Source: Escherichia coli | GTDB taxonomy: Bacteria > Pseudomonadota > Gammaproteobacteria > Enterobacterales > Enterobacteriaceae | Assembly (NCBI RefSeq): GCF_030013595.1 | Contig: NZ_CP122768.1 | Direction: 5' to 3' (one strand) | DNA length: 64,000 nt | In this document: in pieces, positions 1 through 64,000 of the stretch | Numbering within the stretch: the first letter of the stretch is position 1 | How the letters are laid out: each line of letters opens with the position of its first letter | Notes under the pieces: model-generated | Database searches by the model: none | Told to the model about the DNA's origin: nothing | What the model saw: the letters and a program-made list of their open reading frames with translations, nothing else | Program-made: the position numbers and the translations under genes

Positions 1-5435
<5,435 letters not shown>

Positions 5436-5598
5436 TTAAACGGCTTAACAAAAATCCAGTAATATGGATTAAAAAGCAGACTAAACCCCAAATATTTCTT
5501 ATGTTTTACTTTAGACCTATTCACAGCGGTTATTGTGTGCAAATACGCCTCTTGTTACAACCTTAACCCCAATGACCGATTTTCGGGAGAGCGACACC

Positions 5599-6237
5599 AT
5601 GAGTTTATTTGATAAAAAGCATCTGGTTTCCCCCGCCGATGCCCTGCCTGGACGTAACACCCCGATGCCCGTAGCCACGCTGCATGCGGTCAACGGTCAC
5701 TCAATGACCAATGTACCTGACGGAATGGAGATTGCCATTTTTGCGATGGGTTGTTTCTGGGGTGTGGAGCGACTGTTCTGGCAGTTACCCGGCGTTTACA
5801 GCACCGCCGCAGGCTATACCGGCGGCTATACGCCAAATCCGACTTATCGGGAAGTGTGCTCCGGTGATACGGGTCATGCCGAAGCGGTACGCATTGTTTA
5901 CGATCCTTCCGTCATCAGCTATGAGCAGTTGCTACAGGTATTTTGGGAGAATCACGATCCCGCCCAGGGAATGCGTCAGGGCAATGACCACGGCACGCAG
6001 TATCGTTCAGCGATTTATCCGCTGACCCCAGAACAGGATGCCGCAGCTCGCGCCAGTCTGGAACGTTTTCAGGCGGCGATGCTTGCCGCCGATGACGATC
6101 GTCGCATCACCACGGAAATCGCGAACGCCACACCGTTTTATTATGCCGAAGATGACCACCAGCAATATCTGCATAAAAACCCGTATGGTTACTGTGGAAT
6201 TGGCGGAATTGGCGTCTGTCTGCCGCCGGAAGCATAG
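5599..6237 (+). CDS. msrA: Peptide methionine sulfoxide reductase MsrA (212 aa from internal start MSLFDKK)
   Basis: ORF 5533-6237 contains [24 protein letters not shown]...GCFWG active-site motif; divergent from tamA. Confidence 0.92.
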
Positions 6238-6284
6238 CGTTACGGGTACAAATGTAGATTGTTGATAAAGTGCTATTTGTCTAT

Positions 6285-6382
6285 GCCGGATGCGGCGTAA
6301 ACGCCTTGCCAGGCCTACAAAATCGTCCAAAATCAATATATTGTGGGGACTGCGTAGGCCTGATCGGCATAGCGCATCAGCC
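6285..6382. repeat. REP/BIME-type palindromic repeats (two inverted REP units)
   Basis: gccggatgcggcgtaaacgccttgccaggcctacaa at ~6285-6320 and inverted tgcgtaggcctgatcggcatagcgcatcagcc at ~6351-6382, in the msrA-ytfL intergenic region. Confidence 0.75.
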
Positions 6383-6559
6383 AGTTTTTCATTTATCAGC
6401 AGTCTGAATTTTAACCCTCTGGCGGCTTTACAGTACCTTACGCTATACTAGCCACTGAAAATGCCGGTTCACTTTCTTCGAATCGGCTTTCAATGTGTAT
6501 TTCACACAAATTAATCAACTTCCCCTTCCGAGGATCTGGCCTGAAAGGTCGGATAAGAT

Positions 6560-7903
6560 ATGTTAAACAGTATTTTAGTCATACTCTGCTTGATCGCTGT
6601 AAGTGCGTTCTTCTCGATGTCCGAGATCTCGCTTGCCGCCTCACGCAAAATCAAACTTAAACTGCTGGCTGATGAAGGCAATATAAATGCCCAACGCGTT
6701 CTGAATATGCAGGAAAATCCCGGCATGTTCTTTACCGTGGTCCAAATCGGTCTGAACGCAGTGGCGATTCTCGGCGGTATCGTCGGTGATGCGGCATTTT
6801 CTCCAGCTTTTCACAGCCTGTTCTCCCGCTATATGTCGGCAGAGCTCTCTGAGCAACTGAGCTTTATTCTCTCTTTCTCGTTAGTGACTGGCATGTTTAT
6901 CCTGTTTGCGGATTTAACCCCGAAACGCATCGGTATGATTGCGCCAGAAGCGGTGGCTTTGCGTATCATCAACCCGATGCGCTTCTGCCTGTACGTTTGC
7001 ACCCCGCTGGTGTGGTTCTTCAACGGCCTGGCGAACATGATCTTCCGTATTTTCAAACTGCCAATGGTACGTAAAGATGACATCACTTCTGATGACATCT
7101 ACGCGGTAGTGGAAGCCGGTGCGCTGGCGGGCGTGTTACGTAAACAGGAACACGAGCTGATTGAAAACGTCTTTGAGCTGGAATCCCGTACCGTTCCGTC
7201 GTCAATGACACCGCGTGAAAACGTGATTTGGTTTGATCTCCACGAAGATGAGCAAAGTCTGAAGAATAAGGTGGCGGAACATCCGCACTCTAAGTTCCTC
7301 GTCTGTAATGAAGATATTGACCACATCATCGGCTATGTCGATTCTAAAGACCTGCTGAACCGCGTGCTGGCTAACCAAAGCCTGGCACTGAACAGCGGCG
7401 TACAAATTCGCAACACGCTGATTGTGCCGGATACGTTAACCCTTTCAGAGGCGTTGGAAAGTTTTAAAACCGCAGGTGAAGACTTCGCGGTGATCATGAA
7501 CGAGTACGCACTGGTAGTGGGGATCATCACCCTCAACGACGTGATGACCACGTTGATGGGCGATCTGGTCGGTCAGGGGCTGGAAGAGCAGATTGTCGCC
7601 CGTGATGAGAACTCATGGCTGATTGACGGCGGCACCCCGATTGACGACGTCATGCGCGTGCTGGATATTGACGAGTTCCCGCAGTCGGGCAACTACGAAA
7701 CCATCGGCGGCTTTATGATGTTTATGCTGCGTAAGATCCCGAAACGCACCGATTCGGTGAAATTCGCCGGCTACAAATTTGAAGTGGTGGATATCGATAA
7801 CTACCGCATCGACCAGCTGCTGGTGACCCGAATCGACAGCAAGGCCACCGCCCTTTCGCCAAAACTGCCTGACGCTAAAGATAAAGAAGAAAGCGTCGCG
7901 TAA
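6560..7903 (+). CDS. ytfL: Inner-membrane protein of the CNNM/CorC-HlyC family (DUF21 + CBS + CorC_HlyC), 447 aa
   Basis: ORF track 447 aa MLNSILVILCLIAVSAFFSMSEISLAASRK...; length and position match ytfL (paeA). Confidence 0.9.
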   Translation: MLNSILVILCLIAVSAFFSMSEISLAASRKIKLKLLADEGNINAQRVLNMQENPGMFFTVVQIGLNAVAILGGIVGDAAFSPAFHSLFSRYMSAELSEQLSFILSFSLVTGMFILFADLTPKRIGMIAPEAVALRIINPMRFCLYVCTPLVWFFNGLANMIFRIFKLPMVRKDDITSDDIYAVVEAGALAGVLRKQEHELIENVFELESRTVPSSMTPRENVIWFDLHEDEQSLKNKVAEHPHSKFLVCNEDIDHIIGYVDSKDLLNRVLANQSLALNSGVQIRNTLIVPDTLTLSEALESFKTAGEDFAVIMNEYALVVGIITLNDVMTTLMGDLVGQGLEEQIVARDENSWLIDGGTPIDDVMRVLDIDEFPQSGNYETIGGFMMFMLRKIPKRTDSVKFAGYKFEVVDIDNYRIDQLLVTRIDSKATALSPKLPDAKDKEESVA

Positions 7904-7919
7904 CCCCCAGAAACATCAA

Positions 7920-7947
7920 CGGCTCCTGAATCAGGAGCCGTCTTATT
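7920..7947. terminator. Hairpin between convergent ytfL and ytfK (possible bidirectional terminator)
   Basis: cggctcctgaatcaggagccg perfect stem-loop followed by a T-containing tract on both strands. Confidence 0.5.
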
Positions 7948-7964
7948 ACTGCATAGCACTTTGG

Positions 7965-8171
7965 TTAAGCCATCTCTGTTTGCAGACGCATAACCTGACG
8001 GTTAACTTCGGACATCACTGACAAATGCAGCTTATCCTTCACTTTTGGGATAAGAATCTTACCCTTATCAAATTCAAAAGCGCCAACGTCCTTGATGTAT
8101 AACCGTCCACGGAACAGGATCTTTACGTACTTCGCCACCTGAAGTGGGTTGTACCGTTGGAAAATTTTCAT
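7965..8171 (-). CDS. ytfK: Small protein YtfK (68 aa from MKIFQRYN)
   Basis: ORF 7965-8237 contains [68 protein letters not shown]. Confidence 0.85.
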
Positions 8172-8495
8172 TGTTATCTCCTGCTGAGTATTACGCCTGT
8201 GCGGTGCCACAATCGGCCCAACTATTATGAGGCGCAAATTTTAATGCTTAGTGACTATAGACTATCCGGGCAATGTTTCCACCGCGTATAACTTTTTTTA
8301 CCTAAAGGTTACAATTATTCAGAATTATCTTTTTACCGAAGCGCGGTCTTCAGTATAAGCATTCATTTTTCATATGATTTGTGCGCTTGACCGCAAACTG
8401 GCATCACACTTGCGGGAAATTCGATAAATAGCACATATGATTAAAACTCAGACCCAAGTGGTCGGATCACCTGCATATCATAAGAAGGAAACACC

Positions 8496-8867
8496 ATGAC
8501 CCTACGCAAGATTCTGGCACTCACCTGCCTGCTGTTGCCGATGATGGCTTCCGCACATCAGTTCGAAACCGGTCAGCGAGTGCCGCCGATTGGCATTACC
8601 GATCGGGGCGAGTTGGTGCTTGATAAAGATCAGTTTAGCTACAAAACCTGGAACAGCGCGCAGTTAGTGGGAAAAGTGCGGGTACTGCAACATATTGCTG
8701 GTCGCACCTCTGCAAAAGAGAAAAACGCGACGCTGATTGAAGCGATTAAATCAGCGAAGTTACCGCACGATCGTTACCAGACCACCACCATTGTTAACAC
8801 CGACGACGCGATTCCGGGTTCAGGGATGTTTGTGCGCAGCAGTCTGGAGAGTAATAAAAAGCGGTAA
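8496..8867 (+). pseudogene. ytfJ: ytfJ, truncated: reading frame runs into the IS1 terminal repeat and stops (123 codons versus an expected ~184)
   Basis: MTLRKILALTCLLLPMMASAHQFETGQRVPPIG...SSLESNKK then R-stop, where the final codons (cgg taa) come from the IS1 end ggtaatgactcc; expected C-terminal third absent. Confidence 0.8.
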
Positions 8868-8877
8868 TGACTCCAAC

Positions 8878-9381
8878 TTACTGATAGTGTTTTATGTTCA
8901 GATAATGCCCGATGACCTTGTCATGCAGCTCCACCGATTTTGAGAACGACAGTGACTTCCGTCCCAGCCTTGCCAGATGTTGTCTCAGATTCAGGTTATG
9001 CCGCTCAATGCGCTGAGTATAACGCTTGCTGATAACGTGCAGCTTTCCCTTCAGGCGTGATTCATACAGCGGCCAGCCATCCGTCATCCATACCACGACC
9101 TCAAAGGCCGACAGCAGGCTCAGAAGACGCTCCAGTGTGGCCAGAGTGCGTTCACCGAAGACGTGCGCCACAACCGTCCTCCGCATCCTGTCATACGCGT
9201 AAAACAGCCAGCGCTGACGTGATTTAGCACCGACGTAGCCCCACTGTTCGTCCATTTCAGCGCAGACAATCACATCACTGCCCGGTTGTATGCGCGAGGT
9301 TACCGACTGCGGCCTGAGTTTTTTAAGTGGCGGAAAATCGTGTTGAGGCCAACGCCAATAATGCGTGCACTGGCGCGACAT
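8878..9381 (-). CDS. insB: IS1 transposase InsB (167 aa reading frame; expressed as InsAB' by frameshifting)
   Basis: [64 protein letters not shown]... overlapping insA in -1 frame. Confidence 0.93.
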
Positions 9382-9575
9382 CCGACGCCATTCATGGCCA
9401 TATCAATGATTTTCTGGTGCGTACCGGGCTGAGAGGCGGCGTAAGTGAACTGTAGTTGCCATGTTTTACGGCAGTGAGAGCAGAGATAGCGCTGATGTCC
9501 GGCGGTGCTTTTGCCGTTACGCACCACCCCGTCAGTAGCTGAACAGGAGGGACAGCTGATAGAAACAGAAGCCAC
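9300..9575 (-). CDS. insA: IS1 protein InsA (91 aa)
   Basis: [43 protein letters not shown]... zinc-finger/HTH InsA. Confidence 0.93.
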
Positions 9576-9789
9576 TGGAGCACCTCAAAAACACCATCAT
9601 ACACTAAATCAGTAAGTTGGCAGCATCACCATAGAAGTAAACTATCAAAAAACGCTCATTATTAAAATATAACTTATTAGCAATTGAATTTTTGCACTTT
9701 AAATACAATCTCTTTTTATTTATAACTTTTTAGGTTGGGAGAAATCAGGATGGCAGAATCAGGAAATACACTGTTTCTGCCATCTGAAT

Positions 9790-10530
9790 TTAGTAAATAG
9801 ACACTCTGAACCCCGGATTCAGGAACGACTCGCGCGGAGTGTAATCCAGCGGTTTACCCTGCCAGTCGTGAACGTGCGCTCCGGCAGCTGCGGCCACAGC
9901 ATGTCCAGCGGCGGTGTCCCAAATATTCGTTGGTCCGAAGCGCGGGTACAGCTGCGCCTGTCCTTCCGCCACCAGGCAGAATTTCAGCGAAGAGCCGATG
10001 GACGTGGTCTGATGTTCGCCAAGCTGTTGCAGATACTCTTTCAGCTCCGCATCTGCATGGGAACGGCTGATAACCACCAGCGGCGGGCGCGCATCACGGA
10101 CCTGAATCTGCTTGCGCACGCCGCACTCTTCTTTCCACGCTTTGCCTTCTGCCGCGCTGTACATTACGTTCATTACCGGCGCATACACCACACCTAAAAT
10201 CGGTTTGCCGTGGTCGATGAGCGCAATGTTAACGGTAAATTCGCCATTACGTTTAATAAACTCTTTAGTACCATCCAGCGGATCTACCAGCCAGTAACGC
10301 TGCCAGTGCTGACGGACTTCCCAACCGGGAGGATCTTCTTCAGAAAGGACCGGAATATCCGGTGTCAGCGTACGTAAACCGTCCATGATAACGGTGTGTG
10401 CGGCAATATCCGCTGCCGTTACCGGAGAATTGTCCGCTTTGCTGACGACGTCCATCGGTTTCGTCCCGTCGTAGACCTGCATAATGGCATCGCCTGCATT
10501 CCGTGCAAGCTGGCATACTTGATCTAACAT
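9790..10530 (-). CDS. cysQ: 3'(2'),5'-bisphosphate nucleotidase CysQ, 246 aa
   Basis: ORF track 246 aa [22 protein letters not shown]...; inositol-monophosphatase family motifs (DPLDGT, WDTAAG). Confidence 0.93.
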
Positions 10531-10719
10531 TTCTCCACCTCGTCTCTGTGAGCGGTGTTAACTTATTGTTTTACTTATACCCTATCGTTAATGAATGCGC
10601 CAACTGTGATAGTGTCATCATTTTCAAAGCGTAAAATTGTGGCATTCTTCACTGTTCTATAAGTAAGACGTTTATTCTCCCTTTTCTTTCGTATTCCCGA
10701 TGATAAAAGGATGTCCCTG

Positions 10720-12663
10720 ATGATTAAGTTTAGCGCAACGCTCCTGGCCACGCTGATTGCCGCCAGTGTGAATGCAGCGACGGTCGATCTGCGTATCATG
10801 GAAACCACTGATCTGCATAGCAACATGATGGATTTCGATTATTACAAAGACACCGCCACGGAAAAATTCGGACTGGTACGTACCGCAAGCCTGATTAACG
10901 ATGCCCGCAATGAAGTGAAAAACAGCGTACTGGTGGATAACGGCGATTTGATTCAGGGGAGTCCGCTTGCAGATTACATGTCGGCGAAAGGTTTAAAAGC
11001 AGGTGATATTCACCCGGTCTATAAGGCATTAAATACGCTGGACTATACCGTCGGCACGCTTGGCAACCACGAGTTTAACTACGGTCTGGATTACCTGAAA
11101 AATGCGCTGGCGGGAGCGAAATTCCCTTATGTAAATGCCAACGTCATTGACGCCAGAACCAAACAGCCAATGTTTACACCGTATTTAATTAAAAACACCG
11201 AAGTGGTCGATAAAGACGGAAAAAAACAGACGCTGAAGATTGGCTATATTGGCGTCGTGCCGCCGCAAATCATGGGCTGGGATAAAGCTAATTTATCCGG
11301 GAAAGTGACGGTGAATGATATTACCGAAACCGTGCGCAAATACGTGCCTGAAATGCGCGAGAAAGGTGCCGATGTCGTTGTCGTTCTGGCGCATTCCGGG
11401 CTGTCTGCCGATCCGTATAAAGTGATGGCGGAAAACTCAGTTTATTACCTCAGTGAAATTCCGGGCGTTAACGCCATTATGTTTGGCCATGCTCACGCCG
11501 TTTTCCCAGGTAAAGATTTTGCTGATATCGAAGGGGCTGATATCGCGAAAGGCACGCTGAATGGTGTTCCGGCGGTAATGCCAGGCATGTGGGGCGATCA
11601 TCTTGGTGTGGTCGACTTACAACTCAGTAATGACAGCGGTAAATGGCAGGTGACGCAGGCGAAAGCGGAAGCACGGCCGATTTACGACATCGCGAATAAA
11701 AAATCCCTCGCGGCGGAAGACAGCAAGCTGGTAGAAACACTCAAAGCCGATCACGATGCCACACGCCAGTTCGTCAGCAAGCCAATCGGTAAATCCGCCG
11801 ACAATATGTATAGCTATCTGGCGCTAGTGCAAGACGATCCGACCGTGCAGGTGGTGAACAACGCGCAAAAAGCGTATGTCGAGCATTACATTCAGGGCGA
11901 TCCGGATCTGGCAAAACTGCCGGTGCTTTCAGCTGCCGCACCGTTTAAAGTTGGTGGTCGCAAAAATGACCCGGCAAGCTATGTGGAGGTGGAAAAAGGC
12001 CAGTTGACCTTCCGTAATGCCGCCGATCTTTATCTCTATCCCAATACGCTGATTGTGGTGAAAGCCAGCGGTAAAGAGGTGAAAGAGTGGCTGGAGTGCT
12101 CCGCCGGACAGTTTAACCAGATTGATCCTAACAGCACGAAACCACAGTCACTCATCAACTGGGATGGTTTCCGCACCTATAACTTTGATGTGATTGATGG
12201 TGTGAATTATCAGATTGATGTTACCCAGCCTGCCCGTTATGACGGCGAGTGCCAGATGGTTAATGCCAATGCGGAAAGGATTAAGAACCTGACCTTTAAT
12301 GGCAAGCCGATTGATCCGAACGCCATGTTCCTCGTTGCCACCAATAACTATCGCGCTTACGGCGGCAAATTTGCCGGTACGGGCGACAGCCATATCGCTT
12401 TTGCTTCACCGGATGAGAACCGCTCGGTGCTGGCAGCGTGGATTGCTGATGAGTCGAAACGTGCGGGGGAAATTCACCCGGCGGCAGATAACAACTGGCG
12501 TTTAGCACCAATAGCTGGCGATAAGAAACTGGATATCCGTTTCGAAACCTCTCCATCAGATAAAGCCGCGGCGTTTATTAAAGAGAAAGGGCAATATCCG
12601 ATGAATAAAGTCGCGACCGATGATATCGGGTTTGCGATTTATCAGGTGGATTTGAGTAAGTAA
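10720..12663 (+). CDS. cpdB: 2',3'-cyclic-nucleotide 2'-phosphodiesterase / 3'-nucleotidase CpdB (647 aa from MIKFSATLL)
   Basis: ORF 10711-12663; signal peptide, metallophosphoesterase motifs (GNHEFN) and 5'-nucleotidase C-terminal domain. Confidence 0.92.
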
Positions 12664-12689
12664 TACACTTCTTTTTCGGCCTGCAAATC

Positions 12690-12780
12690 ATCAACCGCAT
12701 CCGACACTTTTGTCGGATGCGATGCTGGCGCATCTTATCCGTCCTACAAGTCATACACCGTAGGCCGCGCATCCTGCAGT
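12690..12780. repeat. REP-type palindromic repeat cluster
   Basis: gcatccgacacttttgtcggatgc and gtaggccgcgcatcctgcagttacgccgcacg palindromes between convergent cpdB and ytfH. Confidence 0.6.
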
Positions 12781-13160
12781 TACGCCGCACGTTCATCCCG
12801 CACCGCCAACACCTCGGGCAAATTCAACTCAATCCAGTCCGCCAGTGCAGCAACCTTTTCGCTCACCTGCTCGCCCAGCGGCGTGAGGCTATATTCCACA
12901 TGCGGCGGCACCACCGGATACGCGATACGGTTAAGAAAACCATCCTGCTCTAGCGCCTGTAACGACTGCGCAAGCATCTTTTCACTCACCCCGCCGATTT
13001 TGCGCCGCAGGTCGCTAAAGCGATGAGTACCTTCGCGTAGCGCCACCAGAATCAACACCCCCCAACGGCTGGTGACGTGTTTCAAAACCTCGCGCGACGG
13101 ACACTGTTCAGCGAAGAGATTTCCCTCTTTCAGTTGTTGCGACAGGCTAACCTGACTCAT
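12780..13160 (-). CDS. ytfH: HxlR-family transcriptional regulator YtfH (126 aa from MSQVSLSQQ)
   Basis: ORF 12780-13226 contains MSQVSLSQQLKEGNLFAEQCPSREVLKHVTSRWGVLILVALREGTHRFSDLRRKIGGVSEKMLAQSLQALEQDGF... winged-helix HxlR pattern; divergent from qorB. Confidence 0.88.
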   Translation of the reverse strand: MSQVSLSQQLKEGNLFAEQCPSREVLKHVTSRWGVLILVALREGTHRFSDLRRKIGGVSEKMLAQSLQALEQDGFLNRIAYPVVPPHVEYSLTPLGEQVSEKVAALADWIELNLPEVLAVRDERAA

Positions 13161-13248
13161 CTCATACTTACCTTTTTGTACGTACTTACTAAAAGTAAGT
13201 TTGGGTGTTAGCGTATTTAAACACAAGACAAAACGATGGAGACTTCCT

Positions 13249-14109
13249 ATGATCGCAATTACTGGTGCCTCTGGCCAACTTGGTCACTATGTTATTGAAT
13301 CCTTGATGAAAACGGTTCCTGCCAGCCAAATAGTGGCTATCGTTCGTAATCCGGCAAAAGCCCAGGCACTGACAGCACAATGCATTACCGTGCGTCAGGC
13401 TGACTACGGCGATGAAGCCGCACTGACATCTGCACTTCAGGGAGTGGAAAAACTACTGCTGATCTCTTCCAGCGAAGTGGGTCAACGTGCCCCGCAGCAT
13501 CGTAATGTTATTAATGCCGCAAAGGCGGCTGGCGTGAAATTTATCGCTTATACCAGCCTGCTACATGCAGATACCTCCCCGCTCGGCCTCGCCGATGAGC
13601 ACATCGAGACGGAGAAAATGCTGGCTGATTCTGGCATCGTTTACACCCTGCTGCGCAACGGCTGGTACACCGAAAACTACCTCGCCAGCGCCCCGGAAGC
13701 ACTGGAACACGGCGTATTTATCGGTGCGGCGGGCGATGGCAAAATCGCCTCAGCAACGCGGGCAGATTATGCGGCAGCTGCGGCACGCGTGATTAGCGAA
13801 GCCGGTCACGAAGGCAAGGTTTACGAACTGGCGGGCGATAGTGCCTGGACGTTGACACAGTTAGCGGCAGAGCTGACCAAACAGAGCGGAAAATCCGTTA
13901 CCTATCAAAATCTGAGCGAAGCCGATTTCGCCGCGGCACTGAAAAGCGTCGGACTGCCCGACGGACTGGCGGATATGCTGGCGGATTCTGACGTTGGCGC
14001 ATCGAAAGGTGGTCTGTTTGATAACAGCAAAACGCTTAGCAAATTGATTGGCCGCCCAACGACAACGTTAGCCGAAAGCGTAAGCCATCTTTTTAATGTT
14101 AATAACTAG
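13249..14109 (+). CDS. qorB: NAD(P)H:quinone oxidoreductase QorB/YtfG (286 aa from MIAITGASGQLG)
   Basis: ORF 13201-14109; Rossmann GxxGxxG motif ITGASGQLG, NmrA-like. Confidence 0.9.
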   Translation: MIAITGASGQLGHYVIESLMKTVPASQIVAIVRNPAKAQALTAQCITVRQADYGDEAALTSALQGVEKLLLISSSEVGQRAPQHRNVINAAKAAGVKFIAYTSLLHADTSPLGLADEHIETEKMLADSGIVYTLLRNGWYTENYLASAPEALEHGVFIGAAGDGKIASATRADYAAAAARVISEAGHEGKVYELAGDSAWTLTQLAAELTKQSGKSVTYQNLSEADFAAALKSVGLPDGLADMLADSDVGASKGGLFDNSKTLSKLIGRPTTTLAESVSHLFNVNN

Positions 14110-14217
14110 TTAATTAAAGTGGCATCCTCCCGCATCCTCTCTGATAATGACGGGATGCCGGGAGCAATCATATCTGCTTCCTGAACGTTTCTTCTGACAG
14201 ACCAATGGATGCCAGTA

Positions 14218-15183
14218 ATGATTAGCGGCGTGCTGTACGCCCTGTTAGCAGGGTTGATGTGGGGGCTTATTTTTGTCGGGCCGTTGATCGTGCCGGAATA
14301 CCCGGCGATGTTGCAGTCTATGGGGCGTTATCTGGCGTTAGGGTTAATTGCGCTGCCCATTGCCTGGCTGGGGCGCGTGCGTCTGCGTCAGTTGGCGCGT
14401 CGCGACTGGCTTACCGCCTTGATGCTCACTATGATGGGCAACCTCATTTATTACTTCTGCCTTGCCAGTGCCATTCAACGTACTGGCGCGCCTGTTTCCA
14501 CGATGATTATTGGCACCCTGCCGGTGGTGATTCCCGTTTTTGCCAATCTGCTTTATAGCCAGCGCGACGGCAAACTCGCGTGGGGAAAACTCGCCCCGGC
14601 ACTGATTTGTATTGGCATCGGCCTGGCGAGTGTGAATATTGCTGAGTTAAACCACGGACTCCCCGATTTTGACTGGGCACGTTATACCTCTGGCATCGTG
14701 CTGGCGTTAGTTTCCGTGGTCTGCTGGGCGTGGTATGCCCTGCGCAACGCCCGCTGGCTGCGGGAAAATCCCGACAAACATCCGATGATGTGGGCGACGG
14801 CGCAGGCGCTGGTCACGCTGCCGGTTTCGCTTATCGGCTATCTCGTCGCTTGTTACTGGCTGAATACGCAAACGCCGGACTTCTCCCTACCTTTTGGCCC
14901 CCGTCCGCTTGTATTTGTTAGCCTGATGATTGCGATAGCTGTGCTTTGCTCATGGGTCGGCGCACTTTGCTGGAACGTCGCCAGCCAGCGATTACCAACG
15001 GTGATTCTCGGGCCACTGATTGTCTTCGAAACGCTGGCAGGTTTGCTGTACACCTTTTTGTTACGCCAGCAAATGCCGCCACTAATGACGCTGAGCGGTA
15101 TCGCGCTGTTAGTGGTTGGCGTGGTCATTGCGGTCAGAGCAAAACCGGAAAAACCCTTAATTGAACCTGTCTCTGAAAGTTGA
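14218..15183 (+). CDS. ytfF: Inner-membrane EamA/DMT-family transporter YtfF (321 aa from MISGVLYALLAG)
   Basis: ORF 14209-15183; ten hydrophobic segments, position after qorB. Confidence 0.88.
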   Translation: MISGVLYALLAGLMWGLIFVGPLIVPEYPAMLQSMGRYLALGLIALPIAWLGRVRLRQLARRDWLTALMLTMMGNLIYYFCLASAIQRTGAPVSTMIIGTLPVVIPVFANLLYSQRDGKLAWGKLAPALICIGIGLASVNIAELNHGLPDFDWARYTSGIVLALVSVVCWAWYALRNARWLRENPDKHPMMWATAQALVTLPVSLIGYLVACYWLNTQTPDFSLPFGPRPLVFVSLMIAIAVLCSWVGALCWNVASQRLPTVILGPLIVFETLAGLLYTFLLRQQMPPLMTLSGIALLVVGVVIAVRAKPEKPLIEPVSES

Positions 15184-15290
15184 CACGCTGGCAGTGAGTT
15201 AAATAAGCCTCTGCTACGTAAGGGTTATAGCTTTTGCCTTAAAGGTGCATTTAAAATGCATCTTATCTTATTAAGAATGAGGTATCAGCT

Positions 15291-15953
15291 ATGGCTTATC
15301 GCGACCAACCTTTAGGTGAACTGGCGCTCTCTATTCCTCGCGCTTCGGCTCTGTTTCGTAAATATGATATGGATTACTGCTGCGGCGGTAAGCAAACGCT
15401 GGCGCGTGCGGCGGCACGTAAAGAACTGGATGTTGAGGTCATTGAAGCTGAGCTGGCAAAGCTTGCTGAACAACCGATTGAGAAAGACTGGCGTAGCGCC
15501 CCGCTGGCAGAAATCATCGACCATATCATCGTGCGCTACCACGATCGTCACCGCGAGCAACTGCCGGAGCTGATCCTGCAAGCGACTAAAGTCGAACGCG
15601 TTCACGCCGACAAACCGAGCGTTCCAAAAGGGCTGACAAAATACCTGACTATGCTGCATGAAGAGCTTTCCAGCCACATGATGAAAGAAGAGCAGATCCT
15701 CTTCCCGATGATCAAACAAGGCATGGGCAGCCAGGCAATGGGGCCAATCAGCGTAATGGAAAGCGAGCACGATGAAGCGGGTGAACTGCTGGAAGTAATC
15801 AAACACACTACCAATAACGTCACACCGCCGCCGGAAGCCTGCACCACCTGGAAAGCGATGTATAACGGCATTAATGAACTGATTGATGACCTGATGGAGC
15901 ACATCAGCCTAGAAAATAATGTGCTGTTCCCGCGCGCACTGGCGGGTGAGTGA
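15291..15953 (+). CDS. ytfE: Iron-sulfur cluster repair di-iron protein YtfE (RIC), 220 aa
   Basis: ORF track 220 aa [37 protein letters not shown]...; ScdA_N and hemerythrin-like motifs. Confidence 0.92.
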
Positions 15954-15954
15954 T

Positions 15955-15985
15955 CTAAAAGCTGGATGGCATTGCGCCATCCAGC
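15955..15985 (-). terminator. Rho-independent terminator downstream of cycA
   Basis: gctggatggcattgcgccatccagc stem-loop; on the minus strand it is followed by a TTTT run (plus-strand aaaa at 15957-15960). Confidence 0.6.
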
Positions 15986-15997
15986 ATGATAATGCGG

Positions 15998-17410
15998 TTA
16001 TTTCCGCAGTTCAGCAGCCCGCTTCTTACCAATAAACAACCAGCCCAGCCCCAGAGCGATAAACCACAGCGGGGTAACCAGCAGCGCCTGGCGGGTATCA
16101 TCTTCCAGTGTCAGCAGCACGACCACGAACACAAAGAATGCCATACATACCCAGCACATCAGCTTGCCGAGCGGCATCTTGTAGATTGATTTCTCATGCA
16201 AGTGCGGACGCTGTTTGCGATACACCAGGTACGAGCAAAGGATAATCGTCCAGACGAACATAAACAGAATCGCGGAAACGGTCGTGATCATCGTGAACGC
16301 ACCAATCACGCTGGGATTCACATACAGCATCACCACGCCGCCGAGCAGGCAGATGCAGGAGAAGGTCAGCCCTTTCGCGGGTACGGCGCGCTTAGAGAGT
16401 TTAGCGAACGCTTTCGGTGCCACACCTTCCTGCGCCAGACCAAACAGCATACGACTGGTAGAGAAGACGCCGCTGTTAGCGGAAGAAGCGGCAGAGGTCA
16501 GCACCACAAAGTTAATCACGCTGGCGGCAGCAGGCAGACCCACCAACACGAACAGTTCAACAAACGGGCTTTTCTCCGGGACTACCGAACTCCACGGCGT
16601 CACGGACATAATCACAATCAGCGCGAAGACGTAGAACATAATGATACGGATCGGAATGGAGTTAATCGCGCGCGGCAGTGATTTCTCAGGGTCTTTGGTT
16701 TCCGCAGCTGTTGTACCTACCAGCTCAATCCCTACGAAAGCGAAAACCGCTATCTGGAATCCGGCAAAGAAGCCACTTAAACCTTTCGGGAACCAGCCGC
16801 CATCATTCCACAAATGCGCGAATGACGCTTCCACACCGGTCGGTGACTGAAAGTGCATCGCCACCATGACCAGGCCGACGACAATCAGCGACACAATGGC
16901 GACGATTTTGATCATCGCAAACCAAAACTCCATCTCACCGAACATTTTCACGGTGGCGAGGTTGAGCGTCAGCAGCAGCACTATCACCGCCAGCGAGGCG
17001 ACCCAGTCGGAGAGATCGGGGAACCAGAACTGAGCATAAGCCGTGATCGCCACCACGTCTGCCATACCGGTTACAACCCAGCAGAACCAGTAAGTCCAGC
17101 CAGTGAAATATCCTGCCCACGGCCCGAGTAAATCGGAAGCGAAGTCACTAAAAGATTTGTATTCCAGATTCGAAAGCAGCAATTCCCCCATTGCCCGCAT
17201 CACGAAAAAGAGCATAAAACCAATGATCATATAAACGAAAATGATCGACGGCCCGGCAAGGCTAATCGTTTTGCCGGACCCCATAAACAACCCTGTACCA
17301 ATGGCACCGCCAATGGCAATAAGCTGAATATGTCGGTTTGTGAGATTGCGCCGTAGCGACTGTTCAGCCGGAGCCTGATCATCGGCAACGACTTTTACCT
17401 GATCTACCAT
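15998..17410 (-). CDS. cycA: D-serine/D-alanine/glycine:H+ symporter CycA (APC family), 470 aa
   Basis: ORF track 470 aa MVDQVKVVADDQAPAEQSLRRNLTNRHIQLIAIGGAIGTGLFMGSG... Confidence 0.93.
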   Translation of the reverse strand: MVDQVKVVADDQAPAEQSLRRNLTNRHIQLIAIGGAIGTGLFMGSGKTISLAGPSIIFVYMIIGFMLFFVMRAMGELLLSNLEYKSFSDFASDLLGPWAGYFTGWTYWFCWVVTGMADVVAITAYAQFWFPDLSDWVASLAVIVLLLTLNLATVKMFGEMEFWFAMIKIVAIVSLIVVGLVMVAMHFQSPTGVEASFAHLWNDGGWFPKGLSGFFAGFQIAVFAFVGIELVGTTAAETKDPEKSLPRAINSIPIRIIMFYVFALIVIMSVTPWSSVVPEKSPFVELFVLVGLPAAASVINFVVLTSAASSANSGVFSTSRMLFGLAQEGVAPKAFAKLSKRAVPAKGLTFSCICLLGGVVMLYVNPSVIGAFTMITTVSAILFMFVWTIILCSYLVYRKQRPHLHEKSIYKMPLGKLMCWVCMAFFVFVVVLLTLEDDTRQALLVTPLWFIALGLGWLFIGKKRAAELRK

Positions 17411-17718
17411 GTTTTTTTCTTCCTGTACCTGTCTGTGTTGTTCAGGCTCTACGGCCTTTAGTCAGTCTATGATACGACGAATCTGTATCGGGACTCATCG
17501 ATATTAGGTAACAATACGCGGGATGAATACTAAGATTTAGATCTAATGTTAATTTTATGTTTAAAGTGAGTGTCATATCACGGTGATAACGCGAAACAGC
17601 TCACAAAAATACACGCTTACGGGGTCTTTGCAACACAAAATAGCGCCGTTTGGCAAACTGAAGGGTTTATTGCTGAATGTCTGCTCCCCTCTGGTTCGAG
17701 GGGAACAGAATGCGCTGC

Positions 17719-18339
17719 TTAGAGGATTTCCAGCAGTTCGACTTCAAACACCAGGGTGCTGAACGGAGGGATGGACGCGCCTGCGCCACGCTCGCCATAT
17801 GCCAGTTCCTGCGGGATAGTCAGTTCCCATTTAGAACCTACCGGCATCAGAGTCAGTGCTTCAATCCAGCCAGGGATCACGCCGTTAACCGGGAATTCAG
17901 CTGGCTCGCCGCGAGCAACGGAGCTGTCAAACACGGTGCCGTCGATCAGTTTTCCGGTGTAATGAACACGAACGCGGTCGGTACGTGCCGGAATTGCGCC
18001 TTCGCCCTGGTTGATCACGCGGAATTGCAGGCCAGATTCGGTGCTATTTACACCTTCTTTTTTGGCGTTTTCTTCCAGGTATTTCACACCTTCAGCAGCC
18101 ATCGCCTGGAAACGCTGACGACGAACGGCATCGGCGCGTTCGTGGATTTCACGCAGCGCGCGGTGCACCACATCAACCGGAACAACCGGATGTTTGCCTT
18201 CCAGCGCATCAGCAATGCCTGCAACCAGTGCTTCTGGCAGCAGCCCTTCCAGGCCAGATTCACTCAGTTGTTGCCCTACCTGCAAACCAATGCCGTAGCT
18301 TGCTTGCGCTTCGATGGTGTCAAAAGTTGGGGTGGTCAT
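17719..18339 (-). CDS. fklB: FKBP-type peptidyl-prolyl cis-trans isomerase FklB (206 aa from MTTPTFDT)
   Basis: ORF 17719-18498 contains [22 protein letters not shown]...[25 protein letters not shown] domain. Confidence 0.92.
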
Positions 18340-18556
18340 CGTATTTCCTTTCTTAGGGTATAAAGTAGCGGGCAGCATATCAGCCACACTTCTTTGGGTA
18401 AAACTTTGTCGCGGGAATGATGACAAATCCCGGGGAAAAAGAAACAATAGCAATATCCCGTATGAATATAATAAAGGCGGGTTTACCACGGACATCATAG
18501 CGTTAGCTTATTCATAGGCTATGATTGAGGAACAAGACGCGGAGCAGGAGGAAACC

Positions 18557-19195
18557 ATGCCCGGGCGCTTTGAACTAAAACCAACCCTGGAGAAAGTCTG
18601 GCACGCGCCGGACAATTTTCGCTTCATGGACCCGCTGCCGCCGATGCATCGTCGGGGGATCATTATTGCCGCCATTGTATTGGTAGTCGGATTTCTGCTT
18701 CCATCTGATGATACGCCCAACGCGCCGGTGGTGACGCGTGAAGCGCAGTTAGATATTCAGTCGCAATCACAACCACCGACAGAAGAACAGCTGCGGGCGC
18801 AATTAGTCACGCCACAAAATGATCCTGATCAGGTGGCTCCGGTCGCTCCAGAACCAATACAGGAAGGCCAGCCAGAAGAGCAGCCGCAACCCCCCCAAAC
18901 GCAACCATTCCAGCCAGATAGCGGAATTGATAATCAATGGCGCTCTTACCGTGTCGAACCCGGTAAAACGATGGCACAGCTGTTCCGCGACCACGGGCTG
19001 CCCGCTACCGATGTCTATGCAATGGCGCAGGTAGAAGGCGCGGGTAAGCCGCTGAGTAATTTGCAAAACGGGCAGATGGTGAAAATCCGCCAGAACGCCA
19101 GCGGCGTGGTGACGGGCTTAACCATTGATACGGGGAATAATCAACAGGTCCTGTTTACCCGCCAGCCGGATGGCAGTTTTATTCGTGCGCGGTAG
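18557..19195 (+). CDS. ytfB: OapA/LysM-domain cell-division-associated protein YtfB (212 aa from MPGRFELKP; alternative start at 18521)
   Basis: ORF 18521-19195; single TM segment, Pro/Gln-rich linker, C-terminal OapA-like domain. Confidence 0.85.
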
Positions 19196-19329
19196 ATGAA
19201 GGGTCAACCAGAAGCCAGCTAAGGAGCGTCTCTTTGATGACCTTACGTCTGGCTTCCAGTGCCTGGGGGGAAACCATACTGATGTGTTGACATCCTCCAC
19301 GCCCTGAAGGACGTGGATCCCTGCTACGT

Positions 19330-20538
19330 TCAGGCTGTCGCCTGAATCATTTCGGTGGGTTCCTGCTTCAACGAGCGGCCTGACTGCACCATCTCTCCAC
19401 AGGCAAGAACGGCGTGCCCCGCCGCTAAAATGTTACGAGCGCCATTTACATCGGCGTTCGCTGTATATCCACATACCTGGCATCTGAATTTAATTTGTGA
19501 CAGGCGATTTTCTTTCGCTGTATGACCACAGCACGCGCAACGCTGGCTTGTGTACGCTGGCGGAACAGCAAGCACCTGACCGCCACGCCAGAGCTGCTTG
19601 TACTCAAGCTGGCGGCGCATTTCATACCAGCCCTGATCCAGTATCGAACGGTTTAAACCTGATTTTGCCCGGACATTGCGCCGCGGCTGGCTGACCGTAC
19701 CCGCTGCTGACTTTGACATGTTGCTGACCTTCAAATCCTCAATGACTATCATTGCGTGGTTTTTGCTGACGGTCGTTGTGACTTTGTGAAGGTAGTCCCT
19801 GCGGATATTTGCGATACGGGAATGCAGTCGCTGTATTTTGCGTTTCTGCTTCTGCCAGTTATTGCTGAATTTGACCTTGCGGCTTAACTGTCGCTGAAGT
19901 CTCGCCAGCTTCTTCTGTTTTTTCTGAAAACTGTTTACAGGCTCAAAGACTGTGCCATCTGACAGCGTGGCGAGTTTAACCACGCCAGCATCCAGCCCGA
20001 CCATTGATGCTGAAGGATGAACCGGAGTTGATACTTCACTTTCTGTCTGAATACTGATGTACCACTTACCGCAGGACTGGCTGACCGTGACATTTTTCAC
20101 AACACCCGTGACCTGACGGCTATTCCGGTAGCGCATCCAGCCCAGTTTCGGCAGAAAAATACGGCTGTTTTCCTGATAGAGCTTAACGCCCTACGGGTAG
20201 CGGAATGCATCATTCTGTCCCCGCTTTTTGAATCGGGGAAAAGCAGCCCGCTTCTGGAAGAAGTTTTTGTAAGCCCGCTCAAGGTCTTTCAGTGACTGTT
20301 GCAATGGCTGTGACGGGGCATCTTTAAGCCATTGCGTTTCAGTGGCATTTTTCCACTCAACCAGCCAGGAAGCCATTTTCCCGTAAGGGATGTATTTATT
20401 ACCGGCCTCATGATTCTCATTCTGAAGCGCCAGAGCACGATTGAAAACGAAACGACATGCGCCTGCGAAGCGCCTCATTTCACGCTCCTGTTGACCACCG
20501 GGTCTTAACTGGAATTTAAATGCCTGTCGTCGTTTCAC
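19330..20538 (-). pseudogene. tnpB: tnpB (IS605 OrfB / TnpB RNA-guided nuclease family), ~402 codons interrupted by one in-frame TAG at 20191-20193
   Basis: N-terminal ORF (GTG start) VKRRQAFKFQLRPGGQQE...AFRYP, then TAG, then in the same frame GVKLYQENSRIFLPKLGW-MRYRNSRQVTGVV...; C-terminal part has RuvC-like region and CxxC...CxxC zinc finger ([39 protein letters not shown]). Confidence 0.8.
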
Positions 20539-20545
20539 AGGTCAA

Positions 20546-21000
20546 ATGATACTTTGGTCTGTGAAAAAAGAAACCTATATCCGGCGTGGAAGGTATTGTG
20601 TTTTCCTGATGCATGTTCACCTGGTCTTTGTCCCAAATACCGACGCCAGATTTTTGACCATGACGCGACAGAAAAACTACGCACTTACTTTTCAAATGTA
20701 TGTGCTGATTTTGAAGCTGAACTGGTTGAAATGGATGGCGAACCAGATCACGTCCATTTGTTAATTAAATATCCTCCCAAACTGGCGATATCCAGTCTGG
20801 TAAACAGCCTCAAAGGCGTATCGGGTAGGTTACTGCGACGAGATCGACCAGATATTGCAGTCAGGTATTACTACAAAGGCGTTTTGTGGAGTCCTGGCTA
20901 TTTTGCCAGTAGCTGTGGAGGTGCGCCAATATCCGCCATCCGTCAATCCATTGAACAACAGCAAACACCTGGTCAGGTGGAAAACCGCGCCGTATATCCC
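20546..21000 (+). pseudogene. tnpA: tnpA (IS200/IS605 Y1 HuH transposase), frameshifted; 3' limit uncertain
   Basis: Frame 1 MILWSVKKETYIRRGRYCVFLMHVHLVF, then a 1-nt frame change in a T-run (~20620-20630) into CPKYRRQIFDHDATEK...DHVHLLIKYPP (HuH motif)...[16 protein letters not shown]; a Ser occupies the position where family members have the catalytic Tyr. Confidence 0.7.
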
Positions 21001-21357
21001 CGCCCTGAAGGACGGGGTTTTACGGCACACCGGATAAACCAGGCCAAGCGTATGCTGGTTGATCAAATAATATCCCCCAAGCGCAGCAATATTAATATAC
21101 ACCTGCAATGGGTCGATATCTGGCTTAAAAATATTGTGTTTCTTCCCTTCATCCAATAAGGATTCCATTAACTGCAAGTGCGCATGATTAATTTCTAAGA
21201 GACGCTGTGATTTTACATAATGCACACCTTTACTTTGGTTTTCACTATGCACAATTTTTAAAAACCAAGGATTAGCAATATAATATATCCTAGGTAAAAT
21301 CGATGATTTTTTCAATGGCTTTTTGTGGCTGGTTAACCTGCTGATTAACAAACGCAC
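20830..21357 (-). CDS. Hypothetical ORF (175 codons) starting in the low-GC islet and reading into the IS element end; possibly a ytfA-like gene remnant
   Basis: ORF track 175 aa [17 protein letters not shown]...; roughly the first 108 codons lie outside the IS hairpin at ~21017, the rest is antisense to tnpA. No recognisable domain by eye. Confidence 0.3.
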
Positions 21358-21603
21358 CGATACCGACAGCGTAGAATAATTACATACCGCACAACAAGAA
21401 TGTATGGTGTAAGGCGTTGTCAGTCATCTCCCTCCCTGGGTGCATCTTTATATCCGTGATGAGCGATTTTTGATATTAATATCTTTTACTATCCGCTATT
21501 TTCACCACTTCAGAAAACAAACTTATTTTTATTAATATCGATTATTTATTCTGTGCACATTCAGCTGCGATATTTATAAAAAAATTAAACAGGCAAAAAT
21601 ACA

Positions 21604-22398
21604 ATGACATTACCAACCACTATTTATTCATTTCCTGCATATTCACCCCGTTTTTCGTCCACCGACAAACCAGTAAAATTAAAATTTCATCAATACGCAC
21701 GCGCTACATTACTTTCAAATCGAGGAAGAGATCATAATTGCGATGGCAGACATACTGTTGAGATCCACAAACTAGATCTCTCAGGCTGGCAAGCATTCAA
21801 TAAGTTAGCGACGAGGTGTAATGCTTACGATGGAATAACAATGAATGGTGATAATTCTTTTGGATGGAACCATGAAGCTACATTAGATAATATTCACGCC
21901 CAGAAATACAATAAAGCTTACGCGGGTGCGAGGTTAACCGCAGAACTGAAATATTTATTGCAAGATGTTGAATCCTTCGAACCCAACAGTAAATACACAA
22001 TACACGAGGTTGTTTTGGGACCTGGTTATAGTACTCCAGACTATACCGGCCAAACGATAGGATACGTTGTAACCCTTCCTGCCCAAATGCCTAATTGCTG
22101 GTCATCTGAACTACCAACAATCGATCTTTATATCGACCAACTTCGCACTGTTACAGGCGTTTCTAATGCCCTCGGATTCATCATTGCTGCATTGCTAAAC
22201 GCGTATTCTGATTTACCCCATGATTTGAAAATTGGTCTGCGTTCCTTATCAAGTTCAGCAGCAATCTACTCGGGTTTGGGTTTCGAGCGAGTGCCGCAGG
22301 GCCGAGACATAAGGTGCGATCGTATGCATCTAACGCCAGCAAACCATCCTGAATTATGGACACAAGAGAATGGTGAATGGATCTACTTGCGAAACTAA
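21604..22398 (+). CDS. yjfZ: Uncharacterized protein YjfZ, 264 aa, low-GC gene
   Basis: ORF track 264 aa MTLPTTIYSFPAYSPRFSSTDKPVKLKFHQYARATLLSNRG...; AT-rich codon usage and AT-rich upstream region. Confidence 0.8.
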   Translation: MTLPTTIYSFPAYSPRFSSTDKPVKLKFHQYARATLLSNRGRDHNCDGRHTVEIHKLDLSGWQAFNKLATRCNAYDGITMNGDNSFGWNHEATLDNIHAQKYNKAYAGARLTAELKYLLQDVESFEPNSKYTIHEVVLGPGYSTPDYTGQTIGYVVTLPAQMPNCWSSELPTIDLYIDQLRTVTGVSNALGFIIAALLNAYSDLPHDLKIGLRSLSSSAAIYSGLGFERVPQGRDIRCDRMHLTPANHPELWTQENGEWIYLRN

Positions 22399-22420
22399 TA
22401 CCTAACGAAAAATAGAAAGC

Positions 22421-22448
22421 AAAACGCCGACCAGTGGTCGGCGTTTTT
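22421..22448. terminator. Bidirectional rho-independent terminator between convergent yjfZ and rplI
   Basis: aaaa-cgccgaccagtggtcggcg-ttttt: GC-rich stem flanked by an A-run and a T-run. Confidence 0.75.
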
Positions 22449-22468
22449 ACGTCTCGTTGAATAACGAA

Positions 22469-22930
<462 letters not shown>

Positions 22931-22959
22931 TCAAAGTCGTATTAATGGACCGTGACCGA

Positions 22960-23506
<547 letters not shown>

Positions 23507-23512
23507 CAGAAA

Positions 23513-23926
<414 letters not shown>

Positions 23927-24234
23927 TTATTCAGCCTCCTGTCTGGGTCAGCCGAATCCCGGGGAGGCAAGGAACGTGTTAAAGGTCGGCTGAAAAATGA
24001 CGCATTATAGTACTGACATACCCTGCTAAACTCAAGGCCAGCCGACAAATAAATCTCATCTTTCACCAAATCGTACTAACACGCTGATTTGAAGTTCATC
24101 ACACTTCATCATGGTGTTTTTTTGAACAACTGCATCAGAAATGGTCACCATCAACTTCTTTATCATTGATTAAAATTAAATCAGAAGATCATCACAGAGG
24201 AGAGCACACAAAGTCAGCCGTCGAGGAGGTATCT

Positions 24235-24510
24235 ATGTTCAGTCGTGTTTTAGCCCTTCTGGCTGTGCTTTTGCTAAGTGCAAATACATGGGCAGCCATT
24301 GAAATTAATAACCACCAGGCCAGAAATATGGATGATGTGCAAAGCTTAGGCGTGATTTATATCAATCATAATTTCGCAACTGAAAGTGAAGCACGTCAGG
24401 CATTAAATGAAGAGACAGATGCGCAAGGTGCAACGTACTACCACGTAATTCTGATGCGGGAACCGGGGAGTAACGGCAATATGCACGCCAGCGCGGATAT
24501 TTATCGCTAG
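24235..24510 (+). CDS. yjfY: Small secreted DUF1471-family protein YjfY (91 aa from MFSRVLALLAVLLLSANTWA)
   Basis: ORF 24166-24510; signal peptide followed by YdgH/BhsA-like domain. Confidence 0.85.
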   Translation: MFSRVLALLAVLLLSANTWAAIEINNHQARNMDDVQSLGVIYINHNFATESEARQALNEETDAQGATYYHVILMREPGSNGNMHASADIYR

Positions 24511-24550
24511 CACCAGGTATAACCAACGAAACATTGCCATAGTTTGCTTT

Positions 24551-24575
24551 GCCCCCTTCGCAGGGGGCTTTTTTT
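24551..24575 (+). terminator. Rho-independent terminator of yjfY
   Basis: gcccccttcgcagggggc stem-loop followed by ttttttt. Confidence 0.75.
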
Positions 24576-24638
24576 GAAAAACGGCTGCGGAATTAGACCA
24601 GTTATCTCCCGAAGAAGGAAATTTCCGCAGCGCGTGTT

Positions 24639-25325
24639 TTACTTCTGCCCGTAATAAGCGTTAGGACCGTGCTTACGCATGAAGTGTTTATTCATCAGGA
24701 AGCTGTCGATATGATTCAGTTGTGGGTTAATGCCGCGCGCAATCCACGCCATTTTCGCCACTTCTTCCATCACTACCGCGTTATGCACCGCATCGTGGGC
24801 ATCTTTCCCCCAGGCGAACGGCCCGTGCTGATACACCACAATCCCCGGTGTATGCAGCGGTTCAGCGTTGCCCAGCGTTTCAATAATAACTTTGCCAGTG
24901 TTCAGTTCGTACTCGCCCTGCACCTCTTCTTCGCTTAATCCGCGCGTGCACGGGATATCGCCAAAGAAGTAGTCGGCGTGCGTGGTGCCTAACGCCGGGA
25001 TCGCCAGCCCCGCCTGCGCCCATGCGGTAGCATGAGTGGAGTGGGTATGGACAATACCACCAAGCGACGGATAACGACGGTAGAGTTCAAGATGCGTCGC
25101 GGTGTCGGAAGACGGACGATATTCCCCTTCCACCACCTTGCCGCTCATATCGACCACTACCATATCGTCTGCTTTCATGGTTTCGTAGGCGACGCCGCTG
25201 GGCTTGATCACCACCAGCCCGCGTTCGCGGTCAATGGCGCTGACGTTGCCCCAGGTAAAGGTCACCAGCCCGTAGCGCGGCAGATCCATGTTGGCTTCAA
25301 ATACCTGCTGTTTTAGCTTTTGCAT
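24639..25325 (-). CDS. ulaF: L-ribulose-5-phosphate 4-epimerase UlaF (228 aa from MQKLKQQVF)
   Basis: ORF 24639-25373; class II aldolase/epimerase fold sequence. Confidence 0.93.
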
Positions 25326-26179
25326 TATGCCGCCTCCACCATGCCCGCTTTCGCCATGCGCGCTTTCACCCAATCACGCGCTTTCGCCACTTCTGCTGCC
25401 GGGTCTTCCGCCGTTTCGCTCCACATCTCAATCAGGTACGGCCCGCAATAGCCACTCTGTTTGAGCGTTTCGAAGCAACGTTCGAAATCCACTACGCCTT
25501 CGCCAAACGGCACGTTTTTGAAGACGCCTGGTTTGGTGTCTTTCACATGCACCGCGACGATATGCCCCATTCCGGCCTGCAACTCCATCTGCACGTCGTT
25601 GTCCCACGCCGACAGGTTGCCGATATCCGGGTAGAGCTGGAACCATGGGTTGTTGAGATAGTGCGCGTAACCCAACGCCTTACTGATGGAGTTCATCAAC
25701 GGGTAATCCATGATCTCCATCGCCAGCGTCACCTGCGCGCGGCTTGCCATCTCAACGCTCTCTTTCAGGCCGTCACGGAAACGACGACGCGTTTCGTTAT
25801 TGGCTTCCTGATAGTAAACGTCATAGCCCGCCAGTTGGATCACGCGAATACCGACGTCCTGGGCGAACTGGATAGCTTTGCGCATAATCTCCAGCCCCTG
25901 CGCCCGTACCGCGTCATCTTCGCTGCCCAGCGGGAAACGACGATGAGCAGAAAGGCACATGGACGGCACGCGCACGCCAGTTTCAACAATCGCATTCACC
26001 AGCGCCAGACGCTGCTCGCGGCTCCAGTCGAGGCGCGACAGGCGATCGTCAGTTTCATCTACCGACATCTCGACAAAATCGAAGCCTAACGTTTTTGCCA
26101 GTTGCAGCCGTTCCAGCCAGCACTCCCCGGCGGGGAGCGCTTTTTCATAGATGCCAAGCGGGATTTGTTTGGACAACAT
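25325..26179 (-). CDS. ulaE: L-ribulose-5-phosphate 3-epimerase UlaE, 284 aa
   Basis: [42 protein letters not shown]... xylose-isomerase-like TIM barrel. Confidence 0.93.
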
Positions 26180-26188
26180 ATCCGCTCC

Positions 26189-26839
26189 TTAGCCCCACAG
26201 TTCGGCGATGGAACGTTTGAACTGACGCGCGGCTTCAACCGGAGAAGCGGCATCACGGATACTACGGCCCGCGATAAAGACGTGAATCGGAATGCCTTTG
26301 AACAGCGGCAGATCTTCCAGCGCCAAGCCACCGGTGACGGTGACTTTGAAGCCCATATCGGAAAGACGTTTGATCGCGGTGATATCTGCTTCGCCCCATG
26401 CCACGCCTGCGGCCTGCGCGTCACGGCTGCGGTGATAAACCACCTGCTGAATGCCTGCGTCACGCCACTGTTGCGCCTGTTCCCAGGTCCAGTAACCGGT
26501 CAGTTCGATCTGCACGTCGCCGTTAAACTCTTTTGCTACGTCCAGCGCACCTTTGGCGGTGTTGATATCCGCACAGCAAATCACGGTCACCCAGTCAGCG
26601 TTGGCTTCGAAGCACATACGAGAAAGAATTTTGCCCGCATCGGCAATTTTGGCGTCTGCCAGCACGATTTTGTGCGGGTAGAGTGCTTTGAGGTCACGAA
26701 CCGCACGCACGCCTTCGCCCACACACAGAATGGTGCCCACTTCGATAATGTCGACTTCTTCGGCAATCAGGCGAGTGGTTTCGTAAGCGCTATCCATAGT
26801 CTGGTTGTCCAGCGCGACTTGCAACATCGGTAATGACAT
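26189..26839 (-). CDS. ulaD: 3-keto-L-gulonate-6-phosphate decarboxylase UlaD (216 aa from [11 protein letters not shown])
   Basis: ORF 26189-26878; OMP-decarboxylase-like sequence. Confidence 0.93.
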
Positions 26840-26852
26840 GTTCAATTCCTTC

Positions 26853-27317
26853 TTAAGCTGCCGCGTTGGTGCGGTCAATTAAATCCAGTACTTCCTGCTC
26901 GGTACGGCAGGCACGTAAACGGTCGAAATTCTCTTCATCTTCAAACAGGTTGACGATCTGCATGATGCCCACTTCCTGGTGGGTGTTGGCATCAACCGCC
27001 GCCATGGTGATGAGGATATCCACCGGATCGTTATCTTCGTGGTTGAACTCCAGCGGCTTTTTCAGCGTCACCAGCGCAAAACCGGTTTTCTTAACGCCCT
27101 CTTCCGGGCGACCGTGCGGCATTGCCAGGCCTGGTGCGAGCACAAAGTACGGACCGTGCTGTTCAACCGCATCCAGAATCGCCTGGTAGTAACGCGGCTC
27201 GACAACATCCGCCGCCACCAGCAGGTCAACGCCGATTTTTACTGCGTCCTGCCATGTCTCAGCTTCAGCCTGCAGGCGGATGGATTTATTCTCCGCCAGC
27301 GAATCACGTAATTTCAT
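26853..27317 (-). CDS. ulaC: Ascorbate-specific PTS EIIA component UlaC, 154 aa
   Basis: [75 protein letters not shown]... Confidence 0.93.
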
Positions 27318-27326
27318 GGCGCGTCC

Positions 27327-27632
27327 TTACTTCACATCCTGCGGGAAATGCGCTTTGATCACTTCCAACAGTTTCGGGCCAAAGTCGGCAGGAGAGAGCA
27401 TGTTGCGCACACCAACCACGTATTTGTTGCCGGTCACGGTGATTTCGCCCGCAATGTGCGTAGAAGCGATGATGATATCCGCGCCGCTCAACTCGCTTTT
27501 GTATTCGCCAACCGCGCAGCTGTTTACCGTGTGGTCAATGTTTGATTGGGTTAAAAACTGGTCCACTTTCATCTTCATGATCATGGAACTGCCTTGTCCG
27601 TTGCCACACACAGCCAGAATACGTACGGTCAT
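27327..27632 (-). CDS. ulaB: Ascorbate-specific PTS EIIB component UlaB (101 aa from [16 protein letters not shown])
   Basis: ORF 27327-27638; CxNGxGSS phosphocysteine motif. Confidence 0.93.
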
Positions 27633-27647
27633 AATCAAAACTCCTTA

Positions 27648-29102
<1,455 letters not shown>

Positions 29103-29399
29103 TCACTCTAATTTTCAAAAGTAATCACAACAAGATTATTTATGATTAAATGTGACGCGACCCGCAAATAATTCCACATGGATAGAGTGGGATTCACACA
29201 ACGAAATAATTATTCATTTAAATTCATTTAGTTAATTGAATTACACATTCCATTAAATCTTTCCACACTCAAAATCAACAACAACTTCCCTGGCAAAAAG
29301 TCAAAAAATGGTCATTGCCTTCCTGAAAAAATAGTGTCAGGATTAATCAAAACCAATCACATATTGATTCGAATTGAACTATCATGAAGGTAAATGGCG
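29103..29399. promoter_or_regulatory. Divergent ulaG / ulaABCDEF control region (AT-rich, ~300 bp)
   Basis: Long AT-rich intergenic segment between divergent ulaA and ulaG with repeated ttaat/attaa-type motifs; by established knowledge this region carries UlaR operators and CRP/IHF sites, but individual sites were not mapped here. Confidence 0.55.
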
Positions 29400-30464
29400 A
29401 TGAGTAAAGTGAAAAGTATCACCCGAGAATCCTGGATCCTGAGCACTTTCCCGGAGTGGGGTAGCTGGCTGAATGAAGAAATTGAACAAGAGCAGGTCGC
29501 CCCTGGCACATTTGCGATGTGGTGGCTAGGCTGCACCGGGATCTGGCTGAAATCAGAAGGTGGCACCAACGTTTGCGTTGATTTCTGGTGCGGCACTGGC
29601 AAACAAAGTCACGGTAACCCGTTAATGAAACAGGGTCACCAGATGCAGCGCATGGCTGGCGTGAAAAAACTGCAGCCAAACCTGCGCACCACCCCGTTTG
29701 TTCTTGATCCGTTTGCGATTCGCCAGATCGACGCGGTACTGGCGACTCACGATCACAACGATCATATCGACGTTAACGTCGCTGCTGCCGTGATGCAGAA
29801 CTGTGCTGATGACGTACCGTTCATTGGACCGAAAACCTGCGTTGATTTGTGGATTGGCTGGGGCGTACCGAAAGAGCGTTGCATCGTGGTCAAACCGGGC
29901 GATGTTGTAAAAGTGAAAGACATTGAAATTCATGCGCTTGACGCTTTCGACCGTACTGCACTGATCACCCTGCCTGCCGATCAAAAAGCGGCTGGCGTAC
30001 TGCCAGATGGCATGGACGATCGCGCAGTAAACTACCTGTTCAAAACCCCTGGCGGTTCCCTGTATCACAGTGGCGATTCCCACTACTCTAACTATTATGC
30101 GAAGCACGGTAACGAACATCAGATCGACGTGGCTTTAGGTTCATACGGCGAAAACCCGCGCGGTATTACCGACAAAATGACCAGCGCCGATATGCTGCGT
30201 ATGGGTGAAGCCCTGAATGCGAAAGTGGTTATCCCGTTCCACCACGACATCTGGTCAAACTTCCAGGCCGATCCGCAAGAAATCCGCGTGCTGTGGGAGA
30301 TGAAAAAAGATCGTCTGAAGTATGGCTTCAAGCCGTTTATCTGGCAGGTGGGCGGCAAATTTACCTGGCCGTTGGATAAAGACAACTTCGAGTACCACTA
30401 TCCGCGTGGTTTCGATGATTGCTTCACTATTGAACCGGATCTGCCGTTCAAGTCATTCCTGTAA
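29400..30464 (+). CDS. ulaG: L-ascorbate-6-phosphate lactonase UlaG (metallo-beta-lactamase fold), 354 aa
   Basis: [30 protein letters not shown]... HDHNDH metal-binding motif. Confidence 0.93.
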
Positions 30465-30571
30465 TCTGTCGTTTATACCGGATAGCGTGGAGTAGTTCGC
30501 GCTATCCGGCGTAGTATTTCCTGGCTATTTCAAATATCATCTAAAAAAATCAAATTTTATCGGAATAGCTC

Positions 30572-31327
30572 ATGACTGAAGCACAAAGACATCAAATCCT
30601 CCTGGAAATGCTCGCACAATTGGGCTTTGTGACCGTTGAGAAAGTCGTTGAGCGTCTGGGAATTTCGCCTGCCACTGCGCGACGCGATATCAATAAACTT
30701 GACGAAAGCGGCAAACTGAAAAAAGTGCGCAATGGCGCAGAAGCTATTACCCAACAGCGCCCGCGCTGGACGCCGATGAATCTGCATCAGGCGCAGAATC
30801 ACGATGAAAAAGTACGTATTGCTAAAGCGGCCTCGCAACTGGTTAATCCGGGCGAAAGCGTAGTCATCAACTGCGGCTCCACCGCGTTTCTGCTTGGGCG
30901 GGAAATGTGTGGCAAGCCAGTGCAAATCATCACTAATTATCTACCGCTGGCAAATTACCTGATCGATCAGGAGCATGACAGCGTGATCATTATGGGCGGA
31001 CAGTACAACAAAAGTCAGTCCATCACTTTAAGCCCGCAAGGCAGCGAAAACAGTCTCTATGCCGGGCACTGGATGTTTACCAGCGGCAAAGGGCTGACAG
31101 CAGAAGGGTTGTATAAAACCGATATGTTGACGGCAATGGCAGAGCAGAAGATGCTGAGCGTGGTAGGGAAACTGGTGGTACTGGTTGATAGCAGTAAGAT
31201 TGGCGAACGCGCGGGAATGCTTTTTAGCCGTGCCGATCAAATCGATATGCTGATCACCGGCAAAAATGCTAACCCGGAAATCCTGCAACAACTGGAAGCG
31301 CAAGGGGTCAGCATTCTGCGTGTTTAA
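30572..31327 (+). CDS. ulaR: DeoR-family repressor of the ula regulon UlaR, 251 aa
   Basis: [58 protein letters not shown]... N-terminal HTH. Confidence 0.93.
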
Positions 31328-32073
31328 AGATGCTGGCGGAAAAATGTCACGGCAGCATCTAACGCCTCAGGCGTAATGCGGTGACGCACGCCTGGCTGCC
31401 ATGAACAGGTTAGCAGTTTATCCCGTCCCGTCTCGCTTAAGGCCTGCTGCAAACGTAGTGATTCGTCGGCAGGCACGACGTCATCGTCAAGGCCATGCCA
31501 CAGCAGTAGAGGTCTGTCACCAAGTTGTTCCAGGTGGTTTGTCGCTTCCCACTCTGCCAGCGGCGCGACAATGTTATTGAATTCATTCTGCTGTGCTGCC
31601 GTTTCAGGTATCAGCGGTGGAAACAGTGAACGGGCGAGCGATGTAAAATAGCCCGATCCCATCATGCTGGCGGTACATTTCACCGTGGGGTGGCGAGCGG
31701 TAATTCCCAGTGCCGTCATCGCGCCCATCGACGCGCCACCGACTGCCAGACGGTCAGCAAGCAGCCAGTTTTCTTCGGCTATTGCCGCACGTAACGTAGT
31801 GAATTCCTGCATACTTTGTAGCAAAATTTGCCAAAATTGATTTAACCGCCGCGCTGCGTCGCCCCTAAAACGGCTACCGTGATCGGGCGCATCCGGCATG
31901 ATCACCCGCAAACCAGCCTGCGCCAGCGCAACGGCAAAATAGCTATACACCAGACTGGACGAAGTAAAGCCGTGATAAAAAATCGCGCACGGTAACGGGG
32001 TATCTTTTTGCCCGACAGGATAAGCATGAAGAACGGGAATATCTGCCAGCTCGCGTGATTCTATTTCAATCAT
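31324..32073 (-). CDS. yjfP: Esterase YjfP (alpha/beta hydrolase), 249 aa
   Basis: [39 protein letters not shown]... GxSxG-type motif GGASMGAM. Confidence 0.9.
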
Positions 32074-32254
32074 CTGTCTCTCCTTTTTGTCTGGTATGAC
32101 ATGAAGAAATCCTTAGCACAAGTTTCTGCTGGCGGTATTAGTTCATAATGTTGAGATGTGGGTTACGCTTTCGTCACGTTTTCATTCGAAAATCGCGTAC
32201 CAGGTAACAATTCGGGAACATTCCCCCAAAGTTAAATTAATAAGGCACTACACT

Positions 32255-32584
32255 ATGGTTAGCAGGAAACGTAATAGCGTTATTTACCGGTTTGCCAGTT
32301 TATTATTGGTGTTAATGTTAAGTGCCTGTAGCGCACTGCAAGGTACGCCACAGCCAGCACCGCCAGTAACGGACCATCCGCAAGAGATTCGCCGCGACCA
32401 GACGCAAGGGTTACAGCGAATAGGTAGCGTAAGCACGATGGTTCGGGGTTCTCCGGATGACGCATTAGCAGAAATCAGAGCGAAAGCTGTCGCTGCAAAA
32501 GCTGATTATTACGTTGTCGTCATGGTGGACGAAACCATCGTGACAGGACAGTGGTATTCACAAGCCATTTTGTACCGTAAATAA
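32255..32584 (+). CDS. bsmA: Lipoprotein BsmA/YjfO (biofilm stress and motility), 109 aa from MVSRKRN
   Basis: ORF 32156-32584; lipobox LSACS, DUF1471-like C-terminal domain. Confidence 0.85.
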   Translation: MVSRKRNSVIYRFASLLLVLMLSACSALQGTPQPAPPVTDHPQEIRRDQTQGLQRIGSVSTMVRGSPDDALAEIRAKAVAAKADYYVVVMVDETIVTGQWYSQAILYRK

Positions 32585-32732
32585 ATCAGACAACTTACAT
32601 AGTCAGCTTTACATTGCTTTGCGTCCCTATGCGTTTACCTGTGCACAATAAATTACCGGCTGGAAGCTCGGGCGTTTATTACCGCGATGGAATGCCCTGC
32701 AACATGTGGGGAAACGAAAAATGGAGCTGACG

Positions 32733-33008
32733 ATGAAACAATTACTTGCCTCACCCTCGCTGCAATTAGTGACTTATCCTGCGAGCGCCACGGCACAGTC
32801 TGCAGAATTCGCCAGTGCTGACTGCGTGACGGGCCTGAATGAAATAGGTCAGATCTCAGTTAGCAATATTTCAGGGGATCCGCAGGACGTGGAACGTATC
32901 GTGGCGTTAAAGGCCGATGAACAAGGTGCGTCATGGTACCGCATTATTACCATGTACGAAGACCAGCAGCCTGATAACTGGCGCGTACAGGCGATACTGT
33001 ATGCATGA
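32733..33008 (+). CDS. yjfN: Small DUF1471 protein YjfN (91 aa from MKQLLASP)
   Basis: ORF 32706-33008. Confidence 0.82.
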   Translation: MKQLLASPSLQLVTYPASATAQSAEFASADCVTGLNEIGQISVSNISGDPQDVERIVALKADEQGASWYRIITMYEDQQPDNWRVQAILYA

Positions 33009-33032
33009 GTATCATCTACAGCAAATGAACAA

Positions 33033-33070
33033 TGCCGGATGCGGCGCGAGCGCCTTGTCCGGCCTACAAT
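33033..33070. repeat. REP palindromic unit
   Basis: gccggatgcggcgcgagcgccttgtccggcctacaa between convergent yjfN and aidB. Confidence 0.7.
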
Positions 33071-33124
33071 TTTCACATATTTCATTGAGTTAATTGAAAC
33101 CAGCGTTGCATCAGTCGTATACGC

Positions 33125-34750
33125 TTACACACACACTCCCCCCGTCGCCCGCAGCAATAAATCATTCTGGATCTGCTCTGACAACCGTACGCCGCCGCGC
33201 GTATCTAACATCACCTGACACCACGCCTGCGCCATTGGCGGAGAGGCATATTTCAACATTTGCGCACCGCAGCCCAGCAGGAATAGCTGATGAGTAATCT
33301 CTCGCCCCAGTTCTTCAGCTGGCTTACGCAGCTGCTGTTGTAAACGACGTACCGCGCGATCAAAATAGCGATCCTGCCCTTTCACTTCCACAAATGCTTC
33401 CGATAATAAGTCGTATACACCCGCTTGCTTATTGAGCACGCGCAGTACATCCAGGCACATAATATTACCGGAACCTTCCCAAATACTGTTTACCGGCATC
33501 TCCCGGTAAAGCCGCGGCAGCTCGCTCTCCTCGCTATAACCAATGCCGCCCAGCACCTCCATCGCTTCGGCCACAAACGGCATACCTCGTTTGCAGATCA
33601 CAAATTTCGCCGCAGGCGTAAATAAACGCGCCCACAGGGCTTCTTTGGCATCGGCACGCCGGTCCCACGCTCGCGCAAGACGAAACAGCAACGCCGTTTG
33701 CCCTTCAAGCTGAAGTGCCATGCGACTTAAGACATGACGCATAAGGGGCTGTTGGATCAATGGATTACCAAAAACATGGCGTTGATGGGCATGATAAATC
33801 GCCAGCGAAAATGCACGGCGCATCATGGCATGGCTACCCAGGGCGCAATCAAAACGCGTCATCCCACCCATTTTCAGGATCAGACGAATTCCTTCCCCTT
33901 CCTGCCCCAACAACCAGCCAATGGCATCCTGAAACTCCACTTCGCAGCTGGCGTTAGAGCGATTACCCAGCTTATCTTTCAGCCGCTCGAGGCGAATCGC
34001 GTTGCGTTGCCCGTCAGGCAAAAAGCGCGGCACAAAAAAGCAGGACAAACCGCCCGTAGTCTGCGCCAGCACCAGATGCGCATCGCTTTGCGGCACCGAG
34101 AAAAACCATTTATGCCCCACCAGCCGATAAGAGCCATCTTCCAGGCGCTCTGCGCGGGTGGTGTTGCTCATGACATCGGAACCGCCCTGCTTTTCCGTCA
34201 TTCCCATGCCAATCAACAAACCGCGTTTTTGCCCACCTGGCAATAAGTGAGAATCGTAGCGATCGCTCAACAGCGGCGTGCTCCAGTCCTGAAACGGCGC
34301 GGGTAACATCTGTAACAGCAATGGCGTGGCGGCAAAGGTCATCGTTATCGGACATAACGACCCTGCCTCAACCTGTGCGTGCAACATCAAACGCGCCGCG
34401 CGCGCCACAAATGCGCCGGAGCGAGCGTCTTCTTCCCAGGCAAGATTGTGCACCCGATTGGTACATAGCGCCTGCATCAATAGGTGCCAGGCGGGGTGAA
34501 AACGCACATCGTCCAGACGCCGCCCCTGGGCATCGTAGCGCAATAATTCAGGCGGATTCACATTCGCCAGCCGCCCCAGTTCAAGGGATTCAGCCGTTCC
34601 TAACTGCTGACCAATACTGGCTAGAAAATCGCTATCCCAGCCAGCACCTTCACGCGTTACCGCTTCGCAGAGCGCGCCATCAGACAGGTATAAGTTGCTG
34701 TTATTTAATGGTATAGGTTGATTAAAAACGGTGTGAGTTTGCCAGTGCAC
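33125..34750 (-). CDS. aidB: Adaptive-response acyl-CoA-dehydrogenase-like protein AidB (541 aa from GTG start at VHWQTH)
   Basis: ORF 33125-34768; acyl-CoA dehydrogenase family with FAD-binding region and C-terminal DNA-binding tail. Confidence 0.9.
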   Translation of the reverse strand: MHWQTHTVFNQPIPLNNSNLYLSDGALCEAVTREGAGWDSDFLASIGQQLGTAESLELGRLANVNPPELLRYDAQGRRLDDVRFHPAWHLLMQALCTNRVHNLAWEEDARSGAFVARAARLMLHAQVEAGSLCPITMTFAATPLLLQMLPAPFQDWSTPLLSDRYDSHLLPGGQKRGLLIGMGMTEKQGGSDVMSNTTRAERLEDGSYRLVGHKWFFSVPQSDAHLVLAQTTGGLSCFFVPRFLPDGQRNAIRLERLKDKLGNRSNASCEVEFQDAIGWLLGQEGEGIRLILKMGGMTRFDCALGSHAMMRRAFSLAIYHAHQRHVFGNPLIQQPLMRHVLSRMALQLEGQTALLFRLARAWDRRADAKEALWARLFTPAAKFVICKRGMPFVAEAMEVLGGIGYSEESELPRLYREMPVNSIWEGSGNIMCLDVLRVLNKQAGVYDLLSEAFVEVKGQDRYFDRAVRRLQQQLRKPAEELGREITHQLFLLGCGAQMLKYASPPMAQAWCQVMLDTRGGVRLSEQIQNDLLLRATGGVCV

Positions 34751-34833
34751 TGTGTCTCCCTCCATCAATGGCAGTCACCCTTAGTATGGTCACTGCCATG
34801 GATTCCTGACAGAAAGAGATTGCTAAAACATTC

Positions 34834-35997
34834 TTATCCAGCAATGTAATGCGGAACGAAACGTGAGGTGTCTTTGGTGATCAGCGTGTTATCTTCACGG
34901 ATCCCCATTCCGCACGCTTCATCATCGACAATCCAGCTACCGATGAGTGTGTAGCTATCGCCAAATCGCGGCAGAGGTTGAAGCGCCTGGTAGATCATCG
35001 GTTCATCGGCGTAATCACCATCAGCGTGGTCAACGACGTTATTCTGACCGTCGAAAATGGTGACGTTTCCGCCTTCGCGTGAGTAGATCGGTTTACGCAC
35101 ATAGCTTTCGCCAGCGGCAATCTGCGGTTTTTCGCCCTCAAACCAGGATGCAAGAAGGTTAGGATGACCAGGAAAGAAACGCCAAAGCAGCGGCATTAAC
35201 CCTTTGTTGCTCAAGATACTTTTCCATAACGGCTCCACCCATTGCTCGCGGCGCTTGCGCAGCAGCGGACCGTTATCGTCACGCATCATCCACTCCAGCG
35301 GATACAGCTTAAATGCACGCTGGATGACATTATCATCAAGATCGGTCAGCACACCGCCGACGCCCAAACCGAGATCTTCAATGTAGATAAACCGCGACTC
35401 CTGCCCTGCCTGCTGGGCGCAGTCCTGCAAGTACAGCACGGTACTCCTGTCTTCATCGGTGTCCTGACAGCAGCAAAAATAAAACGGTTCCCGACTGTAA
35501 AGCTCACTAAAGCGCGAAATCAGGCGTTCCTGAATAGCATTGTACTGATCGGCATCACGCGGAATAATGCCGCTGCGCCGGGCATCCTCCAGCCACAGCC
35601 ACTGGAAATAAGCCGATTCATACAACGAGGTTGGCGTATCGGCGTTGTACTCCAGCAGCTTCACCGGCGCATTGCCACACCAGGCAAAATCCATCCGGCC
35701 ATAGAGCGAAGGATCGCGTGCGCGCCAGCTTTCGGCGATCACATCCCAGTACAACGGCGGGATCGCCAGTTGCGTCAGGATCTCTTCGTCTTTAACCGCG
35801 CGATCCACCACCTCAAGGCACATCTGATGCAGTTCCGCAGTTGGTTTTTCGATCTGCTCTTCAATCTGACGCAGGGTAAAGCGGTAAGCCCGACTCTCAT
35901 CCCAATAGATTTCATTGTCGATGATATGAAAGTCGAAACCGTTGTCAGCGGCGATCTGGTCCAGATCCCACCGTACAGGAACGTTGTGTCTCAGCAT
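34834..35997 (-). CDS. yjfC: Glutathionylspermidine-synthetase-like (ATP-grasp type) protein YjfC, 387 aa from MLRHNVPVRW
   Basis: ORF 34834-36012. Confidence 0.85.
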   Translation of the reverse strand: MLRHNVPVRWDLDQIAADNGFDFHIIDNEIYWDESRAYRFTLRQIEEQIEKPTAELHQMCLEVVDRAVKDEEILTQLAIPPLYWDVIAESWRARDPSLYGRMDFAWCGNAPVKLLEYNADTPTSLYESAYFQWLWLEDARRSGIIPRDADQYNAIQERLISRFSELYSREPFYFCCCQDTDEDRSTVLYLQDCAQQAGQESRFIYIEDLGLGVGGVLTDLDDNVIQRAFKLYPLEWMMRDDNGPLLRKRREQWVEPLWKSILSNKGLMPLLWRFFPGHPNLLASWFEGEKPQIAAGESYVRKPIYSREGGNVTIFDGQNNVVDHADGDYADEPMIYQALQPLPRFGDSYTLIGSWIVDDEACGMGIREDNTLITKDTSRFVPHYIAG

Positions 35998-35999
35998 GA

Positions 36000-36638
36000 T
36001 TAGCCTCCCCAATGCCCACGGGCGCTGGAAGAACGACCATAGCCGCCGCGAGAAACGGTTGACGCTTTTTTGGTGGTAAAGCCGCCCGAAGAATAGGACT
36101 CTTTTTTGCCAGAACCGGAGCGCCAGGAGTAATCACCGGAAGTGTTGCGCCAGACGGGGCGCGAAGCAAAAGAGGAACCGCCGCTGTTATACACAAACTG
36201 CTCGTCGCGATCTTTACGAATAACCCGGCTTAACAAAAATCCAGAAACAACCGGGATCCAACTCTGTTCAACGTTGTCGTAGTAACAATTTTCATACTTA
36301 GACTGACAATTCTGCTGAGTCATATTCTTCGGAACATCGGCATAAAACGCCGCTTTGGCGTTGTTCCAGCCATGAGCACAGATATCTGAATTATTACCGT
36401 CATCAATACAATCCTGCACAGTCGAGTAAAACGTTCCGTCGCCGTCGTTATCGACATCGCCACTATCGCCACAACCTTTCAATACGAAAAAAGCGGCACC
36501 GCCCATTAGCGCCAACGTTAAGTATTTTTGTGCGTAACGATTGCGACGCGGTTCAAAAGGATTATTCGGTCTACCAATGCGACTGATCGCTCCGTGACCA
36601 ATTTTACTGTTATTTCTTGATTTGCGTTTTCTGGCCAT
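36000..36638 (-). CDS. yjfM: DUF1190 protein YjfM, 212 aa
   Basis: MARKRKSRNNSKIGHGAISRIGRPNNPFEPRRNRYAQKYLTLALMGGAAFFVLKGC...; Gly/Ser-rich C-terminus. Confidence 0.85.
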   Translation of the reverse strand: MARKRKSRNNSKIGHGAISRIGRPNNPFEPRRNRYAQKYLTLALMGGAAFFVLKGCGDSGDVDNDGDGTFYSTVQDCIDDGNNSDICAHGWNNAKAAFYADVPKNMTQQNCQSKYENCYYDNVEQSWIPVVSGFLLSRVIRKDRDEQFVYNSGGSSFASRPVWRNTSGDYSWRSGSGKKESYSSGGFTTKKASTVSRGGYGRSSSARGHWGG

Positions 36639-36647
36639 GATCGTCCA

Positions 36648-37046
36648 TTACCATGTCATACAAGCTGCGTTAAAAATACCGCCAGCCAGTGCGGCGGTTC
36701 CCATAAACATTCCTGCTGCGGTATTGTGATTAATAATTTTTTCGCTTAATGCGGGCATATAAAGTCTGACGCCAGCAAAAACGAGTAACTGAATCACCAG
36801 TGCGATCCCGCCCCAGGCGAAATAGTCTGGAATACTCACCGCATTGATTGCCGCACTGGATAAGGGGATCACGTAACCCAACAATGTACCGCTGAACGCC
36901 AGTGACGCCGCGGTATTATTGTTTTTGATTAACTGCCATTCGTTGTGCGGTGTAATTTTAGAATAGATAAACAGAAAAATAATCACCATAGCCACGCCAA
37001 TAAAAAAATAGGCACTAAAGGCAAGAAGAGAATCCAGTATATGCAT
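36648..37046 (-). CDS. yjfL: DUF350 inner-membrane protein YjfL (132 aa from MHILDSLL)
   Basis: ORF 36648-37127; four hydrophobic helices. Confidence 0.85.
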   Translation of the reverse strand: MHILDSLLAFSAYFFIGVAMVIIFLFIYSKITPHNEWQLIKNNNTAASLAFSGTLLGYVIPLSSAAINAVSIPDYFAWGGIALVIQLLVFAGVRLYMPALSEKIINHNTAAGMFMGTAALAGGIFNAACMTW

Positions 37047-37063
37047 TGTAAACGTCCTTGTAA

Positions 37064-37723
37064 TTAACCAATAATATGAAGTGATGTCAGCGGGATATCG
37101 ACACCCAACGCGCGCGAAAATAACCACTCTGGCTCGCCGAGATCGTTAAAAGATTCCTCACCATTTAGCAGCAAATATTCGTAAGTATCTTCGGTTACTT
37201 GCCGTTGGTAGCCCATGGTAAAATTATGTACTTCCCATTTGGCATGGTTTTGATTTTCTACTTTTTCCAGCATGTAGACGGGTTCGATATTTCCCGGTTC
37301 TTCGCTGTTAAAAAATCGCTGCCAGCGTTTTTCCTGCCAGTTTAAGGTCATTGCCCCCATCGCTTTGGCATTGATCGTCTCGCGCCAGTGACTCTCTTTA
37401 CTGATACCGTAGCTCTCTTCATAGACAAAGAGCTTGATATCATCAATGTCATCAATATTTTCGCCGCCGGTGGTATTGATTTGCAGAAACTCATCGCCTG
37501 AAGTGTAGTAGCGGAAAATCTGGCTACCGCCGCCCAGATCGATGTGACTGACAGCGGCTACCGTAAATTCCTCACCCGGCAGCGCAATCAGCAATTCATC
37601 TTCCAGCAAACGAAATGCTAACGTGTCGAGCGTAAAGCCACTATTGAGATGCAGACCCAGCGGACCGCGAGCGATAGCAGGCTTATTATCCTTGCCAAAG
37701 AGACGCTGGAAAAAACCAGACAT
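37064..37723 (-). CDS. yjfK: DUF2491 protein YjfK, 219 aa
   Basis: MSGFFQRLFGKDNKPAIARGPLGLHLNSGFTLDTLAFRLLEDELLIALPGEEFTVAAVSHIDLGGG... Confidence 0.85.
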   Translation of the reverse strand: MSGFFQRLFGKDNKPAIARGPLGLHLNSGFTLDTLAFRLLEDELLIALPGEEFTVAAVSHIDLGGGSQIFRYYTSGDEFLQINTTGGENIDDIDDIKLFVYEESYGISKESHWRETINAKAMGAMTLNWQEKRWQRFFNSEEPGNIEPVYMLEKVENQNHAKWEVHNFTMGYQRQVTEDTYEYLLLNGEESFNDLGEPEWLFSRALGVDIPLTSLHIIG

Positions 37724-37772
37724 ATTTTATCCTTAAAATAGTTGCCAGCCTTGCAGTGAGGCTGGCAAAAAA

Positions 37773-38471
37773 TTACTCGCCCTGTTGGCGTTGCAGTCTT
37801 GCTAATACATCCTGGGCGCTACTTTTATTGCTACCGCCTATTCCGGCTTCCGCCAGCTTTTCATCAAGATCGCGACCGTCTGCGACTTTTTCCAACTGTG
37901 CAGCAGCATCCAGGCGAGCCTGACGTTCGGCCTGACGCGTTTGCAGGCGTTTTAAGGATTCTGCCGCTGTCGAAACGCTGGAAGATGCGCCAACGGTAGA
38001 GGTCGTTACAGCCTGTTGTGCACGCTGCATGGCTTCAGTAGCTTTAACGACTTCCATTTGCTGCTCAAACTGAGCGATACGCTGCGCTGTCGCTGTAACT
38101 GCTTTTTCCACGCCATCACGAGAGACTTCCAGATTCGACAACACTTGCTCTTCAGCGGTAATGAGATTCTCAAGGCGCGCGATTTCTTCAGCAACTTCGT
38201 TAATCAACGACGGATTAACGTTCTTGCTTAACGCTTCCAGCGCACGGGCTTCCAGACTGGCTTTGCGCTCACGTAAATCTTTCAGCTTATCGTGACTTAA
38301 TTTCACCCGCGCCAGCAGATCAACGCGAGATTTTCCGGCTTTATCGAGTTCAGCTTTAGCGTCACGAATATGCTGTTCCAGCATGCGCACGCCCTGGGTT
38401 TCTTCAATGGATTCTTCCGCCTGAGAGATAAACGATTTCCCCAGCGTAAATAAACTTTTTAAAATTCCCAT
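37773..38471 (-). CDS. yjfJ: PspA/IM30 (ESCRT-III-like) family protein YjfJ, 232 aa
   Basis: MGILKSLFTLGKSFISQAEESIEETQGVRMLEQHIRDAKAELDKAGKSRVDLLARVKLSHDKL... long coiled-coil with PspA-like N-terminus. Confidence 0.88.
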   Translation of the reverse strand: MGILKSLFTLGKSFISQAEESIEETQGVRMLEQHIRDAKAELDKAGKSRVDLLARVKLSHDKLKDLRERKASLEARALEALSKNVNPSLINEVAEEIARLENLITAEEQVLSNLEVSRDGVEKAVTATAQRIAQFEQQMEVVKATEAMQRAQQAVTTSTVGASSSVSTAAESLKRLQTRQAERQARLDAAAQLEKVADGRDLDEKLAEAGIGGSNKSSAQDVLARLQRQQGE

Positions 38472-38489
38472 AAATACCCGTCCTTGTAA

Positions 38490-38891
38490 TTAGAGTGAAT
38501 ATTCTTCTGTAATTTCAGCCAGATCCAATGCGTTATCTACCAGCGAGGTTATCTCAAGCAGGATATCTTCAAGAGAAGATTTAAGCGATAACGCCCCGAA
38601 AACAATGTAATACTCTTCATGTTGCACGCTGGAGATCCCTACCGATGACAACGGCATCATCTTCTGATTTCTTAATAAGAAGGTATTAAATTCATCTGGA
38701 TTGCTGATACTACTTACCGGACAAATAAAGGTTTCGATAATCATTTGGCGGGAAGTAAATAGAATATTGATTTGCAAATCGCCATAATCATTCATTTTAA
38801 TAATTAATGCGTTCTCGCCATTTGTTACATCAATATTTTGTTCAGGTACAGTTTGCAGCGCCGTCGCCAGCGCCAACGGATTCCATGTCAT
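38490..38891 (-). CDS. yjfI: DUF2170 protein YjfI, 133 aa
   Basis: MTWNPLALATALQTVPEQNIDVTNGENALIIKMNDYGDLQINILFTSRQMIIETFICPVSSI... Confidence 0.85.
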   Translation of the reverse strand: MTWNPLALATALQTVPEQNIDVTNGENALIIKMNDYGDLQINILFTSRQMIIETFICPVSSISNPDEFNTFLLRNQKMMPLSSVGISSVQHEEYYIVFGALSLKSSLEDILLEITSLVDNALDLAEITEEYSL

Positions 38892-38959
38892 ATATTATTC
38901 CATATAAATTAAGTTTAAATATTAATAAAATGAATATTTGCAGTACGTAATTATCTTAC

Positions 38960-39680
38960 CAGCTATAGACAAATAAATATCCTCCGGCATAGCCGGAGGT
39001 TTTTCAAATGCGCCTGTAAGGCTCTGTTACCAGCCGCGCCCTAACAGGCGCATACGATCTGACATTTGCATTCAACTTCGTTACTTACGGCCCGTAAACG
39101 GGCTGCCCGGATATGGAATCGATAACTGCTCCCCCATTTTATCCTCTTCAAGCTGGTGCTTTATGTAGTCCTGTATCTTCGCCGTGTTCTTACCCACCGT
39201 ATCGACATAGTACCCTCGGCACCAGAACTCCCTGTTTCTGTATTTGAATTTCAAATCCCCAAACTGCTCGTAAAGCATCAGACTGCTTTTCCCTTTCAGA
39301 TATCCCATAAAGCCGGATACGCTCATTTTGGGTGGGATTTCCACAAGCATATGGATATGATCTGCGCAGCACTCTGCTTCCAGAATCCGTACGCTTTTCC
39401 ACTCACACAGCTTTCTCAAAATACTGCCTATCGCCCTACGCTTCTCTCCGTAAAACGCCAGTCTTCGGTATTTCGGCGCAAAAACTATGTGATATTTACA
39501 GTTCCAGCGGGTGTGCGCTAAGCTCTTTTCGTCCCCCATTGGGACCCCCTTTTGATTTCTTGTTTGACACTTGCAGTTGCCAGACCGCAAGGTGTTTTAA
39601 CAAATCAAAAGGGGTTTTAATAACTGGCTCAAAGCTGAAAGCTTTCCGGAACCCCCAGCCTAGCTGGGGGTTTTCTGTGC
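38960..39680 (-). mobile_element. IS200: IS200-type insertion sequence (single tnpA, ~0.7 kb); boundaries approximate
   Basis: tnpA reading frame with IS200-type protein sequence; hairpins near both ends (cccccagcctagctggggg at 39651-39669; cctccggcatagccggagg at ~38969-38991); lies between the rlmB terminator and the yjfI start. Confidence 0.7.
39081..39539 (-). CDS. tnpA: IS200 Y1 (HuH) transposase TnpA, 152 aa from MGDEKSLAHTRWNCKYHIVFAPKYRR
   Basis: ORF 39081-39590; HuH motif HIHMLVEIPP, conserved PKYRR and C-terminal Tyr region (KIQDYIKHQ). Confidence 0.88.
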   Translation of the reverse strand: MGDEKSLAHTRWNCKYHIVFAPKYRRLAFYGEKRRAIGSILRKLCEWKSVRILEAECCADHIHMLVEIPPKMSVSGFMGYLKGKSSLMLYEQFGDLKFKYRNREFWCRGYYVDTVGKNTAKIQDYIKHQLEEDKMGEQLSIPYPGSPFTGRK

Positions 39681-39712
39681 ACAAAAAAAAACCATCCAAA
39701 TCTGGATGGCTT
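39681..39712 (-). terminator. Rho-independent terminator downstream of rlmB
   Basis: Minus strand: gccatccagatttggatgg stem-loop followed by ttttttttt (plus-strand aaaaaaaaa-ccatccaaatctggatggc). Confidence 0.75.
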
Positions 39713-39729
39713 TTCATAATTCAGAGGAA

Positions 39730-40461
39730 CTAGCTGCGCTGTCGCACCGCTTCAAATAAGCAAATCCCTGTCGCCACAGAAACGTTCAGGGAAGAAACGC
39801 TTCCTGCCATTGGGATGCTGATCAACTCGTCGCAATGTTCACGAGTCAGGCGACGCATACCTTCACCTTCCGCGCCCATCACCAGTGCCAGCCGTCCGGT
39901 CATTTTGCTCTGATAAAGTGTATGATCCGCCTCACCTGCCGTACCGACGATCCAGATATTCTCTTCCTGCAACATACGCATGGTGCGCGCAAGGTTAGTC
40001 ACCCGAATCAGCGGAACACTTTCTGCCGCGCCGCAGGCTACTTTTTTCGCCGTGGCGTTGAGCTGTGCGGAGCGATCTTTCGGCACAATCACCGCATGAA
40101 CACCAGCGGCGTCCGCGCTACGCAGGCACGCGCCGAGGTTGTGCGGATCGGTTACGCCGTCGAGGATCAGCAGGAACGGTTGATCGAGCGAAGCGATCAG
40201 ATCCGGCAGATCGTTTTCCTGATACTGCCGTCCTGGCTTCACACGGGCGATAATGCCCTGATGCACGGCACCGTCGCTTTTCTCGTCGAGATACTGACGG
40301 TTCGCCAACTGGATAACCACGCCCTGGGACTCAAGGGCGTGAATCAGCGGTAACAGACGTTTATCTTCACGGCCTTTTAAAATAAAGACTTCCTGAAAAC
40401 GTTCAGGGGCGCGCTCCAGCAGGGCCTGCACTGCGTGGATGCCGTAAATCATTTCGCTCAT
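39730..40461 (-). CDS. rlmB: 23S rRNA (guanosine2251-2'-O)-methyltransferase RlmB, 243 aa
   Basis: [47 protein letters not shown]... SpoU/TrmH family. Confidence 0.93.
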
Positions 40462-40551
40462 TAATGTACTCGTTGTTTACGTTTTGCCGGGAGCGCCACG
40501 CTTGCCCGGCCTACGGATAATTCACCCTCTTCTGTTTGAAGAGGGTTATGA

Positions 40552-42993
40552 TCACTCTGCCACTTTTTTCTTCGCCGCACGCTTCGCTTTGGTCGCTGCA
40601 GCTATTTTCTGCGTTTTCGCCGATGGCTTTTTCGCTTTTCTCGCGTCTTTCTTCGCCGCTTTCGGCTTCGTTTTTTTCTCGCCGCGGAAGGCGCTGTCTG
40701 GCTCAAAGTTTACCTTTTTACCGACCTGACGACGCTTGCCGCCTTTTTTGCCTGCATCGCCTTTTTTCGCTTTCTCGCGCGCCGTTTTACCGACGTTGCG
40801 CGGTGCGCGTTCGCTGGAGATCAGGCTAAAGTCGATTTTACGCTCGTCCATATTAACCGCTTCGACGCGAACTTCCACGCGATCGCCCAGGCGATAAGTC
40901 TGGCCGCTGGATTCACCCATCAGGCGTTGCCCTACCTGGTCAAAGCGATAGTAGTCATTGTCCAGCGAAGAGACATGGACCAGACCATCAATGAACAAGT
41001 CGTCCAGACGGACGAAGAAGCCAAAGCCAGTGACGCTGGAAATTACGCCTTTAAAGACGTTACCTACCTGGTCGAGCATGAAGTCACACTTCAGCCAGTC
41101 AGCTACATCGCGTGTTGCTTCGTCGGCACGACGTTCCGCCATCGAACAGTGCTGACCCAGTTGCAGCATCTCTTCCATCGAATAATGGTAACCGCCGGTT
41201 TCAGTAGTGTTGCCCTGATGCCCCTGCTCTTTCGCCAGCAGATACTTAATGGCGCGGTGCAGCGTCAGGTCAGGATAACGACGAATCGGCGAAGTAAAGT
41301 GCGCATAGGACTGCAATGCCAGACCGAAGTGACCACGGTTTTCCGGATCGTAAATCGCCTGTTTCATCGAGCGCAGCAGCATGGTTTGCAGCATTTCTGC
41401 GTCAGGACGATCGGCAACCGACTCCAGCAGCTCCGCGTAGTCACGCGGTTCCGGCTTGTTACCGCCCGGCAATTCCAGCCCCAGCTCCGCCAGCACTGAA
41501 CGGAAAGAGGTAATTGCTTCGGTGCTCGGCTTGTCGTGAATACGGAACAGTGCTGGTTCCTTGGCTTTCTCAACGAAACGCGCCGCCGAGATATTCGCCA
41601 GAATCATACACTCTTCAATTAATTTGTGTGCGTCGTTACGCTGGGTCTGTTCGATACGTTCAATACGGCGTTCAGCGTTGAAAATGAACTTCGCTTCTTC
41701 GCTCTCAAATGAGATCCCACCGCGTTCTTCACGGGCTTTATCCAGCACTTTATAGAGGTTATGCAACTCTTCGAGATGCTTAACCAGCGGGGCGTACTGC
41801 TCGCGCAGATCCTGATCGCCCTGCAGAATATGCCAGACTTTGGTGTAGGTCAGACGTGCGTGAGAGCTCATTACCGCTTCATAGAATTTGTAGCCAGTCA
41901 GGCGGCCTTTCGACGAAACCGTCATCTCGCACACCATACACAGGCGGTCTACCTGCGGGTTGAGCGAACACAGACCGTTAGAGAGCACTTCCGGCAGCAT
42001 CGGGATAACCTGCGAAGGGAAGTACACCGACGTACCACGGTTACGCGCTTCTCTGTCCAGCGGTGTTGGCGGACGCACATAGTAGCTGACGTCGGCAATC
42101 GCGACCCATAAACGCCAGCCGCCGCCGCGTTTTTTCTCGCAGTAAACTGCATCGTCAAAGTCACGGGCGTCTTCGCCATCAATGGTGACCAGCGGTAAAT
42201 CGCGCAGATCGACACGGCCCGCTTTTGCTTCTTCCGGCACTTCTTCTTTCAGCCCGGCAACCTGTTGCTCAACGGCCTGCGGCCAGATATACGGAATTTC
42301 ATGGGTACGCAGAGCGATATCAACCGCCATGCCGGTGCCCATATTGTCGCCAAGTACTTCGACGATTTTACCCACCGCTTTGGTACGGCGAGTCGGGCGT
42401 TGGGTCAGTTCAACTACGACCACAAAGCCCATCCGCGCGCCCATGATCTGATCGGGCGGGATTAAGATATCGAAGCTCAGACGGCTATCGTCAGGAACCA
42501 CAAAGCCGACGCCCGCTTCGGTAAAGTAGCGACCAACAATCTGGCTGGTTTTTGGCACCAGTACGCGGACAATACGCGCTTCACGACGACCTTTACGGTC
42601 AGCACCCAGCGGCTGCGCCAGCACCTGATCGCCATGAATGCAGGTTTTCATCTGCTCGCTGGAGAGATACAAATCATCTTTACGCCCTTCAACCCGCAGA
42701 AAGCCGTAGCCATCACGGTGGCCAATAACGGTACCTTTCACCAGGTCGAGGCGTTCCGGCAGCGCATAGCACTGACGACGAGTGAAGACCAGTTGACCAT
42801 CGCGCTCCATCGCGCGCAGGCGGCGACGCAGGCCTTCAAGCTGCTCTTCGCCTTCAATGTGCAGTTCTACCGCCAGCTCATCACGGCTGGCCGGTTTTTC
42901 ACGTTTGGTTAAATGTTCGAGGATAAATTCCCGACTAGGGATGGGATTCGCGTATTTTTCAGCTTCGCGTTCCTGGAATGGATCTTGTGACAT
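40552..42993 (-). CDS. rnr: Ribonuclease R (813 aa from [14 protein letters not shown]) with Lys-rich C-terminal tail
   Basis: ORF 40552-43035; cold-shock, RNB and S1 domain sequence, basic K/A-rich C-terminus. Confidence 0.93.
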
Positions 42994-43031
42994 CTCGGTT
43001 CCTCCGTTGTCATCTCTGATGAAGATTTTCG

Positions 43032-43457
43032 TCACTCCACCAGCAATAATTTATAAAGCGGTTGATTCTCTTCAACCAAATCGGCAAGCGTGTAGTTATC
43101 CAGTTCCGTAAGAAAACTTTGCACGGCCTTAGAAAGCGCCTGTTTCAACCGACAGGCAGGTGTAATGTGGCAAAACTCACTGCTGCAATTCACCAGCGAT
43201 AAGGGCTCCAGCTCGCGCACCACATCACCAATACGTATCGCACTCGCCGGTTTACCCAGACGAATGCCGCCATTTTTTCCACGAACAGCAGTCACGTAGC
43301 CGGCACGACTAAGTTGATTGATTATTTTGACCATATGATTACGGGAGACGCCGTAGACGTCAGTCACTTCAGAAATACTGGTCATCCGCCCTTCTGGCAA
43401 TGACGCCATGTAGATCAGCGCACGTAATCCGTAATCAGTGAAACTCGTTAACTGCAC
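43032..43457 (-). CDS. nsrR: NO-sensing Rrf2-family repressor NsrR, 141 aa
   Basis: [70 protein letters not shown]...; 4-nt overlap with rnr start. Confidence 0.93.
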
Positions 43458-43661
43458 ATCAACCTCAAAAGGGAAATCGGGAAAAAATACATTTATATTG
43501 ATGATAAACCAGCCACAAGCTGTGTCGCTAATTTATTTCAGTTCGGGGAAGGAAAAAAGCGAGGATTTAACACTGTGTCGGATAGCGTAATGGCTTACCC
43601 GACACAGCAATGTATCACACTGTTAGCCCGGCAGGCAAAATATCTGCCAGGCGTACCAGAA

Positions 43662-44963
<1,302 letters not shown>

Positions 44964-45063
44964 TCAAAATCACCGTTTGCTTAAAAATGGATTCTACCAT
45001 CGCTTTTTCAGAGTTACAGCACTTTTTGCACTCAAAAATGACCTCGATCAGTCTGTTTTTTGT

Positions 45064-45261
45064 TCAGCCAATCGTTTTCCTCAACATGTAGTAGACCACA
45101 ACGCCCGCAACCACAAGTCCACCGCCAAAACGACGTAAAATATTATCAGGCAAATTGGTCATCGCAGAGATCATCTTCTTCCATGCCTTCGGGTAAAGCA
45201 TCGGCACTAAACCTTCGAGCACCAAAACCAGGGCAAGCGCCAGCCAGATTGTCGAATTCAT
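45064..45261 (-). CDS. yjeT: Small membrane protein YjeT (DUF2065), 65 aa
   Basis: MNSTIWLALALVLVLEGLVPMLYPKAWKKMISAMTNLPDNILRRFGGGLVVAGVVVYYMLRKTIG. Confidence 0.85.
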   Translation of the reverse strand: MNSTIWLALALVLVLEGLVPMLYPKAWKKMISAMTNLPDNILRRFGGGLVVAGVVVYYMLRKTIG

Positions 45262-45270
45262 TGATTATCC

Positions 45271-45313
45271 TTATAGAAAAAGAAAACCACCGACATCCCT
45301 GAGGATGCGGTGG
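45271..45313 (-). terminator. Rho-independent terminator downstream of hflC
   Basis: Stem ccaccg...cggtgg (45287-45313) followed on the minus strand by a T-rich run (ttttctttttc). Confidence 0.6.
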
Positions 45314-45342
45314 CTTTATTGACCTGTACCGCAGTCGTTATA

Positions 45343-46347
45343 TTAACGCGTTGCGGAAGTCGGCGTCTTCATGTAGCGGAAGAAATCGCTATCCGGGCTC
45401 ATGACCATCACGTCCTGATTGCCAGAGAAGCTGTTCTCATAAGCACGCAGGCTACGGATGAATGCGTAGAAGTCCGGATCTTTACTGAATGCATCAGCAA
45501 ACAGTTTGGCTGCTTCGGCATCGCCTTCACCACGCATGATGCGGCCCTGACGCTCAGCTTCTGCCAGCGTTCTGGTCACTTCATAGTCGGCAGTCGCGCG
45601 CAGTTTTTCCGCTTCTTCCTGACCTTGTGAACGGTGACGACGCGCTACCGCTTCACGCTCGGCGCGCATACGGTTGTAGATCGCTTCAGACACTTCGGTC
45701 GGCAGGTTGATCTGCTTGATACGCACATCGACAACTTCAATACCCAGCGCCGCCATACTGTTCGGGTTGATGACCGGAACTTTGCCCTTCGTCTCAGCCG
45801 TTACGCGCTCTGCCGCTTCGGCAATGGCGTTATCTGCTGCCGGGGTAGTAACTTCATCTTCTGTACCCGCAGAACCGGAGTTCAGCGCGTCACGTACTTC
45901 GAGGGTCAGACGACCACGGGAATCGGTGACGATGTCTTTCACGTCCAGGCGACCAATTTCAGAACGCAGACGGTCAGAGAACTTACGTTTCAACAGCACT
46001 TCCGCTTGCGAAATGTCGCCACCACCCGTTGCCAGGTAGTAACGGCTGAAATCGCTGATGCGCCATTTGATGTAAGAGTCGACGATCAGGTCTTTCTTCT
46101 CTTTGGTCACAAAGCGGTCGGCCTGGTTGTCCATGGTCTGAATACGTGCGTCGAGCATTTTCACCGTTTCAATGAACGGTATCTTGAAATGCAGACCCGG
46201 CTCATAAACCAGAGGTTTGTTGTCATCGTCACGCAGTACCTTACCAAAACGCAGCGTAATACCGCGCTCACCTTCTTTGACGACAAAGACAGACATGTAA
46301 AGCACTACCAGCACGATGATGATAATCGCGATAACTGACTTACGCAT
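45343..46347 (-). CDS. hflC: FtsH modulator HflC (SPFH/band-7), 334 aa
   Basis: MRKSVIAIIIIVLVVLYMSVFVVKEGERGITLRFGKVLRDDDNKPLVYEPGLHFKIPFIE... Confidence 0.95.
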   Translation of the reverse strand: MRKSVIAIIIIVLVVLYMSVFVVKEGERGITLRFGKVLRDDDNKPLVYEPGLHFKIPFIETVKMLDARIQTMDNQADRFVTKEKKDLIVDSYIKWRISDFSRYYLATGGGDISQAEVLLKRKFSDRLRSEIGRLDVKDIVTDSRGRLTLEVRDALNSGSAGTEDEVTTPAADNAIAEAAERVTAETKGKVPVINPNSMAALGIEVVDVRIKQINLPTEVSEAIYNRMRAEREAVARRHRSQGQEEAEKLRATADYEVTRTLAEAERQGRIMRGEGDAEAAKLFADAFSKDPDFYAFIRSLRAYENSFSGNQDVMVMSPDSDFFRYMKTPTSATR

Positions 46348-46349
46348 CG

Positions 46350-47609
46350 TTATTCCCCCTGACGCTGGTAGTCGTTACGCTGCGCGTTGGCGCGGCGTTG
46401 GTCCATAATATCGCCCTGACTGGTGGACGACGTGTTGCTTGCTCCACTGGTTGTGGAGGAAGAGGCTGGCGGCAGACGCAGCAGATTGCTGGCACCGTTA
46501 TCGCTCTTCGCCGCAGGGGCGTTACCACCTTTCAGCATCTGGTCTAACGGCAGAACCATCAGGTTGCCACCTTTATCGTTAACCAGCACTTTGCGGGTGT
46601 TGCCCAACACTTTTTCCATCGTCTCGATATACAGACGCTCGCGAGTAATTTCCGGCGCGGCTTTATATTCCGGCAGAAGTTTAGCAAAGCGCGCCACTTC
46701 ACCCTGAGCTTCCAGGATGGTCTGGGCCTTGTACGCACGCGCCTCTTCGAGGATACGTTGCGCCTGACCGTTCGCACGCGGCTGAACTTCGTTGGTATAC
46801 GCTTCTGCTTCACGAATGTATTGCTGTTCGTTTTCACGCGCGGCAATCGCATCGTCAAACGCCGCTTTTACTTCTTCCGGCGGACGAGCTGCCTGGAAGT
46901 TGACGTCCAGCAGAGTGATACCCATGTCATACGGACGAATCGTCTCTTCCAGTTCGCGCTGAGTATCGCTACGAATCACGGTACGACCTTCCGTCAGAAT
47001 GCGGTCCATGGTGTATTTACCGATAACCCCACGCAGGGCACTGTCGGTAGCCTGACGCAGGCTGTCATCCGGGCTGGTCACGCTATACAGATATTTTTCC
47101 GGATTGGTGACGCGGTACTGCACGTTCATCTCAACGCGCACTACGTTCTCGTCCGACGTCAGCATCACACCAGAAGCGGCCAGTTCACGCACGGCTTCCA
47201 CGTTCACCGGTTTGACTTCGTCGATAAACGTCGGTTTCCAGTTCAGACCCGGCTCAACCAGATGGCTGAATTTACCAAAGCGTGTTACCACGCCACGTTC
47301 GGCTTCTTTAATGGTATAGAAACCACTGGCCGCCCAGATAATGACAATCGCTGCCGCTGCGATGGTAACGACACGACCGCCAAGCTGCGGGCGCGGGCCT
47401 TGCGATGAACTGCCACCGCCAGATCCAGTGCCTTTACCGCCGCCCAGACCACCAAGCTTTTTGCTCAGCTTGCGGAAGATATCATCTAAATCAGGTGGCC
47501 CTTGATCGCGACCGCCTTTGTTTCCATTTCCCTCAGAGTTGCCGCCAGGTTTGCTGCTTCCCCACGGGTCGCGGTCTTGTCCGTTATTACCGGGCTGATT
47601 CCACGCCAT
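46350..47609 (-). CDS. hflK: FtsH modulator HflK (SPFH/band-7), 419 aa
   Basis: MAWNQPGNNGQDRDPWGSSKPGGNSEGNGNKGGRDQGPPDLDDIFRKL... Gly-rich N-terminus then band-7 domain. Confidence 0.95.
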   Translation of the reverse strand: MAWNQPGNNGQDRDPWGSSKPGGNSEGNGNKGGRDQGPPDLDDIFRKLSKKLGGLGGGKGTGSGGGSSSQGPRPQLGGRVVTIAAAAIVIIWAASGFYTIKEAERGVVTRFGKFSHLVEPGLNWKPTFIDEVKPVNVEAVRELAASGVMLTSDENVVRVEMNVQYRVTNPEKYLYSVTSPDDSLRQATDSALRGVIGKYTMDRILTEGRTVIRSDTQRELEETIRPYDMGITLLDVNFQAARPPEEVKAAFDDAIAARENEQQYIREAEAYTNEVQPRANGQAQRILEEARAYKAQTILEAQGEVARFAKLLPEYKAAPEITRERLYIETMEKVLGNTRKVLVNDKGGNLMVLPLDQMLKGGNAPAAKSDNGASNLLRLPPASSSTTSGASNTSSTSQGDIMDQRRANAQRNDYQRQGE

Positions 47610-47694
47610 GTTTGTGCTCCATATTTGTTATGCGGTGATCCCTGTTGTCTTTCGACGCCAGAGGATATGACTCCACGCTTCAGACGCTACGCCG

Positions 47695-48975
47695 TTAGAT
47701 CAGGTAATCGATCAACGCCGGTTCTTGTTTACAGAGGCGACGCCAGTCAACGATCGGCATACGAACTTGCAGACTTACGCTGCCGTCCTCCTCCATCCAC
47801 TCTTTTTCTATTGCCTGAAGCTGATAAAAACGACTTCTCAGACGCCCTTCCTGCGGTGGCAGACGCAATGTATGCTGCGCCACCTCGCCGGAAAGCCGCT
47901 CCGTCAAAGCCTGAAAAAGCTGTGGTATCCCCGCTCCGGTCTGTGCGGAAAGCCAGACACGGATCGGTTTGTTCTCTTCGTCCCGATCAATACGCGGTTC
48001 GAAATCTTCCAGCATATCGATCTTGTTCATCACCAGCAGGGTTGGGATCTCGTGAGCGTCGATCTCTTCAAGAACCGTATTCACCGCTTCGATGTTTTCT
48101 TGTACACGTACATCCGCCGCATCAATGACGTGCAGCAGCAATGTGGCTTGCCGCGTCTCTTGTAACGTGGCTTTAAATGCCGCCACCAGATCGTGCGGCA
48201 GGTGGCGAATAAACCCTACGGTATCTGCCAACACGGTTTCACCGACATCCGCGACGTCAATACGCCGCAACGTCGGGTCGAGGGTGGCAAACAACTGGTC
48301 TGCCGCGTAGACCCGCGCTTCGGTGATGCGATTGAAAAGGGTAGATTTACCGGCGTTGGTATATCCCACCAGCGAAACAGTAGGAACGTCGGCTTTGATA
48401 CGCGATTGCCGCCCCTGCTCACGCTGCTTTTCAACTCTTTCCAGGCGCGACTGTATCTGCACGATGCGATTACGCAACAAACGACGGTCGGTTTCGAGCT
48501 GGGTTTCACCCGGACCACGCAAACCTATCCCGCCTTTCTGTCTTTCAAGGTGGGTCCAGCCACGCACCAGACGCGTAGCCAGATGGCGCAGCTGCGCCAG
48601 CTCAACCTGCAACTTACCCTCATGGGTACGGGCACGTTGGGCGAAAATATCTAAAATAAGGCCGGTGCGGTCGATGACACGACACTCGCACAAACGCTCC
48701 AGGTTACGCTCTTGCGCCGGGCTCAGGGCATGGTCAAAAAGAACGACCGAAGCACCCGTCGCTTTGACAGCTTCCGCAATTTCAACTGCTTTACCTTCAC
48801 CTACAAAATACTTTGGGTGCGGCGCTTTACGGCTACCGGTAATCACCTGCAATGCTTCGACACCGGCGGAAGAGACCAGAGATTCAAACTCCTGGAGGTC
48901 TTCCATATCTTTGTCTTGCGTAAAATAGATGTGTACCAGTACCGCCTGCTCACCAGCATCATAACGGTCAAACAA
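47695..48975 (-). CDS. hflX: Ribosome-associated GTPase HflX, 426 aa
   Basis: [62 protein letters not shown]... G1 motif GYTNAGKST. Confidence 0.95.
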
Positions 48976-49028
48976 GCGTATAACCCTCTAAATAGATCAG
49001 CGGGGAACGCAGGATCGCTGGCTCCCCG

Positions 49029-49371
<343 letters not shown>

Positions 49372-49444
49372 TTATATGCTTATTTGTACTTTGAACCTTT
49401 CGATTCTGAAAAAATTGCGCACGATACGTCTCAATTGTACACAT

Positions 49445-50395
49445 TCAGCCTGCGATAGCACCAACAACCTGTAATACTTCGTCACGCGCTTGTTCTGGTT
49501 TTTCACTGCCAAGCCAGTGAACCCCTTCCCAACCACGCAGCCAGGTTATCTGCCGCTTCGCCAACTGTCTCGTGGCGCAAACACCTCGATAAACCATTTC
49601 ATCGTATGAGATTTCGCCTTCAAGGTAAGACCACATCTGGCGATAACCCACGCAACGAATGGAAGGCAAGTCCGTATGCAAATCTCCTCGGGCAAAAAGC
49701 GCCCGGACTTCTGCTTCAAAACCTGAAGCCAACATCTGATGAAAACGCTGCTCAATTCGTTGATGGAGCAGTTCACGGCTCGCCGGGGCGATGGCGAACT
49801 GATGCACCTGATACGGTAGAGCGTCTCCTGACGTTTGCGTCAGTTCCGTTAAAGTTTTACCCGAAATGAAAAAAACTTCCAGTGCCCGGGAAAGCCTTTG
49901 TGGATCATTTGGATGAATCCTTGCTGCCGCAACCGGATCGATCTCCTGAAGTTGACGATGCAATGACTCCCAACCTTGCTCTGCCGCCTGTTGCTCAATT
50001 CTGGCCCGCACTTCCGGGTCTGCCGACGGTAGCGGCGACAACCCTTCCAGCAATGCCTTGAAATACAACATCGTACCGCCCACTAACAGTGGGATCCGCC
50101 CCGCCGCGGTGATATCGGCCATTTCCGCCAGCGCATCGCGGCGAAAATCAGCAGCCGAGTAAGCCTGCGACGGATCGCGAATATCCAGCAATCGGTGCGG
50201 CGCGGCGAGTAACTCTTCAGCGTTCGGCTTCGCCGTCCCGATATCCATCCCTTTGTAAATAAGGGCAGAATCAACGCTTATCAACTCTACTGGTAAAATT
50301 TTACGCAGCTCAATGGCTAACGCCGTTTTACCGGAGGCCGTCGGCCCCATCAAAAAAATCGCCTTAGGCAGGCTCGCCTTACTGATATCACTCAT
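49445..50395 (-). CDS. miaA: tRNA dimethylallyltransferase MiaA, 316 aa
   Basis: [57 protein letters not shown]... Confidence 0.96.
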
Positions 50396-52235
50396 CTTTC
50401 AGGGCTTTTATCGCCGGATGTAAATCAACAGATTGTAACAGACCACCCGGCGGCGTTTTCACAAGTTGCGGACATAACCGTTCCACGTCCGCCAGCAGGG
50501 TTATGGCCTGTGCCATTGACCACTGCACATGTTCGCTCATCAGATTTCGTGCAATCCACTGCGCAATATTGCCAGGTTCGAATACGGACTGCTTCGCCAG
50601 GTAGCCTATCAGTTCAGGAATCAAGATTTGTAAATTTTGTTGGCGTAAGGGTAAAGGCACGGCCCTGATGGTCACATGCTGCGCATCGGACTGGAAATCA
50701 ATACCCAATTCCGCCAGGGCAGACTGCGCTTTTTCTAATGCCGATTTTTCTTCGCCAGAAACTTTTAGCCGCAGCGGAATCAGCAACGGCTGGGCGCAAA
50801 CTGGCGCTTCACCCGGCGTCAGTTGCGCCTGACGCAGCCAGCGTTCTGCCACTGGCAAGGCTAAAAGTGAAATGTTGCCGTCGCGCTCCAGCAACGCACA
50901 GTCGGAATGGACGATAGTCAGTACCCGACCAAAGCTTTGACTGTTTGCCGCAAGTGCAGGTTCCTGCGGTTCTGGCGCTTTTGGTTTTTGCATCGGCGCG
51001 GGCGTTTGCAAAAGCTGGCGATACACTTCACCTTGCTGTTTCTGGTAACCTGGCTGCGCATTCGGCCAAGGGGCAGCCGGACGACTGCCTGAGGCGGGCG
51101 CAGGAGTGTAACGCGGAGCTACTGGCTCACGAACTGCCGGTTCAGCAAAATGATTGCGCCCCGCCGCCACGCGGTTTTCCGGGATGGCGCGCGGTGCAGG
51201 TTGTGGTTCATCGTCCAGCGGTAGCGGCGTTTCCAGTTGCTGTTGTAGCACGCTCAGCACGCCCTGATAGATAAAATCATGCACCAGACGCGACTGATGG
51301 AAACGCACTTCGTGTTTGGCAGGGTGCACGTTGACGTCCACCTGATGTGGGTCGATCTCCAGATACAGCACAAATGCCGGTTGCTGATCGGCCCCCAGTT
51401 TGTCTTCACAGGCCTGGCGGATCGCGTGATTGATCAGGCGATCGCGCATCATGCGACCATTCACATAGCAATACTGAATTTCCGCCAGTGCGGGCGTGGT
51501 GTGATTCGGATCTGCCACCCAGCCGCGCAGCGTAAGATCGCCGTGTTGCCATTCAATCGCCAGCGCTTGTTCGAGAAAAGCGGTGCCGCAAATCGCGCCT
51601 AAGCGCCGTTCTTTTTGCCCGCCTTCCGGCACTGCGCGGTACTGACGCACAATTTTACCGTTATGCGACAGGTTGATCGTGACGTCGAAACGCGCCAGCG
51701 CAATGCGGCGAATAATTTCATCGATATGGTTAAATTCGGTTTTCTCGGTGCGCAGGAATTTGCGCCGCGCCGGGGTGTTGTAGAACAGATCCAGCACCTC
51801 CAGCGTCGTTCCCACCGGATGCGCCGCCGGTTTAACCGTTACGTCCATATCGCGCCCTTCGGCATAGGCCTGCCAGGCTTCCTGCTGTTCTGCGATGCGT
51901 GAAGTGAGCGTCAGGCGCGAAACCGAACTGATACTCGCCAGCGCCTCACCGCGAAAGCCAAGGCTGATAATGGCTTCGAGATCGTCCAGAGAGGCGATTT
52001 TACTGGTGGCATGACGAGCCAGCGCCAGCGCCAGCTCATCTTTTTTGATACCGCAGCCGTTATCACGAATGCGGATAAGTTTCGCCCCACCGCGTTCGAT
52101 ATCAATATCGATACGCGTCGCACCTGCATCGAGGCTGTTTTCCACCAGTTCTTTGACTACCGACGCAGGTCGCTCGACCACCTCACCTGCGGCAATCTGG
52201 TTCGCCAGTTGTGGCGGTAAGACCTGAATTGGCAT
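50388..52235 (-). CDS. mutL: DNA mismatch repair protein MutL (615 aa from [13 protein letters not shown])
   Basis: ORF 50388-52238; GHKL ATPase motifs; 8-nt overlap with miaA start. Confidence 0.96.
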
Positions 52236-52244
52236 CAATCGTCC

Positions 52245-53582
52245 TTAGTTTGGCAGCGTGCGATCTGGCGTCGTCACCGTACTGGCAGTTTGTGCCGTTG
52301 CACCCTGCGGCGCAGATTGCATCGGATGCGCAAGGAAATAATTACGCAGGCCTTTGTAAATGGCTTCTGCCAGCTGTTGTTGGTAATCGTCGCTCGCCAG
52401 CAAACGTTCTTCGCTGTTGTTGCTGATAAAACCGGTTTCGACCAGTACTGATGGGATATCCGGCGAACGCAGAACGCCAAGGCTGGCGTGTTCTGGTCGA
52501 CGTTTATGTATTTCGCCAATGCGTTGCAACTGGCTGATCATACTGGTCGCTACATCATACCCTACACGCTGGGAATGACCGAACTGTAAATCCAGCACCG
52601 CCTGGCTTAAATAGGGGTCAGACTGGCTGTTCGCCAGCACATCGCCCGCTCCGCCCAATAGCTCCGACTGTTTCTCATGCTGTTCCAGCCAGCTTGCCAT
52701 CTCGCTGTTTGCACGACGGTTAGAGAGCACCCATACGGAAGCGCCAGTCGCACTGCGGTTCGGTGCGGCATCAGCGTGAATCGACACGAGGAAATTGGCG
52801 TTTTGCTTACGTGCCACATCGCTGCGCCCCATCACCGAAATAAAGTAATCCCCATCACGAGTTAAAACGCCTTTAAACATCGGATCGTCATTGAGCAAGG
52901 TACGTAATTTACGCGCAATGGCGATGGTGACATTTTTCTCCCGCGTACCGCCGGGGCCGATAGCGCCAGGATCCTGACCGCCGTGTCCGGCATCAATAGC
53001 GATGATAATTTTATCGCCAGTGTTAGCCGTCGCGCGCGCTGCCGGACGCGTTACCGTATTACTGCTGATAACCCCCGTAGTGCGGTTACTTTCGGTTTTA
53101 AACGGATTGCGCGCCGGTTCGCTGACGCGCGGTGCGACAACCGCAGGTGTTTCAACGCGTTTCGCAACCACGGGCGGCGGAGGAGGCGGTGGCGGCGCAT
53201 CGGCGTTAATCGTAAAGACGACAGTGTAATTGCTGCCATTCTGCCGCTTCACCGCTTCGGTTTTACCATTTTCGGTAAGCTCGACCACCAGCCGTAGCGT
53301 TTGTGCATCTTTAGGCGTTCCAGAGCGAATCGCCTTCACCAGATTATTGCCGCTGAACAACAATGGCAGTCCCTGAATCACGCCCGTTTGTTTGATATCG
53401 AGCGCCACGGTGCGTTTGCTTTGATGGCTAAACGCATAATCAGGATCGCCAATAAAACTCAACGTTATCCGCGCCTGTTGGTTGCCGTTAGAAACCTGAA
53501 TATCAGAGAGCGTCGCGGCGCCCACCTGCGCGCACAGCAGCAGCAACGTCGCTACCAACCAATTTCTGATGCGATACATCAT
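52245..53582 (-). CDS. amiB: N-acetylmuramoyl-L-alanine amidase AmiB (445 aa from [10 protein letters not shown])
   Basis: ORF 52245-53597; signal peptide, poly-Pro linker, Amidase_3 domain. Confidence 0.94.
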
Positions 53583-53600
53583 CCCGCCACCTTTCAAAGG

Positions 53601-55579
<1,979 letters not shown>

Positions 55580-55581
<2 letters not shown>

Positions 55582-56719
55582 GTCAGAGCCCCTCGATCTC
55601 AATCAGTTAGCGCAAAATATTAAACAGTGGGGGCTGGAACTGGGCTTTCAGCAGGTAGGTATTACCGATACCGATCTCAGCGAGTCCGAGCCCAAACTGC
55701 AAGCATGGCTGGACAAACAATACCACGGCGAAATGGACTGGATGGCGCGTCACGGTATGCTGCGCGCTCGCCCCCATGAGTTATTGCCCGGTACGCTGCG
55801 CGTGATCAGCGTGCGGATGAATTACCTTCCTGCTAACGCCGCATTTGCCAGCACGCTGAAAAACCCTAAGCTCGGCTATGTGAGCCGTTATGCGCTGGGC
55901 CGTGACTACCACAAACTTCTGCGCAACCGACTCAAAAAGCTGGGCGAGATGATTCAGCAACATTGTGTTTCGCTGAATTTTAGACCGTTTGTCGATTCTG
56001 CGCCTATTCTCGAGCGCCCGTTAGCTGAAAAAGCAGGACTTGGCTGGACAGGTAAGCACTCACTTATCCTCAATCGCGAGGCCGGTTCGTTCTTCTTTTT
56101 AGGCGAATTGCTGGTCGATATTCCTCTGCCCGTGGATCAACCAGTCGAGGAAGGATGCGGTAAATGCGTGGCCTGTATGACGATTTGCCCGACCGGAGCC
56201 ATCGTCGAGCCATATACCGTCGATGCTCGCCGCTGTATCTCTTATCTCACCATCGAACTGGAGGGGGCGATCCCGGAAGAGTTGCGACCGTTAATGGGAA
56301 ATCGTATTTATGGTTGCGATGACTGCCAGCTTATCTGCCCGTGGAATCGCTATTCGCAACTCACTACAGAAGACGATTTCAGCCCGCGTAAGCCGCTACA
56401 CGCACCGGAACTCATTGAGTTATTCGCCTGGAGTGAAGAGAAGTTTTTAAAAGTCACGGAAGGTTCGGCGATTCGCCGTATAGGTCACCTGCGTTGGCTG
56501 CGTAATATTGCCGTAGCCTTAGGCAATGCGCCCTGGGATGAAACGATTCTGGCGGCGCTGGAAAGTCGTAAAGGTGAGCACCCACTTCTTGATGAGCACA
56601 TAGCGTGGGCGATTGCGCAGCAAATCGAGAGACGAAATGCGTGCATAGTCGAAGTGCAATTGCCGAAAAAACAGCGTCTGGTTCGGGTAATTGAAAAAGG
56701 GTTACCGCGTGATGCCTGA
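55580..56719 (+). CDS. queG: Epoxyqueuosine reductase QueG (YjeS), 379 aa from MSEPLDLNQL
   Basis: ORF 55472-56719; 4Fe-4S ferredoxin-type Cys clusters (CGKCVACMTICP, CDDCQLICPWN). Confidence 0.9.
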
Positions 56720-56988
56720 TTCATCCACAGCTTGTGAATAAAAATAAAAACGCATTGCAATTCAAGACGAATAAAATCGTCAAGTGATCGACTCGACAAA
56801 ACGAAATCTTAATTTTTAACTTATCTATCAATAGATTAAAAAAATACTATTCACCGTGCGAAGTTTCTTTGAAATTAAGATTACGGCCTGAGGCTGTGGA
56901 TAACTCTGTTTACAAGAGTTTGTCAGAGACAACAAAAACCAGCAATAACGCATCGTGTCGCTGTGGATATTTTATTGAGAGAAGAATT

Positions 56989-57064
<76 letters not shown>

Positions 57065-57099
57065 TTGGGTGGTCTGTGCTTTACAGCACTTTCAAATTT

Positions 57100-57175
<76 letters not shown>

Positions 57176-57332
57176 TTAATCTTCGTCTTTCGAACCGCTA
57201 CTGCCTTGGCTGCCTTCACTCACCTTAGTCACTTACTTTTGTAAGCTCCCAAGGATTCGTTCAGTTGCCGCCTTGTCGCAATTCGAAATACTGCGATTGG
57301 GTGGTCTGTGCTTTGCAGCACTTTTCAAATTT

Positions 57333-57408
<76 letters not shown>

Positions 57409-57618
57409 GTACTACTTAATTTTGCTTTCGTAATTTTCGCATTTCTGCGTCGTTACGGGAGGCGCATTATACGAGAAATCTTTCCCTCTGCAACCCCCCT
57501 AAAAAATTTTTTTTGAGTTTTTATCTCAAGTGCTGAAATTATCAGCAAGGCGTTCAATTTAGCGTCAAAATCACGCCGCCGCAAGTGGATTCCGACGCTT
57601 ACGTGACCAGGAAAAATT

Positions 57619-58164
57619 TTACAGCTTGATAAAATGCTCGCGGTAGTAAGCCAGCTCCGCCACCGATTCACGGATATCATCCATCGCCTGATGCGTCCCC
57701 TGCTTGGTAAAACCATCCAGAATTTCCGGCTTCCAGCGGCGCGCCAGCTCTTTCAGGGTGCTGACATCGAGATAACGGTAGTGGAAGTAGGCTTCCAGCT
57801 CCGGCATATATTTAAACAGGAAGCGACGATCCTGGCCGATGCTGTTACCGCAAATCGGCGATTTTCCCGCAGGCACCCACTGTTTTAAAAATTCGAGCGT
57901 TGCCAGTTCAGCTTCACGATCGCCCATCGTGCTCGCTTTCACGCGCTCTACCAGCCCGCTGGCGGTATGGGTGCGCACGTTCCAGTCATCCATCAGCGCC
58001 AGTTGCTCATCAGACTGATGTACTGCAATGGTTGGCCCTTCTGCCAGAATATTCAGGTTGGCATCGGTCACCAGCGTGGCAATCTCAATAATGCGATCGC
58101 GCTCGGGATCCAGACCGGTCATCTCAAGATCGATCCAAATCAGGTTGTTTTCATTGGCACTCAT
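57619..58164 (-). CDS. orn: Oligoribonuclease Orn (181 aa from [19 protein letters not shown])
   Basis: ORF 57619-58308; DEDDh exonuclease motifs. Confidence 0.94.
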
Positions 58165-58258
58165 GCTATTTTCCACCCATTCACAGTGACTATATTGATC
58201 CACAATTGCGTGTATCATAGATGTTTTGCCCATCAGGGGCGACCAGGAGTCTGTACGA

Positions 58259-59311
58259 TTGAGTAAAAATAAACTCTCCAAAGGCCAGCAGCGCCGCGTG
58301 AACGCCAATCACCAGCGTCGTCTTAAAACGTCTAAGGAGAAGCCCGACTACGATGACAATCTGTTTGGCGAGCCTGATGAAGGTATCGTCATCAGCCGCT
58401 TTGGTATGCACGCTGATGTGGAATCCGCCGATGGCGACGTTCACCGCTGCAATATTCGCCGTACCATCCGTTCGCTGGTGACCGGCGACCGCGTAGTCTG
58501 GCGTCCGGGTAAACCGGCGGCGGAAGGCGTAAATGTCAAAGGGATCGTCGAAGCGGTGCATGAGCGCACCTCGGTGTTAACGCGCCCGGACTTCTACGAT
58601 GGCGTGAAACCTATTGCCGCCAACATCGACCAGATTGTCATTGTCTCCGCCATTTTGCCGGAGCTGTCGCTCAATATTATCGACCGTTACCTGGTGGCCT
58701 GCGAAACCTTGCAGATTGAGCCGATTATTGTGCTCAACAAGATAGACCTGCTGGACGACGAAGGCATGGCATTCGTCAACGAGCAGATGGATATCTACCG
58801 CAATATCGGTTATCGCGTATTGATGGTTTCCAGCCATACTCAGGATGGGCTGAAACCGCTGGAAGAGGCGCTGACCGGGCGCATCAGCATTTTTGCCGGG
58901 CAGTCTGGCGTCGGTAAATCCAGCCTGCTGAACGCGTTGCTGGGGCTGCAAAAAGAGATCCTGACCAACGATGTCTCTGACAACTCGGGGCTTGGTCAGC
59001 ACACCACGACCGCCGCTCGGCTGTATCACTTCCCGCACGGCGGTGATGTGATTGACTCCCCAGGTGTGCGTGAGTTCGGCCTCTGGCACCTGGAGCCGGA
59101 ACAAATCACTCAGGGCTTTGTCGAATTCCATGACTACTTAGGTCTGTGTAAATATCGCGATTGCAAACACGATACCGATCCGGGCTGCGCTATCCGGGAA
59201 GCGGTTGAGGAAGGGAAAATCGCGGAAACCCGTTTCGAAAACTATCACCGTATTCTGGAAAGCATGGCGCAGGTAAAAACGCGTAAAAACTTTTCTGATA
59301 CGGATGACTGA
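58259..59311 (+). CDS. rsgA: Small ribosomal subunit biogenesis GTPase RsgA (350 aa, TTG start giving [13 protein letters not shown])
   Basis: ORF 58226-59311; circularly permuted GTPase motifs and C-terminal zinc-binding Cys/His cluster. Confidence 0.9.
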
Positions 59312-59407
59312 CAATTAAGCTAACCGTCGTTAGAATCGTCCCCTTTTTTTCAGGATCCGGCATGTAGGCCGGATCAGGAACGACAAAACAATGGCCTGGA
59401 GGCTACC

Positions 59408-60376
59408 TTGTTAAATTCATTTAAACTTTCGCTACAGTACATTCTGCCGAAACTATGGCTTACTCGCCTGGCGGGTTGGGGCGCAAGCAAGCGGGCAGGA
59501 TGGCTGACAAAACTGGTTATCGATCTGTTCGTTAAATACTACAAGGTCGACATGAAAGAGGCGCAAAAGCCGGATACCGCCAGCTACCGCACCTTTAACG
59601 AATTCTTTGTCCGTCCGCTGCGTGACGAAGTACGCCCAATCGATACCGATCCGAATGTACTGGTTATGCCTGCCGATGGCGTTATCAGCCAGTTGGGTAA
59701 AATCGAAGAAGATAAAATCCTGCAAGCCAAAGGCCACAACTACAGCCTCGAAGCCCTGCTGGCAGGCAACTATCTGATGGCGGACCTGTTCCGCAACGGT
59801 ACGTTTGTGACCACTTACCTCTCCCCGCGTGACTACCACCGCGTACACATGCCGTGCAACGGTATTCTGCGTGAGATGATCTACGTGCCAGGCGATCTCT
59901 TTTCCGTTAACCATCTCACCGCTCAGAACGTGCCGAATCTGTTTGCCCGTAACGAACGCGTGATCTGCCTGTTCGATACCGAATTTGGCCCAATGGCGCA
60001 GATTCTGGTCGGGGCGACGATTGTAGGCAGCATTGAGACGGTCTGGGCGGGCACCATTACGCCGCCGCGCGAAGGTATCATCAAGCGCTGGACCTGGCCT
60101 GCCGGGGAAAACGACGGTTCTGTGGCACTGCTGAAAGGCCAGGAAATGGGCCGCTTTAAACTCGGTTCCACCGTTATCAACCTGTTTGCACCGGGTAAAG
60201 TGAATCTGGTTGAGCAACTGGAAAGCCTGTCTGTCACGAAAATTGGCCAGCCGCTGGCAGTATCTACCGAAACCTTTGTTATGCCAGACGCTGAACCCGC
60301 CCCGCTTCCTGCTGAAGAGATCGAAGCAGAACACGACGCCAGCCCATTGGTTGACGACAAAAAAGACCAGGTCTAA
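59408..60376 (+). CDS. psd: Phosphatidylserine decarboxylase proenzyme Psd, 322 aa
   Basis: [53 protein letters not shown]... LGST self-cleavage motif. Confidence 0.96.
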
Positions 60377-60397
60377 TCCATCAAAGGAAACGCTGAC

Positions 60398-63300
60398 GTG
60401 CGCCTGATTATCACTTTTCTGATGGCCTGGTGCCTCAGTTGGGGGGCGTACGCCGCGACGGCCCCCGATAGCAAACAAATCTCACAAGAACTGGAGCAGG
60501 CAAAAGCGGCGAAACCCGCGCAACCGGAAGTCGTAGAGGCGCTCCAGTCTGCCTTAAATGCGCTTGAGGAACGGAAAGGTTCCCTTGAGCGCATCAAGCA
60601 ATATCAAGAAGTTATTGATAATTATCCGAAACTCTCCGCTACTCTGCGCGCGCAATTAAACAACATGCGTGACGAGCCGCGCAGCGTGTCACCGGGAATG
60701 TCTACCGACGCGCTGAATCAGGAAATTCTCCAGGTCAGCAGCCAGTTGCTGGATAAAAGCCGTCAGGCCCAGCAAGAGCAGGAACGCGCCCGCGAGATTG
60801 CCGATTCGCTGAATCAACTGCCGCAACAGCAAACCGATGCCCGCCGTCAGTTAAATGAAATCGAGCGCCGCCTGGGGACGCTTACCGGCAATTCCCCGCT
60901 CAATCAGGCACAAAATTTCGCGTTGCAGTCTGACTCCGCACGCCTGAAAGCGCTCGTCGATGAACTGGAACTGGCGCAGCTGTCCGCCAATAACCGCCAG
61001 GAATTAGCGCGCTTACGCTCAGAGCTGGCGGAAAAAGAGAGCCAGCAGCTGGATGCGTATTTGCAGGCCTTACGTAATCAGTTGAACAGCCAACGTCAGC
61101 TTGAGGCGGAGCGGGCGCTGGAAAGTACCGAATTGCTGGCAGAAAACAGCGCCGATTTGCCGAAAGACATCGTCGCGCAATTCAAAATTAACCGCGAACT
61201 ATCGGCGGCTTTGAATCAACAGGCGCAGCGGATGGATCTCGTTGCCTCGCAACAGCGTCAGGCTGCCAGCCAGACGTTACAGGTCCGGCAGGCGTTGAAT
61301 ACGCTGCGTGAACAGTCGCAATGGCTGGGCTCGTCCAACCTGCTCGGCGAAGCGTTGCGGGCGCAGGTGGCACGGCTGCCGGAAATGCCAAAACCACAAC
61401 AGCTTGATACCGAAATGGCGCAGTTACGTGTGCAACGGTTACGTTATGAGGATCTGCTTAATAAACAGCCGCTGCTACGGCAAATCCATCAGGCCGACGG
61501 TCAGCCGCTGACCGCTGAGCAAAACCGTATTCTGGAAGCACAGCTACGCACTCAGCGTGAGTTGCTGAACTCATTGTTGCAGGGTGGCGACACGCTACTG
61601 CTGGAGCTGACCAAGCTGAAAGTCTCCAACGGGCAACTGGAGGATGCGCTGAAAGAGGTGAATGAAGCGACGCACCGCTATCTGTTCTGGACCTCTGACG
61701 TGCGCCCGATGACCATCGCCTGGCCGCTGGAAATCGCCCAGGATCTGCGTCGTCTCATTTCGCTGGACACCTTCAGTCAGTTGGGCAAAGCCAGTGTGAT
61801 GATGCTGACCAGTAAAGAGACAATTTTACCGCTGTTTGGCGCGTTGATTCTGGTCGGTTGCAGTATTTACTCACGCCGCTATTTCACCCGTTTTCTTGAA
61901 CGTTCGGCGGCGAAAGTCGGCAAAGTGACTCAGGATCACTTCTGGCTGACGTTACGCACTCTTTTCTGGTCGATTCTCGTCGCGTCACCGCTACCGGTGC
62001 TGTGGATGACGCTGGGTTACGGCTTGCGCGAGGCGTGGCCTTATCCGCTGGCGGTAGCGATTGGTGATGGCGTAACAGCCACCGTACCGCTGCTATGGGT
62101 AGTGATGATTTGCGCTACCTTTGCCCGCCCGAACGGCTTATTTATCGCTCATTTTGGCTGGCCGCGCGAACGGGTTTCCCGTGGGATGCGCTACTACCTG
62201 ATGAGCATTGGGCTTATCGTGCCGCTGATTATGGCGCTGATGATGTTCGATAATCTCGACGACCGCGAGTTTTCCGGTTCGCTGGGACGGCTTTGCTTTA
62301 TCCTCATTTGCGGTGCGCTGGCGGTGGTCACTCTCAGTCTGAAAAAGGCCGGGATCCCGCTGTATCTCAACAAAGAAGGCAGCGGCGACAACATTACCAA
62401 CCATATGCTGTGGAACATGATGATTGGCGCACCGCTGGTTGCCATTCTGGCGTCGGCGGTGGGTTATCTGGCAACGGCGCAGGCACTGTTAGCGAGGCTT
62501 GAAACCTCGGTTGCCATCTGGTTCCTGCTACTAGTGGTTTATCACGTTATCCGCCGCTGGATGCTGATCCAGCGCCGCAGGCTGGCGTTTGACCGGGCGA
62601 AGCATCGCCGGGCAGAGATGTTAGCGCAACGTGCGCGTGGCGAAGAGGAAGCTCATCATCACAGTAGCCCGGAAGGGGCAATTGAAGTCGATGAAAGCGA
62701 AGTCGATCTCGATGCCATCAGTGCGCAATCCTTGCGGCTGGTGCGCTCAATTTTGATGTTGATCGCCCTGCTTTCGGTCATTGTGCTGTGGTCAGAAATC
62801 CATTCCGCTTTCGGCTTCCTCGAAAATATTTCGCTGTGGGATGTCACCTCCACGGTACAGGGCGTAGAAAGTCTGGAGCCGATTACCCTCGGTGCGGTGC
62901 TGATTGCCATTCTGGTGTTTATCATCACCACGCAGCTGGTGCGCAACCTGCCCGCGCTGCTGGAACTGGCGATTTTGCAGCACCTGGATTTAACGCCGGG
63001 TACAGGTTACGCCATCACCACCATCACCAAATATCTGCTGATGCTGATTGGCGGGCTGGTCGGCTTCTCAATGATTGGTATTGAGTGGTCGAAATTGCAG
63101 TGGCTGGTCGCCGCGCTCGGTGTTGGTCTCGGTTTTGGTTTGCAGGAAATTTTCGCCAACTTTATCTCTGGCCTGATCATCCTGTTCGAAAAACCGATTC
63201 GCATTGGCGATACGGTAACGATCCGCGATCTTACTGGTAGCGTGACGAAAATTAACACCCGCGCCACCACCATCAGCGACTGGGACCGTAAAGAGATAAT

Positions 63301-63721
63301 CGTGCCGAACAAGGCGTTTATTACCGAGCAGTTTATCAACTGGTCGCTCTCTGACTCGGTCACGCGCGTGGTGTTGACGATTCCGGCCCCTGCCGATGCC
63401 AACAGTGAAGAAGTGACGGAAATCCTGCTCACCGCAGCGCGTCGCTGCTCGCTGGTGATCGACAACCCGGCACCGGAAGTCTTCCTGGTGGATCTGCAAC
63501 AGGGGATTCAGATTTTCGAGCTGCGTATTTACGCCGCTGAGATGGGTCACCGTATGCCGCTACGCCATGAGATCCACCAGCTAATTCTGGCAGGCTTCCA
63601 TGCCCACGGTATCGATATGCCATTCCCGCCCTTCCAGATGCGTCTGGAAAGCCTCAACGGTAAACAAACGGGGAGAACATTAACTTCTGCGGGCAAAGGT
63701 CGTCAGGCGGGAAGTTTGTAA
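60398..63721 (+). CDS. mscM: Miniconductance mechanosensitive channel MscM (YjeP), 1107 aa
   Basis: ORF track 1107 aa; signal peptide, long coiled-coil periplasmic region, multiple TM helices, C-terminal MscS-like domain. Confidence 0.94.
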   Translation: MRLIITFLMAWCLSWGAYAATAPDSKQISQELEQAKAAKPAQPEVVEALQSALNALEERKGSLERIKQYQEVIDNYPKLSATLRAQLNNMRDEPRSVSPGMSTDALNQEILQVSSQLLDKSRQAQQEQERAREIADSLNQLPQQQTDARRQLNEIERRLGTLTGNSPLNQAQNFALQSDSARLKALVDELELAQLSANNRQELARLRSELAEKESQQLDAYLQALRNQLNSQRQLEAERALESTELLAENSADLPKDIVAQFKINRELSAALNQQAQRMDLVASQQRQAASQTLQVRQALNTLREQSQWLGSSNLLGEALRAQVARLPEMPKPQQLDTEMAQLRVQRLRYEDLLNKQPLLRQIHQADGQPLTAEQNRILEAQLRTQRELLNSLLQGGDTLLLELTKLKVSNGQLEDALKEVNEATHRYLFWTSDVRPMTIAWPLEIAQDLRRLISLDTFSQLGKASVMMLTSKETILPLFGALILVGCSIYSRRYFTRFLERSAAKVGKVTQDHFWLTLRTLFWSILVASPLPVLWMTLGYGLREAWPYPLAVAIGDGVTATVPLLWVVMICATFARPNGLFIAHFGWPRERVSRGMRYYLMSIGLIVPLIMALMMFDNLDDREFSGSLGRLCFILICGALAVVTLSLKKAGIPLYLNKEGSGDNITNHMLWNMMIGAPLVAILASAVGYLATAQALLARLETSVAIWFLLLVVYHVIRRWMLIQRRRLAFDRAKHRRAEMLAQRARGEEEAHHHSSPEGAIEVDESEVDLDAISAQSLRLVRSILMLIALLSVIVLWSEIHSAFGFLENISLWDVTSTVQGVESLEPITLGAVLIAILVFIITTQLVRNLPALLELAILQHLDLTPGTGYAITTITKYLLMLIGGLVGFSMIGIEWSKLQWLVAALGVGLGFGLQEIFANFISGLIILFEKPIRIGDTVTIRDLTGSVTKINTRATTISDWDRKEIIVPNKAFITEQFINWSLSDSVTRVVLTIPAPADANSEEVTEILLTAARRCSLVIDNPAPEVFLVDLQQGIQIFELRIYAAEMGHRMPLRHEIHQLILAGFHAHGIDMPFPPFQMRLESLNGKQTGRTLTSAGKGRQAGSL

Positions 63722-63749
63722 GGTTTTGTGCCGGATGAACCCATCCGGC

Positions 63750-64000
63750 TCACAAACAAAACTGATAGCGCAGAAAAAACTGCCACAGCCAGTAGCCGAA
63801 AATAGCCAGCGCGGTGGCGTACATAAACCAGCCGCGTTTTTTTCGCCACAAAGCGAACCAGAGAAAAGGGAAAAAGAGCGGTAACGTCATTATCACACCG
63901 ACATCGCGAGTATCGTCATCTTCGAGATACATCAAAACATCACAGACGTTGTTAATCCCGCGTCCATCAATCATCCACTCTTTGTCCAGCGCGGAGGTAA
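63750..64000 (-). CDS. yjeO: Inner-membrane protein, 5'-truncated by window end (yjeO-like by position)
   Basis: Minus-strand ORF ending at 63750 (…LPLFFPFLWFALWRKKRGWFMYATALAIFGYWLWQFFLRYQFCL); reading frame stays open to the window edge. Symbol assigned from expected gene order only. Confidence 0.5.
   Translation of the reverse strand, partial: TSALDKEWMIDGRGINNVCDVLMYLEDDDTRDVGVIMTLPLFFPFLWFALWRKKRGWFMYATALAIFGYWLWQFFLRYQFCL

Follow-up and report, generated by a model that had tools for sequence, protein, structure and literature searches.

Loss of DNA beside a transposable element is a long-known, textbook form of transposon-caused deletion, and the allele described here is a new instance of it. 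The classic IS1 deletions of the gal region are reportedly those of Reif and Saedler (1975), and Turlan and Chandler (1995, EMBO J) are said to have treated the replicative deletions made by IS1. Going by its title, a study by Wan et al. (2023) reportedly deals with large losses of chromosomal DNA linked to IS1 around nfsB in clinical Escherichia coli, and would resemble the present case as an IS1-linked chromosomal loss in natural isolates. The nfsB deletions, however, are said to be large and selected by nitrofurantoin, whereas the deletion examined here measures 1.24 kb and has no evident selective driver.

Adjacent deletions start exactly at the terminus of the element and are described as typical for IS1 and Tn9 in sections 5.2.1-5.2.2 of PMC9330008. 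Within the chromosome, the IS1 movement seen in recent assays was replicative only (PMC12428005). In the LTEE, all 14 of the 14 duplication-free events that combined an IS with a deletion consisted of an earlier simple insertion followed by an adjacent deletion, the element there being IS150 and not IS1 (PMC11708052).

The window, a 64,000-nucleotide stretch of E. coli DNA (contig NZ_CP122768.1, assembly GCF_030013595.1), carries an IS1 between a truncated ytfJ and DNA that natively lies upstream of ytfI. As in the classic adjacent deletions, as set out in section 5.2.1 of PMC9330008, the loss starts at an IS1 terminus, the IS1 is intact, no duplication is present and the scale is that of kilobases; there is no structural difference from that class, and transposase dependence is presumed for the window allele. 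The IS150 events of the Lenski lines likewise pair an IS and a deletion with no duplication, but unlike that time series for an element of the IS3 family (PMC11708052), the window provides one end-point genome and a near-identical relative. At the same locus, strain XJ5.2 (NZ_CP074354.1) has an IS1 in the same orientation, again with no duplication and with adjacent DNA missing. Unlike the window, XJ5.2 has endpoints at 2438-3288 of the K-12 locus, an IS1 isoform 93.4% identical to that of the window and an intact ytfJ, and it represents an independent event.

Structure of the IS1 copy and of the deletion

The order of genes in the window follows K-12 (tamB-msrA-paeA(ytfL)-ytfK-ytfJ-ytfI-cysQ-cpdB onward) at about 97-98% identity. 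A first-pass annotation of this DNA had described a complete 768-bp IS1 with intact insA and insB, a ytfJ cut at about codon 122 with its frame ending inside the element, some 160 bp of AT-rich DNA between IS1 and cysQ, 9-bp flanks that do not form a direct repeat, and the absence of ytfI. Mapping against an intact ytfJ-ytfI-cysQ locus bears out this description and makes its approximate figures exact (Table 1).

Table 1. Features of the altered interval between ytfJ and cysQ, in window coordinates
Feature	Position	Strand	Description
ytfJ, truncated	8496..8867	plus	122 native codons + Arg
Left 9-bp flank	8854..8862		ATAAAAAGC; native ytfJ sequence (K-12 locus L001, 2155-2163)
IS1, complete	8863..9630	minus (transposase genes)	768 bp; sequence mapping, Pfam and NCBIfam profiles
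IS1 right-hand inverted repeat	8863..8885		insB-distal end; abuts ytfJ
insB' frame	8878..9381	minus	167-aa ORF; DDE_Tnp_IS1 domain
insA	9300..9575	minus	91 aa; GTG start
Programmed -1 frameshift (slippery) motif	9318..9326	minus	TTAAAAAAC; IS position 305
IS1 left-hand inverted repeat	9608..9630
Right 9-bp flank	9631..9639		ATAGAAGTA; native, begins 53 bp upstream of ytfI start (L001, 3405-3413)
ytfI-islet remnant	9631..9789		159 bp, 27.7% GC; between IS1 and the cysQ stop
cysQ, intact	9790..10530	minus	246 aa; right-hand boundary, outside the event

The element has the length, inverted repeats, frameshift fusion and transposase profiles of the IS1 family. Its termini, GGTAATGACTCCAACTTACTGAT and GGTGATGCTGCCAACTTACTGAT, agree at 22 of the first 30 positions, i.e. 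they are imperfect inverted repeats of about 23 bp. Conceptual translation through the -1 frameshift at the A6C motif fuses insA and insB' into a stop-free InsAB' of 232 residues, which exceeds the cut-offs of three Pfam models (PF03811, PF12759 and PF03400, with the domains Zn_ribbon_InsA, HTH_Tnp_IS1 and DDE_Tnp_IS1) and scores 242.8 bits against the NCBIfam model transpos_IS1 (NF033558, cut-off 100). As read from the sequence, the frameshift site is functional-looking. Scanning for promoters and terminators gave a promoter-like site at the left end of IS1 only (consensus scan, 9623..9596, minus strand), starting within the left-hand inverted repeat and running past it, and the count was not above that of shuffled sequences. 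The first-pass annotation had also raised the matter of further IS1 copies and of the displaced segment; within the window there is no second IS1, and the deleted segment was not found elsewhere in it.

The endpoints of the deletion are placed at single-base precision: the left flank stops at L001:2163 of the K-12 locus and native sequence restarts at L001:3405, with 1,241 bp missing relative to K-12 and 1,240 bp relative to E. coli HCP5S3_I2. Codons 123-184 of ytfJ, the spacer that follows, the entire ytfI (939 bp) and 52 bp ahead of the ytfI start codon are gone, while the cysQ coding sequence and the adjoining 159 bp downstream of it are unchanged. Both breakpoints coincide exactly with the IS1 termini and the IS1 itself is whole, as expected of an adjacent deletion.

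The two 9-bp flanks are identical at five of nine positions. Each runs on unbroken in the reference at its own site, the distance between the two sites being 1,241 bp in K-12 and 1,240 bp in HCP5S3_I2, and the flanks are therefore not a decayed duplication. An 8- or 9-bp duplication, which would have pointed back to a simple insertion, was absent from both IS1 junctions after these had been corrected to the base. The IS1 of the window is not in the simple-insertion state, and the missing duplication has no bearing on its membership of the IS1 family.

Within ytfJ, 367 native bases remain from the start at 8496 (122 codons plus one base), and the IS1 end contributes codon 123 (cgg) and the TAA stop at 8865-8867. 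Intact YtfJ, a signal-peptide protein with no known function, has 184 residues, of which 62 are lost. The truncated protein keeps its signal peptide and positions 2-100 of the 160-position Pfam domain YtfJ_HI0045, and it is probably inactive because positions 101-160 of this single domain (37% of it) are removed. No exact match to the truncated YtfJ of 123 residues was present in a collection of 15 billion proteins.

Nearest relative, genome survey and IS1 isoform

The nearest relative of the window, E. coli HCP5S3_I2 from pig faeces in the UK (NZ_CM149870.1, L013), aligns with it gap-free over 48,769 bases, with 14 mismatches (99.97% identity). At this locus HCP5S3_I2 is free of IS1 and keeps a full ytfJ of 184 aa, the ytfI region and all of the 1,240 bp. 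Because so close a relative has the intact locus free of IS1, the window allele is derived and recent, not ancestral.

The allele was sought among 5,426 complete genomes of E. coli and, by exact scans of the junctions, in metagenome contigs. Neither the left junction (ytfJ to IS1) nor the right junction (IS1 to the DNA upstream of ytfI) occurs in any of the 5,426 genomes, and exact scans of the metagenome contigs returned zero matches for each. A synthetic junction representing the same deletion with no IS was covered to at least 80% in one of the 5,426 genomes, that of FAM21845 (L005), which carries a different deletion, likewise free of any IS, that joins part of ytfJ to part of ytfI; the window deletion itself was found without its IS1 in none. 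Relatives with the same short ytfJ and no ytfI but also no IS1, which would have made the arrangement ancestral, are thus missing from all 5,426 genomes. A precursor, i.e. an IS1 with its duplication at either junction, was likewise found in none of the genomes or metagenome contigs, and such a state may be transient. Within the data queried, the allele is apparently private to the window genome and could serve as a lineage marker for a pig-associated clone.

The IS1 isoform shares only 93-97% identity with the copies at the comparator loci, and it is rare overall, with at least 99% identity in 150 of 9,595 matching records. Among the matches listed, all 40 of the 40 copies with 100% identity come from pig E. 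coli, on plasmids as well as chromosomes, their hosts including UMNF18, O139:H1, O141:H4 and strains with ETEC names. In some hosts the isoform matches at about 20 places per chromosome. The pig hosts of these copies fit the pig source of HCP5S3_I2, and the presence of the isoform on plasmids as well as chromosomes suggests plasmid-borne spread within pig-associated lineages. A Shigella origin, which the IS1 might have led one to suspect, is ruled out by the 99.97% identity to a pig E. coli and by the pig-strain isoform.

Formation of the allele

The allele probably arose in two steps, a simple insertion of IS1 and then an adjacent deletion that the element made by intramolecular replicative transposition. 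Starting from a K-12-type arrangement of ytfJ, ytfI islet and cysQ, an IS1 of the pig-associated isoform would have integrated at one or the other of today's junctions, with the very AT-rich DNA upstream of ytfI our guess for the likelier first site. The IS1 would then have transposed replicatively within the molecule to a nearby site, in an in-cis configuration, such that one IS1 end was joined to the new target and the 1,240 bp between were released as a non-replicating circle and lost. Such a course would end in a single IS1 that has unrelated native DNA on its two sides and lacks a duplication. We infer the order of these events, and a deletion step mediated by transposase and not by RecA.

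Other IS1 copies at the ytfJ-cpdB locus act as controls and argue for an adjacent deletion. Three strains have an IS1 at three different sites in cpdB, each with a perfect 9-bp duplication and no deletion (L008, L009, L010), and two have an IS1 in ytfI, again with no deletion, with a perfect 9-bp duplication in one (L011) and an 8-bp duplication in the other (L003). In XJ5.2 (L012), conversely, the IS1 in ytfI lacks a duplication and stands next to an 851-bp deletion within that gene. Every one of the five deletion-free copies is thus duplicated at its target, while both duplication-free copies, those of XJ5.2 and the window (1,240-1,241 bp missing), carry a deletion. The completeness of the IS1, with its functional-looking frameshift site, and an isoform that is multi-copy in its hosts speak for the same course. 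L011 and L012 had the appearance of a before-and-after pair, which is ruled out: L012 is independent of L011 because its junction differs by 1 bp and its IS1 isoform is a different one. Against an order of insertion and then deletion stands the lack of a single-insertion precursor in the 5,426 complete genomes and the metagenome contigs.

The first-pass annotation had read the junction as an adjacent deletion or a recombination between two IS1 copies, and not as a simple insertion. The present results support that reading, and one sequence fits both mechanisms, the final sequence being the same as the product of recombination between two direct copies. For the second mechanism, two IS1 copies in the same orientation would have inserted independently at the two junctions, each with a 9-bp duplication, and RecA recombination would have removed one copy together with the intervening 1.24 kb. 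This would yield exactly the structure of the window, recombination between identical ISs is a frequent cause of missing duplications (PMC11708052), the locus draws IS1, as the independent insertions in ytfI and cpdB of other strains attest, and in some hosts the chromosome has about 20 matches to the isoform. We nevertheless regard it as somewhat unlikely. It needs three events where insertion and adjacent deletion need two, among them two independent hits in the same orientation within 1.24 kb, and neither single insertion is seen in the genomes and contigs surveyed. Further, if local IS1 movement is replicative (PMC12428005), a nearby hop gives the deletion directly and the recombination of two copies collapses into the adjacent deletion.

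A single concerted, duplication-free transposition, in which for example the IS ends attack separate targets, could have integrated the IS1 and deleted the 1.24 kb at once. Some IS movements with large rearrangements, such as those of IS5 in E. coli C, are argued to involve no duplication and no detectable precursor (PMC11708052), and no precursor allele was found here either, although for a private and recent allele absence from databases is weak evidence. In the LTEE, earlier time points split every case into two steps (PMC11708052), and no demonstration of this route specific to IS1 was found; its occurrence here is improbable.

It is very improbable that the allele is an assembly artefact, in which the strain would really have the 1.24-kb segment between two IS1 copies, or a lone simple insertion, and the assembler collapsed the repeat. 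IS copies are classic points of collapse and the allele occurs nowhere else in the data searched, but both junctions are clean to the base, the surrounding 48.8 kb align gap-free at 99.97% with an independent genome, and a collapse would have to remove unique sequence precisely between two repeats, a sequence that has no other place in the window. Lastly, although ytfI is natively missing from 70% of complete E. coli genomes, an ancestral arrangement in which the lineage never had ytfI or a full ytfJ and IS1 simply inserted is refuted by the intact locus of HCP5S3_I2 and the lack of an IS-free junction among the 5,426 genomes, in keeping with the missing duplication at the IS1 and with the 159-bp islet and short ytfJ of the window, where ytfI-less strains have no islet and a full ytfJ overlapping cysQ.

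The ytfI islet and other features of the window

Presence of ytfI varies among E. coli: the gene occurs in 1,622 of the 5,426 complete genomes (30%), and its absence alone is unremarkable because the remaining 70% natively go without it. In ytfI-less strains such as Nissle 1917 (L004), ytfJ is full-length and reaches into the 3' end of cysQ, leaving no room for an islet, whereas in ytfI-positive strains about 1.2 kb separate the ytfJ stop from the cysQ stop, at 34% GC compared with 52% for the whole window. The loss of ytfI in the window is secondary, because 159 bp of the islet persist and the closest relative keeps the gene. No Pfam or NCBIfam model matched YtfI. In HCP5S3_I2, an A7 run close to the 5' end of ytfI is 1 bp short and the annotation calls the gene frameshifted; ytfI is a non-core, dispensable islet gene that was frameshifted in the lineage before the deletion.

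The biological consequence of the deletion is expected to be small, as it affects a dispensable, already frameshifted ytfI and a ytfJ without known function. The allele is a clean natural case in which IS1 has worn down an islet of horizontal origin and cut into the neighboring core gene, and a near-identical "before" genome is at hand. Segments inserted in particular strains and bound by H-NS in K-12 are illustrated with ytfI in PMC4720273, and the legend to S10 Fig of that paper has H-NS binding at ytfI reaching cpdB, cysQ, ytfJ and ytfK. By inference from K-12, removal of the islet might alter the H-NS silencing of these four genes.

Across E. coli the DNA between ytfJ and cysQ is highly variable, as Nissle 1917, FAM21845 and XJ5.2 illustrate. 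The IS1 sites of the three unrelated ytfI-less strains with insertions in cpdB (L008-L010) all lie in a stretch of about 220 bp in the 5' part of that gene (equivalent to ~10900-11300 of the window), and the 5' part of cpdB may be a local hotspot of IS1 insertion.

Elsewhere in the window, the spacer of the second and third tRNA-Gly(GCC) genes (57176-57332) measures 157 bp compared with about 36 bp in K-12; some 116 bp of it (57178-57293) have no K-12 counterpart, and ARAGORN found no fourth tRNA there. An IS200/IS605-family element at 19287-21032, with tnpA and with tnpB/insQ split into ORFs of 115 and 268 aa, sits inside a TetR-family pseudogene beside ytfB; it is not in K-12 but is present in HCP5S3_I2, whose annotation marks the two genes of the element as pseudogenes. 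Between yjfI and rlmB lies an IS200-like element of about 703 bp (38978-39680), with a single minus-strand ORF and flanking hairpins. Because this element is absent from both K-12 and HCP5S3_I2 (empty site at ~39441-39449 of L013), it is a second IS gain private to the strain.

What the first reader, a model, noticed from the sequence alone, without database searches (positions are those of the whole stretch)
19286..21036. Decayed IS200/IS605-family element encoding a TnpB (OMEGA-type) nuclease homolog between ytfB and yjfZ
Between the conserved genes ytfB and rplI lies a ~1.75 kb element with a divergent Y1/HuH tnpA and a ~402-codon tnpB (RuvC-like plus zinc finger), bracketed by two same-orientation subterminal hairpins sharing an identical loop (ccctgaagga). 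TnpB proteins are established RNA-guided endonucleases (ancestors of Cas12), so this is the most system-like accessory module in the window. Both genes carry inactivating lesions, so it is probably a fossil, but its RNA component and ends may be intact. Whether this element is present at the same site in reference genomes I cannot tell without a search.
Basis: partly seen in the sequence, partly recalled or inferred. Interest (0 to 1): 0.6.

Follow-up and report, generated by a model that had tools for sequence, protein, structure and literature searches.

The report
Dead IS609 insertion sequence copy
This is a mutationally inactivated copy of IS609, a well-known E. coli insertion sequence carrying a transposase gene and an RNA-guided nuclease gene (TnpB), so it is an ordinary and already catalogued feature.

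Summary
Window 19287-21033 (1747 bp) is a copy of IS609, an IS200/IS605-family element. It sits in the remnant of a TetR-family pseudogene (ytfA) between ytfB and yjfZ of an E. coli chromosome. Comparison with an empty site fixes the ends to within 1 bp and shows no target duplication. The element lies 3' of TTAT and ends in ...GAGGATGTCAA. Its active ("top") strand is the window's minus strand.

Both genes are dead. tnpB has a CAG->TAG nonsense codon (Q116*, 20191-20193). tnpA has a 1-nt deletion, a Tyr->Ser change at the catalytic tyrosine, and has lost its stop codon.

The ends and the guide-RNA (omega RNA) scaffold at the 3' end of tnpB are intact. Across 29 distinct relatives that scaffold keeps 96% of predicted pairs, and 21 pairs show compensatory changes.

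Among 5426 complete E. coli genomes, 1745 carry the element at this site and 3249 have the empty site. O157:H7 carries an intact copy here. K-12 has the empty site here and a copy next to ydcO instead.

IS609 is catalogued, RefSeq annotates it routinely, and its TnpB has been purified and used with a TTAT motif. Nothing here is new, so interest is low.

The parts
19287..21033 (-). The complete IS609 element, 1747 bp. The active (top) strand is the window's minus strand. The ends could be shifted by one base (19286-21032).
   Evidence: Empty-site comparison with L003. Copies at other loci stop matching at these ends. The segment is 97.8% identical to the O157:H7 same-site copy, whose tnpA RefSeq names IS609.
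21034..21037 (-). Target/TAM tetranucleotide 5'-TTAT-3' (minus strand), immediately 5' of the left end.
   Evidence: Independent insertions share TTAT (one has TTAC) at this flank. A published IS609 TnpB assay used TTAT followed by a 20-nt guide (PMC12781874 supplement).
20988..21033 (-). Left end. The inner hairpin is at 20998-17 (8-bp stem, TTCA loop). An outer stem spans 20988-94 with 21021-27. The window has a private C->T at 21027, which turns a C-G pair into T.G.
   Evidence: Folded as DNA: -15.5 kcal/mol, z = -3.3, and stronger than the complementary strand at -13.9. Alignments.
20546..20976 (+). tnpA pseudogene (Y1/HUH transposase). Lesions: a 1-nt deletion between 20632 and 20633; catalytic Tyr->Ser at 20947-20949 (TAC->TCC); stop codon TAG->CAG at 20974-20976.
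   Evidence: NCBIfam NF033573, 116.8 bits. Compared with the intact 143-aa O157 TnpA. The Ser aligns with Y127 of IS608 TnpA, PDB 2a6m.
19330..20538 (-). tnpB (insQ) pseudogene, 402 codons with a GTG start. Q116* is a TAG at 20191-20193. There are 9 private missense changes. The RuvC residues D183, E267 and D363 and the four zinc-finger cysteines are still encoded.
   Evidence: RefSeq flags the 99.9%-identical copy as 'internal stop'.
19287..19433 (-). Predicted omega RNA (guide RNA) scaffold. It overlaps the last ~100 nt of tnpB and the right end. The 5' boundary is uncertain and may reach 19461.
   Evidence: Consensus structure over 29 distinct relatives: 53 pairs, 96.3% of cells paired against 35-45% when partners are slid, and 21 pairs with compensatory changes. 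Sub-threshold Rfam matches to RAGATH-18, HgcC and sot0042 lie here. The window copy keeps the stems.
19287..19317 (-). Right end. The hairpin is at 19296-19317 (9-bp stem, TTCA loop). It is followed by the conserved GAGGATGTCAA, whose last four bases, TCAA, are 19287-19290.
   Evidence: Folded as DNA: -11.1 kcal/mol, z = -3.2. The terminal 11-mer is nearly invariant and the stem covaries among relatives.
19267..19286 (-). Flanking DNA that would be transcribed as the guide (5'-CACAUCAGUAUGGUUUCCCC).
   Evidence: Inferred from the TnpB/omega RNA architecture. In the empty site this sequence directly follows TTAT.
19179..19286 (-). C-terminal fragment of the TetR-family pseudogene (ytfA) that the insertion split. 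The other fragment is at about 21034-21328.
   Evidence: RefSeq annotation of the collinear genome. The same gene is already annotated as a partial pseudogene in empty-site genomes.

Best explanation
The segment is a defective, immobile copy of IS609, a member of the IS200/IS605 family.

How an intact copy works:
1. The Y1/HUH transposase TnpA recognises the two subterminal DNA hairpins on the top strand (here the window's minus strand).
2. It excises the element as single-stranded DNA and re-inserts it 3' of TTAT, without duplicating the target.
3. TnpB binds an omega RNA made from the 3' end of its own transcript. That RNA consists of a scaffold plus about 16-20 nt of flanking sequence read across the right end.
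4. After seamless excision, TnpB cuts the resealed donor site, which reads TTAT followed by the guide match. Recombination with a sister copy then restores the element.

In this copy none of that can happen in cis. tnpB is truncated at codon 116. tnpA is frameshifted and has lost its catalytic tyrosine. What remains intact is the cis-acting DNA (both ends) and the omega RNA scaffold.

Shown here: identity, ends, target motif, lesions, conserved RNA structure and presence/absence polymorphism. Inferred from the family: the transposition and RNA-guided cleavage steps.
For: - Protein families and domains.
- PDB relatives: ISDra2 TnpB at E = 1e-53, and IS608 and ISDra2 TnpA.
- 97.8% nucleotide identity to the intact O157:H7 copy at the same site, which RefSeq names IS609.
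- The empty site defines the ends and shows no target duplication.
- A TTAT flank at independent insertions, matching the TAM used for IS609 TnpB in PMC12781874.
- The lesions.
- Hairpins fold better on the minus strand.
- Covarying omega RNA structure, with sub-threshold matches to TnpB-associated RNA families.
- Presence/absence polymorphism: 1745 occupied and 3249 empty of 5426 genomes.
- The top strand lies on the G-rich strand, which is the lagging-strand template. That matches the known orientation bias of the family (the bias itself is from my own knowledge, Ton-Hoang et al. 2010).
Against: - No expression or activity data exist for this copy.
- ISfinder could not be queried, so the name IS609 rests on RefSeq naming and on the literature.
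- The 5' end of the omega RNA is not defined.
- Part of the conservation in the scaffold region could come from the overlapping coding sequence and from the DNA role of the right-end hairpin. The compensatory pair changes argue for RNA or ssDNA structure all the same.
Confidence: 0.95

Rival explanations
1. It is a still-functional IS609. The apparent lesions are either assembly errors or are bypassed, for example by TAG suppression or by reinitiation at Met135 of tnpB.
For: The RuvC triad and zinc-finger cysteines are still encoded. The ends and RNA scaffold are intact.
Against: There are four independent lesions in two genes. One is a substitution of the catalytic tyrosine, which no read-through could repair. 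An independent assembly, HCP5S3_I2, has the same lesions at 99.9% identity, and RefSeq flags them as 'internal stop' and 'frameshifted'. A product starting at Met135 would lack the N-terminal HTH domain (Pfam residues 1-48).
Confidence: 0.02
2. It is a dead element whose omega RNA locus is still used. The RNA is transcribed and loaded in trans onto TnpB from another IS609 copy in the same cell. This directs cleavage of empty ytfA alleles, such as incoming DNA, much like an orphan guide.
For: The scaffold pairing is fully kept. The window's private C->T at 19374 turns the A.C mismatch seen in the K-12 and O157 copies into A-U. Most E. coli genomes carry about 3 places matching the IS609-containing query.
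Against: The closest genome, HCP5S3_I2, has only this one matching place on its chromosome, so it may have no trans donor of TnpB (H1). The window holds no second copy. No promoter is evident, and translation of the host transcript stops at codon 116. There are no expression data.
Confidence: 0.04
3. The hairpins are ordinary REP sequences, or the element is a REP-associated tyrosine transposase (RAYT) locus or a domesticated TnpB regulator (TldR-like), rather than an insertion sequence.
For: There is a weak NCBIfam match of TnpA to the REP-associated tyrosine transposase model (20.8 bits).
Against: That match is far below its cut-off of 80 bits, while the IS200 model scores 116.8. The hairpin core occurs only at the two ends within 64 kb. 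The whole 1.75-kb unit is present or absent as a block and occurs at several loci. The RuvC residues are not the ones mutated, and both transposon ends are kept. That is the opposite of the pattern described for TldR (abstract of 10.1101/2023.11.30.569447, plus my own knowledge).
Confidence: 0.01

Closest known systems
IS609 (ISfinder entry; the E. coli O157:H7 copy at the same ytfB-yjfZ site, and the K-12 insP/insQ copy next to ydcO)
   Same: 97-98% nucleotide identity over the whole element, with the same ends, the same divergent tnpA/tnpB layout, the same TTAT target and, in O157:H7, the same insertion site.
   Different: This copy has Q116* in tnpB, and a frameshift, Y136S and stop loss in tnpA. 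It also has 9 private missense changes in tnpB. O157:H7 has both genes intact. K-12 has an intact-length insQ (with C336Y in the zinc finger) and a dead tnpA.
IS608 (Helicobacter pylori) and ISDra2 (Deinococcus radiodurans), the mechanistic models of the IS200/IS605 family
   Same: A Y1/HUH TnpA (PDB 2a6m and 2xm3 are sequence relatives). Subterminal hairpins in the same orientation. Insertion 3' of a tetra- or pentanucleotide without duplication. A right end finishing in TCAA, as in IS608 (that detail is from my own knowledge). A TnpB related to ISDra2 TnpB at E = 1e-53.
   Different: The target is TTAT rather than TTAC (IS608) or TTGAT (ISDra2). tnpA and tnpB are divergent, with starts 7 bp apart, rather than co-directional. 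Protein identity is only moderate.
TnpB omega RNA / reRNA scaffolds (Rfam RAGATH-18, HgcC, sot0042)
   Same: A structured RNA overlaps the 3' end of tnpB and runs into the flank. The RAGATH-18 outer and inner stems are recognisable.
   Different: The matches are below Rfam gathering scores: 29.5 against 44.9 bits, 23.9 against 50, and 17.1 against 88. No curated Rfam family formally covers the IS609 scaffold.

Membership tests
IS200/IS605 family (IS609) | Encodes a Y1/HUH single-strand transposase (TnpA) | tested here: met
   NF033573 scores 116.8 bits against a cut-off of 55. The HUH motif (DHVHLL) aligns with IS608 TnpA. The gene is a pseudogene here.
IS200/IS605 family (IS609) | Subterminal imperfect hairpins at both ends in the same orientation, with no terminal inverted repeats | tested here: met
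   Hairpins at 20998-17 and 19296-19317 share the core CCTTCAGGGCG on the minus strand. The termini, CCGGTG... and ...GTCAA, are not inverted repeats.
IS200/IS605 family (IS609) | Inserts 3' of a specific short motif without target-site duplication | tested here: met
   The empty site reads ...GTTTAT|CACATCAG..., and nothing is duplicated in the occupied site. TTAT flanks the left end at independent insertions.
IS200/IS605 family (IS609) | Mobile: present or absent as a unit, with copies at several loci | tested here: met
   1745 genomes are occupied and 3249 are empty at this site. Other copies lie next to ydcO, yedK, yfeD and a DUF1869 gene, and on plasmids.
IS200/IS605 family (IS609) | Near-identity to the named IS609 reference | tested here: met
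   97.8% identity over 1.9 kb to the O157:H7 copy, whose tnpA RefSeq names 'IS200/IS605-like element IS609 family transposase'. ISfinder itself could not be queried.
IS200/IS605 family (IS609) | Autonomous transposition competence (intact TnpA with its catalytic Tyr) | tested here: not met
   A 1-nt deletion after codon 29, Y136S at the residue aligned with IS608 Y127, and stop loss. It is a defective member of the family, not a non-member.
TnpB / OMEGA RNA-guided nuclease system | TnpB domain set (HTH, OrfB_IS605/RuvC, zinc ribbon) with the RuvC D-E-D triad | tested here: met
   Pfam PF12323, PF01385 and PF07282. D183, E267 and D363 align with positions 191, 278 and 361 of an ISDra2-like 408-aa chain.
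TnpB / OMEGA RNA-guided nuclease system | Uninterrupted tnpB reading frame | tested here: not met
   CAG->TAG at codon 116, window 20191-20193.
TnpB / OMEGA RNA-guided nuclease system | Structured guide-RNA scaffold overlapping the tnpB 3' end and the right end | tested here: met
   53-pair consensus, 96.3% paired, 21 pairs with compensatory changes, and 0 of 500 shuffles reaching the observed values. Slid controls pair at 35-45%.
TnpB / OMEGA RNA-guided nuclease system | TAM equals the transposon's target motif | tested here: met
   The target motif inferred from flanks is TTAT. The same motif precedes the IS609 TnpB guide in PMC12781874 supplementary file 2.
TnpB / OMEGA RNA-guided nuclease system | RNA-guided DNA cleavage activity | not testable with these tools
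   This needs biochemistry or a plasmid-interference assay.
REP / RAYT (REP-associated tyrosine transposase) | RAYT-type transposase flanked by many dispersed REP copies | tested here: not met
   NF047646 scores 20.8 bits against a cut-off of 80. The hairpin core is found only at the two ends of the element within 64 kb.

The most novel reading that the evidence does not exclude
The fossil still produces a correctly folded omega RNA whose guide matches the empty ytfA allele. TnpB made by another IS609 copy would use that RNA in trans. The dead element would then act as a guide-only locus that still biases inheritance of this insertion or cuts incoming empty alleles.
Probability: 0.04. Interest if true: 0.4.

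Novelty: already known. Interest (0 to 1): 0.07.

Why it matters
It matters little beyond correct annotation. IS609 is catalogued, RefSeq annotates it in nearly every E. coli genome, and its TnpB has already been purified and tested.

The useful outputs are:
- exact ends, target/TAM (TTAT), strand and lesions for this copy;
- a covariation-supported omega RNA scaffold for the IS609 group, which Rfam does not capture at its gathering thresholds;
- the frequency of the insertion: 32% of complete E. coli genomes occupied, 60% empty.

Tried and rejected
- Rfam at gathering thresholds found nothing inside the element. Only sub-threshold matches to TnpB-associated RNA families appeared, so I built the structure from relatives instead.
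- The sigma-70 promoter and terminator scan of 19100-21300 gave counts close to the shuffles (5 against 2.7, and 3 against 2.2). It did not identify a tnpB, tnpA or omega RNA promoter.
- A search for a second IS609 copy in the window, using the hairpin core, was negative.
- The REP/RAYT reading was rejected on scores and copy number.
- The domesticated-TnpB reading was rejected because the transposon ends are kept and the catalytic residues are unchanged.
- I first read a compensatory change between the O157 and window copies out of the RAGATH-18 alignment. On re-checking the columns this was wrong. The O157 difference lies in an unpaired base. The true pattern at pair 84/129 is A.C in K-12 and O157, A-U in the window and G-C in most relatives.
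- I did not determine whether occupied sites descend from one ancient insertion or from several.

Full report
**What is there.** Window 19287-21033 holds two divergent reading frames. On the minus strand is a 402-codon tnpB (19330-20538, GTG start) with one in-frame TAG. On the plus strand is a tnpA starting at 20546, only 7 bp from the tnpB start. The tnpB fragments match NCBIfam 'RNA-guided endonuclease TnpB family' at 266.8 and 95.2 bits (cut-off 100). The tnpA frame matches 'IS200/IS605 family transposase' at 116.8 bits (cut-off 55). For the read-through TnpB, Pfam gives HTH_OrfB_IS605 (residues 1-48), OrfB_IS605 (162-277) and the Cas12f1-like TNB zinc ribbon (304-370). The closest solved structures are ISDra2 TnpB (8h1j and 8exa, E = 1e-53) and the IS608 and ISDra2 TnpA proteins.

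**Identity.** The 1.9-kb query, flanks included, matches 5424 of 5426 complete E. coli genomes. RefSeq names the intact same-site copy in O157:H7 'IS200/IS605-like element IS609 family transposase' plus 'RNA-guided endonuclease InsQ/TnpB'. The window copy is 97.8% identical to that copy and 99.9% identical to strain HCP5S3_I2, where RefSeq already flags 'internal stop' and 'frameshifted'. IS609 appears in 49 papers in the library. Its TnpB was one of nine purified in PMC12781874.

**Ends, target and strand.**
- An empty-site genome (L003) reads ...CATACTGATGTG|ATAAACCAGG... on the window's plus strand. The element is therefore 19287-21033, with a 1-base G ambiguity, and there is no target duplication.
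- Copies at other loci (ydcO, yedK, yfeD, prophages) stop matching at the same two points.
- Read on the minus strand, independent insertions all have TTAT (one has TTAC) directly 5' of the end next to tnpA. That end is therefore the left end.
- All copies finish at the other end with ...GAGGATGTCAA, followed by unrelated flank.
- So the top strand is the window's minus strand, and tnpB is transcribed towards the right end.
- Both hairpins fold better on that strand: -15.5 against -13.9 kcal/mol, and -11.1 against -9.6 kcal/mol, with z about -3.3.
- That strand is the G-rich one in this region. This fits the family's known preference for the lagging-strand template (my own knowledge: Ton-Hoang et al. 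2010).
The real loop is 4 nt.

**Lesions**, judged against the intact O157 copy and the K-12 ydcO copy:
- tnpB has CAG->TAG at codon 116 (20191-20193) and nine private missense changes. D183, E267 and D363 and the CxxC...CxxC cysteines are unchanged.
- tnpA has a 1-nt deletion between 20632 and 20633.
- tnpA also has TAC->TCC at 20947-20949. This replaces the tyrosine that aligns with the catalytic Y127 of IS608 TnpA.
- The tnpA stop codon is changed from TAG to CAG at 20974-20976.
- The element therefore cannot move itself, and TnpB cannot be made.

**RNA component.** No Rfam family reaches its gathering score inside the element. The three best sub-threshold matches all lie on the minus strand at 19274-19457: RAGATH-18, HgcC and sot0042. 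RAGATH-18-derived RNAs are guide RNAs of IS607 TnpBs (PMC11061315). The link of the other two to tnpB 3' ends is from my own knowledge.

A scan of viral contigs returned 61 relatives at 31-99% protein identity. From these, 29 distinct 190-nt 3' ends were aligned. The consensus fold has 53 pairs. 96.3% of cells are paired, against 35-45% when partners are slid. 21 pairs show changes on both sides, against 6-12 in the slid controls. None of 500 shuffles reached the observed values.

The window copy keeps these stems. Its private C->T at 19374 makes an A-U pair where the K-12 and O157 copies have A.C. The scaffold is about 19433-19287. The guide would be the flank from 19286 downwards (CACAUCAGUAUGGUUU...). 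In the empty site that sequence directly follows TTAT, as the TnpB homing model requires. The IS609 TnpB experiment in PMC12781874 also used TTAT followed by a 20-nt guide.

**Population context.** The right-end junction is present in 1745 of 5426 complete genomes. The empty junction is present in 3249, K-12 strains among them. The insertion lies in a TetR-family gene remnant (ytfA) that is already annotated as a partial pseudogene where the site is empty.

**Verdict.** This is a correctly recognised but ordinary feature: a dead copy of a catalogued insertion sequence. The mechanism described for it is that of the family and is inferred, not tested, for this copy. The only open and mildly interesting possibility is trans use of its intact omega RNA or its ends. 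The closest genome shows only one IS609 place on its chromosome (H1), which makes that unlikely.

Noticed in passing
window 38978-39681: A second IS200/IS605-family element: a ~704-bp IS200C copy (tnpA only) between yjfI and rlmB. It is absent from the otherwise 99.97%-identical genome HCP5S3_I2. Its tnpA ORF (39081-39590, minus strand) looks intact. The Rfam STnc490 match (39549-39672, minus strand) lies inside the element. One genome (MS 69-1) matched across the whole query, flanks included. Sampled genomes such as H61-H65 matched only the flanks.
   Followed up: partly
window 8863-9630: A 768-bp IS1 copy replaces about 1.24 kb of the ytfI region found in the closest genome, HCP5S3_I2. This looks like an IS1 insertion with an adjacent deletion.
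   Followed up: partly
L004 1544-2752 (E. coli K-12 DH5alpha insQ next to ydcO): The full-length K-12 InsQ/TnpB has C336Y in the first cysteine cluster of the zinc finger (CAYC instead of CACC). The laboratory-strain copy may therefore also be inactive, although it is annotated as intact.
   Followed up: no
L011, L045, L048, L050 (viral contigs): These relatives share the IS609-type tnpB 3' region only up to the position equivalent to window ~19358. After that they carry a different 3' end, which suggests recombinant elements with swapped right ends or omega RNA 3' modules.
   Followed up: no
window 20538-20546: The tnpB (GTG) and tnpA (ATG) start codons face away from each other and are only 7 bp apart. 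Each gene's promoter must therefore lie inside the other gene. The consensus promoter scan found nothing convincing.
   Followed up: partly
window 56992-57408 (minus strand): Three tandem tRNA genes (Rfam), annotated as tRNA-Gly in the collinear genome HCP5S3_I2. Other Rfam hits are the RpsF leader (23906-23990), ES239 (10597-10719) and STnc450 (6441-6498). All are ordinary core-genome features of this E. coli tamB-yjeM region.
   Followed up: no
NZ_CM149870.1 (strain HCP5S3_I2), whole chromosome: The genome closest to the window shows only one IS609 place on its chromosome, this dead copy. The median E. coli genome has three places, and most carry the ydcO copy.
   Followed up: no

Follow-up and report, generated by a model that had tools for sequence, protein, structure and literature searches.

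The mechanism that we propose below is modelled on characterised TnpB systems, reportedly those of Karvelis 2021 and Altae-Tran 2021. Transcripts from the 3' end of tnpB, including those of E. coli K12, were reported in 2015 (PMC4615843). The homing mechanism of TnpB has been treated by Meers et al. (10.1101/2023.03.14.532601), and a 2026 study purified IS609 TnpB and assayed it with omega-RNA (PMC12781874). Two further groups of RNAs are of relevance here. RAGATH-18 forms the core of the reRNA that a cryo-EM structure shows in complex with IS607 TnpB, and it is stated to co-occur solely with IS607 TnpB and to be independent of the coding sequence (PMC11061315). As for the sotRNA/HgcC group, sot0042 has been mapped as a transcript lying at a tnpB 3' end, HgcC and sot0042 RNAs were both detected experimentally, and these RNAs carry an 8-bp stem with a UUCA loop, a right-end-like hairpin, as in the helix that we call S4 (PMC4615843).

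We analysed a 64,000-nt stretch of the Escherichia coli contig NZ_CP122768.1 (hereafter, the window). The minus-strand segment from 19424 (or 19440) to about 19267 is very probably the omega-RNA (reRNA) gene of an IS609 element inserted in ytfA, and it is probably inert in this strain. The coordinates of the features are collected in the table.

The element is an IS609 copy, of the IS200/IS605 family, which lies on the minus strand in ytfA, a TetR/AcrR-family gene. The gene order around it on the E. coli chromosome is cycA-fklB-ytfB-(insertion)-yjfZ-rplI, and a single IS609 place was detected on the chromosome. It has a subterminal hairpin at each end and the remnant of a Y1 TnpA, and it was inserted just 3' of a short motif with no target duplication. 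The segment 19150-21150 is 100% identical to NZ_CM149870.1 (strain HCP5S3_I2, a pig isolate), where RefSeq annotates the TetR/AcrR (ytfA) gene in two halves, a minus-strand insQ as 'RNA-guided endonuclease InsQ/TnpB family protein' with the flag 'internal stop', and a plus-strand IS200/IS605 tnpA, partial and frameshifted.

Table. Coordinates of the IS609 element, its omega-RNA region and the Rfam matches in the window
Feature	Position	Strand	Details
Omega-RNA scaffold, S1-S4 and conserved 3' tail	19287..19424	-	covariation; match to model R1 spans 19287-19440
Helix S1, CGGCG-GGGCA-CGCCG, 5 bp	19410..19424	-	within the codons for ...LAAGHAV...
Helix S2, RAGATH-18-like three-part stem	19362..19403	-	outer CCUGU/GCAGG, GGA bulge, middle GAG/CUC, inner GGU/GCC, GUUGAA strand
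Helix S3, UUCAGGC-GACA-GCCUGAA, 7 bp	19329..19346	-	tnpB stop codon within its 3' strand
Helix S4, right-end subterminal hairpin UCCACGUCC-UUCA-GGGCGUGGA	19296..19317	-	9 bp including one G.U; UUCA tetraloop
Invariant 3' tail of the scaffold (...GGAUGUCAA)	19287..19295	-	ending common to homologues; similarity stops at 19287
Right end and cleavage site TCAA	19290-19287	-	last base of the element 19287
Predicted guide CACAUCAGUAUGGUUUCCCC	19267..19286	-	first flank bases past the right end; length of 16-20 nt assumed
tnpB/insQ pseudogene	19330..20538	-	premature TAG 20193-20191; stop codon UGA 19332-19330
tnpA (Y1 transposase) remnant, divergent from tnpB	20546..20975 (end approximate)	+	frameshifted; catalytic Tyr codon altered, RQYIEQQ to RQSIEQQ
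Left end	20999..21033	-	first base 21033; alignment to K-12 IS609, left-end search, partial match to model R1 at 20998-21017
Left-end hairpin CCCCGUCC-UUCA-GGGCGGGG	21018-20999	-	AAAA just 5' of the hairpin
Target motif (transposon-adjacent) 5'-TTTAT-3'	21034..21038	-	adjoins the left end; kept in the empty site
ytfB stop codon	19193-19195	+	ytfB 3' end convergent with minus-strand read-through
RAGATH-18 (RF03064) match	19403-19360	-	29.5 bits, E 0.0074, full model 1-71; gathering 44.9
HgcC (RF00062) match	19397-19274	-	23.9 bits; gathering 50
sot0042 (RF02656) match	19457-19296	-	17.1 bits; gathering 88

The IS609 of K-12 (insQ, b1432; 1503161-1504908) has the same first and last base as the window copy and is 97-98% identical throughout (minus-strand alignment). 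Over the 154-nt omega-RNA region, the two differ at 2 positions, 19435 (5' of S1) and one inside S2, where the middle pair is A-U in the window versus an A.C mismatch in K-12. Both copies have the same hairpin layout at both ends, with one base of difference in the left-end stem, and tnpA is defective in both alike. tnpB carries a premature TAG in the window, whereas K-12 insQ is intact. Because the insertion sites differ (ytfA in the window, ydcL-ydcO in K-12), the guides differ as well (CACAUCAGUAUGG... versus UAUCGGUUUCUG...).

At the protein level, InsQ aligned over its full length with the TnpB of ISDra2 (8EXA; E 2e-54, residues 3-376) and with that of ISFba1 (8IAZ; E 1e-42). The reRNA of ISDra2 TnpB (Deinococcus radiodurans; 8EXA, 8H1J), like that of the window, extends over both the 3' end of tnpB and the right end, with a guide drawn from the flank. 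Both elements have a Y1 TnpA, and in both the left end is preceded by a T-rich target motif of 5 nt. The motif is TTTAT in the window and TTGAT in ISDra2.

To obtain homologues, a word-based protein search with InsQ gave just near-identical E. coli proteins, with no diversity for covariation, so we used a 50%-representative library. Seven diverse relatives were aligned, and one genome per species was then scanned. We found 80 loci with a TnpB at 57-85% amino acid identity and added five plasmid loci. The loci belonged to Enterobacterales, Pseudomonas, Burkholderiales, Aeromonas, Thiothrix, Desulfovibrio, Acidobacteria, and Verrucomicrobia. A divergent Y1 transposase gene lay ~10 nt or less from the tnpB start in 61 of 89 loci, and an IS607-type serine transposase in 0 of 89; therefore, this is a Y1-transposase (IS605-type) clade. 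To extract the 3' regions, we used the NAD motif in the last RuvC segment as an anchor.

Compensatory changes across 72-88 TnpB relatives maintain four helices between 19424 and 19296. We counted the pairs twice, in a structure-blind MAFFT alignment (72 sequences) and after realignment to a covariance model, R1 (88 sequences). RNAalifold on the MAFFT alignment returned S1 and S4 only; S2 and S3 were set by hand and then tested with controls and by the covariance-model realignment. Standard pairs filled 89.4% of the cells with MAFFT and 93.3% with R1, compared to 43-51% and 46-53% when the 3' partners were slid by 1-3 columns. Changes on both sides were observed in 25 of 34 pairs (MAFFT) and in 27 of 32 (R1). 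The covariation score was 0.365 and 0.399, respectively, versus 0.06-0.09 and at most 0.10 after sliding, and none of 500 shuffles reached the observed values in either count. Conserved structure with covariation, which the original prediction had named as a check on itself, is thus present in both alignments.

Considering the helices separately in the R1 realignment (88 sequences), S1 paired in 99.3% of cells and changed on both sides in four of its five pairs, one of which was found as GC in 37 sequences, CG in 35, and AU in 13. The middle and inner stems of S2 covary, and its outer stem shows U.G in 80 of 88 sequences. Both-side changes affected 7/7 pairs of S3 (88.9% of cells pairing) and 7/9 pairs of S4 (94.4%). 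Since G.U pairs are frequent, we placed the structure on the tnpB-sense strand. The window copy scored 158.7 bits against R1 with all pairs standard, its sequence being part of the R1 seed; elsewhere in the 64 kb, R1 matched the left-end hairpin alone. Folding, the other computational check put forward in the original prediction, agreed: the predicted fold of the 204 nt of 19470-19267 was more stable than those of 200 shuffled sequences (z = -3.24), of which one did as well.

Upstream of S1, no covariation-supported helix was found. The pairs predicted there vary almost solely by G-C/G-U wobble, and we claim no helix for this reason. There is a possible hairpin at 19456-19440. Pseudoknots between the conserved loops (the S2 loop GCAGUCAG, the junction GAACCCACCGAA, and the tail) were looked for by eye; no loop-loop pairing covaries, so none is claimed.

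At its 3' side, the scaffold ends with the transposon. GTCAA closes 76 of the 77 unique aligned homologues, and GCCAA the remaining one. Nearly all homologues share ...GGAGGATGTCAA with no similarity beyond it, and GGAGGAUGUCAA is the invariant ending of the scaffold in the relatives, just before the guide. Because the homologue block ends at 19287 and similarity stops there, the right end is placed independently at this base. Other E. coli IS609 copies matched the junction query only from 19287 inward. The RNA is thus encoded in the sense orientation of tnpB, across the 3' end of the ORF and the right end, and its scaffold stops at the transposon boundary, followed by a non-conserved, flank-derived guide.

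The original prediction had put a tnpB stop at 19330 and the right-end hairpin at 19296-19317, about 13 nt away. Both positions hold: the ORF list gives UGA at 19332-19330, and the gap between the stop codon and S4 measures 12 nt (19329-19318). The interval proposed for the RNA, 19230-19335, was misplaced, as the scaffold occupies 19424-19287 and the guide 19286 to about 19267. Of the 57 nt of flank in that interval, no more than ~20 can be guide, 19230-19266 being plain ytfA flank, while about 90 nt of scaffold (19336-19424) inside the tnpB frame fall outside it.

We searched Rfam 15 in permissive mode over 18800-21400. The three best-supported matches (E 0.007-0.16) all mapped to the 3' end of tnpB on the minus strand, and all three families are tnpB-linked RNAs. 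Six weaker matches (E 0.9-7.6) belonged to unrelated families at scattered positions and look like chance. The covariance-model search that had been suggested at the outset hit TnpB-linked families at the right place and strand, with every score below gathering, so we do not claim membership in RAGATH-18, HgcC, or sot0042. At the same place in homologues, HgcC matched in eight (25-33 bits) and RAGATH-18 in two (29.2 and 33.4 bits), also below gathering. Like the window RNA, the sotRNA/HgcC RNAs (RF02656, RF00062) start about 1100 nt into tnpB and end tens of nt past its stop, and they share with it a terminal stem of 8-9 bp with a UUCA tetraloop. These families are archaeal, and the scores of the window and its homologues were 17-33 bits versus gathering scores of 50 and 88.

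The conserved pairings could also be structures of the right-end single-stranded DNA for TnpA only (hairpin, 5' guide tetranucleotide, and TCAA), with no functional RNA. S4 is also the DNA hairpin that the TnpA transposase recognises, and S4 with GGAU (consensus GAAU) on its 5' side and the terminal TCAA resembles the right-end layout of the IS608 type. Besides, the left end carries a near-identical hairpin, and its tetranucleotide and motif change together (AAAA with TTAT; AAAG with TTAC in two homologues). Since S4 and GGAU/TCAA would also serve TnpA, the covariation of S4 does not separate RNA from DNA. However, S1, S2, and S3 show equally strong covariation in coding sequence, as far as 137 nt inward from the end, and TnpA has no known DNA-structure requirement in the S1-S3 region, 12-130 nt inside the hairpin. 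These three helices do separate the two, because they are well inside the element, coding, and without a known transposase need. Moreover, S2 matches the consensus of RAGATH-18, an RNA seen with a TnpB by cryo-EM, and HgcC and sot0042 are experimentally detected RNAs. A role in DNA only is very improbable.

Alternatively, the hairpins could be ordinary 3'-end elements of the tnpB mRNA, such as an intrinsic terminator or a stabiliser, with no guide role. A GC-rich stem-loop 12 nt past the stop codon would suit this explanation, but S4 is not followed by a U-tract and the terminator scan reported nothing at it. Conservation stops exactly at the transposon boundary, past an invariant 12-nt tail, and the multi-helix layout and the likeness to RAGATH-18 and HgcC are not terminator features. 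We consider this explanation hardly credible, and we read the four helices as the scaffold of an omega-RNA.

Since scaffold similarity stops at 19287, the guide is placed from 19286 to about 19267. The first flank bases, CACATCAGTATGGTTTCCCC (19286-19267), are the predicted guide of an omega-RNA from this copy; a guide length of 16-20 nt and the 5' end of the RNA were assumed from other characterised TnpB systems. The guide segment is identical, but for one base, to the sequence right 3' of TTTAT in the empty ytfA allele. A natural allele that reads CATATC is mismatched at guide position 3. Empty alleles read TTTAT followed by CAYATCAGTATGG (also written as TTTAT followed by CATATCAGTATGG...), and the LAU-OXA empty site reads, on the minus strand, ...GGCCTGGTTTAT followed by CATATCAGTATGGTTTCCCCCC... 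As the empty allele is contiguous after TTTAT, the insertion was precise, without duplication, and immediately 3' of the motif. Ten independent sites or elements (the window, K-12, and eight others) have the same TTTAT just before their left end.

The insertion in ytfA is polymorphic in E. coli, with about 1,740 genomes occupied and about 3,280 empty. A joined-flank query, representing the empty site, had at least 80% of its length in one place in 3,283 of 5,426 genomes, and the junction of the right end with ytfA was found in 1,743 genomes. The target of such a guide would consist of the motif of the left-end flank plus the guide-matching sequence. In the window, the guide match follows GTCAA instead of TTTAT, and the occupied site is therefore not a target.

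For an intact element, we propose that transcription through tnpB would yield an RNA whose 3' part folds into S1, the RAGATH-18-like S2, S3, and S4. S3 would span the stop codon, and S4 would be followed by the invariant tail and then by 16-20 nt copied from the flank as guide. TnpB would bind the scaffold, and the flank-derived guide would direct a cut at the 'donor joint', TTTAT+CACATCAGTATGG..., which would be present only after excision of the element (scarless, by TnpA) or on a sister or incoming allele that is empty. Because the donor joint exists only when the element is excised or on an empty allele, repair of the cut by homologous recombination would restore the element. The occupied site would be protected by the GTCAA that precedes its guide match. 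By analogy with the characterised systems, we infer transcription, processing, TnpB binding, and cleavage for the RNA of the window copy.

The window copy itself lacks an intact cognate TnpB in cis. The original prediction had taken tnpB to be inactivated, and this is the case: compared to K-12 insQ, where the codon is CAG, a CAG to TAG change at 20193-20191 cuts TnpB off at codon 116, in line with the 'internal stop' of RefSeq. The gene is split into two minus-strand ORFs, 20191..20538 and 19330..20136 (the latter end includes the stop codon). Intact tnpB genes are found at the same ytfA locus in other strains (e.g. WP_061128813.1); CP52E is one strain whose ytfA copy of IS609 has an intact insQ. 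A simple scan for sigma-70-like promoters on the minus strand found none in 19000-20800, with no enrichment over shuffles, and polarity caused by the premature stop could lower transcription of the 3' region. The omega-RNA gene is intact here. With a premature stop in tnpB and a tnpA that is broken as well, its RNA would have no TnpB partner to process or protect it and is most likely an inert relic.

An orphan omega-RNA that is still transcribed might nevertheless act without its own TnpB, either loaded in trans by another IS609-clade TnpB (e.g. from a plasmid) or as read-through antisense to the convergent ytfB 3' end. The scaffold is undamaged, with every pair standard at 158.7 bits, and enterobacterial plasmids commonly carry tnpB genes of the IS609 clade. 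Elements made of a guide RNA only and acted on in trans have been discussed in the literature (10.1101/2023.03.14.532601), and a sotRNA was reported in a truncated tnpB pseudogene of Halobacterium (PMC4615843). Against this, the chromosome has a single IS609 place with no cognate TnpB evident, the minus-strand promoter scan was negative over 19000-20800, and a cell whose sole ytfA copy is occupied offers no target to a guide directed at the empty allele. Activity of this kind is unlikely, and an inert relic remains our reading of the window copy.

Regarding its novelty, this is a real omega-RNA gene that was already known, not a new one: IS609 is catalogued, RefSeq names insQ an RNA-guided endonuclease, and the K12 transcripts and the work on IS609 TnpB with omega-RNA are published. 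The observation behind the original prediction is confirmed, and its interpretation is partly supported. The central idea, an omega-RNA module of IS200/IS605 lying across the 3' end of tnpB and the right end, with a flank-derived guide, was borne out by the covariation, the boundary, and the TnpB-linked Rfam matches. The suggestion that the dead tnpB might still leave a structured RNA gained no support: no sigma-70-like promoter turned up on the minus strand in 19000-20800, and such an RNA would lack a TnpB. The finding has little importance beyond correct annotation, as a further copy of a catalogued insertion sequence with a published architecture. Its by-products are the exact right end of IS609 (19287), the target motif TTTAT, the guide register, and a four-helix, covariation-backed model of the omega-RNA of the IS609 clade, for which no Rfam family attains its gathering score. 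Strains with an intact insQ at ytfA offer a natural system for TnpB-driven retention or homing of a chromosomal element.

Finally, the RNA resembles the reRNA of IS607 TnpB (ISFba1; RF03064; 8IAZ). S2 aligns with the whole RAGATH-18 model, and nearly all conserved nucleotides match (CCUGUGGAG...CGUUGAAGCAGGAA). The core features are present, namely a 5-bp closing stem, the GGA bulge, a 3-bp stem, and the GAUGAA strand, and the stems are kept in 88 homologues. The RAGATH-18 score of the window is low (29.5 vs 44.9) because its inner hairpin is 17 nt long, not about 44. In ISFba1, the order is the same as in the window: a 5' stem, the RAGATH-18 core, two 3' stem-loops, and the guide. The elements differ in their transposase (Y1 in the window, serine recombinase in ISFba1/IS607) and in their target motif (TTTAT versus AGGAG). 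In addition, ~95 nt of the window RNA are shared with coding sequence, and the motif sits within the tnpB ORF of a Y1 clade, while the reRNA of IS607 loci is described as fully non-coding and separate from the coding sequence.

Judging from this sequence likeness, the balance tips slightly towards real homology between S2 and RAGATH-18. With similarly guarded confidence, a little above even, we suggest that a RAGATH-18-type core is also the central omega-RNA module of a large, mainly proteobacterial Y1 clade that includes IS609. The core would lie inside the last ~100 nt of the tnpB frame, where the same bases would encode the TnpB C-terminus and three covarying helices, and TnpB together with its guide RNA would have been exchanged as one module between the two transposase types. 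A RAGATH-18-like core inside the tnpB ORF of a Y1 clade is the one mildly unexpected point of this locus.

Complete E. coli genomes are polymorphic for the insertion of IS609 in ytfA. A query spanning the right-end/ytfA junction was found in 1,743 of 5,426 complete genomes, and a query with the two flanks joined recovered a contiguous empty site in 3,283/5,426. Some of the occupied strains, such as CP52E, carry an intact insQ at this site. For tnpA, the remnant in the window presents a frameshift and an altered catalytic Tyr codon (RQYIEQQ in K-12, RQSIEQQ here), and the K-12 copy (yncK) presents an internal stop instead. The loss of tnpA was independent in the two copies.

At position 3 of the predicted guide, the window reads C (CACATC) and strain LAU-OXA, in its empty ytfA allele, reads T (CATATC), so that this position of the window copy, near the target motif, is a mismatch against that allele. 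The host gene (TetR/AcrR) may already have been a pseudogene, independently of IS609, since ytfA is annotated as partial ("missing N-terminus") in the empty-site genome too.

At the left end, the AAAA tetranucleotide 5′ of the hairpin occurs together with a flanking (T)TTAT in most of the elements compared with the window. Two homologous loci, L019 and L049, present AAAG at this position together with a TTAC flank. This joint change of the left-end tetranucleotide and the target motif fits the DNA-guide rule described for IS608.

At the structural level, many homologues contain additional hairpins of 20–45 nt, located within the loop of S4 (the right-end hairpin) or in or beside the stem of helix S2. 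The four core helices remain in register in the alignment of homologous tnpB 3′ regions (A3). A further possible hairpin, CGCCGAU-GUA-AAUGGCG, lies upstream of helix S1. It is conserved, and covariation is uninformative for or against it because its sole variation is G-C/G-U wobble at synonymous positions.

Locations of the features (window coordinates unless a locus or alignment is named)
Feature	Location	Strand	Examples
Polymorphic IS609 insertion in ytfA	19287-21033	-	
tnpA remnant	20546-20975	+	
K-12 tnpA copy (yncK)	L003:5219-5650		
Left-end region compared	21019-21038		
AAAG with TTAC flank	L019, ~1784; L049, ~1500		
Inserted hairpins	A3 columns 44-135 and 220-258		L028, L035, L056, L065, L034, L059
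Possible hairpin upstream of S1	19440-19456	-	
Guide position 3	19284		
LAU-OXA empty ytfA allele	L089:760-840		
Partial ytfA, empty-site genome	L089:693-1094		
Serine recombinase ORF, Providencia plasmid	L005:2216-2937	opposite to element	
Second omega-RNA model match, betaproteobacterial MAG	L027:4502-4672		

In the Providencia plasmid locus, a serine ORF annotated as "recombinase family protein" enters the right end of the element from the opposite strand, and its final codons are the translated right-end hairpin. Apparently, the IS was inserted in a gene of the resolvase or invertase type, at its 3′ end. The ORF is not an IS607 TnpA. An E. coli plasmid match (H112) likewise presents a serine "recombinase family protein" ORF entering the right end.

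Finally, the omega-RNA covariance model matches the betaproteobacterial MAG a second time (49.6 bits), at a degraded sequence located downstream of the first element at a distance of about 1.2 kb. This second match is probably a decayed tandem copy because no long tnpB ORF precedes it.

Follow-up and report, generated by a model that had tools for sequence, protein, structure and literature searches.

An Amber-Interrupted tnpB (insQ) Pseudogene in an IS609 Copy within ytfA of Escherichia coli

The IS609 Element and Its Insertion Site

In the window, that is, the whole stretch of 64,000 nucleotides of Escherichia coli DNA that was analysed, a copy of IS609 sits inside ytfA on the chromosome, between ytfB and yjfZ, with cycA, fklB, ytfB, yjfZ, rplI, rpsR, priB and rpsF as the surrounding genes. 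The borders of the element were read against strains PU-1 and OHT76-1, in which ytfA is uninterrupted and forms a 215-aa TetR/AcrR gene at the same position. The element and the remains of its target are laid out as follows:

19287..21033, minus strand: IS609 (IS200/IS605 family), 1,747 bp, with RE at 19287 and LE at 21033
21034..21038, minus strand: TTTAT, a target/TAM-like motif directly 5' of LE
19179..19286, minus strand: 3' fragment of ytfA (TetR/AcrR regulator), split off by IS609
21034..21328, minus strand: internal fragment of ytfA on the far side of IS609, the 5' part of the gene being deleted

The whole element is 97–98% identical to copies whose tnpA is named by PGAP as "IS200/IS605-like element IS609 family transposase", and it keeps the same gene order, with the divergent arrangement of tnpA on the plus strand from 20546 and tnpB on the minus strand from 20538. 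The IS609 copies at ydcO and at gltX-yfeD have identical termini (CCGGTG...GGATGTCAA), and all three independent sites read TTTAT, then CCGGTG...GTCAA, then the flank, while the empty site reads TTTAT followed by CACATCAG; a target duplication is absent when the empty site is compared with the occupied ones. The sequence shows the imperfect sub-terminal hairpins that characterise IS200/IS605 elements (CCCCGTCCTTCAGGGCGGGG at LE and CCACGTCCTTCAGGGCGTGG at RE), terminal inverted repeats are lacking, and the insertion lies 3' of the short conserved motif.

Further rearrangement is seen around the insertion. Across 19179-19286 and 21034-21420 of the window, the 5' part of ytfA is lost and yjfZ comes next instead, and the neighbours found in the empty-site strains (3-ketoacyl-ACP reductase, sugar phosphate isomerase, and enoyl-CoA hydratase) are missing; in OHT76-1, the intact fklB-ytfB-ytfA region lies on a record of 373 kb that is designated a plasmid. 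Elsewhere in the window, an IS200-type element of about 0.7 kb with tnpA only lies between yjfI and rlmB (approximately 38978-39680), and it contains an intact Y1 transposase open reading frame of 152–169 aa on the minus strand (39081-39590). This second element is missing from the otherwise 99.97% identical genome of strain HCP5S3_I2, where the two BLAST segments at the junction overlap by 9 bp, and the element ends given here are approximate; its presence suggests a recent transposition by which the window strain can be told apart.

The tnpB Reading Frame and Its Internal Stop

Translated on the minus strand from 20541 down to 19327, the sequence stays in a single open frame that is broken by one internal stop only, reading ...NDAFRYP, stop, GVKLYQENSRIFLPKLGWMRYRNS.... 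The parts of this frame are:

19330..20538, minus strand: insQ/tnpB pseudogene, running for 402 codons from GTG to the terminal TGA, broken at codon 116 and recognised by Pfam and structure matches
20191..20193, minus strand: amber codon TAG, codon 116, with CAG (Gln) as the ancestral codon from comparison with intact copies
20194..20538, minus strand: N-terminal product of 115 aa with a GTG start, covering WED strand beta-1 and the REC helical domain (limits through alignment with ISDra2 TnpB)
19330..20136, minus strand: downstream open reading frame in the same frame, 268 aa from the ATG of Met135 to the end of the gene

The initial annotation had described a single in-frame TAG in an otherwise open tnpB frame of about 402 codons, and translation bears this out, with the stop at 20193..20191. 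The open reading frames it listed at 20191-20538 and 19330-20136 do share one frame, their junction reads AFRYP followed by the stop as it had been given, and the interval that it marked, 20137-20193, covers the TAG and the 18 codons that separate it from the next ATG.

With glutamine placed at the stop, the read-through protein is matched in Pfam by PF12323 (HTH_OrfB_IS605, E 3e-14), PF01385 (OrfB_IS605, the RuvC part, E 8e-35) and PF07282 (Cas12f1-like TNB, the zinc-ribbon, E 4e-24). The RuvC triad (D183 in GLD, E267 in IED, and D363 in NAD) and the zinc ligands C334, C337, C353 and C356 are all kept in frame 3' of the stop. The TnpB domain architecture is thus present together with its catalytic and zinc-binding residues, and an uninterrupted full-length open reading frame is lacking. 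Because of these Pfam matches and a DNA identity of 97–99% to thousands of annotated insQ/tnpB genes, the frame is judged to be that of a genuine gene and not a chance open reading frame. By homology it belongs to the TnpB/InsQ family (IS200/IS605 OrfB, RNA-guided endonuclease), of which it is, as read from the sequence, a pseudogene. The pseudogene status is already known: PGAP names the gene insQ ("RNA-guided endonuclease InsQ/TnpB family protein") with an IS609-family tnpA as its neighbour, and RefSeq/PGAP flags the identical copy in HCP5S3_I2, ACR3H5_RS23110, as "insQ, pseudogene, internal stop", the tnpA beside it being flagged as "frameshifted".

The tnpA Gene of the Same Element

The second gene of the element is also damaged. 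It was aligned with the copies of strain CH10268 and of K-12:

20546..20970, plus strand: tnpA (Y1/HUH transposase) pseudogene, "frameshifted" in PGAP

A deletion of 1 bp lies between 20632 and 20633, and from the end of the first beta-strand (between HVHLVFV and PKYRR) the frame is shifted. Pfam Y1_Tnp matches the gene in the shifted frame only, and the codon of the catalytic tyrosine, which other copies carry in IRQYIEQQ, has changed from TAC to TCC (Ser) at 20947-20949. A functional Y1 (HUH) TnpA is thereby lost. Because tnpA is frameshifted and its catalytic tyrosine is replaced by serine, the IS609 copy of the window is predicted to be immobile and, to judge from these lesions, cannot excise or transpose autonomously.

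Other IS609 copies show irregularities of their own. TnpA frames that look intact, such as that of CH10268, have no stop inside the element and run through LE into the flanking DNA, which may be the reason why PGAP labels all of them as "missing C-terminus". The K-12-type insQ at ydcO (WP_000826416.1; 1544-2752 of the extracted locus) is annotated as intact, but it reads CAYCG instead of CACCG, so that Cys336, among the four predicted TNB zinc ligands, is a tyrosine, and the neighbouring tnpA contains a stop within its frame; the K-12 reference InsQ may thus be functionally impaired too, despite its open frame.

The Ancestral Codon and the Kind of Mutation

Comparison with orthologues, one of the checks that the initial annotation had proposed, was run at codon 116. 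All six intact copies inspected, drawn from three loci (ytfA, ydcO, and gltX-yfeD), carry CAG (Gln) there; the copies compared include those of CH10268, C4 and T-HYM1 at ytfA, a K-12-type copy at ydcO and that of 2015C-4136CT1 at gltX-yfeD. Since CAG stands in every intact copy examined, the change at codon 116 is, on this comparison, a C-to-T nonsense transition, CAG to TAG, that turned Gln116 into an amber codon. The inactivation of tnpB by one nonsense codon, as first proposed, therefore agrees with the orthologues, and the existence of intact 402-aa proteins (WP_061128813.1 and WP_073462023.1) identifies the two frames as one gene, not two separate ones. A Dcm (CCWGG) hotspot for C-to-T change was considered and rejected, as the ancestral context CCCGCAGGG holds no CCWGG.

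In the lineage of the window, the derived changes of tnpB are L4R, Q116*, G286R and S349I, with zero derived synonymous changes, a pattern that fits relaxed constraint, with counts too few to test. Little decay has followed since the stop arose: the catalytic and zinc residues are intact and there are just three other derived amino acid changes (L4R, G286R and S349I).

Distribution and Age of the Amber Allele

The spread of the allele was surveyed with a 96-nt query centred on the TAG, which matched 5,043 records. The exact TAG haplotype occurs in four of them, all independently assembled complete genomes, against about 4,900 in which the gene is present: HCP5S3_I2 and LCP30S3_I5, from pig faeces in the UK, and VCSW7 and VCSW5, from soil in Hong Kong. 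The 1,951-nt region around the element (window 19250-21200) is otherwise common, with matches in 5,424 of 5,426 complete E. coli genomes and at least 80% of it covered in 4,309. The closest relative of the window among complete genomes is HCP5S3_I2 (NZ_CM149870.1), which is 100% identical over the 1,951-nt IS609 region and 99.97% identical over 24.3 kb, the differences being 7 substitutions and the one extra IS200-type insertion of the window. A second match to tnpB is absent in HCP5S3_I2, whose genome has a single place matching the gene; therefore, no intact IS609 tnpB would be at hand in this strain to supply the protein in trans.

The carriers are less alike than an allele of very recent origin would suggest. 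In and around the element, 49 of 3,213 local alignment columns (1.5%) differ between the window and VCSW7, and the carriers have in common not only the TAG but also the tnpA 1-bp deletion and G286R; VCSW7 and VCSW5 have moreover acquired a second stop in tnpB, K8* (TAA). Because the allele is common to isolates that are 1.5% apart and is linked to other decay, it is neither private to one strain nor very recent, and the "very recent inactivation" of the initial annotation is contradicted by this divergence, by the shared tnpA frameshift and G286R, by K8* in the Hong Kong strains and by the gene conversion in VCSW5 described below. As judged from these alignments, the amber mutation either predates the divergence of the carrier lineages or has moved between them by recombination.

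In VCSW5 (NZ_CP082355.1), both IS609 copies, at ytfA and at gltX-yfeD, carry K8* (TAA) together with Q116* (TAG); the two tnpB genes lie at 2696-3904 and 1001-2209 of their extracted locus segments. The copy at gltX-yfeD is a mosaic, in which the 5' part of about 190 codons, with both stops within it, is identical to the ytfA copy and the 3' part is typical of the locus (T210, N365 as AAC, and P389). This mosaic structure indicates that ectopic gene conversion carried the dead allele into the second IS609 copy of the strain.

Explanations of the Internal Stop

The observations are very probably explained by a plain nonsense pseudogene, in which Gln116 of tnpB/insQ became an amber codon in an old, immobile copy of IS609. 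The element would have been inherited vertically at a fixed chromosomal site inside ytfA, where codon 116 changed from CAG to TAG. Translation would then end after 115 residues, comprising WED strand beta-1 and REC, and by the structure of ISDra2 TnpB, a product that is without most of WED, the whole RuvC and the zinc-binding TNB should have no RNA-guided nuclease activity. The frameshift and the change of the catalytic tyrosine to serine in tnpA would leave the element immobile as well. The allele presumably goes back to a single event in the common ancestor of a small clade; it was then retained as other lesions were added, and in one strain (VCSW5) gene conversion transferred it to a second copy. 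The whole picture would correspond to the ordinary decay expected of an insertion sequence that has ceased to transpose.

An error of sequencing or assembly, under which the true base is C, the codon CAG and the gene intact, could be entertained in that a single base sets this copy apart from thousands of others; its probability is negligible, given that the same TAG is found in four complete assemblies from two unrelated sampling sources and in both copies of VCSW5, and that it is linked to the shared derived tnpA deletion and G286R. This answers the doubt of the initial annotation as to an assembly error. Quite improbable, too, is a conditional gene whose amber codon is read through, by a supE-type tRNA that restores glutamine or by natural read-through, to give a functional full-length TnpB. 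The suggestion had been made at the outset and stands in principle: the supE tRNA (glnV with a CUA anticodon) would insert glutamine, the ancestral residue, and restore the ancestral protein exactly, which is a coincidence, and the catalytic residues downstream are all intact. Basal UAG read-through in E. coli, however, is well under 1%, and the tRNA-Gln genes argue against suppression. They were read in the near-identical HCP5S3_I2 in place of the genome of the window itself, whose tRNA genes within the window are three tRNA-Gly(GCC) only. The operon metT-leuW-glnU-glnW-metU-glnV-glnX of HCP5S3_I2 carries tRNA-Gln anticodons TTG, TTG, CTG and CTG, the TTG belonging to glnU and glnW and the CTG to glnV and glnX, and no tRNA-Gln with a CUA anticodon was found among these four genes. 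Exact matches to a synthetic supE tRNA were obtained in 154 records, and among the matches listed, all 60 of 60 are K-12-lineage laboratory strains or derivatives, such as C600, DH5alpha, DH1, J53, S17-1 and others. The sister strains have furthermore gained another stop, K8*, which is TAA and not TAG, a pattern expected of a gene free from selection. On the wild-type anticodons of glnV and glnX in the closest genome, supE-type suppression in the natural host was rejected, and suppression of the tnpB amber codon is only hypothetical.

A split gene, in which translation restarts at the ATG of Met135 (20136) and the 268-aa RuvC and TNB fragment works alone or with the 115-aa fragment, is about as improbable as read-through of the stop. 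An ATG in the same frame, 18 codons past the stop, and an intact frame beyond it would allow for such a restart, but no Shine-Dalgarno-like sequence is present in the 30 nt upstream of this ATG, and for this reason a restart at Met135 is unlikely and the downstream frame (19330-20136) is probably not translated. The 115-aa N-terminal fragment is the sole tnpB product for which translation is expected. The larger fragment would in any case be without residues 116-134 and the first WED strand, and by analogy with ISDra2 TnpB, WED and REC would be needed for binding of the TAM and the omega-RNA (PMC10097598); the intact orthologues, moreover, are single 402-aa proteins. The plain nonsense pseudogene is accordingly the reading that is carried forward here: a genuine but routine pseudogene in a decaying insertion sequence, for which no new mechanism is needed and which is not a case of recoding or suppression.

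The Putative Omega-RNA

By its position, as known from other TnpB systems, a guide-RNA scaffold can be placed at the 3' end of tnpB:

19287..19457, minus strand: putative omega-RNA (reRNA) scaffold, overlapping the tnpB 3' end and RE

The guide of this putative omega-RNA would be expected, by analogy, to continue into the flank from 19286 downward, and TTTAT together with CACATCAGTATGGTTTC would be the candidate target of IS609 TnpB in the window strain. The stretch from RE (19287) to 19452 is invariant among six aligned ytfA-locus copies, and the region folds with a modest z of -2.1 in a structure that includes the RE hairpin. An Rfam search over 19274-19457 (minus strand) gave sub-threshold matches only, namely HgcC (23.9 bits against a cut-off of 50), sot0042 (17.1 bits against a cut-off of 88) and RAGATH-18, and thus no curated omega-RNA family above threshold at the tnpB 3' end and RE. 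HgcC, sot0042 and RAGATH-18 have been described from transcripts that overlap the 3' ends of IS605-type orfB genes, and the weak matches probably reflect the putative omega-RNA scaffold.

Selection on tnpB and Possible Uses of the Amber Strains

A rough Nei-Gojobori estimate among intact tnpB copies gives dN/dS of 0.20–0.43, which points to a degree of constraint on TnpB, also in copies with a defective tnpA; for relaxed selection in the amber lineage, dN/dS yields nothing firm, with 4–19 differences per pair. Selection on tnpB is hinted at by three observations: 4,867 of 5,426 complete genomes have a copy with at least 80% coverage of the gene, the copies occupy a few fixed loci, and dN/dS is 0.2–0.43. 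That selection maintains the IS609 tnpB of E. coli, although the accompanying transposase is as a rule defective, is nevertheless unlikely. If it were true, the amber clade (the window strain, HCP5S3_I2, LCP30S3_I5, VCSW7 and VCSW5) would amount to a natural knock-out, with HCP5S3_I2, which has no IS609 tnpB other than the amber copy, as the best candidate, and the amber strains would offer a way of studying which role a TnpB without TnpA plays for the cell or the element.

Among E. coli strains, nearly all of which otherwise keep the gene intact, the carriers of the amber allele, above all HCP5S3_I2, would be natural IS609-TnpB nulls, and they might be used as controls when the function of TnpB is studied. 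The two copies of VCSW5 offer, in addition, a clean example of what appears to be the spreading of stop codons between IS copies through gene conversion.

Comparison with Known Systems

The nearest known relatives are the other insQ/tnpB genes of IS609 in E. coli, namely InsQ/YdcM of K-12 at ydcO (WP_000826416.1) and the ytfA-locus orthologues WP_061128813.1 and WP_073462023.1. They represent the same gene and element, with DNA 97.5–99.2% identical to that of the window, the same length, the same ends and the same divergent tnpA-tnpB arrangement, and the ytfA-locus orthologues share the insertion site of the window copy as well. The window copy differs from the intact ones in TAG for CAG at codon 116, in L4R, G286R and S349I, and in the frameshift and the Tyr-to-Ser change of tnpA. 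In the literature, IS609 TnpB is merely listed among purified candidates (PMC12781874).

The comparison of structure is with ISDra2 TnpB from Deinococcus radiodurans (PDB 8bf8, 8exa and 8h1j), to which the window gene is homologous over residues 2-376 (E 1.5e-55), with the same WED-REC-WED-RuvC-TNB order, the same D/E/D triad and the same CxxC...CxxC zinc site. In ISDra2 TnpB, WED comprises residues 1-12 and 117-176, REC 13-116, RuvC 185-326 and 360-375, and TNB 327-359; contacts to the TAM and the omega-RNA are made by WED and REC, in which point mutations eliminate cleavage (PMC10097598). By these limits and the alignment, residue 116 of the window gene maps to approximately the REC/WED boundary. 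ISDra2 TnpB is an active RNA-guided nuclease with TTGAT as its TAM, whereas the window gene breaks off at the REC/WED boundary and the IS609 that carries it adjoins TTTAT.

Follow-up and report, generated by a model that had tools for sequence, protein, structure and literature searches.

The 64,000-nucleotide stretch of Escherichia coli DNA analyzed here (hereafter the window) very probably contains a fossil copy of IS609, a member of the IS200/IS605 family with divergent tnpA and tnpB genes, that has become fixed at ytfA and is decaying in the absence of selection. Neither the element nor its condition is new, and routine annotation has recorded both: in HCP5S3_I2 (pig, UK), where the element is 100% identical and the flanks are essentially identical, PGAP describes tnpA as “frameshifted; incomplete” and insQ as having an “internal stop”. 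The features of the copy and its surroundings are listed in Table 1.

Table 1. Features of the IS609 copy and of its insertion site, in window coordinates. Hairpin z-scores compare the DNA fold with shuffled controls.
Feature	Position	Strand	Basis and remarks
Whole IS609 copy, 1,747 bp	19287–21033	minus	Empty-site comparison; identity to other copies
tnpA pseudogene, Y1 HUH transposase	20546–20973	plus	Pfam Y1_Tnp; NCBIfam NF033573; PGAP
1-bp deletion (A lost), frame shifts after codon 29	between 20632 and 20633	plus	Alignment with O157 and K-12 copies
Ser codon TCC replacing catalytic Tyr codon TAC (Y135S; base 20948 A to C)	20947–20949	plus	O157:H7 and K-12 comparison
CAG at the ancestral TAG stop position	20974–20976	plus	TAG in O157; outgroups inspected end at TPG/TPS/TPD
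tnpB/insQ pseudogene, 403 codons including stop	19330–20538	minus	Pfam HTH_OrfB_IS605, OrfB_IS605, Cas12f1-like TNB; NCBIfam; PGAP
tnpB premature stop, codon 116 CAG to TAG (plus-strand G to A at 20193)	20191–20193	minus	Sequence comparison
LE subterminal imperfect hairpin, top strand CCCCGTCC-TTCA-GGGCGGGG	20999–21018	minus	Fold z = -3.5; 16 nt from the LE cleavage site
RE subterminal imperfect hairpin, top strand CCACGTCC-TTCA-GGGCGTGG, then 10 nt ending TCAA	19297–19316	minus	Fold z = -3.7
Candidate guide-RNA (omega RNA) region, tnpB 3' end and RE	19274–19457	minus	Inferred; sub-threshold Rfam matches
ytfA upstream fragment, TetR-family pseudogene split by the insertion	21034–21357	minus	Pfam TetR_C_29; PGAP annotations

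A megablast search with positions 19200–21100 of the window was run against 5,426 complete genomes of E. coli and gave matches in 5,424, at a median of three places per genome; in all, these genomes have roughly 14,000 IS609 places. The annotations under these matches are IS200/IS605 (IS609) tnpA and “RNA-guided endonuclease InsQ/TnpB”. No further IS609 copy turned up when the whole 64 kb of the window was searched. The copy is located between ytfB and yjfZ, upstream of rplI, inside the TetR-family pseudogene ytfA, of which the remaining fragment lies to the left of the element (19180–19286, minus strand). This site is occupied by the element in about 4,300 of the 5,426 genomes. In strain FDAARGOS_944 the site is empty, and alignment to both junctions sets the boundaries of the element, without a target-site duplication. 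Since ytfA of this empty-site strain is itself annotated as a pseudogene missing its N-terminus, the gene was probably dead before IS609 was inserted. The active (top) strand of the copy is the tnpB-sense strand, i.e., the minus strand, with the LE at 21033 and the RE at 19287. On the tnpB-sense strand, 5'-TTTAT precedes and GTCAA terminates the IS609 copies at four loci (ytfA, ydcO, yajI, and yfeD-gltX).

The copy at ytfA in O157:H7 shares 97.9% nucleotide identity with the window copy over the full 1,747 bp. PGAP names the O157:H7 TnpA an “IS609 family transposase”, and the near-identity of the two copies places that of the window in IS609 as well. A separate insertion at ytfA was considered as the cause of the 2% difference from the O157 copy and was rejected, since divergence in the flanks (2.2% and 3.8%) equals or exceeds that of the element and the two copies have identical junctions. 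The flanks in question, 17700–19286 on the ytfB side and 21034–22600 on the yjfZ side, show these respective divergences from both O157:H7 and FDAARGOS_944, which seems high for E. coli core genes; a close match exists only in two UK pig isolates. The tnpA–ytfA junction region is matched at 99% or more only by HCP5S3_I2 and LCP30S3_I5.

Several features of the IS200/IS605 family are retained. The tnpA product matches Pfam Y1_Tnp (PF01797, E = 6e-35), and the frame-corrected TnpA scores 136.5 bits against NCBIfam NF033573 (IS200/IS605 transposase; cut-off 55). Its HUH motif is intact (DHVHLLI, residues 67–73) and in line with DHIHIL of the TnpA of IS608. The tnpB product, with the premature stop read as Gln, scores 388 bits against NCBIfam guided_TnpB. 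Subterminal imperfect hairpins are present at both ends without terminal inverted repeats, and the insertion lies 3' of a fixed short target (TTTAT at the four loci) with no duplication of it. Other family features are lost. The frame of tnpA is interrupted, the C-terminal helix (QYIxxQ) no longer carries its catalytic Tyr, which is the ancestral state, and the RuvC and zinc-finger domains of TnpB are recognizable but are preceded by the TAG at codon 116. The TnpA of the window would thus be a member of the IS200/IS605 family by descent, yet one predicted to be inactive.

From the start at 20546, which is also the start used by PGAP, the tnpA frame breaks near codon 30, so that one ORF extends over 20546–20764 and another over 20554–21159. 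A previous examination of the letters of this DNA (the sequence-only reading) had noticed this break and ascribed it to a T lost from a TTTT run at 20620–20630. The break is real, but its cause is an A missing between 20632 and 20633. The intact copies read GTCACCA(G/A)ATACC where the window reads GTCCCAAATACC (GTCACC to GTCCC), and the TTT at 20627–20629 is unchanged between them. Loss of a T from TTTT, giving VF-CPKYRRQ, was therefore rejected, as the intact copies and the outgroups put the indel 4 nt downstream and identify the lost base as A. The supposed continuation CPKYRRQ is an out-of-frame reading in which two codons resemble, by chance, the CPKYRR of IS608; the intact protein reads HLVFVT(R/K)YRRQ, the variable residue being R in the O157 copy and K in most of the others. 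As a consequence of the deletion, TnpA is truncated at 72 aa, before the HUH motif.

The polarity of these changes is given by outgroup TnpAs from Salmonella, Photorhabdus, Proteus, Morganella, Klebsiella, and Yersinia (80–87% identical), which read VFV(T/A)KYRR uninterrupted. Because the outgroup proteins show a continuous frame, QYIEQQ, and a stop after TPG/TPS/TPD, the deletion, the Ser codon, and the CAG in place of the stop are derived states. The opposite order, in which the deletion allele would be the ancestor (VPKYRR, with an A lost from AAAA and later compensated), was also tried and rejected: Pro occurs at this place in none of the 120 homologues listed, which read V(T/A)(K/R)YRR. 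The frame change is likewise not a regular feature of intact copies, as the sequence-only reading had allowed for, since the sole intact copy sampled and all outgroups are in one continuous frame.

The second lesion proposed for tnpA, replacement of the nucleophilic Tyr by Ser, is borne out. The codon is TCC in the window and TAC in both O157:H7 and K-12, and a phmmer alignment places the Ser at Y127, within QYIENQQ, of IS608 TnpA (PDB 2a6m/2vjv), the known nucleophile. Residues 17–141 align in this pairwise comparison and the QYIxxQ helix is in register. A motif scan of the 120 homologues listed found Tyr at the catalytic position in 102 of the 104 that match the motif. Some further changes in tnpA were absent from the sequence-only reading, namely the stop loss (CAG at 20974) and the three lineage-specific missense changes D11Y, H17Y, and N75K. 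Owing to the stop loss after ...QQQTPG, the tnpA ORF continues through the LE into ytfA, to 21159. The ancestral TAG is kept in 1,441 of the 5,426 genomes. Most E. coli IS609 copies have CAG instead of TAG, and their tnpA reads through the LE hairpin into locus-specific C-terminal tails; PGAP labels such stop-less copies “missing C-terminus”.

The single lesion claimed for tnpB was also found as an in-frame TAG at codon 116, produced by the G to A change on the plus strand. The OrfB_IS605/RuvC and zinc-finger domains are encoded downstream of this stop. The gene shares its HTH, OrfB_IS605 (RuvC), and TNB zinc-finger domains with the TnpB/omega-RNA nucleases such as ISDra2 TnpB, and its 3' end gives weak matches to tnpB-associated RNA families; unlike in those systems, the reading frame is cut at codon 116, and no nuclease would be possible. 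A search of Rfam for a curated guide-RNA family gave nothing above threshold. Both matches at 19274–19457 are below it (HgcC, 23.9 bits, E = 0.0096; sot0042, 17.1 bits, E = 0.17), and the HgcC and sot0042 families overlap the 3' ends of IS200/IS605 tnpB genes. The tnpB 3' end together with the RE thus likely encodes a guide (omega) RNA.

The LE and RE hairpins of the window copy have the majority sequence of the seven copies compared. The sequence-only reading had set the conserved hairpin ends against the immobility of the element. The hairpins are indeed present and match the consensus, but there is no paradox: at the observed lineage-specific divergence (about 21 changes over the 1,747 bp, or about 1.2%), chance alone would leave only about 0.5 changes in two 20-nt hairpins (40 nt). 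Selection on the hairpins was considered and is not needed at this divergence.

With two disabling lesions in tnpA and one in tnpB, the sequence predicts no autonomous movement, in agreement with the earlier conclusion that the element is immobile. As judged from these lesions, tnpA cannot make a transposase and, even if the frame were restored, would have Ser in place of the nucleophilic Tyr, while tnpB, with its stop at codon 116, cannot make TnpB. The cis-acting parts are intact: the element follows its target TTTAT, ends at the RE in GTCAA, and has kept its two subterminal hairpins. The copy would be unable to excise or insert alone, and could in principle be mobilized only by TnpA supplied from an intact IS609. 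In HCP5S3_I2, which carries exactly the same copy, IS609 is found at a single place and there is no helper copy; in the genome sampled here, a helper IS609 may still lie outside the 64 kb analyzed. For the K-12 IS609 copy, no new insertions were seen in mutation-accumulation lines (PMC5009759).

To follow each lesion through the 5,426 genomes, short queries were centered on it such that any 28-nt megablast seed was forced to span it. The frameshift allele occurs in 240 genomes at 328 places, with up to three per genome, and was found at three loci: yajI/DUF3251 (IAI39, SMS-3-5, AR_0067), yfeD-gltX (RM14723, 2015C-4136CT1), and ytfA (the window, VCSW7). The Ser allele is present in 23 genomes, 17 of them from swine; where checked, it lies at yfeD-gltX (K_EC180) and at ytfA (19KM1831, in frame and with tnpB intact). 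The tnpB stop allele is limited to five genomes, with ytfA (VCSW7) and ydcO (22AR0118) as its loci. All three lesions occur together in only two genomes. Among 11 aligned IS609 copies, tnpA is intact in one (O157), and the other 10 carry mixes of the L96 stop, the 1-bp deletion, Y135S, start-codon loss, and a His-to-Phe change in HUH; tnpB is full-length in eight of the 11. Of the disabling tnpA alleles, three (the L96 stop, the 1-bp deletion, and Y135S) recur at different loci (ytfA, ydcO, yajI, and yfeD-gltX), which suggests gene conversion among IS609 copies, and the counts suggest that tnpB is retained longer than tnpA.

The variable sites among the aligned copies are reticulate rather than tree-like. 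Between the window copy and the ytfA copy of VCSW7 there are no differences over 19287–20313 (1,027 bp) and 20 differences over 20314–21033 (720 bp). The window copy is thus a mosaic with a breakpoint near 20255–20314, inside tnpB. Under the simplest reading, the three lesions are older alleles circulating among IS609 copies that were joined in this copy through gene conversion or homologous recombination. The presence of each lesion at other loci, with all three together in only two genomes, favors exchange by recombination between decaying copies over a function. Recurrent mutation, e.g., C to T making TAG, may contribute to the shared lesions. The earlier description of the lesions, two in tnpA and one in tnpB, as independent calls for a qualification: they do not look like private mutations of one line, as each allele is shared with other IS609 copies, some of them at other loci, and the combination looks recombined.

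Some alternatives to simple decay deserve consideration. The frame change could be a programmed -1 ribosomal frameshift at C_CCA_AAT, a heptamer of the type X_XXY_YYZ, that would yield ...VFVPNYRRQ... and a full-length TnpA and would keep the copies active. The heptamer lies in the zero frame exactly at the junction (20630–20638), where it was created by the 1-bp deletion, and a programmed slip would explain the spread of the frameshift allele over three loci, 240 genomes, and 328 places. Frameshifting of the -1 type is used by elements of the IS1 and IS3 families, which provide a precedent (PMC4066793). However, C_CC.A_AA.U is not among the 18 motifs shortlisted in the same work, a list limited to motifs that are under-represented in genes and that, with no stimulator present, shift frame at more than 0.1% (PMC4066793), and the downstream RNA has no stimulatory structure (fold z = 0.08 relative to shuffled sequence). 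The deletion allele is moreover derived, with a continuous frame in the sole intact copy sampled and in all outgroups, and every sampled copy with the deletion has another disabling lesion, i.e., the L96 stop, start-codon loss, the HUH His-to-Phe change, or Y135S. Both alleles also share the same insertion site, at ytfA as well as at yfeD, and the deletion therefore came after the insertion. A programmed frameshift is thus highly unlikely, although a -1 slip at C_CCA_AAT may yield a trace of full-length Ser-variant TnpA. If low-level TnpA did arise in this way, no programmed frameshift would have been reported before it for a transposase of the IS200/IS605 family, and the spread of the allele would be explained.

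It could also be supposed that the Ser variant is retained as a catalytically dead DNA-binding protein, for instance a dominant-negative regulator of IS609 or a hairpin binder. The TnpA of IS608 acts as a dimer in which the active sites are assembled in trans, and a dead subunit could accordingly poison active ones; the Ser allele is found at two loci, and in 19KM1831 it is in frame beside an intact tnpB. Against this, the frameshift in the window abolishes the protein, the allele is rare (23 of 5,426 genomes), the K_EC180 copy at the other locus sampled (yfeD) has an internal stop too, and no sign of selection was found, so that little credence can be given to such a role. An error of sequencing or assembly in the window, as the source of the frameshift or of the Ser codon, has a practically negligible probability. 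Single-base indels are the commonest assembly error, but the deleted A lies outside any A homopolymer, and 240 complete genomes have the exact 44-nt frameshift allele and 23 the Ser allele, these genomes having been produced by many laboratories on different sequencing platforms. Decay of an IS609 copy is therefore the reading that we retain.

The window copy can be set beside several named systems. The IS609 of O157:H7, with both TnpA (WP_000604943.1) and TnpB (WP_000826431.1) intact, occupies the same site with the same divergent tnpA/tnpB layout and agrees with the window copy in the hairpins of both ends, in the target (TTTAT), and in the terminal GTCAA. The window copy differs from it in the 1-bp tnpA deletion, Y135S, loss of the TAG, the three missense changes, and the stop at tnpB codon 116. 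The IS609 remnant of K-12 at ydcO-ydcL (insQ and a tnpA pseudogene according to PGAP) likewise has a dead tnpA; yet it lies at another locus, its tnpA was killed by the L96 stop, and its tnpB is intact. IS608 of Helicobacter pylori, whose TnpA structures are 2a6m, 2a6o, and 2vjv, is a more remote relative. Over residues 17–141 its TnpA aligns with E = 3e-17, with HUH and QYIxxQ in register. The insertion mechanism of IS608 is established, and both elements have an RE ending in TCAA 10 nt past the hairpin and insert on the 3' side of a short, fixed target that is not duplicated. Distantly related as it is, IS608 has co-directional tnpA and tnpB and the target TTAC instead of TTTAT, and its TnpA keeps the nucleophile Y127 where the window copy has Ser.

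The sequence-only reading thus correctly recognized a frameshift and the loss of a catalytic residue, but misplaced the indel by way of the IS608 motif CPKYRR. The window adds one more decayed copy of IS609, an element found in nearly every E. coli genome with, among the copies sampled, tnpA mostly broken and tnpB usually intact. A mildly useful by-product is the observation that disabling alleles are common to copies at different loci, as would be expected if IS copies recombine with, or convert, one another.

Follow-up and report, generated by a model that had tools for sequence, protein, structure and literature searches.

The window analysed here, a stretch of 64,000 nucleotides from the Escherichia coli chromosome, contains in order fklB, ytfB, a remnant of ytfA together with a copy of IS609, yjfZ and rplI. 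ytfB (18521-19195) is carried on the plus strand and rplI, rpsR, priB and rpsF on the minus strand, and yjfZ belongs to an islet with a GC content of 0.36-0.40, compared with 0.52 for the window as a whole. The subject of this analysis is a minus-strand open reading frame (ORF) that begins within the islet, passes through the ytfA remnant and ends inside the insertion sequence. The features at the locus are as follows:

19179-19286, minus strand: C-terminal fragment of ytfA, codons 181-215 and the stop codon, lying beyond IS609; a PGAP pseudogene fragment in an identical genome
19287-21033, minus strand: IS609 (IS200/IS605 family), 1747 bp, decayed, with its left end at 21033 and its right end at 19287
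19296-19317, minus strand: right-end subterminal hairpin, CCACGTCCTTCAGGGCGTGG; DNA fold -12.7 kcal/mol, z -3.3
19330-20538, minus strand: tnpB/insQ pseudogene; Pfam HTH_OrfB_IS605, OrfB_IS605 and Cas12f1-like_TNB
20546-20976, plus strand: tnpA (Y1 transposase) pseudogene; Pfam Y1_Tnp, E 1.2e-34
20830-21357, minus strand: chimeric ORF of 175 codons, with a GTG start at 21357 and its stop codon at 20832-20830
20830-21033, minus strand: IS-derived tail of the ORF, 67 codons plus the stop, crossing the left end of IS609 and then lying antisense to the tnpA 3' end
20987-21028, minus strand: left-end subterminal hairpin, core CCCCGTCCTTCAGGGCGGGG; DNA fold -16.1 kcal/mol, z -2.8
21034-21285, minus strand: ORF residues 25-108, 252 nt, corresponding in the native frame to ytfA codons 97-180, and to part of TetR_C_29, the domain for ligand binding and dimerisation
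21286, no strand: 1-nt insertion, absent from K-12 and from the intact allele
21287-21329, minus strand: ORF residues 10-24, 43 nt, an out-of-frame reading of ytfA from codon 82 (third base) to codon 96, a junk peptide
21330-21357, minus strand: ORF codons 1-9 plus 1 nt, 28 nt of yjfZ-islet DNA carrying a non-native GTG
21330-22415, plus strand: yjfZ islet, 1086 bp, with yjfZ (DUF2686) at 21604-22398

The frame was first remarked upon in an earlier note, made from the DNA alone, as a 175-codon minus-strand ORF at 20830-21357 that starts in an AT-rich islet, crosses the left-end hairpin of an insertion sequence and runs antisense to tnpA. This description proved accurate throughout. The ORF listing returns the same frame, with a GTG start and a product of 175 aa, and the GTG lies 28 nt inside the yjfZ islet, whose breakpoint is at 21329/21330. 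The hairpin, placed by the note at about 21017, agrees with a predicted fold core at approximately 20999-21018, and the overlap with tnpA extends over about 20830-20976, measured against a reference tnpA frame ending at 20976. Alignment with the empty site of strain G1/2 fixes the boundary: IS609 ends with base 21033, and host DNA starts with base 21034. Codons 1-108 (21357-21034) are host DNA, which makes the note's estimate of about 108 host residues exact, and codons 109-175 (21033-20833, 67 codons) are IS DNA, with the junction in the translation reading ...GLVY/PVCRK...

The host part is itself composite. Residues 1-24 are not native protein, being encoded by islet DNA followed by out-of-frame ytfA; the stretch 21330-21357 has no homology to the intact TetR gene, and a local alignment with the intact allele stops at 21329. 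The 1-nt insertion at 21286 brings the frame of the upstream GTG into register with that of native ytfA, and PGAP labels the ytfA fragment 'frameshifted'. At the other end of the ORF, the tail lies antisense to approximately the last 48 codons of tnpA (20830-20976). The ORF is an accidental fusion of what is left of the ytfA pseudogene with the end of IS609.

The name IS609 and the assignment to the IS200/IS605 family come from RefSeq annotations, and every property of the family that was looked for is present in this copy: a Y1 (HUH) TnpA together with TnpB, imperfect subterminal hairpins in place of terminal inverted repeats, the lack of a target duplication and a target at the left end. The tnpB strand of the element is the minus strand of the window, and the left- and right-end hairpins have the same loop. 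No target duplication was seen in the G1/2 alignment or at the junctions, the empty site reading GATATG/ATAAACC without duplicated bases. On the tnpB strand the sequence 5'-TTTAT directly abuts the left end at both of the independent sites that were read, namely ytfA (21034-21038) and ydcO/ydcL (in DH5alpha), and the empty site of K-12 on this strand reads TTTAT followed by CACATCAGTATGGTTT. TTTAT is a candidate for the target/TAM sequence of IS609.

At 1747 bp the copy in the window is slightly shorter than other copies of IS609 (1748 bp), and both of its genes have decayed. Relative to the intact 143-aa TnpA of O157:H7, tnpA is missing one nucleotide at 20632/20633, and a T-to-C change at 20974 has turned its TAG stop into CAG, so that the frame exits the element and reaches 21159. 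In tnpB a CAG codon has become a TAG internal stop at 20193-20191, which PGAP records as 'internal stop'. O157:H7 strain PV15-279 has the same element (1748 bp) at the same insertion point and in the same orientation, but with tnpA (143 aa) and tnpB (402 aa) intact where both are pseudogenes in the window, and the window copy differs from the O157:H7 copy at this locus by 35 substitutions and 1 indel. Because these orthologous copies are 2% diverged and range from intact (O157:H7) to doubly inactivated (the window), their comparison indicates that IS609 at the ytfA locus is an old, vertically inherited insertion that has been decaying separately in each lineage.

Several further observations concern the surroundings of this element. 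Because tnpA has lost its stop codon, a mirror ORF of 201 aa (20554-21159, plus strand) reads out of IS609 and continues antisense through the ytfA remnant, and this and the 175-codon ORF, both accidental, overlap on opposite strands over 20830-21159. Elsewhere in the window several other ORFs of at least 175 aa overlap a longer frame on the opposing strand, with, for example, 15312-15902 (minus) lying against 15291-15953 (plus) and 17677-18363 (plus) against 17719-18498 (minus); the window holds 60 ORFs of at least 175 aa, and long shadow ORFs are common. An Rfam scan of 18500-22500 found nothing within the ORF. It gave two sub-threshold matches, both at the 3' end of tnpB and the right end of the element (19274-19403, minus strand), to HgcC (23.9 bits, gathering score 50) and RAGATH-18 (29.5 bits, gathering score 44.9). 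This is the expected place for a TnpB omega-RNA, the guide of which would then derive from the C-terminal fragment of ytfA and the 3' end of ytfB.

The earlier note suggested that the uninterrupted gene might be recovered from genomes without the insertion sequence, and that its product would have been longer or different. Both points are answered by G1/2, which at the orthologous position encodes a 215-aa TetR/AcrR regulator (WP_001299246.1), so the original product was indeed longer. The intact protein has a TetR_N domain at residues 19-61 and a complete TetR_C_29 domain at residues 83-201 (Pfam). We regard it as the ancestral form, its residues 97-180 corresponding to residues 25-108 of the ORF, and IS609 splits the gene exactly between codons 180 and 181. 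As in the window, the intact gene adjoins ytfB, and its C-terminal end overlaps the stop region of ytfB convergently by 17 nt (19179-19195 in the window) in intact and remnant alleles alike.

In G1/2, as in most E. coli genomes, the gene is divergent from an 8-gene operon for catabolism and TRAP transport; in G1/2 this operon reaches to the rplI terminator and encodes a 3-ketoacyl-ACP reductase, a sugar-phosphate isomerase/epimerase, an enoyl-CoA hydratase, an acyl-CoA:acetate/3-ketoacid CoA-transferase, an FAD-dependent oxidoreductase and three TRAP transporter subunits. The transporter is of the DctQMP type, and the reductase of the cluster is an SDR. This operon is the likely target of the intact regulator, and presumably the cluster is regulated by intact YtfA. 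The helix-turn-helix (HTH), the promoter and the operon that are present at the G1/2 locus are all missing from the window, where the 1086-bp islet stands in for 9439 bp of the intact allele, namely the operon, the DNA separating it from ytfA, and 245 nt at the 5' end of ytfA. The right breakpoint of this replaced 9.4-kb segment lies directly upstream of the rplI terminator hairpin.

The descent of the middle of the ORF from such a regulator is clear. The note proposed a search with the N-terminal part of the ORF, and a homologue was readily found: Pfam TetR_C_29 (PF17938) matches residues 25-119 with an E value of 3.7e-20, and BLASTP against the intact protein gives 83/91 identities (91%, E 2e-60). 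The Pfam match covers profile positions 15-109 of 119, its last 11 or so aligned residues being IS-derived, and the domain is truncated at both ends. Of the 84 codons in the native frame, 6 are changed in the window relative to the intact allele, 4 of them synonymously and 2 non-synonymously, which is too small a number to demonstrate relaxed selection. Neither the 67-aa IS-derived tail in Pfam nor the ORF as a whole in NCBIfam produced a match.

The domain that defines the family is absent. No match to the TetR_N HTH (PF00440) was found on the 175-aa ORF with Pfam, and the corresponding DNA of the intact allele has been replaced in the window by the yjfZ islet. A further trait of TetR/AcrR proteins, a full-length product of about 190-220 aa encoded beside its target genes and often divergent from them, is found only in the intact allele and not in the window, from which the operon is absent. 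The ORF is thus the descendant of a TetR/AcrR protein without being a complete member of the family, and it does not qualify as a regulator, since the defining HTH was not found in it.

To place these alleles in a population, we used a set of 5426 complete E. coli genomes, of which 5425 were matched by a megablast search with 19200-21650. The window type itself is rare in its exact form: genome HCP5S3_I2 is 100% identical to the window over 19200-21650, and only three records in the set are at least 99% identical over this interval. Grouped by structure, the genomes fall as follows:

Intact regulator and operon junction: 3131 of 5426 genomes (58%)
yjfZ-truncated without IS (K-12 type): 482 of 5426 genomes (9%)
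yjfZ-truncated with IS609 (window type): 1742 of 5426 genomes (32%)

IS609 inserted in a 5'-intact ytfA, searched for with a synthetic chimeric query, was found in none of the 5426 genomes. The earlier note had read the locus as a host gene disrupted by the insertion sequence, with fortuitous read-through. This is correct in that ytfA is split between codons 180 and 181 and the read-through varies in length between strains, but IS609 is not the sole lesion and, most likely, not the first. Because the insertion was found in a 5'-intact gene in no genome, and 482 genomes have the truncation without it, IS609 most likely inserted into an already dead gene, and it is on this basis that we infer the truncation to have preceded the insertion. 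The insertion sequence as the primary lesion was rejected as the leading model on the same count of 0/5426.

A version of this model, which takes the note's reading in its plainest form, can be stated in which IS609 killed a functional gene, the islet truncation followed and genomes of the K-12 type then lost the element by precise excision. Elements of the IS200/IS605 family excise precisely, an event that could make the IS-free truncated allele secondary, and IS609 does physically split the ytfA coding sequence. Such an order, however, requires an extinct intermediate allele and an additional excision step, and it is set against the complete lack of genomes combining IS609 with an intact 5' part, compared with the 482 that are truncated and free of the element. 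We consider it very unlikely, and retain the order in which the truncation came first.

Whether the length of the ORF needs any explanation of its own can be judged from its variability and from chance. In the window, in HCP5S3_I2 and in seven further genomes with the element, nine in all, the corresponding frame measures 61, 86, 140 or 175 aa, and a single TAC/TAA SNP at approximately 20993 closes the frame 13 codons into the element in four of the seven other strains. Since its length differs between strains, the read-through is fortuitous. Reading from a randomly chosen codon, one meets 67 or more open codons with a probability of about 0.10 within IS609 and of 0.20 across the window, and the middle 84 codons are free of stops because this stretch was formerly part of a coding sequence; the ORF is not beyond what chance plus descent would give.

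One could suppose that the part within the element is a genuine antisense gene or regulatory ORF of IS609 over tnpA, into which the host part merely reads. Antisense regulation of tnpA has a precedent in IS200, and in the reference O157:H7 copy the antisense frame is likewise open for 67 codons. The open run is, however, of a length reached by chance about one time in ten, the tail resembles no protein family, and the IS part has no start codon to define an internal gene, the frame being entered only from outside. As an IS-encoded gene the antisense frame was rejected on its closure by the TAA at about 20993 in 4/7 other orthologous copies, and the probability that we attach to this explanation is close to negligible.

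The signals expected of an expressed gene were also sought. No Shine-Dalgarno-like run could be read in the sequence upstream of the GTG, and a promoter and terminator scan of 20900-21650 found no sigma-70-like promoter on the minus strand upstream of 21357; the only promoter-like sites on this strand lie inside the ORF, in numbers within shuffle expectation. The PGAP annotation of HCP5S3_I2 has no CDS at the ORF and shows two TetR/AcrR pseudogene fragments flanking the decayed element, and in nearly all of the genomes read PGAP marks the ytfA remnant as a pseudogene, with frameshifts of the remnant in the window and in PEC1013. We infer that the ORF is not expressed.

The contrary proposal, that the ORF or a remnant of the K-12 type yields a free-standing TetR C-terminal protein which retains some function, perhaps in ligand binding or interference with TetR dimers, the IS tail being tolerated, draws on three observations. 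Codons 97-180 still form an open frame, with 91% identity to the intact protein, the remnant is retained in about 41% of complete genomes, and a preprint in which K-12 ytfA is treated as a pseudogene reports some effects of CRISPRi directed at it in K-12, including altered expression of dapE and bssS (bioRxiv 10.64898/2025.12.20.695731). These effects could be polar effects on the overlapping ytfB, since the 17-nt overlap of the two genes means that perturbation of ytfA, for example by CRISPRi, could affect ytfB. Against the proposal, the fragment is without the first 14 and about the last 10 of the 119 positions of the C-terminal profile and without the entire HTH, the native promoter and start codon are deleted with no promoter or Shine-Dalgarno sequence seen in their place, and start and stop positions vary between strains (61-175 aa), to which the remnant frameshifts and pseudogene calls described above may be added. 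We regard it as extremely unlikely. More speculatively, a YtfA fragment, alone as in strains of the K-12 type or with the IS tail, might still be made and sequester the ligand of the lost operon or poison TetR dimers, or transcription reading in from the islet might feed tnpB and its omega-RNA; ideas of this kind we hold to be highly improbable.

The preferred reading is instead a stepwise one. In what was most likely the first step, the AT-rich, 1.1-kb yjfZ islet replaced the operon and the first 81-82 codons of ytfA, the whole HTH included, leaving a promoterless and startless remnant, which is the pseudogene b4205 of K-12. IS609 then inserted exactly between codons 180 and 181, 3' of a TTTAT on the strand of the gene and with no target duplication. 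In a third step, the 1-nt insertion at 21286 joined the native frame to a GTG that happens to lie in the islet, this frameshift and the decay of IS609 probably occurring later, in the lineage of the window. Any translation from the GTG would leave the remnant, cross the left-end hairpin, run antisense to the 3' end of tnpA and stop at 20830. The anatomy of the ORF, its orthology to ytfA and the allele frequencies are direct observations from the alignments and genome counts, and we are highly confident that the ORF has no function and arose by accident, three unrelated stretches of DNA having been put together by way of truncation, IS609 insertion and a 1-nt insertion. Nothing in the sequence speaks against this reading.

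For annotation, the locus is properly described as a pair of ytfA (TetR/AcrR) pseudogene fragments on either side of IS609, which is how PGAP already treats it, and not as a 175-aa protein. It provides a textbook case of stepwise gene decay, all stages of which still segregate in E. coli, and it could be used as a phylogenetic marker. The pair of filled and empty sites could in addition act as a natural substrate for studies of excision by IS609 TnpA and of TnpB homing.

Among known systems the closest is ytfA of K-12 itself. The locus is identified as E. coli ytfA (b4205) by its position between ytfB and yjfZ, by the shared 5' breakpoint and by high DNA identity, the alignment of the window with K-12 being continuous from the islet through the remnant (21417-21034). 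The K-12 gene, formerly listed as 'uncharacterised protein YtfA' (108 aa), is a TetR C-terminal remnant at the same locus, and its DNA is 98% identical to the window over the shared 252 nt, with 5 mismatches. In K-12 MG1655, which is without IS609 at this site, the remnant runs to the native stop (...STAHE) and the longest ORF is 108 aa, whereas the window has IS609, the 1-nt insertion at 21286 and two amino-acid changes. Because IS609 and the insertion are present, the frame in the window, unlike that in K-12, starts earlier, at the islet GTG, and ends inside the element. More widely, ytfA is listed among the TetR-family regulators that are restricted to a subset of E. coli strains, and it occurs in every E. 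albertii and E. fergusonii strain examined (PMC6790063). The nearest annotated counterpart of the read-through is a PGAP 'hypothetical protein' of 122 aa (WP_227897769.1) in O145:H28 strain RM13516, an equivalent frame across the IS609 left end that meets a TAA about 13 codons into the element. As this version is shorter and without the 1-nt insertion of the window, the read-through is not conserved, and the case is one of ordinary gene decay, already annotated, at the known ytfA pseudogene locus.

Follow-up and report, generated by a model that had tools for sequence, protein, structure and literature searches.

A low-GC tract between ytfB and rplI of Escherichia coli is probably a gene-loss composite adjoining an accessory DUF2686 gene

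Within a 64-kb stretch of Escherichia coli DNA (the window), the low-GC tract at 21037-22420 is a composite of five parts, not one islet. These results suggest that it probably arose by gene loss in the variable ytfB-rplI slot, with yjfZ as a separate, GNAT-like cassette of the DUF2686 family, an H-NS-silenced spacer and an IS609 element whose presence is incidental. A low-GC patch beside an insertion sequence (IS) resembles a small genomic island; here, the same appearance would be given by a gene-loss scar and a genus-restricted accessory gene.

A sequence-only reading had singled out the tract as markedly AT-rich relative to its surroundings, and calculation bears this out: its GC content is 39.3% (0.393) against a mean of 52.0% for the window, and it is the lowest-GC stretch of its length in the 64 kb. 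Among 1384-bp sliding windows (standard deviation 0.034), only 0.1% have so little GC, and the lowest of all is at 21041. Codon usage was also calculated, and both the GC3 of yjfZ (0.355; ORF mean 0.570, standard deviation 0.071) and its window-based codon-adaptation index (0.520; mean 0.693, standard deviation 0.072) are the lowest among 58 ORFs, so that neither the tract's GC nor the codon adaptation of yjfZ is typical of the window. As had been described, yjfZ (21604-22398, plus strand) is AT-rich (42.3% GC) and encodes 264 amino acids. The boundaries proposed for the tract were almost exact, except that the IS ends at 21033 and not, as given earlier, at 21036. The description of 21160-21600 as an AT-rich, non-coding stretch of about 450 bp holds for composition (34.2% GC) and fails for content, since these positions contain 170 bp of a TetR pseudogene and a relic of about 86 bp from a reductase gene.

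The low GC is probably that of genes which are AT-rich by nature and weakly constrained, not of a recent IS-carried import. The remnant of ytfA has 36.4% GC, and intact ytfA is also AT-rich (41-43%). The yjfZ paralog yjiC, whose neighbours are iraD and uxuR in E. coli and E. albertii alike, has 39.6-42.7% GC; because it is equally AT-rich at one locus in two species, low GC is a trait of the family and cannot date an acquisition. For such families, base composition says little about when a horizontal transfer took place.

The left part of the tract is what remains of ytfA, on the minus strand. Its main piece (21034-21329) spans residues ~83-180 of the TetR ligand-binding domain, matches the Pfam family TetR_C_29 (E=3.7e-20) and is 95% identical to the intact ytfA of strains Nissle, TUM12368 and CT02. 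The N-terminal HTH domain is gone: residues 1-82 have been deleted, homology to intact YtfA begins near residue 83 and Pfam returns TetR_C_29 alone. A smaller piece (19179-19286, minus strand), which extends over the 3' end of ytfB, encodes TetR residues 181-215 and the stop; its translation agrees with the C-terminal end of the intact YtfA of Nissle. The reading frame of the remnant has a +1 frameshift near 21286 and is further broken by IS609, which lies between codons 180 and 181 and splits the C-terminal piece from the rest. In the PGAP annotation, 19179-19286 is a partial TetR/AcrR gene, while the main piece is frameshifted with both termini missing. According to the literature, every E. 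albertii and E. fergusonii strain examined carries ytfA (PMC6790063), and the ytfA of K-12 is treated as a pseudogene (bioRxiv 10.64898/2025.12.20.695731).

The interrupting element is a decayed, 1747-bp IS609 (19287-21033, minus strand), recognised by Pfam matches (Y1_Tnp, OrfB_IS605, Cas12f1-like_TNB and HTH_OrfB_IS605) and delimited by alignment with the K-12 empty site. It has the attributes of the IS200/IS605 family, namely genes for a Y1 TnpA and for TnpB, subterminal hairpins (19296-19316 and 20997-21017, repeat family D1) and neither terminal inverted repeats nor a target duplication, and it is ~98% identical to copies annotated as IS609. The tnpB/insQ gene (minus strand, 19330-20538) contains an internal stop, and tnpA (plus strand, from 20546) carries a frameshift and no longer ends in a stop. 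Against the K-12 empty site, ...ACTGATGTG|ATAAACCAGG..., the insertion is exact at ytfA' codons 180/181. The proximity of the IS had been taken as a sign of import; what the alignment reveals, instead, is a precise interruption of the ytfA remnant. An intact IS609 copy occupies the identical site in O55:H7, and IS609 is found at this site in 1744 of 5426 complete E. coli genomes. The identical scar and yjfZ occur without the element in about 480 genomes, one of which is K-12; since the scar is present in K-12 without the IS, IS609 was not the vehicle. In an even sample of 40 rows down the ranking, all genomes with IS609 at the site were of the scar form, and none of the 20 genomes with an intact TetR gene had it there; this co-occurrence was read from evenly spread rows, the 517-bp query being non-discriminating at a coverage threshold of 80%.

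To the right of the ytfA remnant lies a relic of a 3-ketoacyl-ACP reductase gene (~21331-21416, plus strand, approximately codons 26-58), identified by blastn and collinear with the intact gene. Exact and near-exact pattern searches of the Nissle operon found no source for this junction 'filler'; a more sensitive blastn led to the diverged reductase fragment. Its identity to the annotated reductase is 78-81% in operon-bearing genomes sampled across the ranking, and the reductase gene is the first gene of a catabolic operon flanked by intact ytfA. The left junction of the relic falls inside an 8-bp repeat, GTGGCGGA, common to ytfA and the reductase gene, and the right junction inside a short imperfect microhomology (AAgGCG-TG / AAcGCGTTG). 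The left third of the tract, a ytfA remnant, and the operon relic beside it form a presumptive deletion scar and not an acquisition.

As the junction sequences suggest, two deletions at short repeats would have occurred in the lineage of the window, removing the ytfA HTH domain, the divergent promoter region and ~7 kb of the operon. The survivors, ytfA residues ~83-215 and the ~86-bp reductase relic, would thereby have been fused to the 5' region of yjfZ. IS609 would have entered the ytfA remnant at codon 180/181, either before or after the deletions, and would then have decayed in this strain. The relic is 78-81% identical to every intact allele sampled, as opposed to ~95% in the adjoining ytfA remnant; a simple, recent deletion in place is insufficient to explain this contrast, which calls for either an old event or a divergent donor allele.

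Beyond the relic, the AT-rich 5' region of yjfZ (21411-21603, plus strand), a putative promoter and leader, is shared with strains that keep both the operon and yjfZ; it aligns from 21411 on with the MFS-to-yjfZ spacer of TUM12368, and its identity among E. coli strains is 88-94%. The yjfZ gene is monocistronic between the scar and the intrinsic terminator of rplI, a hairpin with a 12-pair stem found by terminator scan (22421-22447, minus strand). This terminator faces the 3' end of yjfZ and is the fixed right edge of the variable slot: between yjfZ-bearing and hipBA-bearing forms, homology returns near 22416, some five bases before the hairpin. The borders of the tract are accordingly the rplI terminator and the deletion junction. 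Rfam at a permissive threshold gave sub-threshold matches alone, none in 21034-22398, with weak ones at the 3' end of the IS609 tnpB and at the terminator.

Among the 5426 complete E. coli genomes, the catabolic operon flanked by intact ytfA occurs in 3148 (58%), the scar form in ~2226, yjfZ in 2538 (47%) and a hipBA-like cassette in 1047. The fullest yjfZ-bearing form seen, that of TUM12368, consists of ytfB, intact ytfA, the divergent operon (3-ketoacyl-ACP reductase, sugar-phosphate isomerase, enoyl-CoA hydratase, CoA transferase, FAD oxidoreductase and transporter), yjfZ and rplI; yjfZ is also found with an intact operon and without the IS. In other strains, the yjfZ slot is filled by the hipBA-like cassette or by a TRAP transporter. 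A CRP site has been reported in the divergent ytfA/operon promoter of ETEC H10407 (PMC4287617). With its presence and absence checked in this way, yjfZ proves neither universal nor core, and it is a separate, dispensable cassette adjoining the rplI terminator. The ytfB-rplI slot holds swappable modules (the operon with a TRAP or MFS transporter, yjfZ and the hipBA-like cassette) and could be a lineage marker.

YjfZ belongs to DUF2686 (PF10887; E=2.6e-151, 502.9 bits against a cut-off of 25, residues 5-264). Searches of 5.8 and 1.8 billion proteins placed this family, which comprises YjfZ and its paralog YjiC, in Escherichia and in one metagenomic singleton, P0038; a third large protein search with P0038 as query returned P0038 alone. 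All proteins of the YjfZ type are labelled as E. coli or Shigella. A tblastn search of phage collections with YjfZ gave zero matches, the plasmid collections searched held no homolog on a true plasmid, and no donor for yjfZ was found. The ostensible plasmid matches were discarded: these records, 0.37-4.9 Mb in size, have the gene content of chromosomes, and each is typed as non-mobilizable. The borders of the tract show no mobility signature, in that the single IS609 is internal to the pseudogene and neither flanking repeats nor an integrase are present. The suggestion of horizontally acquired DNA is thus upheld in its atypical composition and in its variable presence, and finds no counterpart in a mobility signature or a donor. 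The 47% carriage of yjfZ is also relevant to a water-quality qPCR assay in the literature, which takes YjfZ as universal in E. coli (PMC11057252); its 'YjfZ' primers match yjiC.

A single low-GC islet at 21037-22420, gained horizontally in connection with the adjacent IS605-like element, is very improbable. Such an origin would agree with the atypical composition, with the restriction of yjfZ to 47% of genomes and with the IS adjoining the tract; yet IS609 sits inside the ytfA pseudogene, whose halves flank it seamlessly, the same scar and yjfZ occur without the IS in the ~480 genomes noted above, and yjfZ accompanies an intact operon in genomes free of the element at this locus. The left part of the tract, moreover, comes from ytfA and the operon that it flanks, the IS is present in a single copy unaccompanied by flanking repeats or integrase, and the phages and true plasmids searched lack a YjfZ homolog. 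The link to the IS and the claim of a single unit are already contradicted. A narrower form of import is distinctly unlikely as well, in which only 21331-22415 (yjfZ and the reductase relic) is foreign, having been brought by homologous recombination from a divergent, already-deleted Escherichia lineage into a resident ytfA remnant. Identity to intact alleles does fall from ~95% to 78-81% exactly at 21330, E. coli strains differ unusually strongly in this segment (84-100% identity, against 99.6-100% for the adjoining rplI), and its right edge lies at the rplI terminator, where alternative cassettes also start. Long neutral decay of an old scar could nevertheless give equal divergence, no donor lineage with a closer reductase allele came to light in the 5426 genomes (in a 40-row sample spread over the ranking, intact alleles reach 81% at best), and the labels of YjfZ-type proteins are confined to E. 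coli and Shigella. Gene loss in the ytfB-rplI slot, with yjfZ as a cassette of its own, is the reading that we prefer.

The fold of YjfZ is most likely that of the GNAT (acyl-CoA N-acyltransferase) superfamily, as predicted models indicate. Structure matches of the DUF2686 models are almost all GNAT acetyltransferases, and two separate models and two structure-comparison methods agree on this one superfamily; the AF2 models are of low confidence (pLDDT 47 and 49). In these low-confidence predictions the GNAT core is present, namely a mixed beta-sheet in the order b1-a1-a2-b2-b3-b4-a3-b5-a4-b6-b7. The GNAT families of Pfam do not match YjfZ or YjiC even at E<=10, and P0038 matches Acetyltransf_10 at E=0.075, below the cut-off. 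Aligned by hhalign with E. coli RimI, the family profile scored a probability of 0.3%, and against PDB chains it gave only chance-level matches (E about 1); NCBIfam, PADLOC and PHROGs gave zero matches for YjfZ or YjiC. The b4-a3 loop of YjfZ and YjiC reads T-V-T-G185-V-S, with a Gly that is invariant in the family and with first and last positions that depart from the motif A consensus of this pyrophosphate-binding loop (Q/R-x-x-G-x-G/A); in P0038, the loop is G-A-S-G-A-G. For yjfZ and yjiC, both of unknown function in K-12, the predicted GNAT-like fold provides a first testable hypothesis, that of acyl-CoA binding.

Alleles of yjfZ have a dN/dS of ~0.3 (0.19-0.48, and below 1 in all ten allele pairs), and yjiC has 0.30 at a dS of 0.86 between E. 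coli and E. albertii, compared with 0.03 for its neighbour uxuR. These values weigh against a view that we regard as unlikely, in which yjfZ is a non-functional or decaying ORF kept by drift and its GNAT likeness an artefact of weak models. Frameshifted alleles in strains S1-KEN-04-A and G5, absence from 53% of genomes, low codon adaptation, low model confidence and the want of any matching curated family besides a DUF would all accord with decay; against this, in a listed sample of the 2538 matching genomes the majority of records annotate yjfZ as an intact gene of 264 aa, the yjiC reading frame remains open at one locus in E. coli as in E. albertii, and the models and methods agree on one superfamily. 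We put forward, as a tentative possibility, that DUF2686 is an unrecognised and extremely diverged GNAT-fold family, almost confined to Escherichia, whose proteins evolve about 10 times as fast as their neighbours and which is largely H-NS-silenced, with yjiC near-core and yjfZ alternating with the hipBA-like cassette. If true, the alternation with this toxin-antitoxin cassette would be compatible with a role in conflict, either toxin-like or modification-type. That YjfZ is specifically a solitary GNAT-type toxin akin to the tRNA-acetylating TacT, AtaT and KacT is scarcely credible; the slot elsewhere does hold a hipBA-like module, while a type II two-gene module is not apparent, as no antitoxin gene adjoins yjfZ in 21330-21640. 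Antitoxin candidates upstream of yjfZ were rejected, the ORFs there being only 21-31 aa long and devoid of supporting evidence.

A sigma-70 promoter scan of 21000-22500 gave 5 sites, against 4.8 expected from shuffled sequence. Matches to TCGATAAATT, a high-affinity H-NS consensus, number 78 in the window, 4 of them inside the tract, with no convincing enrichment. The AT-rich spacer is most likely an H-NS-bound, largely silenced yjfZ promoter region, an interpretation founded on published in-vitro binding of H-NS and the RpoD holoenzyme to the K-12 yjfZ/ytfA spacer in genomic SELEX (PMC3946193). The locus thus resembles H-NS-silenced AT-rich accessory genes in having an AT-rich promoter region and gene and H-NS binding in the orthologous K-12 spacer; it departs from xenogeneic silencing in the result of the consensus scan and in that no foreign donor was found for yjfZ.

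Comparison with known systems defines what is particular to this strain. The K-12 locus, with ytfA (b4205, a pseudogene) and yjfZ (b4204), has the same scar and the same order, ytfB-ytfA'-yjfZ-rplI, and is 96% identical over the 1384 bp; it represents the empty site, whereas the present strain carries IS609 at codon 180/181 and the +1 frameshift in ytfA'. Strains with intact ytfA and the operon (Nissle 1917, UTI89, ST131, TUM12368 and CT02) share the slot, the TetR gene (95% over the retained part) and the first operon gene, but keep the HTH domain, the divergent promoter and ~7-9 kb of genes, with yjfZ, a hipBA-like cassette or a TRAP transporter at the rplI end. IS609 here is like IS609 elsewhere in DNA sequence (~98%), absence of target duplication, subterminal hairpins and divergent tnpA/tnpB, except that the local copy is dead. 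In contrast to established GNATs, such as AAC(6')-Ib, SpeG, TacT, AtaT and KacT, YjfZ and YjiC have no sequence-profile match, a TVTGVS loop in place of Q/R-x-x-G-x-G/A, and an N-terminal region of ~50 residues together with a long a1-a2 insertion, both predicted at very low confidence. YjiC, the paralog of YjfZ, has in common with it the DUF2686 family, 38-43% amino acid identity, and similar length, low GC, dN/dS of ~0.3 and predicted fold; the two differ in that yjiC is near-core (4895 of 5426 genomes) and keeps the same locus in E. albertii, whereas yjfZ, in 47% of genomes, occupies a slot in which cassettes are swapped.

The tract at window 21037-22420 lies in the gene order fklB (minus strand), ytfB (18521-19195, plus strand), an IS200/IS605-family element, a TetR-like fragment, yjfZ (21604-22398, plus strand) and the rplI-rpsR-priB-rpsF operon (minus strand). 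Over its 1384 bp, this Escherichia coli sequence shares 100% identity with strain HCP5S3_I2, from pig faeces in the UK, and 96% with K-12. The sequence-only reading had called it a low-GC islet, and the computed composition bears out the low GC. At 39.3% (window mean, 52.0%; standard deviation for 1384-bp windows, 3.4%), its GC content is the minimum among 1384-bp stretches of the 64-kb window, while both the GC3 of yjfZ (0.355) and its codon-adaptation score (0.520, with the codon usage of the window itself as reference) are the lowest of 58 long open reading frames (ORFs; 0.570 ± 0.071 and 0.693 ± 0.072, respectively). The two stretches of the window that rank next for low GC (42.6% and 44.7%) are located in 36000-39724, around yjfI-yjfJ-yjfK-yjfL-yjfM (YjfJ is PspA/IM30-like; DUF proteins are also encoded), genes with a GC3 of 0.41-0.51.

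The stretch 21160-21600, earlier described as non-coding, is indeed AT-rich (34.2% GC) but is not plain non-coding DNA; it is a deletion scar. TetR homology extends to approximately 21330, and 21331-21416 (about 86 bp) is a diverged fragment of a reductase gene, approximately codons 26-58, collinear with the intact gene and 78-81% identical to the annotated reductase in operon-bearing genomes sampled across the ranking. That alignment led us to reject the interpretation of this segment as unmatched filler. The first 293 bp of the tract, the TetR part, match on their own 2500 further genomes that lack yjfZ. An intact ytfA of 215 aa is found in yjfZ-less genomes (for example, Nissle 1917 and CT02) and in some that bear yjfZ (for example, TUM12368). 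It faces a divergent operon encoding a 3-ketoacyl-ACP reductase, a sugar-phosphate isomerase/epimerase, an enoyl-CoA hydratase, a CoA transferase, an FAD oxidoreductase and an MFS or TRAP transporter (L003:5890-12292 and L015:10390-20173, comparison loci from other genomes). Of 5426 genomes, 3148 (58%) carry the operon and approximately 2226 the scar form. A CRP ChIP-seq peak has been recorded between the operon and ytfA in ETEC H10407 (PMC4287617).

The junction of TetR and reductase sequence falls inside an 8-bp repeat, GTGGCGGA, common to both intact genes, and that of the relic with the yjfZ 5' region inside a short imperfect microhomology; from 21411 on, the tract matches the MFS-to-yjfZ spacer in TUM12368, a strain carrying both operon and yjfZ. 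Two microhomology-mediated deletions would thus have removed the HTH domain of ytfA, the shared promoter region and approximately 7 kb of the operon. The deletion-scar reading agrees with a report of ytfA in every examined strain of E. albertii and E. fergusonii but only some E. coli (PMC6790063), and with the handling of K-12 ytfA as a pseudogene (bioRxiv 10.64898/2025.12.20.695731).

The reductase relic diverges by 19-22% from intact alleles and the adjoining ytfA remnant by approximately 5%. Among E. coli strains, the relic together with the yjfZ 5' region (21331-21603) varies by up to 11-16% (84-100% identity); the neighbouring ribosomal-protein genes are 99.6-100% identical. The divergence of the relic may be that of an old scar undergoing neutral decay, may have arrived when 21331-22415 was imported from a divergent lineage, or may reflect a local rise in mutation or recombination. 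The intergenic region on the far side of rpsF, towards yjfY (23909-24234), is polymorphic too (93.6-98% identity among E. coli), with ribosomal-protein genes of 99-100% identity separating the two variable regions. Strain G5 has an additional YagU-family gene between yjfY and ulaF.

The adjacent insertion sequence, previously taken as a mark of import, is approximately 98% identical to copies annotated as IS609. Alignment against the uninterrupted K-12 sequence, which reads ...ACTGATGTG to the left and ATAAACCAGG... to the right of the insertion point, sets its limits at 19287-21033 (1747 bp) and reveals no target-site duplication relative to this empty site. The element has 21-nt subterminal hairpin repeats (19296-19316 and 20997-21017) and genes for a Y1 transposase and a divergent TnpB/InsQ; here tnpB is broken by an internal stop and tnpA by a frameshift, and O55:H7 carries an intact IS609 at the same site. 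Two sub-threshold Rfam matches, HgcC (23.9 bits, E=0.013) and RAGATH-18 (29.5 bits, E=0.01), both fall within 19274-19403 (minus strand), at the tnpB 3' end and adjoining IS609 end, where a TnpB guide (omega/right-end) RNA would be encoded.

A single TetR gene flanks IS609 on both sides, its last 35 residues at 19179-19286 and residues ~83-180 at 21034-21329; relative to the intact Nissle 1917 YtfA (215 aa), the break separates Y180 from H181. Of 5426 complete genomes, 1744 share this insertion. Forty records were sampled at even spacing down the ranking: the 13 with IS609 at the site all had the scar form, and the 20 whose TetR gene is intact all lacked the element there. Since some 480 genomes, including K-12 strains, have the scar form without IS609 (2226 minus 1744), and yjfZ also occurs with an intact operon and no IS, the element inserted into the ytfA remnant, is unrelated to the arrival of yjfZ and was not its vehicle. 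The empty site of K-12 may be ancestral or may be the product of precise excision, so the insertion may precede or follow the deletions.

Far from being universal, yjfZ is present in 2538 of 5426 complete E. coli genomes, and is an accessory gene in a cassette-swapping slot between ytfB and the rplI terminator. The right boundary of the slot is fixed, homology among the forms resuming approximately 5 bases before the terminator hairpin (22421-22447), and at least three alternative modules occupy it. An HTH and HipA toxin-antitoxin cassette replaces yjfZ in 1047 of the 5426 genomes; in Nissle 1917, this hipBA-like cassette (an HTH protein and a HipA-family toxin, frameshifted in this strain; L005:1420-3660) is equivalent to window 21411-22415. 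In CT02, a three-gene TRAP transporter directly abuts rplI in place of yjfZ.

YjfZ matches only DUF2686 in Pfam, and protein searches (5.8 billion and 1.84 billion) returned only E. coli/Shigella YjfZ, its paralog YjiC (38-43% identical, with iraD and uxuR flanking its gene in both E. coli and E. albertii) and one metagenomic singleton. The latter, the sole DUF2686 relative found outside Escherichia, is a 329-aa protein (L008:75-1412) on a 1.5-kb Logan contig (SRR22388111) with an adjacent HU-like gene, and matches DUF2686 in its C-terminal third. No homolog of YjfZ was found in the phage collection searched. The matching 'plasmid' records span 0.37-4.9 Mb, with every one typed as non-mobilizable, and the one inspected carries the chromosomal genes iadA, hypT, iraD, yjiC and uxuR.

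Among yjfZ alleles, dN/dS is 0.19-0.48, and a few strains have a frameshifted gene. Between E. coli and E. albertii (L014:2354-3184 and L006:6001-6822), YjiC is 62% identical (dN 0.26, dN/dS 0.30), whereas the adjacent uxuR, with similar dS, is 96% identical (dN 0.022, dN/dS 0.03); yjiC thus evolves very fast at its conserved locus, and the DUF2686 family is coding, weakly constrained and fast-evolving. Because yjiC is near-core (4895 of 5426 genomes, 90%), shares its locus between the two species and has a GC content of 39.6-42.7%, low GC is a family trait and cannot date an import. YjfZ has been described as a signature protein conserved throughout E. coli/Shigella (PMC11057252), a claim to be set against the 47% of complete genomes with yjfZ and the 90% with yjiC. 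The qPCR primers published there as 'YjfZ' match yjiC (L014:2625-2738; forward exact, reverse with one mismatch), and the forward primer has no match in the window with up to 3 mismatches allowed.

AlphaFold2 models of YjfZ and YjiC are of low confidence (pLDDT 47 and 49; 55-84 in the C-terminal half), and both display the GNAT order of strands and helices, with which Foldseek agrees (E down to 2.5e-5). The motif A loop of YjfZ, T-V-T-G-V-S, is only partly canonical, and the metagenomic singleton has a weak match to a Pfam family of GNATs (E=0.075); a search for a sequence-level GNAT link for the YjfZ family found none. YjfZ is probably a GNAT-fold protein. GNAT toxins rank high among the structure matches, but no antitoxin-like ORF was found upstream of yjfZ.

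In the working proposed for the tract, the ytfA remnant and reductase relic would be dead sequence, and the yjfZ promoter is predicted to lie within the AT-rich 21034-21603. As RpoD holoenzyme and H-NS both bind the orthologous K-12 spacer in genomic SELEX (PMC3946193), the best-supported reading is an H-NS-covered, presumably mostly silent promoter, from which a monocistronic yjfZ transcript would run to the rplI terminator.

The suggestion of a horizontally acquired low-GC islet therefore survives in part: composition and the accessory status of yjfZ favour it, while the IS as vehicle falls away and the left part is what deletion of ytfA and its operon left behind. All components are of known kinds, namely a pseudogene scar, a dead IS609 and a genus-restricted accessory gene with no assigned function, and the GNAT-fold assignment predicted for DUF2686 is the only, and mildly, new element.
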